41,191 nt of DNA, taken from positions 1 through 41,191 of the IMG/VR virus record IMGVR_UViG_3300021142_000072. One strand, written 5' to 3'. The notes under the pieces were generated by a model, which saw nothing but the letters and a program-made list of their open reading frames with translations, had not been told where the DNA came from and did not search any database. Made by a program: the position numbers and the translations under genes. This stretch comes from a virus (lineage: Duplodnaviria > Caudoviricetes). This document shows, in pieces, positions 1 through 41,191 of the stretch. The first letter of the stretch is position 1. The number at the start of each line of letters is the position of its first letter.

Positions 1-127
1 ACGGGAGTTTCCTTTACTCAGGTTCTCAACGCCGCGGGTACATTTCAAGGTCACATCATGCTTTCGGATTTGTCCGAAGCGGGCTACGACCTCACCAACA
101 CCACGATTCCCGGTCGCACCGCTATCT
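1..127. repeat. Terminal direct repeat, left copy (circular assembly overlap)
   Basis: Bases 1-127 are identical to 41065-41191; 127 is a common assembler k-mer size and an ORF reads in frame across the junction. Confidence 0.95.
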
Positions 128-1068
128 ATGTTGACCGCAACGGCGTACTTGTATGGGGTGGAATCCTTTGGACTCGCCAATACGATTCAGCAACACAATC
201 CCTAACCTTTACAGGTCGTGAGTTTGAATCATATTTTGAAAAGCGCTTAATCGTCACCGAGAAAGCCCCGTATTACCTAAACTATGTTGCCGTTGACCAA
301 CTAACCATTGCGCAAGACCTTATCAATGTGGCGCAAAGCGTTACAGGTGGAAACATCGGCGTTGTTGTGGGAACGGAAACATCAGGCAAACTGATTAACC
401 GCACCTTCTATCCGTACCAATACAAAGATTACTTCTCTGCTATTTCGGATATGTCAAAGGCGGGAAGCACTTTTGGTTTTGACTTTAACATTGATGTTCA
501 ATACGACAGTACGGGAACGCCAACAAAACTACTTCGCTTAGATTATCCGTATCGCGGTAAAGTCTATTCAGCAAGCGACCCATCTGCTTTGGTTATTGAC
601 TTCCCCGGAAGCCCTGAGAAATATACATGGATGGAAAACGGCGCGTTGATTGCTAACACCGTGTACGCCGTAGGTGCAGGAAGCGCGCCATCTAATTATC
701 TTGGTTACTACGCCGACACCACTCACACATCATCTGGCTGGCCGCTCTATGAAGTCACCGCTAACTACTCGGATGTGTACGACACCAACCTTCTCAACAC
801 CTTGGCACAAGGTCAGGTACAGGCGCAACTTAATCCAGTTGTCAACGGACAGATTGCACTTCCTGCTTATGTTGACCCTGTTCTTGGCTCATACCGTACC
901 GGCGACCAAATACTTTTGCGTTTCACCGATGATAGATTCCCCACAACGGGCAGCGGATTTGGTTACACAGTTGTCAAGCGCATCACCGCTATTAATGTTC
1001 AAGCGGGCGAAAACTCTCCAGAGTTAGTAACATTAACCACGGCAGATTTGCCATTCGTTCCAGCATAG
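1..1068 (+). CDS. Minor tail / tail-tip hub protein (siphovirus gp37-like), 3' part; true start at 40993
   Basis: Frame is open from ATG 40993 across the junction to TAG 1068 (about 379 aa); VWGGILWTR motif; lies after the Dit and fibre genes. Confidence 0.75.
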   Translation, partial: TGVSFTQVLNAAGTFQGHIMLSDLSEAGYDLTNTTIPGRTAIYVDRNGVLVWGGILWTRQYDSATQSLTFTGREFESYFEKRLIVTEKAPYYLNYVAVDQLTIAQDLINVAQSVTGGNIGVVVGTETSGKLINRTFYPYQYKDYFSAISDMSKAGSTFGFDFNIDVQYDSTGTPTKLLRLDYPYRGKVYSASDPSALVIDFPGSPEKYTWMENGALIANTVYAVGAGSAPSNYLGYYADTTHTSSGWPLYEVTANYSDVYDTNLLNTLAQGQVQAQLNPVVNGQIALPAYVDPVLGSYRTGDQILLRFTDDRFPTTGSGFGYTVVKRITAINVQAGENSPELVTLTTADLPFVPA

Positions 1069-1077
1069 GAGAGTTAA

Positions 1078-1710
1078 ATGCCATTCATTAACCTTCCTCC
1101 TGTCCTGTCTGAACTTTTTGACGGCTTAGACAAGCGCTTGAAGAAAGTGGAATACGCCAAGCGATTTACCGCGCCTATTTGGGATTTTTCTACGGGCAAT
1201 CCTCAGTACCCACAACAAGGCGATATCTTCTACGACACCAATACCAATATGTTTCGGTATTACAACGGCAGCACTTGGTATGTCATTGCCGACAACAATG
1301 TGGCAACTCCCGTTGTTTCCTTTACTCCTACTTGGTCGGGAACTGGTCTAACCTTTACCGGCACTCCAGCAACGGGTGAATATCAAAAAATTGGCAAGCA
1401 GATTCATTTTCAAATTAAAGTCTTATGCACAAATGTTACAAACTTTGGAACTGGTCAGTATTCGTTAACCCTTCCTTTTGCCCCATTTAGCGATTATATG
1501 TTCAGAGATGGCGCTATTCATCATTCCACCGCTCACCACGCTATTGCGGCAGATGCCTATTCTGGAACAACAACAGTCAATCTTTATCACTTAGCAACAA
1601 CTAATGGTTCTAATTCATACGCTTATGACGACCCATTTTCTCAAGGCAATCCCATTACATTGACAACATCAGATTATTTTTATGTCTCTGGAAACTACCT
1701 CACCGCATAA
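1078..1710 (+). CDS. Minor tail / fibre-like protein
   Basis: GGAG RBS; GDIFYDT..YYNGSTW fibre module; beta-rich C-terminus (YQKIGKQIH...SGNY). Confidence 0.65.
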   Translation: MPFINLPPVLSELFDGLDKRLKKVEYAKRFTAPIWDFSTGNPQYPQQGDIFYDTNTNMFRYYNGSTWYVIADNNVATPVVSFTPTWSGTGLTFTGTPATGEYQKIGKQIHFQIKVLCTNVTNFGTGQYSLTLPFAPFSDYMFRDGAIHHSTAHHAIAADAYSGTTTVNLYHLATTNGSNSYAYDDPFSQGNPITLTTSDYFYVSGNYLTA

Positions 1711-1724
1711 CCCATAACCGAAAG

Positions 1725-2021
1725 GTGCAAATGAACGCCACGCAACTCGCCAATGCAGCAAATTGGGCGCAAATCCTTTGGGCAAGTGGAGCAGCACTTG
1801 CCACTATCGCAGCCGTAGGAAAGGTGTTTTTCTCTATTAAACACAAGTTAGACAACATCGAAACACATACTTACAAGCGCAACGGTGGTTCATCTATGGC
1901 AGATGCACTCAATCGGCTAGAAATTGCAGTAGCCGAAAACACTAAGATTACGCAAAAGATTTCCCGTGAATTAGCAAAACTAGAGGGGCGTTTCGAAAAC
2001 CACATCGAAGAAGGTTTCTAA
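1725..2021 (+). CDS. Single-TM membrane protein with coiled tail (lysis region)
   Basis: N-terminal hydrophobic helix, NGGSSMAD motif and coiled-coil C-terminus, as often seen near actinophage lysis genes. Confidence 0.6.
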   Translation: MQMNATQLANAANWAQILWASGAALATIAAVGKVFFSIKHKLDNIETHTYKRNGGSSMADALNRLEIAVAENTKITQKISRELAKLEGRFENHIEEGF

Positions 2022-2215
2022 TGCAGCCTAAGACCCGCAGAAAAATACAAGTCATAGCGCGGGCGTGGTTTGAATCCTTTGTTGGTTTTGAAGTTGTCTT
2101 ACATTTCAAAGACCTTATTCAACGCGATGTTCTTATTCAGGCTTCCCTAGCCGCTTTATTTCCTATCATCCTTCGGTGGGTTAACCCCAAAGACAAATTT
2201 CCAGATGGAGAATAA
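2021..2215 (+). CDS. Small membrane protein, holin-like
   Basis: Two hydrophobic segments, ILRWVNPKD ending, TAATG coupling on both sides. Confidence 0.5.
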   Translation: MQPKTRRKIQVIARAWFESFVGFEVVLHFKDLIQRDVLIQASLAALFPIILRWVNPKDKFPDGE

Positions 2216-2559
2216 TGTTTAAGAAAAAATACATCCACGAATCTACTGGCGATGTTCTTACCTTCTCCGAGTTAATTAGTTGGAAAATTCAAGGAATTAT
2301 CCGTAACTGGTTCTTTGTCATTGGCTGGACTGTTATCACCGTTGTTTGGTGGATTCGCCCGCATTGGTTTGGCGATGATTCGTCTTATGTCAAGTGGATG
2401 AACCTTGCTTCATGGCTTGCCGTAACTGTTGAATTGATTATCGGTATTGCCATGATTGGGCAGACTAAGCGCGATGCCATGATTATTCGCCACATCCTCA
2501 AGTTGGAAAAGCAAGAAATCGAACACTTACAAGATTTGCTTGAAGATAAAAATGACTGA
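2215..2559 (+). CDS. Two-TM membrane protein (DUF1003-like)
   Basis: W.F+I..T TM1, MNLASWLA TM2, MIGQ..RD motif. Confidence 0.5.
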   Translation: MFKKKYIHESTGDVLTFSELISWKIQGIIRNWFFVIGWTVITVVWWIRPHWFGDDSSYVKWMNLASWLAVTVELIIGIAMIGQTKRDAMIIRHILKLEKQEIEHLQDLLEDKND

Positions 2560-3001
2560 AGCACATTCCCAAAAACTCAGCCTTCATCTCATCACCAATG
2601 TTCCCGAACATTCACCACGGGAATCAGACCCGCACTACCATCTTTTCAACCAAGCCAAAGAGCGCATCAAGCGCCAAGGGTTATGGAAGTGCATTGTGGC
2701 TGACGACCTTTGCTCAGGAGAGCCTGAACTTCACCACTCAAACATTGAGTTTTCTCAGATAGAAAGCACAGACCCTTCTAAAATTGAACAGGCGTTTGGC
2801 TTGCACTTTGCCAATGACGAGGACTTTCAGGAGTGGATTGAATCGCCGGGCAATCTGGAGGTTCTTTGCGTTGCCCACCACCGCACCCGCTTTGGTATTC
2901 ACGACATTCCTGCCCCGCTTTGGGATGCGCTAAGATTCAGGAAGGTTGGTTCTTTGCCAGCCGCCGAACACATCTCAGGAGATAATAATGGCGAAGTTTA
3001 G
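2552..3001 (+). CDS. HNH-like metal-binding protein
   Basis: C..C..ELHH...NLEVLCVAHHR pattern; ATG 2552 overlaps the end of the previous gene. Confidence 0.45.
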   Translation: MTEAHSQKLSLHLITNVPEHSPRESDPHYHLFNQAKERIKRQGLWKCIVADDLCSGEPELHHSNIEFSQIESTDPSKIEQAFGLHFANDEDFQEWIESPGNLEVLCVAHHRTRFGIHDIPAPLWDALRFRKVGSLPAAEHISGDNNGEV

Positions 3002-3272
3002 TTATCATGTCACCGCTAAGGAAAAGGCACTTGCCGAGCATTATGTCTATGGCATCTTGGCTGCTGGTCTTGCTGCTCATCAACTCGCACCGCACGATGC
3101 ACTCAAGGTTCTTGCAGTTAAGGCACTCGTAGCAGGTCTTGTTGCACCAATCCTTGCTCGCGTAAACCCTAAGTCACTTGTCAATCAGATTGATGCAGCG
3201 ACAGGCGCGCCCGCAACTCTTACTGCTCCAATCGTTACCGCTGCTATTGCAGATGCAAACAAGTTGGTTTAG
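2988..3272 (+). CDS. Membrane protein, holin-like
   Basis: AGGAG RBS before ATG 2988; two hydrophobic helices; ARVNPK motif resembles the end of the 2021-2215 protein. Confidence 0.55.
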   Translation: MAKFSYHVTAKEKALAEHYVYGILAAGLAAHQLAPHDALKVLAVKALVAGLVAPILARVNPKSLVNQIDAATGAPATLTAPIVTAAIADANKLV

Positions 3273-3303
3273 GCAGAAGTAACAAAGTAATTCACCCGAA
3301 TTA

Positions 3304-3332
3304 GCCCCTAGCCTTCGGGTTAGGGGTTTTTT
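3304..3332 (+). terminator. Rho-independent terminator
   Basis: gcccctagcc-TTCG-ggttaggggt stem with a UUCG loop, followed by a T tract. Confidence 0.9.
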
Positions 3333-3348
3333 CTATTGAGAGGCAAAT

Positions 3349-4206
3349 ATGGCAACCGCACAAGATGTTCTCAATGTCGCCAGAAGTCAGATTGGCTTTC
3401 ATGCCGGCGCGCAAGATGAAAACCCTTACGGCATTTGGTACGGAATTAAGAACGCGCCGTATTGCGCAATGGGTGTCTCATGGTGCTTTGCTCAAGTCGG
3501 GCTATCAAGTTTAATCGCCGCGCAAACTCCTAAAGGATTTTCTTACAATCCTGCCGCGCTTCCATGGTTTCAACGCCAAGGATTAGTCGTCAACAAATAT
3601 CAAGGTCAGCCCGGCGACTTAGCCTTTTGGGATTGGAACTCTGACGGCGTTGTTGACCATGTAGAAATTATTGAAAACGCATCGCCTGACGGATTGACAA
3701 CCATCGGATTTAACACCGGCAATCCCAATGATTCAATTCACGAAAGCGGATGCTTCCGAGTTCACCGACCTTACTTCTATCTTGCCGCCATCGTGCGCCC
3801 ACGCTATCCAATACCGCTTAAACCCGTTTCTAAAGGCATGGCAAGCAAGAAGGCAACGGCAGCGGTAGCGGGTACGGGAACGGCGGTTGTAGGGGCTACG
3901 GCGGCTTTACACGGCGGTTCTGCACCCGCTACATCAACACCCGTACCCACACCTTCCCCCACAGTATTTATCGCGCCTCCATTTCCCACTAACGCAACGG
4001 CTTTTAATATCGGACAAAAGAATGATGCCGTTATGACCGTTGAAAAGGCTTTGTTTAAGGCTGGATTGCTTCCCACTCAATATGTTACGGGAACAATGAA
4101 CACGCAAACGCAACAGGCTTTAGTGAAATATGAAGGCAAGGAAGGCATCAAAGTTACGGGTAATCTGCCACAGATAATCTATGACCAACTTAAAGGCTCG
4201 CTATGA
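3349..4206 (+). CDS. Endolysin: CHAP domain plus C-terminal peptidoglycan-binding-like domain
   Basis: PYCAMGVSW (catalytic Cys), PGDLAFWDW, DHVEII (His), TIGFNT; P/T linker; helical PG-binding-like tail. Confidence 0.85.
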   Translation: MATAQDVLNVARSQIGFHAGAQDENPYGIWYGIKNAPYCAMGVSWCFAQVGLSSLIAAQTPKGFSYNPAALPWFQRQGLVVNKYQGQPGDLAFWDWNSDGVVDHVEIIENASPDGLTTIGFNTGNPNDSIHESGCFRVHRPYFYLAAIVRPRYPIPLKPVSKGMASKKATAAVAGTGTAVVGATAALHGGSAPATSTPVPTPSPTVFIAPPFPTNATAFNIGQKNDAVMTVEKALFKAGLLPTQYVTGTMNTQTQQALVKYEGKEGIKVTGNLPQIIYDQLKGSL

Positions 4207-4526
4207 AATTTCATATACTAGATGCCAAGCAGTTATTGATTGCTTTCACTAGCGCCTTTAGCACATGGGCGGCAACTGGCTTTCAACATGATGCGGCGCA
4301 TCTGACCTATATTCTCATAGGCTTCATTACCGGTGGGCTAGTATCTCACGACACCATGGCAAATCCGAACATTGCCCCTGAGTCGCATATACAAACGCCG
4401 TACCTGTCGAACCTTGAAGATAATAACTCTGGCGTTCCCGAACACGCCGTTCTGCCAGACACATACAAGCCAGAAGGCACAGATGTAAAAAGGGTTATAC
4501 AAATCAATAGCGGAATCATTCACTAG
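4203..4526 (+). CDS. Putative holin / membrane protein
   Basis: ATGA-coupled to the endolysin; two N-terminal TM segments. Confidence 0.5.
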   Translation: MKFHILDAKQLLIAFTSAFSTWAATGFQHDAAHLTYILIGFITGGLVSHDTMANPNIAPESHIQTPYLSNLEDNNSGVPEHAVLPDTYKPEGTDVKRVIQINSGIIH

Positions 4527-4601
4527 ACACGCCGAAGTTAATACATCAAGCCCCTGTTCTATCGTGTAGTCTCTACCCTAACTCTAGGGAGGCGAGGCTA
4601 T

Positions 4602-4853
4602 ATGAGCGAGCAGGGGCTTATTTCTGCTATTGAGGAACTTGCGGCAACACCCGTTGTCACAGGCTTTCCTTGTAGCGTAGGCGAATTTCTCAAACAGATT
4701 AGCGACAAAGAGCGCGATGCGTTCAACGCTATCTTGGACAATCAAAAGGTCGGCACAATTCGCATTTACGATATGTTACAAAAGAACGATTACACGGTTG
4801 CTAAAGCCGCGTTATACAAACACCGCCGCAAACAATGCAGGTGCTTTCAATGA
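4602..4853 (+). CDS. Small Cys/His helical protein, possibly DNA-binding
   Basis: GGAGG RBS; CSVG...HRRKQCRC motif; coupled to the phosphoesterase gene. Confidence 0.6.
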   Translation: MSEQGLISAIEELAATPVVTGFPCSVGEFLKQISDKERDAFNAILDNQKVGTIRIYDMLQKNDYTVAKAALYKHRRKQCRCFQ

Positions 4854-5878
4854 GTCTTGCCGATGATTTAGCAGCAGCGCAAAAGGAAGTTGACCCGGAG
4901 ATTGTCGAACTTCGCAAGGCGCTGAATAACACACAAAAGCAATTAGCCAAAGCCAAGATTCGTAATGATGAATTAGTTGTTGCCACTTTGCGTGGAGCGT
5001 ATGAAGCGATGCTGGCATTGGGCAAAGTACCGCCGGTAGCCGCACCAAAGAAAGATATTCGTAAGGCAAATCCTGAAGTGGCACTTGTTCACTCTACGGA
5101 TTGGCAAGGCGCAAAGGTGACAACTTCATACAACTCGGAGATTATGCGCAAACGTGTCTTGCAATTCGCCGACAAAATCGTTCATCTGACAGAACTACAA
5201 CGGGTGCATCATCCTGTCCGTGAATGTGTAGTGATGTTTGGTGGGGATATGGTTGAAGGTCTATTTAACTATCCCGCACAACTCTGGCAGATTGACTCAT
5301 CACTCTTTGGACAGTTCACGCAAGTCTCTCGTTTATGTGTGGACTTTGTTCGGGTCATGCTTGCTAACTTTGAAAAGGTTACTGTCGTTGCCGAATGGGG
5401 CAATCATGGTCGTATCGGTGGCAAGCGCGCCGAAGTTCCCAAGAGCGACAATGTTGACCGCATGGTGTACGAGATGTCTCGCCAAATCCTTGCAGGAGAA
5501 AAGAGACTTACATGGGAAGATTGTCCGGAAGATATTCAAGAGGTGGCAGTTGGAAACTATCGCGCTTTACTCATGCACGGAGACGAACTTGGTCGTTCAG
5601 GATTCGCCTCACCTGCCGCATGGATTGCCGGTGCTAATCGCTGGAAAGCAGGAGCGCACGATTACGATTTCCACGACATATATCTCGGGCATTACCACCG
5701 TCACGCTCAAGAGCCGATTCAAAAGAACTTTAACCTTTACTGGACAGGTTCAACCGAATCCGACAACCGTTATGCCCGTGACTCCATGGCTGCTTCAGGG
5801 ATGCCTAGCCAGCGACTCCACTTTGTTGACCCCATCAAGGGGCGCGTGACCGCTCAGTATCAGGTCTGGCTGGATTAG
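4850..5878 (+). CDS. Calcineurin-like metallophosphoesterase (Mre11-like) with N-terminal coiled coil
   Basis: TDWQ, GGDMVEG, GNHG, HGD and GHYH motifs; ATGA overlap at 4850. Confidence 0.85.
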   Translation: MSLADDLAAAQKEVDPEIVELRKALNNTQKQLAKAKIRNDELVVATLRGAYEAMLALGKVPPVAAPKKDIRKANPEVALVHSTDWQGAKVTTSYNSEIMRKRVLQFADKIVHLTELQRVHHPVRECVVMFGGDMVEGLFNYPAQLWQIDSSLFGQFTQVSRLCVDFVRVMLANFEKVTVVAEWGNHGRIGGKRAEVPKSDNVDRMVYEMSRQILAGEKRLTWEDCPEDIQEVAVGNYRALLMHGDELGRSGFASPAAWIAGANRWKAGAHDYDFHDIYLGHYHRHAQEPIQKNFNLYWTGSTESDNRYARDSMAASGMPSQRLHFVDPIKGRVTAQYQVWLD

Positions 5879-5891
5879 AACATCTGTTCGA
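5876..5891. promoter_or_regulatory. Putative LexA (SOS) box
   Basis: TAGAAC-ATCT-GTTCGA, one mismatch from the actinobacterial consensus TCGAAC-N4-GTTCGA. Confidence 0.5.
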
Positions 5892-5906
5892 ACATATCCG
5901 TCAGGA

Positions 5907-5922
5907 TGTGGGCTAAATCACA
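5907..5922. promoter_or_regulatory. CRP/GlxR-like box upstream of P1
   Basis: TGTGG-GCTAAA-TCACA, one mismatch from TGTGA-N6-TCACA, followed by an A/T tract. Confidence 0.55.
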
Positions 5923-5951
5923 AAAATTTTTTAAGATTTGGCTGAATATCC

Positions 5952-5979
5952 TTGACTTGGGTTTGGGTCAGAGTATAAT
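5952..5979 (+). promoter_or_regulatory. Sigma70/SigA-like promoter P1
   Basis: TTGACT-16 nt-TATAAT. Confidence 0.8.
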
Positions 5980-6025
5980 TAAGACATAACCCCGAACGGC
6001 GGTTATAGATTCTGGAGGAATCGAA

Positions 6026-6265
6026 ATGCAGGTCAAAGTTCCATCAAGGTTTTACAAAGACCACATGGATAGAAGCAATGAATATCAATCTCTTTTTAAC
6101 GCGGTCATTAAAGAAGTTGGCAACTATGTGGTTGCTGATTTAGACGAATCGCAAATTAGCGAATTGTTAAACGATGCAGAGTATTACGCAGATGGCGTGG
6201 ATTACCCCGAACTTCGCGGGTTGCAATCATCAGCCAAAGCAACAGTCAAAGCGCTAAGTAAGTAA
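6026..6265 (+). CDS. Hypothetical early protein
   Basis: GGAGG RBS, own promoter and terminator. Confidence 0.8.
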   Translation: MQVKVPSRFYKDHMDRSNEYQSLFNAVIKEVGNYVVADLDESQISELLNDAEYYADGVDYPELRGLQSSAKATVKALSK

Positions 6266-6267
6266 TT

Positions 6268-6310
6268 AAAAACAAAAACCCCTAGGTGCAGGATTGCCTA
6301 GGGGTTATTT
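6268..6310. terminator. Bidirectional terminator between convergent genes
   Basis: aacccctagg/cctaggggtt stem with an A tract before it and TTATTT after it. Confidence 0.8.
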
Positions 6311-6333
6311 GTCATTGCGGGGGGATGCGAATG

Positions 6334-6525
6334 TTACTCTAATTCCTCGTTATCCGGCAAACGGTCAGCATCGTATAACTCAATCTCGCTTGCTTTCATC
6401 GTATTGATTGCCATAACAAAAGCCGTGGTTGCGCGATTGGCGGCATCAGTTAATGCGTCTGGATGCGACTCAGACGATTGAACTTCAACTTCCAGTTCAT
6501 AGGCTCGGATTCTCACGCTAATCAT
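6334..6525 (-). CDS. Small acidic protein; the only credible minus-strand gene, probably leaderless
   Basis: Fills the intergenic gap, ends near the bidirectional terminator, and has TGtCATAAT 6 nt before its ATG. Confidence 0.7.
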   Translation of the reverse strand: MISVRIRAYELEVEVQSSESHPDALTDAANRATTAFVMAINTMKASEIELYDADRLPDNEELE

Positions 6526-6563
6526 GTCGCCATTATGACACGAAAAATATATCTTACAAATCC

Positions 6564-6593
6564 TTGACTTTCGATAACCGTAACCTTTACTCT
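6564..6593 (+). promoter_or_regulatory. Promoter P2
   Basis: TTGACT-18 nt-TACTCT; spacer contains GTAACCT. Confidence 0.6.
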
Positions 6594-6631
6594 AAACCCA
6601 ATGCCAAACGGGGCAGATAAACAAAGGAACG

Positions 6632-7198
6632 GTGATGGGTTTTAATTTAGATAATTACGAAACTGTTGCAGAACGCTTGCAACGCGCATTGGACACACAT
6701 CCAGATTTGCGAATCGTTAATGATTTGGTTCATGTAGAACGCAATGAAGATGGCAAGCCAATTCAATACATTGTTCGCGCACAAGTCTTTTTTGGCGATG
6801 TATTAAAGGGTCAGGATTTTGCAGAAGAGATGGTTGGTTCATCAAATGTCAATCGTGCGAGCGCCTTGGAAAATGCGTGTACGAGCGCAACGGGTCGCGC
6901 ACTCAGCCTGATTGGATTTATGGGAACTAATCCAGTTACGAAGAAGCCAGAGCGCCCTACTCGTCAGGACATGGAAAAGGATGCTCGCGTAACTGCATCT
7001 GCACCTACATTTACCGAAGAGCAAATCAATCTAGCAATCGAAGCAATCAGTCAAGTGCCAGAGATTACTTCTGTTGGTGAACTTAAGTTGTTCTACACCG
7101 GCGCACAAGATGCAGGATTGCTTCAGATTACTGTTGATGGAACAACATTGAACAAGGTTATCTCTGCCCGCAAGAAGGAATTGGAGGCGACCAAGTGA
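6632..7198 (+). CDS. Single-strand annealing protein (Rad52/Sak/ERF-like)
   Basis: FNLDNYETVAERL...SALENACTSATGRAL motifs; sits upstream of an exonuclease. Confidence 0.65.
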   Translation: MMGFNLDNYETVAERLQRALDTHPDLRIVNDLVHVERNEDGKPIQYIVRAQVFFGDVLKGQDFAEEMVGSSNVNRASALENACTSATGRALSLIGFMGTNPVTKKPERPTRQDMEKDARVTASAPTFTEEQINLAIEAISQVPEITSVGELKLFYTGAQDAGLLQITVDGTTLNKVISARKKELEATK

Positions 7199-7317
7199 GC
7201 ATGATGCACCCCACCGGTACTAACGACCGTTCCATCTTCCGTTCATTCGGTTCATGGGCTTTCTGGCTTGTCGTTGTTTGCGCAGCGGCTTATTTGTATG
7301 GGAAGTATTATTTATGA
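7195..7317 (+). CDS. Small membrane peptide (40 aa), not in the ORF track
   Basis: GGAGG RBS, GTGA and ATGA coupling, WAFWLVVVCAAAYLY TM segment. Confidence 0.6.
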   Translation: MSMMHPTGTNDRSIFRSFGSWAFWLVVVCAAAYLYGKYYL

Positions 7318-7661
7318 GCCTGACACCACAACAAGTTGAAAAGCGCTTGTATGACCTTAGCCTTGAAATGGATGAGGCACATAACGCCTTGGTAGAAGCC
7401 GAGACTCAATACTCAACATTGAAAGCCGTGTACGAAATCGCCATGGCTAAATCGCGTATGCGCAACTCTCATCCTGATATGAAAATGACGGTGGTAATGC
7501 GTGACGACCAAGCGCTTATTGACAACGCCGAGAAGCATGAGGCAGTCGCTTTTGCTGAGGCTACGGTCAAGGCGCACCGGGGAAATGTTGCCCGCATCAA
7601 AACGCAGGTGGACATCACTCGTTCTATCTCATCTTCAATCAAAGCCACATTGGACTTGTGA
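7314..7661 (+). CDS. Coiled-coil protein (possibly a recombination accessory factor)
   Basis: ATGA start at 7314; all-helical heptad pattern. Confidence 0.65.
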   Translation: MSLTPQQVEKRLYDLSLEMDEAHNALVEAETQYSTLKAVYEIAMAKSRMRNSHPDMKMTVVMRDDQALIDNAEKHEAVAFAEATVKAHRGNVARIKTQVDITRSISSSIKATLDL

Positions 7662-7828
7662 TGAGTTGGAAATCGCCATACGCAACCGACAAGCAAGCAA
7701 AGATTGAGACTCGCATCTCTGAAGCCGAAAAGGTGAAGTTCAATGATATATGCGCATCGCTGGACATGAAGCCAGCGCAAATGATTCGTTACTTTATTCA
7801 ACACGCAGTAGAAAACTTTGGTGAGTAA
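7661..7828 (+). CDS. Ribbon-helix-helix DNA-binding protein (55 aa), not in the ORF track
   Basis: MSWKSPYATDKQAKIETRISEAEKVKFNDICASLDMKPAQMIRYFIQHAVENFGE; coupled at both ends. Confidence 0.65.
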   Translation: MSWKSPYATDKQAKIETRISEAEKVKFNDICASLDMKPAQMIRYFIQHAVENFGE

Positions 7829-8076
7829 TGACACACGACGAGTTACTGGCAAAATTAAATCATATTGACCATAGCGCTGATTTGACAATGGACGAATCAG
7901 AGCAATATTTTTTCAAAGCCCTTCGCGCGGTAGTGGAATTGCATAAGCCATTCGGTTGGAATTCCAATAATCTTCATCTCTGCTGTATTGCTTGTGCTGA
8001 TTTTGATGATGGTGATGTTGTTCCAGCGGCTTATCCTTGCCCAACTATCCAAGCCATTGAGAAGGAGTTGGCATAA
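7828..8076 (+). CDS. Small zinc-binding protein (paralog of 14587-14811)
   Basis: ALRAVVELHKP..CxxC..YPCPTIQAIEKEL. Confidence 0.75.
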   Translation: MTHDELLAKLNHIDHSADLTMDESEQYFFKALRAVVELHKPFGWNSNNLHLCCIACADFDDGDVVPAAYPCPTIQAIEKELA

Positions 8077-8732
8077 TGGACATCGTTAAAACATTGACTA
8101 CGGCTTTGAGGGAAGCCGACAGTCAACGCGAACGCTCAGTTCAGATTGAGTTGGGAGCGAGTTCGGTTGGGGGTTGTCGCACTCAGGCGTGGCATATCCT
8201 CAACCAAACTCCCAAAACCAATCACGATACTGAATCGCTGGCAGCAATTATGGGAACGGCAATGCACACGGTTATTGCCGAAGCCCTAGCCGCGCACGAT
8301 GTCTTTGGCGATGATTTCATTCTTGAGGAATCGCTTAGCGATGAGTTCTTCAAAGGTCACGCCGATTTTTATTCACGCAAAGCCGAAGCCGTTTATGACT
8401 GGAAAACTGTCACACTTGCAAAGATGCAAAAAGGTGGTTTGCCTACCAAACAACAGAAAATGCAAGTGAACATTTACGCGAGCATGATTGCGCAGAAATA
8501 TCCAGTTAAGAAGGTTGGACTGGTATTCATTCCGCGTGATGGAAAGATGTCAGACATTCGTGTTTGGGAAGGCGAGTACGACCCAAAACTTGTTGAGGAA
8601 GCCCGTCAATGGGTTGCCGATGTGAAGGCGATGGACACCCCACCCGCGCCGGAAAGAAGTGCGGCGTTCTTCTGCCGTGAATACTGTTCATATTATGACC
8701 AAACGGGGGTTGCAGGATGTCAGGGAAAGTAG
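8076..8732 (+). CDS. Cas4-like PD-(D/E)XK exonuclease
   Basis: GASSVGGC, GTAMH, GHAD, DWKT, QVNIY and C-terminal CxxxC..C. Confidence 0.85.
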   Translation: MDIVKTLTTALREADSQRERSVQIELGASSVGGCRTQAWHILNQTPKTNHDTESLAAIMGTAMHTVIAEALAAHDVFGDDFILEESLSDEFFKGHADFYSRKAEAVYDWKTVTLAKMQKGGLPTKQQKMQVNIYASMIAQKYPVKKVGLVFIPRDGKMSDIRVWEGEYDPKLVEEARQWVADVKAMDTPPAPERSAAFFCREYCSYYDQTGVAGCQGK

Positions 8733-9085
8733 AAAAGAAAGTTGTTGACAGAAGCGCGGTTGATTGGTCGAAGGCTAATTGCCGGGGATTGAATACCGAC
8801 TTCTTTTTTATGGAAGAAGATTTGCTCAAGAACAAAGCGATGGCGCACAAGCAGATTCGTAAGATTTGTTTTCGTTGCCCGATTCGCCAGCAATGCTTAG
8901 AAGTCGGTTTTGCTTTTGAGCGTTATGGAATGTGGGGCGGCGTTGCAAGTTTGGAGCGCCACGACATCGTGAAGGGTAATTACGACTCGCGCATTTTGTC
9001 GCCACTTTTCAAAGATTTGGAAGAGTTCGGAGTACCTTTTGAGGAAATAGTTGAGGCATCAAATGTGGAGAGGGATTTAATGTGA
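8717..9085 (+). CDS. whiB: WhiB-family transcription factor
   Basis: W..ANC...FF...ICFRCPIRQQC...YGMWGG signature. Confidence 0.9.
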   Translation: MSGKVEKKVVDRSAVDWSKANCRGLNTDFFFMEEDLLKNKAMAHKQIRKICFRCPIRQQCLEVGFAFERYGMWGGVASLERHDIVKGNYDSRILSPLFKDLEEFGVPFEEIVEASNVERDLM

Positions 9086-9357
9086 AAACGATTATGCAGG
9101 AGGCGATAATGGCTTTCATCCATCGCCACAATGACCGATGCCTAGAAGCAGACATCACCAAATGCGAGTGTCACGATTTAGTTCAGCGCGCCCGTGAATA
9201 CGAGGCAAACATTGAGAACGAAATCAAAACCGAACTTATTTGGTTGATGAACGAGGAAAAAAATGTTTGGGTCAACTCATCAGAGAAGTCTGACTTCGTT
9301 GCGTGGATTGATTCCTTATGGGCAAATGCCATAGATTTTTTAGCCAAGATTAAATAA
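9082..9357 (+). CDS. Hypothetical protein
   Basis: GTGA coupling; H..C..CEC motif. Confidence 0.65.
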   Translation: MKTIMQEAIMAFIHRHNDRCLEADITKCECHDLVQRAREYEANIENEIKTELIWLMNEEKNVWVNSSEKSDFVAWIDSLWANAIDFLAKIK

Positions 9358-9368
9358 CTGGAGGAATT

Positions 9369-10280
9369 ATGAAGGCAGAAATTCTTGTAGGAGATGTGCG
9401 AACTCGTTTGTCGGAGATTCCTGATGGAAGTGTGCAAACTTGCGTAACTTCACCTCCGTATTGGGGTTTGCGGGATTACGGTCAAGGCGACCAAATTGGA
9501 TTGGAAGAAACACCACAAGAATATGTTGATTCTATGGTGCAAGTTTTTCGTGAGGTTTGGCGCGTATTAGCAGATGATGGAACGCTTTGGCTAAACATTG
9601 GCGATTCTTACTCTGGCAGCGGTAAAAGGCCGGCGGGCAATCTTGGCAAAAAAAATGATGAACGGAATATGGAAAAGAAACATAGCGCCATAGTTCCAGA
9701 TGGATTAAAGCCAAAAGATTTGGTGGGTATTCCTTGGCGCTTGGCTTTTGCTTTGCAAGCAGATGGTTGGTATTTGCGCCAAGACATTATTTGGGCTAAA
9801 CCAAATCCAATGCCTGAATCTGTAACTGACCGATGCACAAAATCGCATGAATATCTTTTTTTGCTTTCAAAATCAAATAAGTATTATTTTGACAATGAAG
9901 CAATCAAAGAACCAACGGTTACAAAAGATAATACAAACCGCGACCGAGATTCTTCTAAATTAAATAACACACCCGGTCGTTCTAGAAGTGGTGGTTTGAA
10001 AACTAATAATTACGATATGCGCAATAAACGCGATGTGTGGAACATACCTACCAAACCTTTTAAGGGTGCGCATTTTGCCGTTATGCCAGAAGCGTTAGTT
10101 GAACCATGTATTTTGGCTGGCTCGCGGCATGGCGATTTGGTTCTTGACCCATTTACAGGTTCGGGAACAGTAGCCGTTGTTTCATTAAAAAATGGTCGGG
10201 ATTTTATTGGAACAGAATTAAATCCTGAATATGCTGATATTGCAGTTGACAGAATTGGTATGGGGGCAGAAACAAAATGA
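9369..10280 (+). CDS. DNA methyltransferase (N4-C/N6-A, beta class)
   Basis: TSPPY catalytic motif precedes the LDPFTGSGT SAM-binding motif; no cognate restriction nuclease adjacent. Confidence 0.92.
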   Translation: MKAEILVGDVRTRLSEIPDGSVQTCVTSPPYWGLRDYGQGDQIGLEETPQEYVDSMVQVFREVWRVLADDGTLWLNIGDSYSGSGKRPAGNLGKKNDERNMEKKHSAIVPDGLKPKDLVGIPWRLAFALQADGWYLRQDIIWAKPNPMPESVTDRCTKSHEYLFLLSKSNKYYFDNEAIKEPTVTKDNTNRDRDSSKLNNTPGRSRSGGLKTNNYDMRNKRDVWNIPTKPFKGAHFAVMPEALVEPCILAGSRHGDLVLDPFTGSGTVAVVSLKNGRDFIGTELNPEYADIAVDRIGMGAETK

Positions 10281-10354
10281 TTGACGAACGCTTTTTACCT
10301 TATGCAATTTGCATTGTAGTTGCGATTCTTTGTTTGGCGGTGTGGGCGCTATGA
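10277..10354 (+). CDS. 25-aa membrane peptide, not in the ORF track
   Basis: MIDERFLPYAICIVVAILCLAVWAL; ATGA overlaps at both ends. Confidence 0.55.
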   Translation: MIDERFLPYAICIVVAILCLAVWAL

Positions 10355-11106
10355 GTTCGCTGCCATATATGCAACTGTATGTCAGCGACTATCTTGCCGA
10401 CACCGCACACCTTACGGCGCAACAACACGGCGCATATCTTTTGCTTTTGATGAATTATTGGCAAAAGGGAAAGCCGCTGGACAACACCAACGAGCGATTG
10501 CAATATGTCGCTCGCATGACCGGCGAAGAATGGGAAGCGAACAAAGACATTCTTGCCGAGTTCTTTTGGATTGACGGCGATACTTGGTCGCATACTCGCA
10601 TTGACAACGACCTTGAGAAGGTTCGGGAGAAATCCGAGAAGGCTTCGAAGGCTGGTCAACGGTCGTTCAACGTTCGTTCAACGTCTGTTGAACGTTCGTT
10701 CAACCATAAAGATAAAGATAAAGAGGAAGATAAAGACAATATAAAAGAAGGCTTTGACGAGTTTTGGGAAATTTATCCAAGAAAGGCTGGAAAGCAGGAA
10801 GCCCGTAAGGTATTCCAACGCGCTTTGTCTAATGCCACGCTTGCAGAGATTCTTGAAGGCGCTCGCCGTTACGCAGCAGACCCTAATCGCCAGCCGCAAT
10901 TCACGGCGCATCCTGCTACATGGCTCAATCAAGGCAGGTGGAGCGATGAACCACTACCACCTAGAACGACAACCACGGTCACGCGAACTTTGCCACCGGC
11001 ACAAGTGCCACCCCAATATGACCCTGATGAGTTTCGTAACCCACAGGCAACTCAAATGCCATCAGAAATTTTGGCTAATTTGCAACATATCTTGAAGCGG
11101 GTATAG
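10351..11106 (+). CDS. Replication initiator-like protein (DUF1376/YdaU family)
   Basis: LPYMQLYVSDYLADT.HL...HGAYLLLL..YW N-terminus; FDEFWEIYPRK...HPATWLNQGRW C-terminus. Confidence 0.8.
   Translation: MSSLPYMQLYVSDYLADTAHLTAQQHGAYLLLLMNYWQKGKPLDNTNERLQYVARMTGEEWEANKDILAEFFWIDGDTWSHTRIDNDLEKVREKSEKASKAGQRSFNVRSTSVERSFNHKDKDKEEDKDNIKEGFDEFWEIYPRKAGKQEARKVFQRALSNATLAEILEGARRYAADPNRQPQFTAHPATWLNQGRWSDEPLPPRTTTTVTRTLPPAQVPPQYDPDEFRNPQATQMPSEILANLQHILKRV
10654..10740. repeat. Iteron-like repeats plus A-rich tract (candidate replication origin)
   Basis: TCGTTCAAC at 10663, 10674 and 10696, inverted GTTGAACG at 10687, then GATAAA repeats, all inside the initiator gene. Confidence 0.55.
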
Positions 11107-11145
11107 AATGACCCTTTATCAACGATAGAAAAGGGTCTGTAAGCC

Positions 11146-11565
11146 ATGAATAGATTATGCGCTAGGTGTTCAAAGCAAATAGAACTTCCAAAGCCCACAT
11201 CAAGGAAAAAATATTGCGATGAGTGCTTGCTTTTAATTGCATCAGAATCATCTAAAAAAAGTACCGATTTAAGGATTGAAAAAAGCAAAAAGTATGTTTT
11301 TACATCCCCTACTCGGCGTTACAACAAAGAATCAAAATATGCACAAATTTTGATTGGCACTCAATGGTATCCAGAACATCGAATCGTGATGCAGGAAATG
11401 TTAAAACGACCTTTGGTAAAAGGAGAATCGGTTCATCACATTAACGGAATACGAGACGATAACCGACCCGAAAATTTGGAATTATGGGTCGGCCCAATTA
11501 GATACGGGCAAAGGGCGGCTGACATTAAATGCCATAATTGCGGCGAACCTTACAAAATAAGTTAA
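11146..11565 (+). CDS. HNH endonuclease
   Basis: EHRIVM...[18 protein letters not shown]; flanking Cys pairs; AT-rich. Confidence 0.85.
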
Positions 11566-11627
11566 TGTCTGATTTGCCCCGATGTAAGTAATCTGTCACA
11601 CTTTAATTCCGAAAGGGGGATACCACT

Positions 11628-11819
11628 ATGAAACTGATTCATTTGGTAGCAGTAGAGCAGGTAGAAGTTGGGGATGTGCTGGTTCTCGGCGCGACCCGCT
11701 ATGGAGTGACTTCGATTGAGGATGAAAGCACCGGGCGCGATTTTCGCCTCCGCGATTCATCGGGCAATCCGAAGTGCCACTTTGTGGCAACAGGAGAAAA
11801 AGTCACCATCGAATTATGA
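11628..11819 (+). CDS. Small beta-barrel hypothetical protein
   Basis: AGGGGG RBS; coupled to the RusA gene. Confidence 0.65.
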   Translation: MKLIHLVAVEQVEVGDVLVLGATRYGVTSIEDESTGRDFRLRDSSGNPKCHFVATGEKVTIEL

Positions 11820-12205
11820 TTCGATTCGGGGTGGAAGGCACTCCGATTCCGCAAGGGTCAATGAAGCACATTGGCAATGGGCGCATGATTCATTCGCGGG
11901 CAACAGAACTTGCCACATGGCGGGCGCTGATTGCTCTGGCGGCTAAACAAGCAGGATGCGAGCCAATCCCTGACCCGATTGCGATTGCCATGACCTTTCG
12001 GCTCAAAAAGCCTAAGACGGTCAAACGCGATTTTCCTACGGTCGCACCGGATTTGGACAAACTCGTTCGCGGGGTGCTGGATTCGCTTACGGCGTGTGCT
12101 TACCTTGACGATTCTCAGGTGATAGACATAAAGGCTAAAAAAGTCTATTCGGACATTCCGGGCGTGGATATTGAGATTTCCGATGCGTGGGATTGTGTGA
12201 CCTAA
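11816..12205 (+). CDS. rusA: RusA-family Holliday junction resolvase
   Basis: GTPIPQGS, PDLDKLVRGVLDSL, DDSQV. Confidence 0.9.
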   Translation: MIRFGVEGTPIPQGSMKHIGNGRMIHSRATELATWRALIALAAKQAGCEPIPDPIAIAMTFRLKKPKTVKRDFPTVAPDLDKLVRGVLDSLTACAYLDDSQVIDIKAKKVYSDIPGVDIEISDAWDCVT

Positions 12206-12211
12206 CTCACA
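12196..12211. promoter_or_regulatory. CRP/GlxR box upstream of P3
   Basis: Perfect TGTGA-CCTAAC-TCACA followed by A tracts. Confidence 0.7.
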
Positions 12212-12241
12212 AAAAAACTTTGAAAAAAACCCTTGAAATGG

Positions 12242-12270
12242 TTGAGTCCGTAACCTATCGGGTATATCTT
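12242..12270 (+). promoter_or_regulatory. Promoter P3
   Basis: TTGAGT-17 nt-TATCTT; same architecture as P4. Confidence 0.65.
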
Positions 12271-12313
12271 TTACTTATTGAACCGGACGGCGGTTCTAGA
12301 ACTGGAGAAGAAA

Positions 12314-12613
12314 ATGTCACACAAGTTTCAAATCAAGCGCACCGAAGTTGGTTATGTTTCATGTTGCGGTCATGTAATCACCAAGATTACAAAAGATGTT
12401 GACCCAGATATGTATGGTTCAGTCAACTGGTACTTTGCAAACCTTGATGGCGTTATGAACGACAACCCTTTCTACACATTGAGCGACCTTCGCATCTACC
12501 TTGGCAAGTTGCATGATGCAAATGTAGAAAATCCAATAGAGCGTTGGATGTCAGTTATGGAACGCGCTGATGCAACATTGGCAAAATACAACGCATCAAA
12601 GGTAGGTGCATAA
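12314..12613 (+). CDS. Hypothetical early protein
   Basis: CTGGAGAAG RBS before ATG 12314. Confidence 0.75.
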   Translation: MSHKFQIKRTEVGYVSCCGHVITKITKDVDPDMYGSVNWYFANLDGVMNDNPFYTLSDLRIYLGKLHDANVENPIERWMSVMERADATLAKYNASKVGA

Positions 12614-12614
12614 C

Positions 12615-12890
12615 ATGACAACAGTAACAACTCAAAAAATTCAAGGTATTGCAAAGCGCAACGGCATTTCTTTGATAGATGAAACTCGGTCACGCTATGC
12701 CGACATTGCATCAGGTGTTCGCGTAACTAATCGTTTTGGCGAAATTGTGGTGCGTTTTTACGGTTACAAAGACACCAACCGCATTAACGAATTGCAAGCC
12801 AAGTTTATTGAATTGCTAAACGCCGAGGGCTTTATTGCAAAAGAAAAAAGCGGTTATACAACCCGCGCGATTACAGTTGAGGTTGCATAA
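12615..12890 (+). CDS. Hypothetical protein (paralog of 15316-15600)
   Basis: AGGTG RBS; VTTQKIQGIAKRNGISLIDETR. Confidence 0.75.
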   Translation: MTTVTTQKIQGIAKRNGISLIDETRSRYADIASGVRVTNRFGEIVVRFYGYKDTNRINELQAKFIELLNAEGFIAKEKSGYTTRAITVEVA

Positions 12891-12891
12891 C

Positions 12892-13152
12892 ATGATTAAA
12901 TTCAATGCAGGAGATGCAGCACCGTTTCATCCAAAAGCAGTTGATTCGGTTGAAATTGAATTTTGTTTTGTATGTGGTCGCAAACTTGGTGCAAACCCAA
13001 TTTATTTTGAAGTGATTAACGGTGGAGAATTGCGCGAGCAAAATGGAACACAAGCAATTCAAGATGGCGGTTACATGGGTTATTTTCCAGTAGGTTCTGA
13101 ATGTGCAAAAAAGTTTGCACCAAATGTTGCAGTTGTAAAGGTAGGTGCATAA
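12892..13152 (+). CDS. Small zinc-binding protein
   Basis: CFVCGRKL...PVGSECAKK; GAGG RBS. Confidence 0.75.
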   Translation: MIKFNAGDAAPFHPKAVDSVEIEFCFVCGRKLGANPIYFEVINGGELREQNGTQAIQDGGYMGYFPVGSECAKKFAPNVAVVKVGA

Positions 13153-13442
13153 TGGCATCAGCAACTTTTACCGTCACGATTACCGATTCAGACTTTGACC
13201 GCCTTCATAACAGTTCAATGCGATGGGGCAAGGATTGGGCAAAGCAGGTTAATCGTTTTGATAGCGAGCCACTTTTTACTTGGAAGATGGCGTATTGGTG
13301 CGAACCTAATTGGCTCAACATCCTTGTCTGTCAGCAATTCCTGTCGGCTCGCGGATATGAGTCACAGACCGTATTTGATAGCGCAACCCTTGAATATGTA
13401 ATCCTGACCAATTACAAGTCGGAGGTTTGGGCAAATGATTGA
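13152..13442 (+). CDS. Hypothetical protein
   Basis: TAATG coupling; AGGTAGG RBS. Confidence 0.7.
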   Translation: MASATFTVTITDSDFDRLHNSSMRWGKDWAKQVNRFDSEPLFTWKMAYWCEPNWLNILVCQQFLSARGYESQTVFDSATLEYVILTNYKSEVWAND

Positions 13443-13527
13443 GGTTCTATTGCTAGTAGGCTTGCCGGTTATTACCATTGTATTTCTATCCATCGTGTTT
13501 GACATTGAGGAAAGGCTGACCAAATGA
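13435..13527 (+). CDS. 30-aa membrane peptide, not in the ORF track
   Basis: GGAGG RBS; MIEVLLLVGLPVITIVFLSIVFDIEERLTK. Confidence 0.6.
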   Translation: MIEVLLLVGLPVITIVFLSIVFDIEERLTK

Positions 13528-13772
13528 AAATCGTTTGCAAAGAAAACCATTGGTACATCAAAGACAATCAGGTTCGCCTTGAGACTCCAGAAGGCAATCA
13601 GGTGGACATGATTAAGGCGATTGAGGCAACAATCCGCTTACACATTTACGAGCAGATTTGCGCCTTAGATTTAACAACCAATCGTGCGCAAATTGTCAAG
13701 AACGGTATTGATAAGACCGCTTTGACGGTACAAGATTTATGCGCTCAGATTGCATTGGGGGAAAAGAAATGA
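13524..13772 (+). CDS. Hypothetical protein
   Basis: ATGA coupling at both ends. Confidence 0.7.
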   Translation: MKIVCKENHWYIKDNQVRLETPEGNQVDMIKAIEATIRLHIYEQICALDLTTNRAQIVKNGIDKTALTVQDLCAQIALGEKK

Positions 13773-14137
13773 ACGAAGAGTTGCCATTACTTCCTTATGC
13801 CGGCACTTCGGGCTGGTCGGGAACTGAGACAAGCAAACAACGCGCTATTACGGCTGACAAGAATGGCACGACTCGCAGCCGTCAACGCAAGGCAATGTTT
13901 CTTCTTGCCGAAGCCGGTGAAGCAGGTTTGACATGGAAAGAACTAGGCGACCTGACTGGCTGGCATCATGGAACGGTATCGGGGCTTCTCTCTGTTTTGA
14001 ATCGTGAGAATTACATTGTCCGACTCAAGGCAACGCGTAACAAGTGCGCCATTTATGTTCATCCCAATTTCATATCATCGCGTGAAATTTCTCAGCGCAA
14101 GACCAAGACTTGCAAGCATTGTGGGGGTGAACTCTAA
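13769..14137 (+). CDS. Winged-helix DNA-binding protein with C-terminal CxxC
   Basis: GLTWKELGDLTGWHHGTVSGLLS HTH; CKHCG. Confidence 0.7.
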   Translation: MNEELPLLPYAGTSGWSGTETSKQRAITADKNGTTRSRQRKAMFLLAEAGEAGLTWKELGDLTGWHHGTVSGLLSVLNRENYIVRLKATRNKCAIYVHPNFISSREISQRKTKTCKHCGGEL

Positions 14138-14307
14138 TGCCTACATATCAGTACCGATGCAAGGAATGTAAGGCGTTTATGGAACTGCATCAGAGTTTTT
14201 ATGATGATTCGATTCCTGATTGCGTAAAGTGCGAAAAACCTATGTCAAAGGTTATTCAGGCAACACCGGCGATATTCCGCGGTGGAGGATGGGGAGGGTC
14301 AAAATGA
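14137..14307 (+). CDS. FmdB-family zinc-ribbon protein (56 aa), not in the ORF track
   Basis: MPTYQYRCKEC...PDCVKC...IFRGGGWG. Confidence 0.85.
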   Translation: MPTYQYRCKECKAFMELHQSFYDDSIPDCVKCEKPMSKVIQATPAIFRGGGWGGSK

Positions 14308-14486
14308 AAACATTTTGTAAAAGAATTTTTGGGCGAGAAGTTCACCTTTCAATCTTTCCCCGGTACAAACGCCGCAAGCCATACTTAAAATTGCGCCTCA
14401 TGCCAAGTTATTACGCGAACAATCGCATTTTTGAGTTAACCGTCTTTGCAAAAAGTTACCGAGTGAACTGGACACCTCAACGATGA
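14304..14486 (+). CDS. Small basic hypothetical protein
   Basis: GGAGG RBS; ATGA coupling. Confidence 0.6.
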   Translation: MKTFCKRIFGREVHLSIFPRYKRRKPYLKLRLMPSYYANNRIFELTVFAKSYRVNWTPQR

Positions 14487-14587
14487 TTGTGAAACTTGCC
14501 TTGTTATGGGTTGCATTTATTGACACCGTAGGTATCGCGTTTGGAATCTACGGATACTTTGCCGCCAAAAAGAAATGGGTCAAATAA
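14483..14587 (+). CDS. 34-aa membrane peptide, not in the ORF track
   Basis: MIVKLALLWVAFIDTVGIAFGIYGYFAAKKKWVK; coupled at both ends. Confidence 0.55.
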   Translation: MIVKLALLWVAFIDTVGIAFGIYGYFAAKKKWVK

Positions 14588-14811
14588 TGACACATGAAGA
14601 ATTGCTAGAAAAAATAAATGAATACAGTTCATCGCTTGGGGATAAAACTCGCAGACCCTTTTTTAATGCGCTTCGTGCAGTAGTGGAATTACACAAGCCA
14701 GTTAAATCAGATTATGAATATATTTATTGCGAAGAATGTACCGATGATTCTTATGTTTACATTAAATATCCTTGCCCCACTATTCAAGCCATTGAGAAGG
14801 AGTTGGGATAA
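14587..14811 (+). CDS. Small zinc-binding protein (paralog of 7828-8076)
   Basis: ALRAVVELHKP..CEEC..YPCPTIQAIEKEL. Confidence 0.75.
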   Translation: MTHEELLEKINEYSSSLGDKTRRPFFNALRAVVELHKPVKSDYEYIYCEECTDDSYVYIKYPCPTIQAIEKELG

Positions 14812-14945
14812 TGCACAAAGACATTCCTTTGCGTAAAGGCTGGATACATTGTGGATATAGCAAAAGGTTCGGTCTAGGTATCAGTATTGACAAGTACGGC
14901 GTGGATATTGACTTTTTGATTTTCTATATTGGCTGGCAACGCTAA
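14811..14945 (+). CDS. 44-aa hypothetical protein, not in the ORF track
   Basis: AAGGAG RBS; TAATG coupling at both ends. Confidence 0.6.
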   Translation: MHKDIPLRKGWIHCGYSKRFGLGISIDKYGVDIDFLIFYIGWQR

Positions 14946-15184
14946 TGGAACTAAACGACATCCTTGCCGAACGCCAAGAACAGTACGGCGACCCAACCGA
15001 GAACTTTCGCAAGATAGGGATTATGTGGGGTGTCATTCTTGACCTTCCTTACTCCTTAGCGCCCTATCAAGTGGCTCAGATGATGATTGCCTTAAAACTT
15101 CAACGCATTTCGGTCAATCCCGACTACGAAGATTCTTGGCTGGACATACAGGGCTACGCCGCACACGGGGCATTAGACAAATAA
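14945..15184 (+). CDS. DUF6378-like all-alpha protein
   Basis: ERQEQYGDP.ENF.KI...W...MIALKLQR...DSWLDIQGYA. Confidence 0.75.
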   Translation: MELNDILAERQEQYGDPTENFRKIGIMWGVILDLPYSLAPYQVAQMMIALKLQRISVNPDYEDSWLDIQGYAAHGALDK

Positions 15185-15206
15185 CCCCTAAATGTCCAAA
15201 ATACCG

Positions 15207-15222
15207 TGTGACGCAACTCACA
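15207..15222. promoter_or_regulatory. CRP/GlxR box upstream of P4
   Basis: Perfect TGTGA-CGCAAC-TCACA followed by an A tract. Confidence 0.7.
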
Positions 15223-15242
15223 AAGAAAAATGGCGTTTTGGC

Positions 15243-15271
15243 TTGATTCTGTAACCTATTGCGGCTACATT
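15243..15271 (+). promoter_or_regulatory. Promoter P4
   Basis: TTGATT-17 nt-TACATT. Confidence 0.7.
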
Positions 15272-15315
15272 TGTCTTATTGAAGTGAACGGCACTTCAAA
15301 GAACTGGAGAAGAAA

Positions 15316-15600
15316 ATGCACAAGAACCACCCAATCGTAACAACCGCAAAACTTCGCGCGTTGGTTAAGAAAAATGAAATCGGTTATGTTGACCGTACGC
15401 GCCGTCAAATTTCTTCAATGACAAACGGTGTTGCAATTTCACAACTTGGAAGCGATATTTATGTCGAAGGTTTTGGATTTAACGACCAAATTGTAATTGC
15501 GCAAAACATTGCAAAGTTTGATGAGGCACTTGCATCACTTGGTTTAACTCTTACTAAACTCAATGATTCAGATTATAAAGTCGTAAAGGTTGGTGCATAA
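15316..15600 (+). CDS. Hypothetical early protein (paralog of 12615-12890)
   Basis: CTGGAGAAG RBS; VTTAKLRALVKKNEIGYVDRTR. Confidence 0.75.
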   Translation: MHKNHPIVTTAKLRALVKKNEIGYVDRTRRQISSMTNGVAISQLGSDIYVEGFGFNDQIVIAQNIAKFDEALASLGLTLTKLNDSDYKVVKVGA

Positions 15601-15601
15601 C

Positions 15602-15862
15602 ATGAACGCAACAATAAACAAGATTCGTCCAGTCGAACAACACATGATTGACACAGAAAGTTTTTATTTGGCAAAGGTGACAATGTATCGCCAAGACCAA
15701 AAAACCGGTGGTGTTTCAGACATTGTTGAAACTTATGAAGGTTATGTTAAGCAAGTTGGTGGAATTATCTGGAAGATTCGTTCTTCTGCAAATATGCGTT
15801 CAAATTTCAAGAAAGACATTTGCACAGTTTCACAACGCCTTATTTCAATCGAAATTTTGTAA
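15602..15862 (+). CDS. Hypothetical protein
   Basis: Starts at the repeated GGTGCATAACATG junction. Confidence 0.7.
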   Translation: MNATINKIRPVEQHMIDTESFYLAKVTMYRQDQKTGGVSDIVETYEGYVKQVGGIIWKIRSSANMRSNFKKDICTVSQRLISIEIL

Positions 15863-15863
15863 G

Positions 15864-16046
15864 ATGTCTGAAGAGCGTTTTATTTTATCTAGCCCTAATG
15901 AAATCAAGGTGTTATACAGACCCAAACCTAAAGCCGACTGGAACATTGGTCGGTGTAAGGGATGCGGAGAATGGGTTGTATTTGACCGCTCATGTTCGGC
16001 TTGCTCTACAATTACACCACAACCGACTAAGGAGGTTCAGAAATGA
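15864..16046 (+). CDS. Small zinc-finger protein (60 aa)
   Basis: ATG 15864 directly after the upstream stop; CKGC...CSAC. Confidence 0.55.
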   Translation: MSEERFILSSPNEIKVLYRPKPKADWNIGRCKGCGEWVVFDRSCSACSTITPQPTKEVQK

Positions 16047-16075
16047 ACGCACTTAACAACGGAGGCACACGATGA
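16043..16075 (+). CDS. Minigene 1 (MNALNNGGTR)
   Basis: Strong AAGGAGGT RBS; ATGA overlaps at both ends. Confidence 0.5.
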   Translation: MNALNNGGTR

Positions 16076-16110
16076 GCGCTATGGAACAGGCGGCGATTGG
16101 TTCGCGCTGA
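16072..16110 (+). CDS. Minigene 2 (MSAMEQAAIGSR)
   Basis: GGAGG RBS; ATGA start overlap; stop overlaps the CTG of the next gene. Confidence 0.5.
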   Translation: MSAMEQAAIGSR

Positions 16111-16538
16111 AGTTCAAGACTCGTTTCCTTGTAGTCGCCGTTCTTGCGGTAGGAATCGGGTTTGCAAGCCCATCGGTAGCGCAAAGCCCTAAAGCATTTA
16201 CGGATGCTATTGAGCGCACACCGGCAGCGGCGAAAGCCTATGCACAATCACAACTTCATAAATACGGATGGAACTCCACTTATCAATGGAGATGCCTAGT
16301 CACCGTCTGGACTAACGAGAGTAATTGGCGACCAAACGCCTACAACATAACTCCCGTTAAACTAGTGGTGGATGGGTTGACGGTTTCCTATCATGCCGGG
16401 GGCATACCTCAGCGAATTGGACTGTCTCCAAAAGCAAGCGTTAGCACTCAGGTTAATGTTGGATTGCGGTATATTTCCGACCGATATGGAAACCCCTGCA
16501 ACGCACTTCGCTTCTGGAATCGCCATTACTGGTATTGA
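16107..16538 (+). CDS. Secreted lytic transglycosylase (SLT/lysozyme-like, 143 aa) with probable CTG start; not in the ORF track
   Basis: Signal peptide KFKTRFLVVAVLAVGIGFASPSVA; WTNESNWRPNAYN (catalytic Glu), AGGIPQ, QVNVGLRYISDRYGNPCNALRFWNRHYWY. Confidence 0.85.
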   Translation: MKFKTRFLVVAVLAVGIGFASPSVAQSPKAFTDAIERTPAAAKAYAQSQLHKYGWNSTYQWRCLVTVWTNESNWRPNAYNITPVKLVVDGLTVSYHAGGIPQRIGLSPKASVSTQVNVGLRYISDRYGNPCNALRFWNRHYWY

Positions 16539-16549
16539 GAATGACAATC

Positions 16550-16709
16550 CAGACCGCGCTTACGGGCGCGAGTCACTAGATTTCACGGGAAGGCCGTTCC
16601 CTACCCGTGAAGATACGACTGCTTGAGCGCATGATTACCTCCAGTTGATTGCGCTCGCGGTCGTCTGCCTTAGCCCCACATTTCTCAAGGGTGTGGGGCT
16701 TTGTGCTTT
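16550..16709 (+). ncRNA. Candidate multi-hairpin small RNA with C-rich loops
   Basis: Intergenic; stems at 16555-16570 (UACG loop), 16582-16611 (CCGUUC loop) and 16615-16664 (CCUCCAGU loop), then a terminator. Confidence 0.65.
16672..16709 (+). terminator. Rho-independent terminator
   Basis: agccccaca/tgtggggct stem followed by TTGTGCTTT. Confidence 0.75.
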
Positions 16710-16741
16710 GTAGCCACAATGTAGCCACAATGTAGCCACAA
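16709..16741. repeat. Three perfect tandem copies of TGTAGCCACAA
   Basis: Copies at 16709, 16720 and 16731. Confidence 0.95.
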
Positions 16742-16799
16742 AATATAGTCTAAAACATATATTTGCTAATAAGTTACGCACATGGTGTAAGGTATCCCC

Positions 16800-17333
16800 A
16801 TGACCACGATTGTTGCCCGACAGTATGCCGACAAAGTGGTTATCGGGGCAGATTCGTTGGTTACGGCAACCCGCAAATACACGCATCCTAAGATGGTCAA
16901 AATAACCGAACGCGGTCAATACCTAATTGCCGGTGCTGGCTTGTCTAGTTTTTGCGATGTGGCTCAACACATATTTAATCCACCAAAGCCGACCGAAGCC
17001 GACAAAAAAGATTTGTACCATTTTATGATTTCTAAATTTATTCCGGCACTTAAGCAATGCTTCAAAGATAATGACCTCAAGTTGGAAGATGATAAAGATG
17101 AAGAAACGCGATTTGCTTTCTTGGTTGCAATTAATGGTGAAGTTTTTGATATTGCTGATGATTTCGCTATTTGTCTTGATTCTGACGGCATCTATGGGAT
17201 TGGTAGTGGCAGTAGCCTTGCTATTGGGGCGCTTAAGCAAGGTGCGAGTATTAAGAAGGCTCTCACGATTGCTGCCGACAAAGACCCATACACCGCTCCC
17301 CCATTTCTCATTGTTGAGCAAAAGCGTGGATAA
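16800..17333 (+). CDS. HslV / proteasome-beta-like Ntn threonine peptidase
   Basis: M-TTI N-terminal Thr, IGADS, K, AGAG, GIGSGS..A.GAL, DPYT; TAAGGT -10 element 6 nt before the ATG. Confidence 0.85.
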   Translation: MTTIVARQYADKVVIGADSLVTATRKYTHPKMVKITERGQYLIAGAGLSSFCDVAQHIFNPPKPTEADKKDLYHFMISKFIPALKQCFKDNDLKLEDDKDEETRFAFLVAINGEVFDIADDFAICLDSDGIYGIGSGSSLAIGALKQGASIKKALTIAADKDPYTAPPFLIVEQKRG

Positions 17334-17646
17334 GAAAATCGCTGAGACGGTATTGGCTCGCGCTAAAGGATATTGCGAGGCGTGTGGATTGCCCGGTGAC
17401 GACTTTGCCCTACACCATCGCAAACTCAAATCCCGCGGCGGCAAAGATGAAGTGAGCAACTTGATTGCCGTTCATCACAAGTGCCACAATCTCGGCACAA
17501 ATAGTATTCACCTCAATCCTGAAAAGGCTACGGTGAAAGGTTGGATGTGTCCGTCATGGGCTAATCCCGCCGACTATCCTCTGCACCTGCACGGCGTAGA
17601 GATAGTAAGATTAGATAACGAAGGTAACTACGAACGATTGGAATAG
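17326..17646 (+). CDS. HNH endonuclease
   Basis: CEACG...LHHRKLKSRGG...NLIAVHHKCH; GTG start at 17326. Confidence 0.85.
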   Translation: MDKKIAETVLARAKGYCEACGLPGDDFALHHRKLKSRGGKDEVSNLIAVHHKCHNLGTNSIHLNPEKATVKGWMCPSWANPADYPLHLHGVEIVRLDNEGNYERLE

Positions 17647-17650
17647 CAGG

Positions 17651-18046
17651 ATGGCGCGCATTGAAGTTGTAGGAAATGTTGGTACTGACCCAGAGATTAA
17701 ATTCTTTGATGGCAAGAACGGTTCATTTGGGGTTGCATCATTCTCGCTTGCTTACACACCACGCGAGAAAAAAGGTCAGGATTGGGTTGACGGCGAAACT
17801 GTTTGGTTTCGCATCTCTATTCTTGGCAAGCAAGCAGAACTCGTTACCGATGCGGTTCGCAAGGGCGAGCGCGTAAAGGTTGTGGGAACGCTTAAGGTAA
17901 GTTCATATCAAGCCAAGGATGGCTCACAGAAGCAAGGTCTTGAGATTAAGGCTGACGACATTACGATTGTCTTAAAGTCTGTTAATAAGTCACAGTTTTC
18001 AAAGCCAAAGTCTGATGAACCTGAATGGGGTGCGGGATGGAACTAA
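17651..18046 (+). CDS. ssb: Single-stranded DNA-binding protein
   Basis: VVGNVGTDPE...W.DGETVWF...KGERVKVVG OB-fold motifs. Confidence 0.92.
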   Translation: MARIEVVGNVGTDPEIKFFDGKNGSFGVASFSLAYTPREKKGQDWVDGETVWFRISILGKQAELVTDAVRKGERVKVVGTLKVSSYQAKDGSQKQGLEIKADDITIVLKSVNKSQFSKPKSDEPEWGAGWN

Positions 18047-18213
18047 TGACATCTATTCAAGTATGCGAACTGCTTGGCATCACTCACAACAACCTGCATC
18101 AGATTCAGAATCGTGGGCAGTTGAAGTGGGTTGAGAAAAAAGGCAAGTTCGTCTATTACAACGCTGACGATGTTCGCGCTTACGCAGAGAAGCGGGCAAG
18201 TCGCAAGAAATGA
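18046..18213 (+). CDS. MerR/excisionase-like HTH protein
   Basis: TSIQVCELLGITHNNLHQ..RGQL...YYNADDV; start may be 18037. Confidence 0.7.
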   Translation: MTSIQVCELLGITHNNLHQIQNRGQLKWVEKKGKFVYYNADDVRAYAEKRASRKK

Positions 18214-18830
18214 AATGTAGCAACTGCCGCAAAGATAGCCAGCGTGACATCTGTTCTTCATGCTGGCGCTTTGCCATGTTGCAATTAGTTAAGTTTCCTG
18301 ATTTCTACTACGACCTTGAAAAAGAGTTAGTACCAAGCACCGGCAGGAAAGGCGAGCGAGTATCTGGTAGTAAGACCGCGCCGCTTCCCGTTCGCATTGA
18401 GACATTGAATATGCGTTCAGGCGGCATCAGTATTCCTTTGATGCGCCATGAAAAAATGATGCGCGAGATACGCAACGAAACCCGCATTACTTTCCGCGGG
18501 CAGGAGATTAACAAAATCACCATGACTTGCGAATACATCTCTAACCGTGAGGAATGGGCATACAACGAGTACGAATCTGCCGTTGACCTTGCCACCGTAA
18601 TCATTTCCACATACAACAAGATTATGTTTATCCTCGGCAAGAAGTCAGATGAAATCATCATTGGCAAATGCCCGACCATTAACAAAGAAGATGAAGTGTG
18701 TGGGGCTAAGTTAAAGATTGACCCGACAAAACTAGAGCGCACCTCAGAGATTAAATGCCGGAGATGCGGCACAGTATGGGAATCCCATCAATGGCGTTTA
18801 TTGGGAAAGATGCTTGATGCCCAGAATTAG
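18210..18830 (+). CDS. Zinc-binding protein, possible late regulator
   Basis: N-terminal CxxC..CxxC and C-terminal CP..CG..CRRCG; lies before the packaging genes. Confidence 0.65.
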   Translation: MKCSNCRKDSQRDICSSCWRFAMLQLVKFPDFYYDLEKELVPSTGRKGERVSGSKTAPLPVRIETLNMRSGGISIPLMRHEKMMREIRNETRITFRGQEINKITMTCEYISNREEWAYNEYESAVDLATVIISTYNKIMFILGKKSDEIIIGKCPTINKEDEVCGAKLKIDPTKLERTSEIKCRRCGTVWESHQWRLLGKMLDAQN

Positions 18831-18999
18831 CGTGATTGAAGCCAGCCTTCTTTACAAAGTTACCAACCGAACTATTTACAACTGGATTATGGAAGATGTT
18901 ATAGAGTGCTTAGATGGCACTTACGACATTGATAAGTTACAAGCGGCTTACGACAAACGCCGAAAGTCTAAACCGCGTGTGCATATCCTTCGTAAGTAA
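18814..18999 (+). CDS. Small HTH protein
   Basis: SVIEASLLYKVTNRTIYNWI. Confidence 0.65.
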   Translation: MMPRISVIEASLLYKVTNRTIYNWIMEDVIECLDGTYDIDKLQAAYDKRRKSKPRVHILRK

Positions 19000-19000
19000 T

Positions 19001-19038
19001 TTGCATTTGCTTTTGTTTTCAGTTATATTAACTATAAT
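19001..19038 (+). promoter_or_regulatory. Putative promoter for the packaging/structural operon
   Basis: TTGCAT-17 nt-TATATT, with a further TATAAT at 19033. Confidence 0.5.
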
Positions 19039-19062
19039 TGGGTGGCGTGTAACGAGAGAGCC

Positions 19063-19242
19063 ATGCAAATAGCCCTAGAAGAAGTCACAATCGCCGAAAT
19101 AGATGAAGCACTTGCACATCTTCGCGATAAGTTACAAGACAGATACGGTAATCGCCTCACTCATCAGCAGCGAGAGTTTTACCTATCCAGCGTTGACGAT
19201 TTACTAGATGCGCGCAATGCACTTGCAAATCCTGTAAGATAA
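19063..19242 (+). CDS. Hypothetical helical protein
   Basis: GAGAG RBS before ATG 19063. Confidence 0.65.
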   Translation: MQIALEEVTIAEIDEALAHLRDKLQDRYGNRLTHQQREFYLSSVDDLLDARNALANPVR

Positions 19243-19246
19243 AAGG

Positions 19247-19741
19247 ATGGCTTACACACCCGAACAACGCGCCGAAGCATTAGTTACGCTTGAGGCTAAT
19301 GGCGGCAATATCTTACAAACTGCCACGCAATTAGGCATTGGTGAAGCAACCTTACACAGGTGGGTGAACGAATCCTCCAATAATGGAGACAATAAAAGCG
19401 ATATCGCCATCGCTACAGAAGAAATCATTCCTGAAACCCGCGAGACATTTATCGCTGAACTTAAGACTTTACGCAATAAGGTTCTACGCCATTTAGACGG
19501 CATCGTTGAGGATTTGAAAGCCCGCGAAGCCGCCATCACTCTTGGCATCCTGATTGACAAAACCGAACTCCTAGAAGGCAACGCTACGAGTCGTACTGCC
19601 GTAGTTGGTAATGGGGAGACAGTAGATGAAGCAATTAGCCGACTCGCAAGCGAACTTGAATCCCGACCTAGCCGCATTGAGATACCTCAAGTGGCATCAC
19701 CCGAGCAAGGGTCTAGCGAGAGCGAACCAACTACCACCTGA
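19247..19741 (+). CDS. terS: Terminase small subunit
   Basis: N-terminal HTH, GILIDKTELLEG oligomerisation segment, directly upstream of TerL. Confidence 0.75.
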   Translation: MAYTPEQRAEALVTLEANGGNILQTATQLGIGEATLHRWVNESSNNGDNKSDIAIATEEIIPETRETFIAELKTLRNKVLRHLDGIVEDLKAREAAITLGILIDKTELLEGNATSRTAVVGNGETVDEAISRLASELESRPSRIEIPQVASPEQGSSESEPTTT

Positions 19742-20969
19742 CGGTGATTGGCACTCATGGCTTGTTATGGCAGGTCGTGGGTTTGGCAAGACTCGTTTAG
19801 GCGCTGAATGGCTCGCCGCTAAAGCAGTTAGAAATGATGGCATCCGTTGCGCCATTGTCGCTAGAACTTTCTCCGATGTGCGCTCAGTATGTGTAGAAGG
19901 CGTATCCGGCATATTGGGCGTACTTCGTGAGTACGATGCCGTGAAGGATTGGAACAAATCCAACGGAATCATCACACTCAAGAACGGCAGTATCATTCAG
20001 ACCTTCTCGGCTGATACACCTGATTCTCTTCGTGGCCCGCAGTTCAACTACGCATGGACAGACGAACTAGCCGCTTGGCAATATGAAGATACATGGAATC
20101 AACTCCAGTTCGGCTTACGCCTTGGCGAGCATCCTCAGACCGTTATCACGACAACACCGCGCCCAACTAAATTGATTAAAGATTTGGTCAAGCGCGACAC
20201 CACAGTTGTTACCCGTGGCTCAACTTTCGATAACGCCGAGAACCTGTCGCAGACGGCTTTGTTGGAAATGCAGAATCGCTACGCTGGCACTCGCTTAGGT
20301 CAGCAAGAACTGTACGGCGCAATCCTTGACGACAATCCCGGCGCTCTATGGAATCGCGCTCAACTAGAAGCAGCGCGAGTAACTGAACCGCCTCCGCTTA
20401 TGCGTATCGTTGTAGGTATTGACCCTGCCGTTACCTCTGGCGATGAATCGGACTACACAGGCATTGTCGTTGCCGGTATGACCGTAGATGGTCACTATTA
20501 CATCCTTGCCGATTACACCATGAAATCCACGCCTGATGCGTGGGCAAGAAAAGCAGTTAACGCCTTTGAACTACATAAAGCAGACCGCATCATCGCAGAA
20601 ACGAATAACGGCGGCGATTTGGTAGTTCATCTTTTACAACAGGTCAACCCGATTGTTCCCGTCAAGAAGGTTACGGCTACTCGCGGCAAAGCAGTTCGCG
20701 CAGAACCTATCGCCGCACTTAGCGAGCAAGGTCGCTTACACATGGTCGGATACTTCTCCGAATTAGAAGATGAAATGTGTGAGTGGGAAGCCGGTACGAA
20801 CATGAAATCGCCTGACCGCATGGATGCGATGGTATGGGCGCTGACAGAATTAACAGAAGGTTCGGCAACTCTCACGGCATTAGGAAGCATGGGCAAGTTC
20901 TGCCCGTCATGTTCAATGCCTAACCTCAAATCAGCAGCAATCTGTTTTAAGTGCGGCACTACTCTTTAG
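19626..20969 (+). CDS. terL: Terminase large subunit
   Basis: AGRGFGKT Walker A, LRGPQF..AWTDE Walker B, GIDPA nuclease motif, SPDRMDA; start position uncertain. Confidence 0.95.
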   Translation: MKQLADSQANLNPDLAALRYLKWHHPSKGLARANQLPPDGDWHSWLVMAGRGFGKTRLGAEWLAAKAVRNDGIRCAIVARTFSDVRSVCVEGVSGILGVLREYDAVKDWNKSNGIITLKNGSIIQTFSADTPDSLRGPQFNYAWTDELAAWQYEDTWNQLQFGLRLGEHPQTVITTTPRPTKLIKDLVKRDTTVVTRGSTFDNAENLSQTALLEMQNRYAGTRLGQQELYGAILDDNPGALWNRAQLEAARVTEPPPLMRIVVGIDPAVTSGDESDYTGIVVAGMTVDGHYYILADYTMKSTPDAWARKAVNAFELHKADRIIAETNNGGDLVVHLLQQVNPIVPVKKVTATRGKAVRAEPIAALSEQGRLHMVGYFSELEDEMCEWEAGTNMKSPDRMDAMVWALTELTEGSATLTALGSMGKFCPSCSMPNLKSAAICFKCGTTL

Positions 20970-20977
20970 GAGAATCA

Positions 20978-21322
20978 ATGGCTACAACCTTCAACACCAC
21001 CATTGACCAAGGTGCAGACTGGTATCTGACGGTGACATGGAATGACCCATCAGGCAATCCCATCAACCTCACCGGTTACTCTGCCGCTCTCCAGATTCGC
21101 ACATCGCCACTTGCCAAGACAACCGTTCTTAGCCTGACTTCAGGTAGCGGCATCACTTTGGGTGGTACGGCTGGCACGATTGCTATTCACGCGACCAACG
21201 CGCAGACTGGCTCAATCACCAACGGCACATACGCTTATGACCTTGAACTCACAAGTGCAGGTGGCATCGTCACTCGCTTGATTAATGGCACAATTCAAGT
21301 CACCCCACAGGTTACGCGATGA
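20978..21322 (+). CDS. Ig-like virion structural protein
   Basis: IDQGA..P.NLTGY.A.LQIR..YDLEL..RL..G...VTP.VTR pattern; AGGAG RBS. Confidence 0.65.
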   Translation: MATTFNTTIDQGADWYLTVTWNDPSGNPINLTGYSAALQIRTSPLAKTTVLSLTSGSGITLGGTAGTIAIHATNAQTGSITNGTYAYDLELTSAGGIVTRLINGTIQVTPQVTR

Positions 21323-21645
21323 GTGACAACATTGTTGTCAGCCCCGTAGTTCAAACCCTTACCGTCACACAGACCGTTCAATCAGTCACCGTTGCTTCAC
21401 CCGGCCCACAAGGGCCACAAGGCCCACAAGGGCCATCAGGCGCTTCTACAACTCTGTTCTATGTTTACACGCAGAACACTCCAGCAAGCGTATGGACAAT
21501 CACTCACAATCTCGGTGGGCATCCAACTGCAGTCGTGCTTGATAGCAGCGGCGCGCAATGCGAAGGCACTTATTCGTACACCGATAACAACACGATGGTC
21601 ATTACATTCACTTCAGCCTTCACCGGTACTGCTTACATAATCTAG
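21319..21645 (+). CDS. Short collagen-like fibre protein
   Basis: GPQGPQGPQGPS repeat; WTITHNLG domain. Confidence 0.7.
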   Translation: MSDNIVVSPVVQTLTVTQTVQSVTVASPGPQGPQGPQGPSGASTTLFYVYTQNTPASVWTITHNLGGHPTAVVLDSSGAQCEGTYSYTDNNTMVITFTSAFTGTAYII

Positions 21646-21652
21646 GAGAACA

Positions 21653-23119
21653 ATGAGCCGCAAATTTCTCACACCCATCAACTTAGTTCAGAACGAGTTG
21701 CAGAACGCTCGTATCCAGAACCTCTCTAGTGCGCCATCTTCTCCTGTAACTGGTCAGATTTACTACAACACAAGTTCTAACGCGCTCTATGTTTACAACG
21801 GTACGGCATGGGGTCAAGCAGGTGGCATCACCTCTGGCACATTGTCTGCTCGCCCTACCGCATCATCTGTTTCAGCGGGAACTTTCTACTACGCAACCGA
21901 CAACTACCTCATCTATTACTCCAACGGCTCAACTTGGCAGCAGGTAGATAACTTCGGTTCAGGTCAGACAACTGCTAACTCTGTCACCGCTTCATCTTCT
22001 GACGGTACTTCTACCAACTACGCTCGCGCTGACCACACTCACGCTGGCGAAGGCTTTGGCTCAGTCACCGCACAAACTTCATTCGGTCAAGGCTCATCTA
22101 ACGGTACTGCTTCAACCGTTGCTCACTCTGACCACACACACGGCACACCTTCACTTGGCTCTACGACTCCTAACGCAGTCAACGGCACAACGGGTTCTGC
22201 CGGTAGCGCATCAACCGCGAGCGCCTCAGACCACACCCACGCATTTAGCCCATCATCATTCACCCTTGATACCTTTGGCGCTCCTGTCGCATCGGTATCG
22301 CTCAACTCGCAGAAAATTACAAACCTCGCTACACCAACTGCTTCAACTGATGCAGCAAGCAAGGGTTATGTTGACGGCGTTGCACAAGGTCTGAACGTCA
22401 AAGGTTCTGTTGTAGCCGCAACAACCGCAAGCATTACTCTTGTTGGTGGTCAAGTCATTGACGGCGTTACCATCACCGCTGGTCAGCGCGTTTTGGTCAA
22501 GAACCAAAGCACACCATCGCAAAACGGTATCTATGTAGCGCAGACAACCACATGGACACGCGCCGCCGACCAACAGACACCAACTCAAGGCGACTTTACT
22601 TTCGTTGAGCAGGGAACAGTCAACGGCTCACAAGGCTGGATTCTTGCTACTGGCACAACCACATGGACTCAGTTCTCAGCGGCAGGTGAATACACCGCTG
22701 GTAACGGCATCACCATCACCGGTTCTTCTATCGCCTTTAACCCAACCTCAACAGGTGGATTGCAGACTGCTTCAGGTGGCGCATCTATTCTCTTGGCTAC
22801 CAACTCAGGTTTGGGAACATCCTCAAGCGGTTTGGCAGTCGGCGCTGGTACAGGTATCACCGTCTCAACTGGCACAGTAGCCGTTGATGGAACTGTTGTT
22901 GTTAAGAAGTACGCCACCGCATTTGGCGATGGTTCGTCAACATCTTACACAATCACTCACAACCTCGGTACGCAAGATGTCACCGTTGCGGTCTATAACG
23001 CAGCATCACCTTACGATGAAGTTATGTGCGATGTTCAACACACCTCAACTTCAGCAATTACGCTATTGTTCTCAACTGCACCTACATCGAACCAATATCG
23101 CGTAGTCGTACACGGATAG
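21653..23119 (+). CDS. Fibre-like structural protein
   Basis: S/T/G-rich; three DHTH repeats, KITNLATP..DAASKGYVD, QRVLVKNQ..QNGIY, ITHNLG. Confidence 0.75.
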   Translation: MSRKFLTPINLVQNELQNARIQNLSSAPSSPVTGQIYYNTSSNALYVYNGTAWGQAGGITSGTLSARPTASSVSAGTFYYATDNYLIYYSNGSTWQQVDNFGSGQTTANSVTASSSDGTSTNYARADHTHAGEGFGSVTAQTSFGQGSSNGTASTVAHSDHTHGTPSLGSTTPNAVNGTTGSAGSASTASASDHTHAFSPSSFTLDTFGAPVASVSLNSQKITNLATPTASTDAASKGYVDGVAQGLNVKGSVVAATTASITLVGGQVIDGVTITAGQRVLVKNQSTPSQNGIYVAQTTTWTRAADQQTPTQGDFTFVEQGTVNGSQGWILATGTTTWTQFSAAGEYTAGNGITITGSSIAFNPTSTGGLQTASGGASILLATNSGLGTSSSGLAVGAGTGITVSTGTVAVDGTVVVKKYATAFGDGSSTSYTITHNLGTQDVTVAVYNAASPYDEVMCDVQHTSTSAITLLFSTAPTSNQYRVVVHG

Positions 23120-23126
23120 GACTTCA

Positions 23127-24944
23127 ATGGGCTTACTTGATAGATTTGCAAAGGCAGTAGCCGCGCAAATAGAAAAAGCACCAAACCTACCCGCTGGCAC
23201 AGTTGTTATGACTGAGGCTGACATGAAGCGGAATCCACCGTCAATGGCGATGGGTAATTCAGAGCCGTTGCCACGCGACCAAATCTTGCCAATGATTCCA
23301 TTCGGCCCGGGTCTGCCAATTCCACCCGGCCCTATCAACCCACTTCGCAGCGATGGTCGCCCAGACCCACGCCGTTATGAGTATCAAACCGCTCAAAACA
23401 TCAACATCACCGAAACCCGTCTTGTACCTTTCAAGACTCTTCGTGCTGCTGCTGACCAAATTGATATCTTGCGCCGTTGCATCGAAGTTCTGAAGAGCAA
23501 AATGGTTGGTTTGGAATGGGATATCACCATTTCAGAAGCCGCTGCCGAGAAAGTAAGCAAGAAATTTGGTGGCAATCAACTTCGCGCCATGTCACAAGCG
23601 CGTGAAGAACTTGCACCCGAGATTGCTCGCTTGCATGACTTTTGGGAAGTTCCAGACAAGCAAAACGGTTTAGTATTTCAAGATTGGCTCAATGTTTTTC
23701 TTGAGGATTTGCTGGTTATTGATGGCGTAGCAATTTGGGGTCAAAAGTCAGTTGCAGGAGACTTGTACGGTTTCCAGATTCTTGATTCGACAACAATTAA
23801 GCCACTTCTTGATGACCGCGGTATGCGCCCAATGGCCCCAGTACCGGCTTATCAACAGATTCTTTACGGATTCCCACGCTCTGAGTTCACCGCTACCTCT
23901 GACGATGTTCAGGCAGATGGCGAGTTTACGGCTGATGAACTTGCGTACCTCGTTCGCAATCGCCGCACCTTCACCGTCTATGGCTATTCGCCAGTAGAGC
24001 GCGCACTTCCGATTGCCGATATTTACTTGCGCCGTCAGCAATGGTTGCGCTCTGAATACACCGATGGCGTATTGCCTGAATTGATGTTTACCTCCGATGC
24101 TAACTTCGGTAACAATCCCGAGTTGCTTCGCGCCTACGAAAACATCTTTAACGATGATTTGTCTGGACAGACAGAACAACGCAAGCGCGGTCGCATCCTT
24201 CCCGCTGGCATCACACCAATTCAGTTCGATGGCTACGGCGAGAAGTTCAAAGATGTTCTTGACGAGTATCTAGTCACCTCAATCACCGGTCACTTTGGCG
24301 TATTGCCAAGCGAAATCGGATTTACTCCTAAGACTGGTTTGGGCGGCGCTGGACACGAACAAGGTCAAGCGTTCAACGCACAAGATATTGGCTTGTACCC
24401 ACTTGCGAATTGGGTTGGCAAGATGCTCACTCAGTTGTCACACACCTATCTCGGTATGCCACGCGAACTAGAGTTCAAATTCATGCCAAGCGATAATCGT
24501 GACACCATAGAGCAAAGCAAAGCATCGGACATTGAAGTTCGTGGCGCTAAGAAGAGTATCAACGAAGCCCGCGCCGAAGATGGATTGTCATTGCTGGACA
24601 TTCCTGAAGCCGATATGCCGATGATTGTTGCTGGTCAATCTGTATATTTCTTGTCTCCTGAAGGAGTCATTCCTGCTGGCGGTTCGGCAGAACCAACACC
24701 CGCTGAAACTCCCGCACCTGCCGCAGAACAAGCAAGTAAGCCTGAAGTCAAGCCAGCCGAAGAAGTTCCCGCAGAAGCCAAAAAGGAAGCCAAGCGATTT
24801 ATCACATGGGCTACCAAAAGCACACGCACCCGCGAATTTAACTTTGAGACAGTAGAACCCATCGTTGCAGAAGCGCTGAACAAGTGCTTAATGGATGGCG
24901 ACCTAGAAACCGCTAAGGCGTTGGTTTCTGCTTATGTCTCTTAA
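23127..24944 (+). CDS. Portal protein
   Basis: YGYSPVE, HK97-like portal layout, SINEARAE.GL; lies between terminase and MuF genes. Confidence 0.88.
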   Translation: MGLLDRFAKAVAAQIEKAPNLPAGTVVMTEADMKRNPPSMAMGNSEPLPRDQILPMIPFGPGLPIPPGPINPLRSDGRPDPRRYEYQTAQNINITETRLVPFKTLRAAADQIDILRRCIEVLKSKMVGLEWDITISEAAAEKVSKKFGGNQLRAMSQAREELAPEIARLHDFWEVPDKQNGLVFQDWLNVFLEDLLVIDGVAIWGQKSVAGDLYGFQILDSTTIKPLLDDRGMRPMAPVPAYQQILYGFPRSEFTATSDDVQADGEFTADELAYLVRNRRTFTVYGYSPVERALPIADIYLRRQQWLRSEYTDGVLPELMFTSDANFGNNPELLRAYENIFNDDLSGQTEQRKRGRILPAGITPIQFDGYGEKFKDVLDEYLVTSITGHFGVLPSEIGFTPKTGLGGAGHEQGQAFNAQDIGLYPLANWVGKMLTQLSHTYLGMPRELEFKFMPSDNRDTIEQSKASDIEVRGAKKSINEARAEDGLSLLDIPEADMPMIVAGQSVYFLSPEGVIPAGGSAEPTPAETPAPAAEQASKPEVKPAEEVPAEAKKEAKRFITWATKSTRTREFNFETVEPIVAEALNKCLMDGDLETAKALVSAYVS

Positions 24945-26445
24945 ATGGCCAGCACACAAAGCATCTGAGCGCATCGCCCGTAACAACGCGGTAAAGATTG
25001 CTGCTGCTTTTGTCGCAGGTATTGATGCGAAAAAGGTTGTAGAAGATTTCATGTCTATTCACCCACAGGTGACAGACAACGCCGTTCAAGACCGTGTACG
25101 CGCCCGCGCATGGGCAATCGTTCATGTTCGCTACAACTCAAAGCCTATGGAAGCAGCGATTCGCCGCACCTATGCTGACGGATGGGTAACAGGCGATAAG
25201 GCAGCCAAGCAACTTGTTGATTCGCTCATCAAGAAGGCTGATGATTGGTCAAGTTGGACACCGGGTTCTGAAGCACTTGCACAGATGGTCGCTCCTAAAG
25301 GCGCTCTTGCAGGATTGCTAGAGAACGCAGGTGTTGTTTCCAATCAACTATGGGCAACCAAGTTAGATGAAGTCGGCACAATCCTCGCTAACGGATTGCG
25401 CGATGGCTCTACGGTTGACACAATCGCAACGAACCTTGAAGAAGTAGCCGGTGGCGAAAGCAAGGCAATGGTGATTGCTCGTACTGAGTTAAACCGCGCT
25501 ATGACACAAGCCGCAGTTTCTCGCTATCAAGATTCTGGCATTGACCAAGTTGAATGGGAAGCCGCCGACCCTGACGATGAGTGCGCCGATAATGATGGTG
25601 AAGTCGTAACCTACGGCGAAGAGTTCCCTAGTGGCGATATCGAACCACCTGTTCACCCTAACTGCCGATGTGGTCTGCTTCCTGTTATCGCAGAAGCCCA
25701 AACTGACGATGGCGGCGAAGATTTAACTGACGATGCAACGCCAGATGAGGCAGATATCTCAGACGATTCCGATGTTTCTTCATACAGTTATGAAGATGCG
25801 CTTGCTGCATTACAACAGTATGCTGAACTCGATGCTCTCAGCGAGGCAAAAAGCGCAGAACTTCAAGCGTTCCAAACAGAAGAAGGATTTAATAAACCTA
25901 CCGTGGATGGAATAACTAGCGCAGAAAAAGGCGCTTTGCGCATCTATAAAGGCAGCGGTTATATCAATGTTAATAATATGTTGCGTGATTCTAATTATGA
26001 ATTAAGTTTTTATGAAAAAGAAAACGCAGAAGCCATAGTAAGACTTTTAGATAGCGCAATGGCAAAAGCGCCAGCACTACCAGAAGATATATTGACATAT
26101 CGCGGCGTTCGTGAAGATGCTTATATCGAATACAAAGATATGCAAGTTGGACAAGTATTTCAAGACGATGGTTTTGTTTCAACATCAATGAACAAAGAAA
26201 CCGCTTACAAGTTTGCCAATGTAAGAGTTTGGAATGGCGTAGAAGTTATTCCTCAAAACAACATGATAATAGAAATTGTAAATCCAGCCGGAACAGACGG
26301 CATTATGGTAGATGGTTTGTTTTATGTTGAAGCAGAAGCAAAAGATGTTGCTAAAAGCGAAAGTGAATGGCTATTGCCACGCGGAACAAAGTTTCAAGTT
26401 CTATCCAACGATGGCAAAACAATGAGGGTGAAGGTGCTTCCATGA
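24934..26445 (+). CDS. MuF head-morphogenesis protein fused to a C-terminal ADP-ribosyltransferase
   Basis: IARTE..RA and PPVHPNCRC (MuF); acidic linker; Y..GY.N.N..LR, TYRG, FVSTS, ESEWLLPRGT (R-S-E ART). Confidence 0.9.
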   Translation: MSLKWPAHKASERIARNNAVKIAAAFVAGIDAKKVVEDFMSIHPQVTDNAVQDRVRARAWAIVHVRYNSKPMEAAIRRTYADGWVTGDKAAKQLVDSLIKKADDWSSWTPGSEALAQMVAPKGALAGLLENAGVVSNQLWATKLDEVGTILANGLRDGSTVDTIATNLEEVAGGESKAMVIARTELNRAMTQAAVSRYQDSGIDQVEWEAADPDDECADNDGEVVTYGEEFPSGDIEPPVHPNCRCGLLPVIAEAQTDDGGEDLTDDATPDEADISDDSDVSSYSYEDALAALQQYAELDALSEAKSAELQAFQTEEGFNKPTVDGITSAEKGALRIYKGSGYINVNNMLRDSNYELSFYEKENAEAIVRLLDSAMAKAPALPEDILTYRGVREDAYIEYKDMQVGQVFQDDGFVSTSMNKETAYKFANVRVWNGVEVIPQNNMIIEIVNPAGTDGIMVDGLFYVEAEAKDVAKSESEWLLPRGTKFQVLSNDGKTMRVKVLP

Positions 26446-26549
26446 GCGATGATTTAGACAGATTCGTTTATACCAAAAAATCTTCTATCAAAATTCTTTA
26501 CACACCACCGGCGCAGGATACTCAAACAGAAAAGCCCAAGGAGAAATAA
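26442..26549 (+). CDS. 35-aa ORF coupled to MuF-ART
   Basis: ATGA overlap, GAAGG RBS; MSDDLDRFVYTKKSSIKILY... Confidence 0.55.
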   Translation: MSDDLDRFVYTKKSSIKILYTPPAQDTQTEKPKEK

Positions 26550-26828
26550 ATGGCTCTAAACCACATCACCGTTACCACGGGAACAACTGCCAAGCCCCTA
26601 GTAACCGTTCCATCGTCAGCAGGTAAGGTCAATGTTTACATCAGCAACAATGACTCAAGCAACGATGTATTCATCGGCGCAAAGACCGTGACTGCTACTG
26701 GAACAACTCAGGGTTTTCGCATCCCTAAGTCAACCAATGTCTCTTTGCAGGTAGATGGTGGAGATTCAATCTACGCAGTAGCCGCTTCTGGTACTCCCGC
26801 AGTATCAATTCTCTGGTTTGGAAACTAA
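26550..26828 (+). CDS. Small beta-sandwich virion protein
   Basis: AAGGAG RBS; beta-rich; within the head module. Confidence 0.65.
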   Translation: MALNHITVTTGTTAKPLVTVPSSAGKVNVYISNNDSSNDVFIGAKTVTATGTTQGFRIPKSTNVSLQVDGGDSIYAVAASGTPAVSILWFGN

Positions 26829-26830
26829 CT

Positions 26831-28300
26831 ATGGATTTCGCTAACGCTTACGCCCAGATTATCAAGGCAGACGAAAACCCAGACGGCACAATGACCGTTT
26901 ATGGCAAGGCAACCGATGATTCGATTGACCTTGACCAACAGATTTGCGATGAATCATGGCTCAAGACCGCCATGCCACAATGGTTTCAATCAGGTGGCAA
27001 CATTCGTGAACAACATTCATCTATCGCGGCAGGAGTAGCAAAAGAATATGAAGCCAAAGCGGATGGTCACTATATTTCTGCTCTTGTCGTTGACCCTGTT
27101 AGCGTTAAGAAAGTCAAAACAGGCGTTCTTAAGGGATTCTCAATAGGAATCAAAGCACCTCGCGTTATCCGCGACAACAAGGCTGCCGGCGGTCGTATCG
27201 TTGACGGTCAGATTATCGAAGTTTCACTTGTTGACCGACCTGCCAATCCAAACGCTAAGTTGATTATGGCTAAGTCAGTCGAAGGCGAAAGCACACTTGT
27301 TCAGGTTGAGGAATTGCACGAATTTTCTGCACCTCTTCCTAGCGATGTGTTTAAGAATATCAAGACCGAGAAAGGGTCAAAGATGGAAACAATCAAGCAA
27401 ATTACGGAATTGGCTAAGTCTTTGACATCCGACACCGTAAAGTTCGATGCCGCTGCATACGATGCCGCTCGCCGCGCCGTTGCTCAGTTAATTATCTCTG
27501 AGACCAACGAACTTGCAGAAGGCTCAGATGAAACCAACTCGCTCAACCAACTCCTTGAGGTTGTTACACACCTCATTGCTTGGTATCAGGGTGAAGCCGA
27601 AGAAGGAGAAACCCCTATGTCCGATATTGAATTGTCAGCCCACAAAGACCCAGAGCCAGATTCAACCATGGGTTGCAAGTGCGATGGCTGCATGAAGTGC
27701 GCTGCCGATGGTGGTTGCGATGCCAAGATGTGCAAGTCTCACGCCGCAGAGAAGTCTGCTTCTGAGAAGTGCCTTGAGTGCGGTTGCCACATCCCAGACG
27801 ATGCTCACGGGAGCGATGATGTTACTACCGCCGAAATGAAGTCTGCCGATGCAGACGAGACAACTGAAGAAGTTGTTGAACCAGTAGCCGAAGTTGCTGC
27901 TGAAACCGAAGTTTCCGAAGATGCAGTTGAATCTGAATCTACGGAGAAAACCCTTGTTAGTGATGATGTGCTAAATATCATTATTGAAAAGGCTGTCAAG
28001 AACGCCACGGATTCGGTCAAGGCTGAGATTGACCTGCTCAAGTCTGCAACAGAGGCAGCAGAGCAGAAGTCATTAGCACTTGAACAAGAGTTGGCTATCG
28101 TTAAGTCTCTGCCAGCGCAGGGGCCAAAGCGAACTGCCGTACAACAAGGTACAAACAATGACGATGCAATCATCGCCAAAGCCGCCGAGTATCAGGCAAA
28201 AGCCGCTCGGACAACTGACCCTGTTCTTGCTGAAGGATTCCGAGAGATGGCATCGCTCATCTTGAAGAAGTCTGCACAAGACAACTCTGATAAGGAATAA
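26831..28300 (+). CDS. HK97-type prohead protease fused to a scaffold-like region
   Basis: NIREQH, KGFSIG, EVSLVDRPANP; acidic and coiled-coil C-terminus. Confidence 0.88.
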   Translation: MDFANAYAQIIKADENPDGTMTVYGKATDDSIDLDQQICDESWLKTAMPQWFQSGGNIREQHSSIAAGVAKEYEAKADGHYISALVVDPVSVKKVKTGVLKGFSIGIKAPRVIRDNKAAGGRIVDGQIIEVSLVDRPANPNAKLIMAKSVEGESTLVQVEELHEFSAPLPSDVFKNIKTEKGSKMETIKQITELAKSLTSDTVKFDAAAYDAARRAVAQLIISETNELAEGSDETNSLNQLLEVVTHLIAWYQGEAEEGETPMSDIELSAHKDPEPDSTMGCKCDGCMKCAADGGCDAKMCKSHAAEKSASEKCLECGCHIPDDAHGSDDVTTAEMKSADADETTEEVVEPVAEVAAETEVSEDAVESESTEKTLVSDDVLNIIIEKAVKNATDSVKAEIDLLKSATEAAEQKSLALEQELAIVKSLPAQGPKRTAVQQGTNNDDAIIAKAAEYQAKAARTTDPVLAEGFREMASLILKKSAQDNSDKE

Positions 28301-28303
28301 TCA

Positions 28304-29941
28304 ATGTCACTTGAAGCCCCAAAGGTCACAGACCTTTTCGGTGATGTGAAGCCAGTTAAGGCTGCTGAACTCCATGAGCAATTCATTGGAGAACTCAACA
28401 AGTCTTTCGCTAACGCTTCTACAACACCCGGTCTTGCTCCAGCAGCAGACCCAGTAGCACAAATGCAAGCACTTGTCGCAAACAAGTCACTTTCTCCTGA
28501 TGCAGTATCAGCATTGAACAATGCTTTGTCTGCTCAGACCCAGATGAACGCTGACATCGTTAAGGACATCAGCCTCACATCTCCATTGTCAACATCTTTC
28601 GCAGCCTTCGACCTCGAAGCACCTGCAAAGTTGCTCACACCTCGCCCAACACCTCTTCGCAACAAGTTGCCTCGCAAAAAGGGTGTCGGTACTTCACACC
28701 GCATCAAGCGTTTGACTGGTTACACCGGTACAGGCACAGGCGGTCAAGGAAATATCTGGCCAGGAATCACAGAAACAACAACGACTTCATTCGGTTCAAT
28801 CGCTTACGAGCGTGGCCCAAAGATTTCGTACTCAGCAGAAGATGCAATCTTCCCTTACTTCTCATACTCACTCAGCGATAGCGTTTCATTCGATGCACAG
28901 TTCTCTGGTGTCGGATTCCAAGACCTTCGCCAGTTGTCGTCAACATCTGTTCTTTATGCAACAATGTTGATGGAAGAGCGTATGCTCCTCATGGGTCGCG
29001 GAACTGACTCAAACTTCTCAGGCGCACTTGCTGCTCCTACAATCACCGCAACCGCTCGTACCGCTGCAACAGGTGAGACTCCAATCTCTTCTGGCACAAA
29101 GGTATGGGTTAAGGCAACCTCTGATGCAGGTTCATTTGGTGAGTCTGTTGTTTCGTCAGTTGCTTCTGCAACTCCAGACGGCTCAACTCAGGTTATTGAT
29201 GTTGTAATCTCTGCTCCTGTAACTGGCGCACTTGGTTACAAGGTCTATGCTGGCGCTGCCGGAACTGAACCAACCGATGCTAACAAGTTCTACAACGGTC
29301 GTTCAGCAACCCGCACAATCACCCTTCAGGGAACTCTTGCAGTTACCGGTGATACCGCTGCAAACCACGCTTCTGACACCTCTGCTTACGCAACAGGTTA
29401 TGACGGCATCTTGGCTACCGTTCTCGGTGCTAAGTCAGGTTACAACAACAACATCAACTCTGCTTTCTCAACATCAAATCCCGGCGTTGAGTTCCAGACC
29501 ACCTTCTACAACCTCTACAACAATGTTAAGGCTGACCCAGATGAGATTTTCCTCAACGGTTCAGACCGCAAGCAGTTGTCAGATGCAATCAAGAATGGTT
29601 CAACTGCAAACTATCGTTTGAACTTGACCCAGACTGATGCTGGCGATTACATCGGTGGCGCAACAATCGGTGCGCTTTACAATGAAATCACAGGCAAAAT
29701 GGTTGACCTTACTGTTCACCCATGGTTGCCACAGGGCGTTGCTCCAGTTCTTTCATACACACTTCCAATTCCTGATACTCAAGTATCAAATGTTTGGGAA
29801 GTTGTGAATGTTCAGGATTATGCTGGATATCAATGGCCTGTAGTTGACTTCCAATACGCGTTCAGCACCTATTTTCGTGGCACATTTATGTGCGCGGCCC
29901 CTTCGTGGAATGGTGCAGTATCAGGTATCAAGGCAGTCTAA
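28304..29941 (+). CDS. Major capsid protein
   Basis: Follows the protease, 545 aa, TPLRNKLPRKKG motif, strongly biased codon usage, downstream hairpin. Confidence 0.85.
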   Translation: MSLEAPKVTDLFGDVKPVKAAELHEQFIGELNKSFANASTTPGLAPAADPVAQMQALVANKSLSPDAVSALNNALSAQTQMNADIVKDISLTSPLSTSFAAFDLEAPAKLLTPRPTPLRNKLPRKKGVGTSHRIKRLTGYTGTGTGGQGNIWPGITETTTTSFGSIAYERGPKISYSAEDAIFPYFSYSLSDSVSFDAQFSGVGFQDLRQLSSTSVLYATMLMEERMLLMGRGTDSNFSGALAAPTITATARTAATGETPISSGTKVWVKATSDAGSFGESVVSSVASATPDGSTQVIDVVISAPVTGALGYKVYAGAAGTEPTDANKFYNGRSATRTITLQGTLAVTGDTAANHASDTSAYATGYDGILATVLGAKSGYNNNINSAFSTSNPGVEFQTTFYNLYNNVKADPDEIFLNGSDRKQLSDAIKNGSTANYRLNLTQTDAGDYIGGATIGALYNEITGKMVDLTVHPWLPQGVAPVLSYTLPIPDTQVSNVWEVVNVQDYAGYQWPVVDFQYAFSTYFRGTFMCAAPSWNGAVSGIKAV

Positions 29942-29957
29942 TAAACTGAATCGTGTT

Positions 29958-29985
29958 GTGAGTGCGCTCTTACAGGCGCACTCAC
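29958..29985 (+). terminator. Stem-loop after the capsid gene (attenuator or 3' stabiliser)
   Basis: gtgagtgcgc/gcgcactcac 10-bp stem with no U tract. Confidence 0.5.
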
Positions 29986-30004
29986 TCACATCTTAGGAGG
30001 CGCA

Positions 30005-30268
30005 ATGACAAAGATGATTCCACCGCAAGGCTTGCGTGAAGTATCCGTAAGAACCGAGCGTGGCACAAAGGTTTACAAAGCAGACAAGTCAGGGCTAATC
30101 AATGTTGATAACCCTAAACACGCTGCACAGATGAAGCACGAAGGCTTAGGAGTGGCAAACGCGATGGGTTCGATTGCTCGCCCATCAACAGTTGGATTCA
30201 CCTGCCAAAAGTGCGGGTTCGGCTCATTTTTCAAGAAATGCTCAAAGTGCGGAGAAATAAATGGCTAA
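30005..30268 (+). CDS. Small protein with C-terminal zinc ribbon
   Basis: AGGAGG RBS; CQKCGF..CSKCG. Confidence 0.75.
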   Translation: MTKMIPPQGLREVSVRTERGTKVYKADKSGLINVDNPKHAAQMKHEGLGVANAMGSIARPSTVGFTCQKCGFGSFFKKCSKCGEING

Positions 30269-31154
30269 TGCGATTAACCCGATTACACATCAATTCTCCA
30301 CGCCATATCTGACGGTTACCGAGTTTCGCAACGCTCCAACGGCGATTGATATTGATAACTTAGTATTCAACTCTACCGACCCAGATGTGCAGAACGCCGA
30401 GTTAGCAAATGTTATTGCTCGCGCTTCTAGTTGGATTGATACTTTCTGTAATCAGGTTCTTGGTGCTACCACCGAGACAGAGCAGCAACGCTCTCGTATT
30501 CGCCCAGATGGAACAATTCGTTTCCATCCTCGTTATAGCCCTATCATCGCGCTGACATCATTACAGTTCAGCAGCGACTTCAATAGCCCCATCGTTGCTC
30601 CAGACCCATCCTTGGCATGGGTTGAAGATTCACAGATTATTTACCCATACGCTTCAGCCGCTACAACCTATTCTTCGGCTGGCCCACTTCAGTTCGGATT
30701 TCCTACCTCACCTCGTCAAGAAGTGTTCTTGACTTACACCTATGTCAATGGTTATGCCAATACCTTAATTAACACGGCGACCGCATCACAATCATCGTTG
30801 ACCGTAACCGATGGAACAGGCATCACCGCCGGTCAGATGCTCAAGATTTACGATGGCTTTAACTCAGAGAATGTGATTGTCGCCAGCACCTACACACTTG
30901 GCTCAACCACCGTACCTTTGGTTAATCCTCTTGCCTACACCCACGCTAACGGCATTTCTATCTCTGCTCTTCCACCTGCAATCAAGGAAGCAGCGATTCT
31001 CGTAACGACCGCAATGCTTAAGGTTCGTGGCGATAACGCAATGGTGATGAATGTCGGCACTCGCCCCGGTGTTGCTACGCCCGGCGCTCAAATGACAGGC
31101 ACAGATTTAGCACTCGCTCAAGACTTGTTGATGCCATATCGCAGGATTAGATAA
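30261..31154 (+). CDS. Head-to-tail adaptor with beta-rich insertion
   Basis: RASSWIDTFC...LPPAIKEAAIL...LLMPYRR gp6/gp15-like ends. Confidence 0.75.
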   Translation: MANAINPITHQFSTPYLTVTEFRNAPTAIDIDNLVFNSTDPDVQNAELANVIARASSWIDTFCNQVLGATTETEQQRSRIRPDGTIRFHPRYSPIIALTSLQFSSDFNSPIVAPDPSLAWVEDSQIIYPYASAATTYSSAGPLQFGFPTSPRQEVFLTYTYVNGYANTLINTATASQSSLTVTDGTGITAGQMLKIYDGFNSENVIVASTYTLGSTTVPLVNPLAYTHANGISISALPPAIKEAAILVTTAMLKVRGDNAMVMNVGTRPGVATPGAQMTGTDLALAQDLLMPYRRIR

Positions 31155-31642
31155 TGGCAAGACAAGATGTGCGCAATGCCGTAGCAACTTGGTTGCAACA
31201 GGCGCAGATTACAACTCTCAATCAGATTTTCACCTCGTTTCCTAAGCGTATCAATTTTCAGGTCAATTCCTTTCCCGGACAACTATCCCGCGCAGCAGGT
31301 GTTGTCTTTATCCAGAGCGAAAGTGAAGAGCGCCTAGCAATCGGTGGCGCTTATGACGGTTGGAAGCGCGTTGATTACATCGTGAACTTCCAGATTTACC
31401 ACCAATCTATGCAACCTAAGCCAGAAGATGCCATGACAGATTTCGATATCTTGATTGATGCAGTCAAAGGTCAGTTGCGAGCAGGTGGACACAGATTAGG
31501 TTTGCCAGATGGCTCGGTGATTTGGCAAGCAGCAGACCCCGGAATTAGCGCAACTTATTCCGAGCCTGTCACTAATGATGGTGGCGCAACAGAAACTTGG
31601 GCTTCTATCACATTTACCGTAACCCAAATGATAAGAGCATAA
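31154..31642 (+). CDS. Tail completion / terminator-like protein
   Basis: Size and position before the tail tube gene. Confidence 0.55.
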   Translation: MARQDVRNAVATWLQQAQITTLNQIFTSFPKRINFQVNSFPGQLSRAAGVVFIQSESEERLAIGGAYDGWKRVDYIVNFQIYHQSMQPKPEDAMTDFDILIDAVKGQLRAGGHRLGLPDGSVIWQAADPGISATYSEPVTNDGGATETWASITFTVTQMIRA

Positions 31643-31652
31643 GGAGAAATCA

Positions 31653-31835
31653 ATGGCTCGTTTTCAATATAACGGTTCTGATGAGCGGTCTTTTCCGACC
31701 ATCGGAGTAACCGTAAAGTCAGGTGATTCGTTCGATGCGCCCGATGATTTCGCAGCCGTTGATGTATCGCCAGTATCCGCACAAAAGAAGGTTGCGCCAG
31801 CGACCACACCAACAACAATCAAGGAGAGTGAATAA
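31653..31835 (+). CDS. Small hypothetical protein
   Basis: AAGGAG RBS; coupled to the tail tube gene. Confidence 0.7.
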   Translation: MARFQYNGSDERSFPTIGVTVKSGDSFDAPDDFAAVDVSPVSAQKKVAPATTPTTIKESE

Positions 31836-32815
31836 TGGCCGCAAATCCATCCTTACGGTCGTATATGGGTGTTGCTTTAGAAACAACTAAAGGTACACCT
31901 GTAACTGCTACGGACTATGTTCCAATTACCAAAGATTCTTTCAAGCCCGTTGACCTTGTTACAGGACTGTATGACACAGGACTTCGTGGCTCAATGGCAG
32001 TTAACTACAACTACATCCAAGGTCGCAAGTACGCAACCGTTGATGTTGCTGGCCCTGCTTTCCCAGACACCATCGGTTACATTCTCGCATCTGTTCTTGG
32101 CGATGTAACAACCACAGGTTCAACCGCTCCTTACACCCACAAGATTGCACTTAAGAACGCAACAAGTGGCGATGCACAACCAAAGGCGCTGACCCTTACT
32201 GACTATTATGTTGCTGGCACTCGCCAATATCCGGGCGCTCAGTTCCATGATTTCACTCTTACCTTCAATCCAGATGCTCAGTTGGAATACACCGCTAAAG
32301 CAACCTGCTGGCCATCTGTAACCACAACTGCACCAACACCTTCATTCAGCACAGTAACTCCTGTACCTGTTTGGACTGGTACGGTTTCAGTTGGTGGTTC
32401 AACCATCGCTTACGCAATGAGCGGAACTCTTACCTTGTCTCGCACCGTTGAACCAATCTACGGAATCAGCGACATCCAAGGCCCATACGAGGTATTCGTT
32501 GGTGGACTTACCACTACCGGCAAGATTACCTTCATCATGGAATCTGATGCTGAACTTACTCGCTTCCTGACCAACACTCAGCCAGCGATTACTTTCAACT
32601 TTGCACAAGGTACTGGCGCAACTGCAACTCAGATTCAGTTCCAGTTGACCAAGGGTGCTTACACCACCGCAGCGATTGACCGTTCAAAAGACCATGTTGA
32701 AGTCACCGTTGACATCAACGCAATCGCAAACACAACCGATGTCGGCGCATCTAGCGGATACGGCAACATCGTCTGGACACTCCAGAACGCAAAGGCTTCA
32801 GGCACTTATCAGTAA
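31835..32815 (+). CDS. Major tail tube protein
   Basis: GVALETTKGTP N-terminus, beta-rich, upstream of the chaperone and tape measure genes. Confidence 0.85.
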   Translation: MAANPSLRSYMGVALETTKGTPVTATDYVPITKDSFKPVDLVTGLYDTGLRGSMAVNYNYIQGRKYATVDVAGPAFPDTIGYILASVLGDVTTTGSTAPYTHKIALKNATSGDAQPKALTLTDYYVAGTRQYPGAQFHDFTLTFNPDAQLEYTAKATCWPSVTTTAPTPSFSTVTPVPVWTGTVSVGGSTIAYAMSGTLTLSRTVEPIYGISDIQGPYEVFVGGLTTTGKITFIMESDAELTRFLTNTQPAITFNFAQGTGATATQIQFQLTKGAYTTAAIDRSKDHVEVTVDINAIANTTDVGASSGYGNIVWTLQNAKASGTYQ

Positions 32816-32820
32816 CCTGA

Positions 32821-32920
32821 AATAGAACGCAAAGCGGGTTGTTGATGCAACCGCCGCCTTCCCGGTTCGCTCTGACCCGCTTTGCCTATTACACTAAGAG
32901 AAGGCAACCCCGAAGGAAGG
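32821..32920 (+). other. Structured intergenic RNA element, possible pseudoknot with the downstream RBS
   Basis: 12-bp stem 32829-32840/32874-32885; inner aaccg/cggtt stem with loop CCGCCTTCC. Confidence 0.55.
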
Positions 32921-32927
32921 AAGCAAT

Positions 32928-33263
32928 ATGGCTGAAAAGAAAATTGATTTGCCATCAGGCGGTTGGGCATTGTTCCGCGACCCTGAAGAAATCACTTACG
33001 GCGATTACAAGAACATTCTTAAGGTTCTTGGAGGCGATGAAAACCAATACGAGCGCACCTTTAAGTTTCAGGAAGCACTCTTAGCGTTTCTCGTCAAGGA
33101 ATGGTCATTCGACCTTATCCCACCAAGCATCAAGCGCGAATCTCTTGACCAACTCAAGCCAAAAGATGTTGCGGCACTTAACAAGGCTACAGAAGAAGCA
33201 CAGAGCGTTATATTTCTGAATTTCACAGAAGATACTGGAACTGATAGCCCAAAAGACAGTTAG
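32928..33263 (+). CDS. Tail assembly chaperone (G)
   Basis: Position; LVKEWSF..P...ESLDQL motif; slippery heptamer near the stop. Confidence 0.8.
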   Translation: MAEKKIDLPSGGWALFRDPEEITYGDYKNILKVLGGDENQYERTFKFQEALLAFLVKEWSFDLIPPSIKRESLDQLKPKDVAALNKATEEAQSVIFLNFTEDTGTDSPKDS

Positions 33264-33469
33264 AACGACTGGAGTGGCTACTTGAAGGGCATGAACGAAG
33301 CCCAGATTTAACCTATCCAGATATGCAGTATTACTACTACCAATGCGCTAATCGCTTTGGATGGACTCCCGAAGAAACTGACCGCCAGCCTTTCATGTTA
33401 ACTACATGGATGCTGATGATTGGTTCTTCGGTGGACAAAGTGGAAGCGAAAGCCATAAATCCAAATTAG
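33248..33469 (+). CDS. -1 frameshift extension of the tail assembly chaperone (G-T)
   Basis: C CCA AAA at 33248-33254; -1 frame open to TAG 33469 and encodes RFGWTPEETDRQP. Confidence 0.75.
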   Translation, partial: PKRQLERLEWLLEGHERSPDLTYPDMQYYYYQCANRFGWTPEETDRQPFMLTTWMLMIGSSVDKVEAKAINPN

Positions 33470-33477
33470 GAGAATCC

Positions 33478-34017
33478 ATGTCTGTAACTGTTAAGGGCTT
33501 GGATTCTCTTATTAATAAAGTTAATAACATTGGTAAAAATGGACAGATGGCTGCCAAGGAATCTGTCGAAAAGATGGCTGCCGCAGTAGAACGCCAAGCG
33601 CGTATCAATGCCAATACGGGTTCACACCCTAAAGGCAGTTACTCCATGACCGCTACACCGCTTGTTCCATTTGGCCCTAACTCGGCGCAGATTGGTCGCG
33701 CCAAAACAAGCAAAAAAGGTTTTGGTAGTCGCGGTTCGGGTCACATCCCCGGTACTGGCCCCGGCCCTAACATGGTGACGGGAACATTGAACCGTTCGAT
33801 TATTTACACAAGCAATCCTGTTGGTTTGGTTGGTTACATGGCAGTTGTCGGCCCGACTGCAATCTATGGTCGCGCAGTTGAATTAGGTAATCCTCGCTGG
33901 AAGTCTGGCGTTAAGTATCCATACTTGCGCCCCGCGTATGAAGAATTGATGGCTTCAGGAGAACTGAAGGCTATTCACCAAGCAGTTGTTAACAAATATA
34001 TTCTAGGAAGGGGTTAA
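33478..34017 (+). CDS. HK97 gp10-like tail-completion protein
   Basis: AGGAG RBS before ATG 33478; VKGLD.L, TGTLNRSI, YGRAVELG, PYLRPA. Confidence 0.75.
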   Translation: MSVTVKGLDSLINKVNNIGKNGQMAAKESVEKMAAAVERQARINANTGSHPKGSYSMTATPLVPFGPNSAQIGRAKTSKKGFGSRGSGHIPGTGPGPNMVTGTLNRSIIYTSNPVGLVGYMAVVGPTAIYGRAVELGNPRWKSGVKYPYLRPAYEELMASGELKAIHQAVVNKYILGRG

Positions 34018-34019
34018 AA

Positions 34020-36512
34020 ATGCCAATGCTTGACCCCGTAGAAGTTATATTTACTGCTCAGGCAACTCAACTCCTTGCAACAATGAAGGAAATTGAAACC
34101 CAGACTACAAAGATGGATGCCAATTTCTCCAAAATGACCGGCATGGAAAAGATGCAGTCTGTTGCCAATGTTTCCTCTAAGGCGCTTTTGGGCTTTGGTG
34201 CGGTATTGGTTGGTGTTGGTGCAACTGCAATTCACGCATTTGACCAAGTAGAAAAAGCATCCGTTACGGCTCAAACCGCCGTTACTAATCTTGGTTTAAG
34301 TTATTCCAAAGTTGAGCCATACTTTGATGCGCAAGCAAAGTCAATGACCAACCTTGGTTTCAAGTATGCCGACACCATTGGCGCATTGGGAACATTGACC
34401 ACGGCTCTTGGCGACCCTGCCAAGGCAATGTCGTTGATGAACACCGTTGCTGACTTGGCTCGCAAGAACAATACCGACCTTGCAACAACTGCCGACATGG
34501 TTGCTAAGGCAACCGCAGGTAGCGCTCGCGCATTTGCTGACTTAGGTATTAAAGTTGACCGTAACTTAACACCACAAGCAGCGTTCAATCTTTTGATTGA
34601 CCAAGCAAACGGCAAACTTAATGGCTTGGCACAAAACTTTGCAAAGACTGTTCCCGGTGCGATAGATGTTACTAACGCTAAGTTAAACCTCACACAAGTT
34701 TCTCTTGGCAAGGCACTTGCTCCTGCAATGGGTCAATTAGCAGGTATTGCTCAGACCGTTCTTGTTCCCGCTCTTAATGCGATTGCTAATACTGTTAGCG
34801 CAGCGCCCGGTGCGTTCGAACTTTTGGCTGGCGGTCTATTAGCCGCTGGCGTTGCGATGAAGGCATTTGCAGCAGTTACCGCGATGGCTGATAGCGCGCT
34901 TGGCGCTTTGCTTTTGGAAGCAGCACCATTCGCAGCGATTGCCGTTGGTCTTGTTGCTTTGATTGAGTTGCTTCACAATATGCCTAACCAAGACACATCA
35001 GGCAAGATGGGGCCGGGCGGTTCTGTAAGTGGAACGGCAACTACTAGCCCTACCTTTGACCCACTTCATGCTTCATTGTTGCCACCTAGCAAGTCAGCAA
35101 AGACACCTGACAAGCCAACCCCACCAAAGAAGCCACTTACTCCCGCTGAACAATTAGCGGCTGACCAAGCAGCAGCGGTTAAGGCATACGAAGATTCAGT
35201 TAAAAATTTTACGGCTATCAATAATGCTCAGACCGCAGCACTTCAAGCATCTGTTCAAAAGGCAGTTACCATCAAATCTACTGGTAACAAGATTATGGAT
35301 GCCATTAACAAGACTTATTACGATTCTGCAACCGCGGCATATCAGGCTTATGCAGATGCCGAATTAAGCGCAACCAAGACTTTAACTGATACTGAACAAT
35401 CTATTCAGGAAAACTTCCAGCAACAACAACTGGCATTAACTCAGCAATACACCAAGCAATACGCATCCATCATCTTGCAGAACATCCAGCAAATGACAGG
35501 CGCTTTTGCTTCCTCTACTGCTCTTAATGTCGGTGATTTGTTCAATCAGATGCTTGGCGGCATCGCTAATAACGCCAATATCGGAACACTTGTTGCTCAG
35601 TTCAACCGCCGTTTGGTACAAGCGCAACAACTGGCTCAAGGCGCTAATCAACTTGCGGCTCTTGGATTCTCGCAGACCTTTATTGACCAAGTTGTAGGCA
35701 TGGGCGCGCAACAGGGCAACCTGCTTGTTAACGCCATTACAAGTTCAACTCCTGACCAAATTCAGGCGTTAAAGGATAGTTTCAACTCTCTCAATACCGT
35801 ATCCAATACCGGTGTTACGGCGCTCGCTACCACCATGAGCAACGGCGTTGACTTTGCTACTCAGCAACTCGCGCAGCAATACGCACAGGTTACGACCGAT
35901 TACAACAATGCTCTGACTGACCTTAACAATCAGACTCAGATTCAGTTGGATGCGGCTCAGCGCACCTTTACCGCTTCGATGGCAGATGCCAAAAGCAAGT
36001 TAGACACATCATTAAAGAACTCTTACGATGCTTTGGCTCAGTCGTTCCAAGCATCAGGATTTACTGCCAAGCAAGCAACCGATGATGTTAATAACTTTAT
36101 GAAATCCATCATTAGCAGCAGCCCACAAATGAAGGATTACATTACGGCTCTTCAAACCGTTAACACATTGCTCGGCGCTCCATTGACCGTTTCTGGTCTT
36201 GGTGGTCAAACTGCTGGTCAACAGATTCTTGCAACACAAGGACTTGCTCAATCTTCAGCCGCAGCACAAGCAGCAGTTCCACAGAACCTTGGCACTACAA
36301 CTTCCGGCGGTGTCACTCAGAACATCAATGTTATTTCTGTTGGTTCAAACATTACTGCCGCCGACCAAGCAGCAGCAATCAACTACGGGGCAGTTGCCGT
36401 AACTGCATCTAGCGATACAACTTACGCAATTACTGGCCCATCCAAAGCAACGCAACAAGGCATCGCTGCTAAACTTGTCGCCATGCAAAATTCAGTAGGA
36501 AGTGGTTACTAA
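34020..36512 (+). CDS. Tape measure protein
   Basis: 830 aa, Ala/Gln/Thr-rich helical sequence with hydrophobic segments; tail module position. Confidence 0.9.
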   Translation: MPMLDPVEVIFTAQATQLLATMKEIETQTTKMDANFSKMTGMEKMQSVANVSSKALLGFGAVLVGVGATAIHAFDQVEKASVTAQTAVTNLGLSYSKVEPYFDAQAKSMTNLGFKYADTIGALGTLTTALGDPAKAMSLMNTVADLARKNNTDLATTADMVAKATAGSARAFADLGIKVDRNLTPQAAFNLLIDQANGKLNGLAQNFAKTVPGAIDVTNAKLNLTQVSLGKALAPAMGQLAGIAQTVLVPALNAIANTVSAAPGAFELLAGGLLAAGVAMKAFAAVTAMADSALGALLLEAAPFAAIAVGLVALIELLHNMPNQDTSGKMGPGGSVSGTATTSPTFDPLHASLLPPSKSAKTPDKPTPPKKPLTPAEQLAADQAAAVKAYEDSVKNFTAINNAQTAALQASVQKAVTIKSTGNKIMDAINKTYYDSATAAYQAYADAELSATKTLTDTEQSIQENFQQQQLALTQQYTKQYASIILQNIQQMTGAFASSTALNVGDLFNQMLGGIANNANIGTLVAQFNRRLVQAQQLAQGANQLAALGFSQTFIDQVVGMGAQQGNLLVNAITSSTPDQIQALKDSFNSLNTVSNTGVTALATTMSNGVDFATQQLAQQYAQVTTDYNNALTDLNNQTQIQLDAAQRTFTASMADAKSKLDTSLKNSYDALAQSFQASGFTAKQATDDVNNFMKSIISSSPQMKDYITALQTVNTLLGAPLTVSGLGGQTAGQQILATQGLAQSSAAAQAAVPQNLGTTTSGGVTQNINVISVGSNITAADQAAAINYGAVAVTASSDTTYAITGPSKATQQGIAAKLVAMQNSVGSGY

Positions 36513-37366
36513 TGACTGTCACTTCGCTCAATAACTACTCATTTGCATTTAATGGGTTTGTCTTTGGCGGTACTGGCTCTCCGTACCAAATTGCCAGCGT
36601 TGATGGTTTACAAGGACTTCCTGCCATTGACAATCAGGATGATAACCGCGGTTATGCAGACGGTATGTTTACGGGTCGTGACTTCCTTCGCGGTCGTACC
36701 GTCACCATTCAGATTCAGGTATTCGGCACATCCAATACCTCTATGCAGACCAATCTTAACGCTTTGTTGTCAGCCTTGCAGCCACAACAACAAGGCACAA
36801 CTCCATTGCAGTTCCAACTGCCGGGAAGCAACTTGCAGCGAGTCAATGCCCGCGTGCGTAATCGTCAGGTACAAATCAACCCTGATTATGCTTACGGTAA
36901 GGCAATCGTAACTTATATGTTCTTTTGCCCTGATGGTCGTATTTACGATGATACTTTGCAATCGCAGAACATCTATTCATCATCACCTGTTAGCGGTCGT
37001 ACCTACAACCGTACCTATAACTTAACTTACGGCACAGGTTACGCAAACGGTATTATTAGCAACGCGGGTAACACAACAACCTTCCCGCTGATTACTATTA
37101 CTGGCCCATGCGTTAACCCACAGGTCAGCAACATTACTTCTGGTCAATTCTTGAAGATTAACTACACCTTGGCTATTTCCGATACCTTGGTGCTAGATAC
37201 CAATTATCGAACCGTAACCTTAAACGGTGTTAACCGCCGCGCTCTTTTGGACAACAGTTCGTCATGGTTCGCTTTATCGCCCGGCACTTCGTACTATACT
37301 TTCGTTGCTTCGGGAACAGGCACAGGTACATCTTGTGTTGTTTCTTGGCAGAACGCCTACATCTAG
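36512..37366 (+). CDS. Distal tail protein (Dit)
   Basis: Follows TMP; FFCPDGRIY, NAGN..TFPLITITGP, WFALSPG. Confidence 0.8.
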   Translation: MTVTSLNNYSFAFNGFVFGGTGSPYQIASVDGLQGLPAIDNQDDNRGYADGMFTGRDFLRGRTVTIQIQVFGTSNTSMQTNLNALLSALQPQQQGTTPLQFQLPGSNLQRVNARVRNRQVQINPDYAYGKAIVTYMFFCPDGRIYDDTLQSQNIYSSSPVSGRTYNRTYNLTYGTGYANGIISNAGNTTTFPLITITGPCVNPQVSNITSGQFLKINYTLAISDTLVLDTNYRTVTLNGVNRRALLDNSSSWFALSPGTSYYTFVASGTGTGTSCVVSWQNAYI

Positions 37367-37375
37367 GAGATATCA

Positions 37376-38386
37376 ATGGCACTACGCACACCGCCAAGTT
37401 GGTTACAGAACGGCTCTCACACCGCTGAGAATGACCGTCTAACTGCCACCTCTTCTATTTGGAATACGGCGGGTGTTACTGATTACGGCAATATGTTCGT
37501 CACACCAACTGGTACGCCTTCTATGGCGGTTCAGATTGCAGCGGGAACGGCTCTTATTGCAGGTACTCAGACCTCAACACAGGGTTTTTACATTGCTTAC
37601 AATGATGCTTCTACCACAATCTCCATCGCGCCATCTAACGCTACAAACCCACGCATTGACCTTGTAGTAGTCACCGTACAAGATGCTTTCTACGGTGGAA
37701 CTGCAAACAATCAGGTTATTTTTCAAGCAATCACCGGCACTCCAGCGGCATCTCCAGTAGCGCCATCCGCTCCTGCTAACTCGTTCATCTTGGCTCAGGT
37801 TCTTGTAGGCGCTGGCGTAACCTCAATTTCTTCAGGTAACATCACCGACAAGCGCACCTTTGCACAACAGGCAGACTTAAATGTTACCGCTTCCGTAACT
37901 AACGCCAATAGCGTTACCATCAACACGATTGCTTCTCAGACAGGCAAGGCGCTTCAGATTAATAACTCATCTGGCGCACAGGTCTTTGGCGTATCCCCAT
38001 CGGGAACTCTTACCTTCCAAGACGGTTCAACGCAGACAACCGCATCAACTTACAATCCAAACATTACAATTAACGCTCAGACCAACACGACTTACACCGT
38101 GAATGTGACTGATGCTCAGAAGTTTGTCACCTTGACCAACTCAGCACCGATTACCATAACTATTGCTTCCAACGCTACTCAGGCGCTTCCTGTTGGTACA
38201 CAGGTTACATTTGCTCAATACGGCGCAGGACAGGTTAACTTTGTCGGCGCATCTACGCCAAACCCTGTAACTATTGTTTCGACAGGCGCAACGGCAAGCA
38301 ACCCTAAACTTCGCTCACAATATAGCGTTTGCACCGCGCTTCAGATTTCTACCGACAACTGGATTATTACAGGCGATGTCGCGTAA
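37376..38386 (+). CDS. Minor tail / baseplate-fibre protein
   Basis: NPRIDLVV, ITDKR, C-terminal WIITGD domain. Confidence 0.7.
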   Translation: MALRTPPSWLQNGSHTAENDRLTATSSIWNTAGVTDYGNMFVTPTGTPSMAVQIAAGTALIAGTQTSTQGFYIAYNDASTTISIAPSNATNPRIDLVVVTVQDAFYGGTANNQVIFQAITGTPAASPVAPSAPANSFILAQVLVGAGVTSISSGNITDKRTFAQQADLNVTASVTNANSVTINTIASQTGKALQINNSSGAQVFGVSPSGTLTFQDGSTQTTASTYNPNITINAQTNTTYTVNVTDAQKFVTLTNSAPITITIASNATQALPVGTQVTFAQYGAGQVNFVGASTPNPVTIVSTGATASNPKLRSQYSVCTALQISTDNWIITGDVA

Positions 38387-38636
38387 AAATTTAACGCCTG
38401 AAAATTACTTTACGGCGACTATAGACCCATCAACGCCAACCCTAAGAATTGGCGATGTTTACTTTAATACCTCGGATAATTCCTTGCGTATTTACAATGG
38501 GTCAATTTGGATTTCTCTTACTTCGGCATCAACGCTCTCAGCGCTGGATGCTGGATTCTTTGATAGCATATCCCCCTACGATGGTGGTACTGCTACTACT
38601 ACTAGCACCCAAACGGTTGATGGAGGCTCTGCATGA
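38376..38636 (+). CDS. Small fibre-module protein
   Basis: ATG 38376 (MSRKNLTP); GDVYFNT..IYNGSIW; ends VDGGSA. Confidence 0.6.
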   Translation: MSRKNLTPENYFTATIDPSTPTLRIGDVYFNTSDNSLRIYNGSIWISLTSASTLSALDAGFFDSISPYDGGTATTTSTQTVDGGSA

Positions 38637-39130
38637 GCGTTATTACACAAGTTCAATTACGCCGTGGTACTGCCGCTTCATGGGTATCCGCTAACTCAAC
38701 GCTTGCCGCGGGTGAAGTCGGCTTTGAGACAGATACCCTTAAATTCAAGATTGGCAACGGCTCAACGGCATGGAACTCGCTTGTTTATGCAAACCCCGGC
38801 ATCAACCAATCAACACCAACATTTAGCACCAATGCTTACACGCTTGTAACTTCTGATGCTGGCAACATTCTTCTTGCATCAAACTCATCTATTGCAGCAA
38901 CATTGAATATCCCTACTAACGCATCCGTAGGTTTCCCCATCGGCACTCAGATTACGGTTATCCAAACCGGTTCGGGTCAGATTACTATTCAGGCAGTTAC
39001 TTCGGGAACAACCACCGTTAACTCAACAGGTTCAACCGCGACAACTCCTAAACTTCGCGCACAGTTCTCTTCAGCAACCCTTATCAAAACCGCAACAGAT
39101 ACTTGGTATGTAGTGGGTGATGTAGCGTGA
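38633..39130 (+). CDS. Fibre protein with an Mtd-like N-terminal domain
   Basis: QLRRGTAASW..AN.TLAAGEVGFETDT.KFKIGNG; C-terminal WYVVGD domain. Confidence 0.8.
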   Translation: MSVITQVQLRRGTAASWVSANSTLAAGEVGFETDTLKFKIGNGSTAWNSLVYANPGINQSTPTFSTNAYTLVTSDAGNILLASNSSIAATLNIPTNASVGFPIGTQITVIQTGSGQITIQAVTSGTTTVNSTGSTATTPKLRAQFSSATLIKTATDTWYVVGDVA

Positions 39131-39690
39131 GTTTAATTCCCGGAGTTATAGCCTCTGGAATATCGGGGCATTTGGGTGGTAACTACTACTCTATTGCTAC
39201 TCAAACGCTTGGAAGCGCTACAAGCACAATAACCTTTTCTTCTATTCCAAGCACTTATACCCATTTGCAACTTCGAGGTATTTGGCAAAATACTACAAGC
39301 GGCAACGGTTATGCTGCTATGACTTTCAATGGCGTAACCACAGGCAATTTGTATTCAGGCCATGTGCTTTATGGTAATGGTTCATCCGCTGGTTCTAATA
39401 CTGCAGACGGTCAAAATGCAAATTTATTCTTCGTAGGCTCAAGCGCACAAACATCAAGCATGATGACTGCTGGAATTATAGATATTCTTGATTATACAAA
39501 TACTAACAAAAATAAAACAGTAAAAATTTTATACGGTTATGACACAAATGGTGGAACATACACTCAAGAATTAGGCTTAGCCTCTGGATTGTTTATGAGT
39601 ACCAACGCAATTTCTTCTTTAACCCTGAGCCTCACTCAGGGAACAAACTTTGCTCAGTATTCTTCCTTCGCTTTGTATGGAGTTAAATAA
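39127..39690 (+). CDS. Fibre-tip / receptor-binding paralog 1
   Basis: IATQTL..TFSSIPSTYT...FALYGVK. Confidence 0.7.
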   Translation: MSLIPGVIASGISGHLGGNYYSIATQTLGSATSTITFSSIPSTYTHLQLRGIWQNTTSGNGYAAMTFNGVTTGNLYSGHVLYGNGSSAGSNTADGQNANLFFVGSSAQTSSMMTAGIIDILDYTNTNKNKTVKILYGYDTNGGTYTQELGLASGLFMSTNAISSLTLSLTQGTNFAQYSSFALYGVK

Positions 39691-40208
39691 TGGCTAGCGC
39701 ATCAACATATACACCGATTGCAACACAGACGCTTGCAACGGGAGCATCGTCGGTTACTTTTTCATCCATCCCACAAACTTATACTGATTTAGTAATTTCA
39801 ATGAATGTTGCTGGAACAAATACTTCTTATACTGGAATTACAATTCAAGCGGGCAATGGTTCGGTACTTACTTCTGGTTATAGTCAAACCGCATTAAGCG
39901 GTAGCGGTTCTGCTGCTTCTTCTAGTCGCATTACTTCTAATGCTAACTGGAATTTGAACCGAGTATCGGGCTTTTCATCAGACCAATTTGGCGCATACAT
40001 AGTAAACATTATGAATTATTCCAATACTTCTACATATAAAACTATGCTTGAAAGAACTAACATAACAACTGGTGCAGGTGCCGGAGTAGAAGCAATAGTT
40101 GGATTATTGCAAAGCGGTTCAGCGATAAACATTATTACTCTTTCTGTTTCTGGAATGAATTTTGCATCAGGTTCAACCTTTACTCTCTACGGAATTGCGA
40201 GTGCTTAA
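39690..40208 (+). CDS. Fibre-tip / receptor-binding paralog 2
   Basis: IATQTL..TFSSIPQTYTDL...FTLYGI. Confidence 0.7.
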   Translation: MASASTYTPIATQTLATGASSVTFSSIPQTYTDLVISMNVAGTNTSYTGITIQAGNGSVLTSGYSQTALSGSGSAASSSRITSNANWNLNRVSGFSSDQFGAYIVNIMNYSNTSTYKTMLERTNITTGAGAGVEAIVGLLQSGSAINIITLSVSGMNFASGSTFTLYGIASA

Positions 40209-40210
40209 CT

Positions 40211-40729
40211 ATGGCAACTTCAACATATAACCTCATCGCAAGCCAAGTAGTCGGTTCTGGCGGAGCATCGTCAATTACCTTCTCGTCAATTCCAGGAACA
40301 TATACGGATTTGAAAGTTGTTTATTCCACGCGTACCTCTGATTCGGCAACCGATAAAGGTATGTTCGTACAATTTAATGGAGATACAACTTCTTCATATA
40401 CTTATAAGTTCCTTCGTGGCAATGGCTCGGCGGCTGGCTCGGGCGGCACAACAACAACACTCCTATACTTTGGAAACTTTCCTGGTGGCGGTAGCACTGC
40501 TAGTACATTTGGCAATGGCGAGTTTTATATTCCTAATTACACATCAGGCAATTACAAATCTGTATCTGCTGATTCTGTTTCAGAAAATAACGCAACTGCC
40601 GCTTGGGATACTTTAGTTGCTGGATTATGGTCTAAAACAAATGCCATTACTTCTATTTTGCTTTATCCAGAAGGTGGCAACTTCGTTCAATACTCCACTT
40701 TTTACTTATACGGCATAAACAACTCATAA
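40211..40729 (+). CDS. Fibre-tip / receptor-binding paralog 3
   Basis: IASQVV..TFSSIPGTYTDL...FYLYGI. Confidence 0.7.
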   Translation: MATSTYNLIASQVVGSGGASSITFSSIPGTYTDLKVVYSTRTSDSATDKGMFVQFNGDTTSSYTYKFLRGNGSAAGSGGTTTTLLYFGNFPGGGSTASTFGNGEFYIPNYTSGNYKSVSADSVSENNATAAWDTLVAGLWSKTNAITSILLYPEGGNFVQYSTFYLYGINNS

Positions 40730-40742
40730 CTAAGGAGCAATC

Positions 40743-40967
40743 ATGGCAGATGTAGTTGACATTAACTGCGAGACAAAAGAAGTAACCACTCGCCCACAAA
40801 CCGCTGAAGAAATTGCCGCTGCTGAAGCCGCCGCCGCACAAGCCGCCGCTGATGCTAAGGCTAAAGCCGATGCAGATGCCGCCGCTGCTGCCGCTAAAGC
40901 AAGCGCTGAGGCTAAACTTGCTGCTCTTGGCTTGACCGTTGAAGAAATCGCCGCGCTTTCTAAGTAA
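40743..40967 (+). CDS. Ala-rich helical protein, putative fibre assembly chaperone
   Basis: AAGGAG RBS; NCET.EV..RP.TAEEI...KLAALGLT.EEI. Confidence 0.7.
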   Translation: MADVVDINCETKEVTTRPQTAEEIAAAEAAAAQAAADAKAKADADAAAAAAKASAEAKLAALGLTVEEIAALSK

Positions 40968-40992
40968 GGCGTATATGTATTAGGAGGTAGTG

Positions 40993-41191
40993 ATGGCAAC
41001 AACAATCTATCGCTACCTCTTTGCCGACCTTTTAACCAATCAAATCCTTGCCGAACTTCCCCTAACGGGAGTTTCCTTTACTCAGGTTCTCAACGCCGCG
41101 GGTACATTTCAAGGTCACATCATGCTTTCGGATTTGTCCGAAGCGGGCTACGACCTCACCAACACCACGATTCCCGGTCGCACCGCTATCT
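40993..41191 (+). CDS. 5' part of the minor tail protein that continues at position 1
   Basis: AGGAGG RBS; MATTIYRYLFADLLTNQILAELPL is in frame with 1-1068. Confidence 0.85.
   Translation, partial: MATTIYRYLFADLLTNQILAELPLTGVSFTQVLNAAGTFQGHIMLSDLSEAGYDLTNTTIPGRTAI
41065..41191. repeat. Terminal direct repeat, right copy
   Basis: Identical to 1-127. Confidence 0.95.

Follow-up and report, generated by a model that had tools for sequence, protein, structure and literature searches.

Staphylococcal RNAIII and RsaE carry C-rich loops. In phages, the C4 RNA of P1 and P7 is described in parts of three sources (PMC5320573, PMC8198154 and PMC2864571) as using one loop, b', to occlude a ribosome-binding site (RBS) and another, a', to provide specificity. 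Sections of PMC5320573 add that small changes in the specificity loop define the phage type and that C4 is cut from a longer transcript. The CI RNA of satellite phage P4, according to a portion of PMC4825925, arises by processing of a transcript and binds two sites in the leader of that same transcript. In the mycobacterial 6C/B11 sRNA, described in part of PMC10470900, the loops of two hairpins pair with RBSs and translation is repressed. Cluster K mycobacteriophages carry the start-associated sequence (SAS), a conserved extended RBS motif before non-structural genes, whose partner is given as unknown in the accessible part of PMC3203893; four of these phages are described there as having one SAS copy in the opposite orientation. 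Our search of the literature available without subscription found no description of a system equivalent to the one reported here, and the accessible portions of a review (PMC12197685) and of the SviR preprint describe none. Hairpins of this kind may already sit, without a function, among the 10,006 candidate viral RNAs of PMC10690425.

Here we analyze a 41,191-nt stretch of phage DNA, referred to in full as the window. The original prediction, made from its sequence, was that the intergenic region at 16550-16709 encodes a trans-acting, multi-target small RNA. Our findings, drawn from complementarity and co-variation, largely support this, except for the first of its hairpins and for a conserved pairing with a DNA methylase gene. 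They suggest that positions 16582-16664 probably form a small plus-strand antisense RNA that represses early-gene translation by two-loop pairing.

The locus and its genome

The window represents a complete phage genome, and its terminal repeat is 127 nt long. It encodes WhiB, which has 580 matches among cultured phages, nearly all of them actinobacterial, pointing to an actinobacterium as the likely host. A BLASTN search against 50,697 cultured phages returned no match to the window, and searches with WhiB and the terminase among cultured phages recovered distant relatives only (<60% identity); no close cultured relative was found.

Directly upstream of the RNA lies a transglycosylase-like gene (16107-16538, plus strand; PHROG 12661, E 6e-16), a label already given in the original prediction that holds, as does that of the DNA methylase (PF01555). 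Its start codon is uncertain and likely CTG. The frame lacks an ATG, a frame of 12 codons just ahead of it (16072-16110) ends in a TGA that overlaps the CTG, and a signal-peptide-like stretch begins at that CTG; the overlap and the signal-peptide-like stretch suggest a coupled, non-canonical start. Across relatives, the gap between the transglycosylase stop and the RNA is a hotspot for the insertion of additional genes, among them several methylase-like ones (L427, L533, L536, L542 and L546).

Downstream of the RNA is an HslV-family peptidase gene (16800-17333, plus strand; phrog_1040). Straight after the terminator, an 11-nt unit stands in three direct copies (16709-16741), with copy number and sequence differing among close relatives. 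An extended -10-like element, TGGTGTAAGGT (16783-16802), lies 6 nt ahead of the HslV ATG and is kept in many relatives; the HslV mRNA is likely leaderless and would be out of the RNA's reach. Elsewhere in the genome (24934-26445), an ADP-ribosyltransferase domain is fused to a MuF head protein.

A conserved two-hairpin structure

Three hairpins followed by a terminator had been predicted in 16550-16709. The plus strand does fold into three hairpins and a terminator-like hairpin, at -76.6 kcal/mol (z -6.2, with none of 200 shuffles as good), and the minus strand of the same region folds well too (z -5.3). Judged from its relatives, however, the conserved unit is two hairpins, at 16582-16664, after the transglycosylase gene. 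Hairpin A (16582-16611, plus strand), supported by fold and covariation, displays loop A, GCCGTTCC at 16593-16600, the putative specificity loop. Hairpin B (16615-16664, plus strand) has a conserved 2-nt bulge and contains the loop B region CATGATTACCTCCAGTT (16630-16646, plus strand), within which loop B itself, CCTCCAG at 16638-16644, is the putative anti-RBS loop. A terminator-like hairpin with a weak T-rich tail (16672-16709, plus strand) forms the likely 3' end.

Relatives were gathered via the transglycosylase and via sequence patterns, and 33 distinct cores were collected, of which 32 were aligned (L399 was dropped for an N). The loops on which the original prediction turned are nearly fixed in these cores, while the stems vary in compensating pairs. 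Overall, 86.8% of 637 cells are paired and two-sided changes are seen at 14 of the 20 pairs; none of 500 shuffles reaches the score, and slid controls are only 40-48% paired. For hairpin B, the corresponding values are 94% of cells and 8 of 12 pairs, and hairpin A is under-counted in the tally because of the alignment register.

The two hairpins sit after the transglycosylase gene in relatives or, as in L533, L542 and L546, after a few inserted genes. A large clade has neither hairpin 1 nor a separate terminator: hairpin A starts a few bases past the stop codon, and a T-rich run stands directly 3' of hairpin B. The separate terminator-like hairpin of the original prediction is present in the window, with many relatives having the T-run instead. 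Hairpin 1 (16552-16574, plus strand) is lineage-specific and lies outside the conserved RNA; it was rejected as a part of the RNA because it is missing in the large clade and falls within a short +1 reading frame that stops at 16626. This frame (about 16486-16626) overlaps the transglycosylase end, and its D..P...RES peptide is kept in 16 distinct versions, with an ATG of its own in L427 (upstream of 9693). L426 and L427 have a separate short gene with two cysteines.

Distant types (L414, at 9157-9270, L426, L476 and L530) have a third hairpin with a variable loop between A and B; in L530 this loop holds CCTTTC, complementary to a GAAAGG RBS. In L404 (8556-8627) a tRNA gene lies within a few bases of hairpin B, and tRNA processing could form the 3' end of the RNA there.

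There is one copy of the RNA per genome. An RNA model, R1, found no match in the other transglycosylase family (62 loci, L019-L080), in 8 similar loci or in 10 bacterial loci; nor does R1 detect the distant types L414, L476, L491, L493, L530 and L537. An exact 17-mer scan and two loose patterns gave mostly chance hits among the matches listed, with the loose patterns yielding L142 and L334. Searches against Rfam returned no match in the window at the gathering score, none in 16500-16760 at E up to 10, and only a tRNA in 20 related loci. An origin of the RNA as an inverted leader copy was considered and rejected, as the stems are unrelated and the site order is not inverted.

Candidate targets in the window

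As predicted, the leaders behind three plus-strand promoters, P1, P3 and P4, each carry both sites: the loop of the leader hairpin is complementary to loop A, and the RBS to loop B. P1 (5952-6028; promoter 5952-5979, leader 5986-6028) has its hairpin loop at 5994-6000 and its RBS at 6012-6018. The equivalent positions are 12285-12291 and 12300-12307 for P3 (12242-12316, leader 12277-12316), and 15286-15292 and 15302-15309 for P4 (15243-15318, leader 15278-15318). The P1 promoter alone was called by scan; those of P3 and P4, which share a 55-nt repeat (D8), were read by eye. From 5986, 12277 and 15278, the leaders open with a hairpin that has GAACGGC or GGACGGC as its loop; CTGGAG and then ATG come next. 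All strings quoted in the original prediction lie where it had placed them, including GAACGGC at 5994 and 15286, GGACGGC at 12285, CTGGAGG at 6012 and AACTGGAG at 9356, 12300 and 15302. The three leader 7-mers sit in hairpin loops, as had been claimed; for P1, the minimum-free-energy (MFE) fold closes part of the loop.

P4 heads an operon that would read into the RNA, and P1 is closed by its own terminator (6277-6306). The first genes behind P1, P3 and P4 belong to no Pfam family. About 63-73 nt upstream of the three starts lie TGTGA-N6-TCACA boxes (5907-5922, 12196-12211 and 15207-15222), which are CRP/GlxR-like; similar boxes were seen in 2 of the 14 related loci checked.

A single match is expected by chance, since GAACGGC alone occurs 8 times on the plus strand, and the original prediction had said as much of any single 7-mer. 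The two-site pattern, which was written post hoc, occurs three times on the plus strand and not at all on the minus strand; the simulated mean is 0.05, and none of 300 simulated genomes has at least three. Start regions were ranked by an accessibility-aware two-site score with contiguous helices, using 70 automatically chosen starts, some of which are probably wrong. The three two-site leaders ranked 1-3 of 70, and the five targets named in the original prediction (P1, P3, P4, the gene at 6635 and the methylase) ranked 1, 2, 3, 4 and 8. TGGAG or GGAACGG stands ahead of 6 of the 26 starts in 5900-16600 of the window, versus 4 of 44 elsewhere. At 14 of the 44 starts outside the early region the motif is AGGAGA or AGGAA; such starts score near zero and so would escape the RNA.

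Two of the named targets have one site each. The best loop A site among the 70 starts is the RBS of gene 6635-7198 (6626-6637, plus strand), GGAACGGT, which pairs over 8 bp with loop A and includes GGAACGG at 6626. The original prediction took this gene for the SSAP gene; it has no Pfam family and matches only PHROGs of unknown function. In the window and in L436 and L142 its RBS reads GGAACGG(C/T), and other relatives have (C)TGGAGG or GGAGGC, indicating that the target alternates between pairing sites for loop A and for loop B. The leader of this gene also holds a hairpin (6600-6617) with a conserved stem (AATGCC...GGCAGA) and a loop that varies across relatives, which would make a further motif and might be bound by a protein.

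The best loop B site belongs to the DNA methylase, whose RBS region (9356-9371, plus strand) forms 10 contiguous bp with loop B. The original prediction had extended this to 16 bp, with one bulge and one G-U, over the start codon. The longer pairing can be drawn in the window, but in the fold the CATGATT half of it is taken up by pairing within hairpin B, and a conserved pairing over the methylase ATG was rejected because the extension across the start codon is not kept. The gene itself is patchy, being found in 5 of the 34 related loci searched; 4 of those 5 carry ATTGGGGG, whose pairing with loop B is retained by means of G-U.

Co-variation of loops and leaders

Loop changes and leader sequences co-vary across the relatives, in line with the original prediction. 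The window pairs CCGTTC in loop A with GAACGG. Loop A CTGATT is found with leader loop AATCAG (two leaders in G010, four in G006), CCGTTT with AAACGG or AGACGG (G008, L426), CCGTAT with ATACGG (three leaders in L476), and GTCGTTC with GAACGAC and GAACGAA (L452). Loop B tracks the RBS even where the RBS is AAACGAAAG, and distant types have loop B TTTGCCTCC with GGAGGCAAA. Both loops and both sites are changed in L531, one of 11 newly added loci (TTGTTC/GAACAA and CCTCCGT/ACGGAGG), and L530 has loop A CCGTTTA with TAAACGG and loop B CTTTCGTTTG with RBS CAAACGAAAG.

Several loops were predicted beforehand. A CCGTRT loop was expected in L476, L429 and L427; L476 was then found to have it, the L429 contig ends before the RNA position, and the L427 loop is CCGTTT, which fits its own leader and not the prediction. 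An anti-GAAAGG loop B was predicted for L530 and L534. The L530 loop is one letter off the predicted 7-mer, and in L534, where leaders are present, no RNA was found between the transglycosylase and HNH genes. Elsewhere the match is imperfect: G007 has 4 bp only (ACACGG versus CCGTAAT), GAACGAC in G002, G004 and L457 meets loop A with one A-C mismatch, and no well-matching leader was found in the available sequence of G012 and L535.

With leaders chosen by a loop-blind rule in 25 phages of nine groups, the cognate RNA-leader assignment came first among 362,880 permutations, both for loop A and for loops A and B together (for loop B, two were as good), a count that is not a probability, the groups having been drawn with the loops in view and being related by descent in the tree. 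Seventeen of the 25 phages pair best with the RNA of their own group and 8 pair better with that of another. L398, L429, L529, L534, L536, L537, L538, L546 and short contigs, which have no RNA or no leader in the available sequence, fall outside this count. The HslV tree was unusable for the distant types.

On these comparisons the RNA-RNA pairing is very probably real. Trans-acting phage RNAs with defined targets in their own phage are few, and intermolecular co-variation is seldom visible from sequence alone; since both partners co-change in several lineages, the relatives provide naturally occurring cognate pairs alongside non-cognate ones.

Proposed mechanism and alternatives

We infer that the RNA derives from the 3' end of a transcript that passes through the transglycosylase gene; no promoter of its own was found. 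Loop A would kiss the hairpin loop at about +1 of likely early transcripts and give specificity, and loop B would cover the RBS 8-16 nt downstream and give the block. Since site order does not differ between RNA and mRNA, pairing would require two short helices that are separate. Such binding would prevent initiation at the first gene downstream of every promoter of this kind, with the RNA acting in trans on P1 and P3 as well as on its own P4 operon, and the early genes would be shut down as the RNA accumulates during infection. Given the pairing, there is a good chance that translation is repressed. The layout suits negative feedback or early shut-off, and early-gene shut-off is the likeliest role, with superinfection immunity as the rival; on balance, we lean towards a shut-off timer or feedback as the main role.

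Five complete genomes contain no tyrosine integrase, serine recombinase or HTH_3 repressor, and this favors a lytic timer over lysogenic immunity, as does the fact that no close prophage was found among 185,579 bacterial genomes. The diverse loop codes nonetheless keep immunity in play. The RNA might be a superinfection-immunity or carrier-state factor, with a resident phage silencing the early leaders of a newcomer of the same loop type, so that loop types would be immunity groups as with C4 of P1 and P7. In C4, a minor alteration of the a' region limits specificity between P1 and P7 (from part of PMC5320573), and the relatives have at least six loop A/leader codes, although such a code could also diversify by drift via G-U intermediates (GGACGGC, AGACGG). 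In L476, G007 and L530 the RNA follows a target-leader promoter at a distance of about 0.8-1.1 kb, as in an autoregulated arrangement. Taken together, we regard immunity as a tentative possibility.

Early-gene shut-off by pairing in trans must also be weighed against pairing that is mainly in cis or acts on transcription, either with the 3' end folding onto its own leader or with binding to the nascent leader causing premature termination, as described for the CI RNA of phage P4 in a portion of PMC4825925. We consider this unlikely: the P4 leader and the RNA do lie on one likely operon, and the leader hairpins, at about +1, are reachable on nascent RNA, but P1 keeps both sites despite its own terminator, loop B always lies over the RBS and tracks RBS changes, and up to four leaders per genome have the same code.

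Early-gene shut-off by an antisense RNA further presupposes that the plus strand is the functional one, which the stems suggest is likely. In the stem register, plus-strand G-U pairs outnumber A-C (22 versus 7), and terminators or T-runs lie on the plus strand only. A plain MFE comparison does not favor the plus strand (G-U 48 versus 45, with the minus strand more stable in 23 of 32). A minus-strand RNA that acts as a decoy, showing copies of the leader loop and RBS and titrating a leader-binding protein, seems highly improbable. That strand folds well, as noted above, and would display GGAACGGC and CTGGAGG in loops, and the mismatched cases (GAACGAC, ACACGG) would suit a tolerant protein. However, its weak promoter match (16769-16742, 9/12) is at chance level, with 29 found versus 29.6 expected; one clade leaves only about 15-20 nt from hairpin B to the promoter-like site of the next gene; and the protein would need altered specificity at both sites in L530 and L531. 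That the hairpins are a chance product or by-product, either terminators with a generic anti-SD loop (CCTCC) or a minus-strand peptide gene with an RBS, an ATG and an 18-codon frame from 16632, is barely credible, being largely refuted by the stem covariation, by L530, whose loop B follows a non-canonical RBS, and by the permutation result, with loop A co-varying with a non-SD loop; the peptide gene was itself rejected, as its frame is shifted in L009 and its ATG is missing in L017.

If the two-loop RNA acts as proposed, it would provide an RNA route to end the early phase, or to exclude kin, in apparently lytic actinophages, hint at the purpose of conserved start-associated motifs in other actinophages, and offer small orthogonal RNA-leader pairs for gene control. 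A broader idea, which we offer as speculation with a modest chance of being right, is that repressor-less phages run their entire early regulon on an RNA lock-and-key code, in which all strong early promoters open with a hairpin barcode and an RBS, a single two-armed RNA reads the two, and barcode variants serve as immunity groups among relatives that co-infect. Such a code may also explain the SAS of Cluster K.

Comparison with known systems

The original prediction had likened the RNA to staphylococcal RNAIII and RsaE; the phage C4 and CI RNAs are closer.

The SAS differs from the leader motif in being unrelated in sequence and in having no described RNA partner. The Angelica stretch examined contains 16 SAS copies in the forward direction and a single reverse copy with 1 mismatch (L551, 28635); this reverse copy lies within annotated gene 92, where folding places it in the loop of a long hairpin. 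In TM4, the stretch examined shows 10 forward copies and none in reverse. A reverse-SAS hairpin in one of two genomes is a lead rather than a result. With 6C/B11 the phage RNA shares the two-hairpin actinobacterial design. Both B11 loops are C-rich and redundant, whereas the phage loops differ, appear to recognize a pair of sites within a single leader and evolve in step with the leaders; in place of a cytosine run in each loop, loop A varies from that of the window to CTGATT and TTGTTC, and no Rfam match to 6C/B11 was obtained.

Like CI, the phage RNA has a proposed source transcript whose own leader would carry two sites. CI gives premature termination in one operon, whereas loop B of the phage RNA would cover the RBSs of several operons. 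Its two-site targets do not flank it, lying 1.3, 4.3 and 10.6 kb upstream at separate promoters, and there was no Rfam match to CI RNA.

Like C4 (RF01695), the phage RNA would use two short, distinct loops, the first directed at an upstream specificity site and the second at the RBS, as complementarity and co-variation both indicate. The C4 covariance model has no match in the window, in 16500-16760 at E up to 10, or in the 20 related loci. Judged from MFE folds, the phage RNA adopts open two- or three-hairpin folds and, unlike C4, has no conserved helix joining its 5' and 3' ends and no set of three stem-loops with an RNase P processing helix. C4 targets one antirepressor operon, whereas the phage RNA would target leaders at several early-region promoters, and its upstream specificity site is itself a hairpin loop. 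The phages differ as well: the five complete genomes lack the integrase and HTH_3 repressor, the host is likely actinobacterial, and no antirepressor operon of a temperate phage was recognized from the Pfam searches of the first genes behind P1, P3 and P4. By this comparison, the RNA is one that works like the C4 antisense RNA of P1 and P7 but is not a C4 member, and it likely represents a new family of two-loop antisense RNAs with a co-evolving leader motif.
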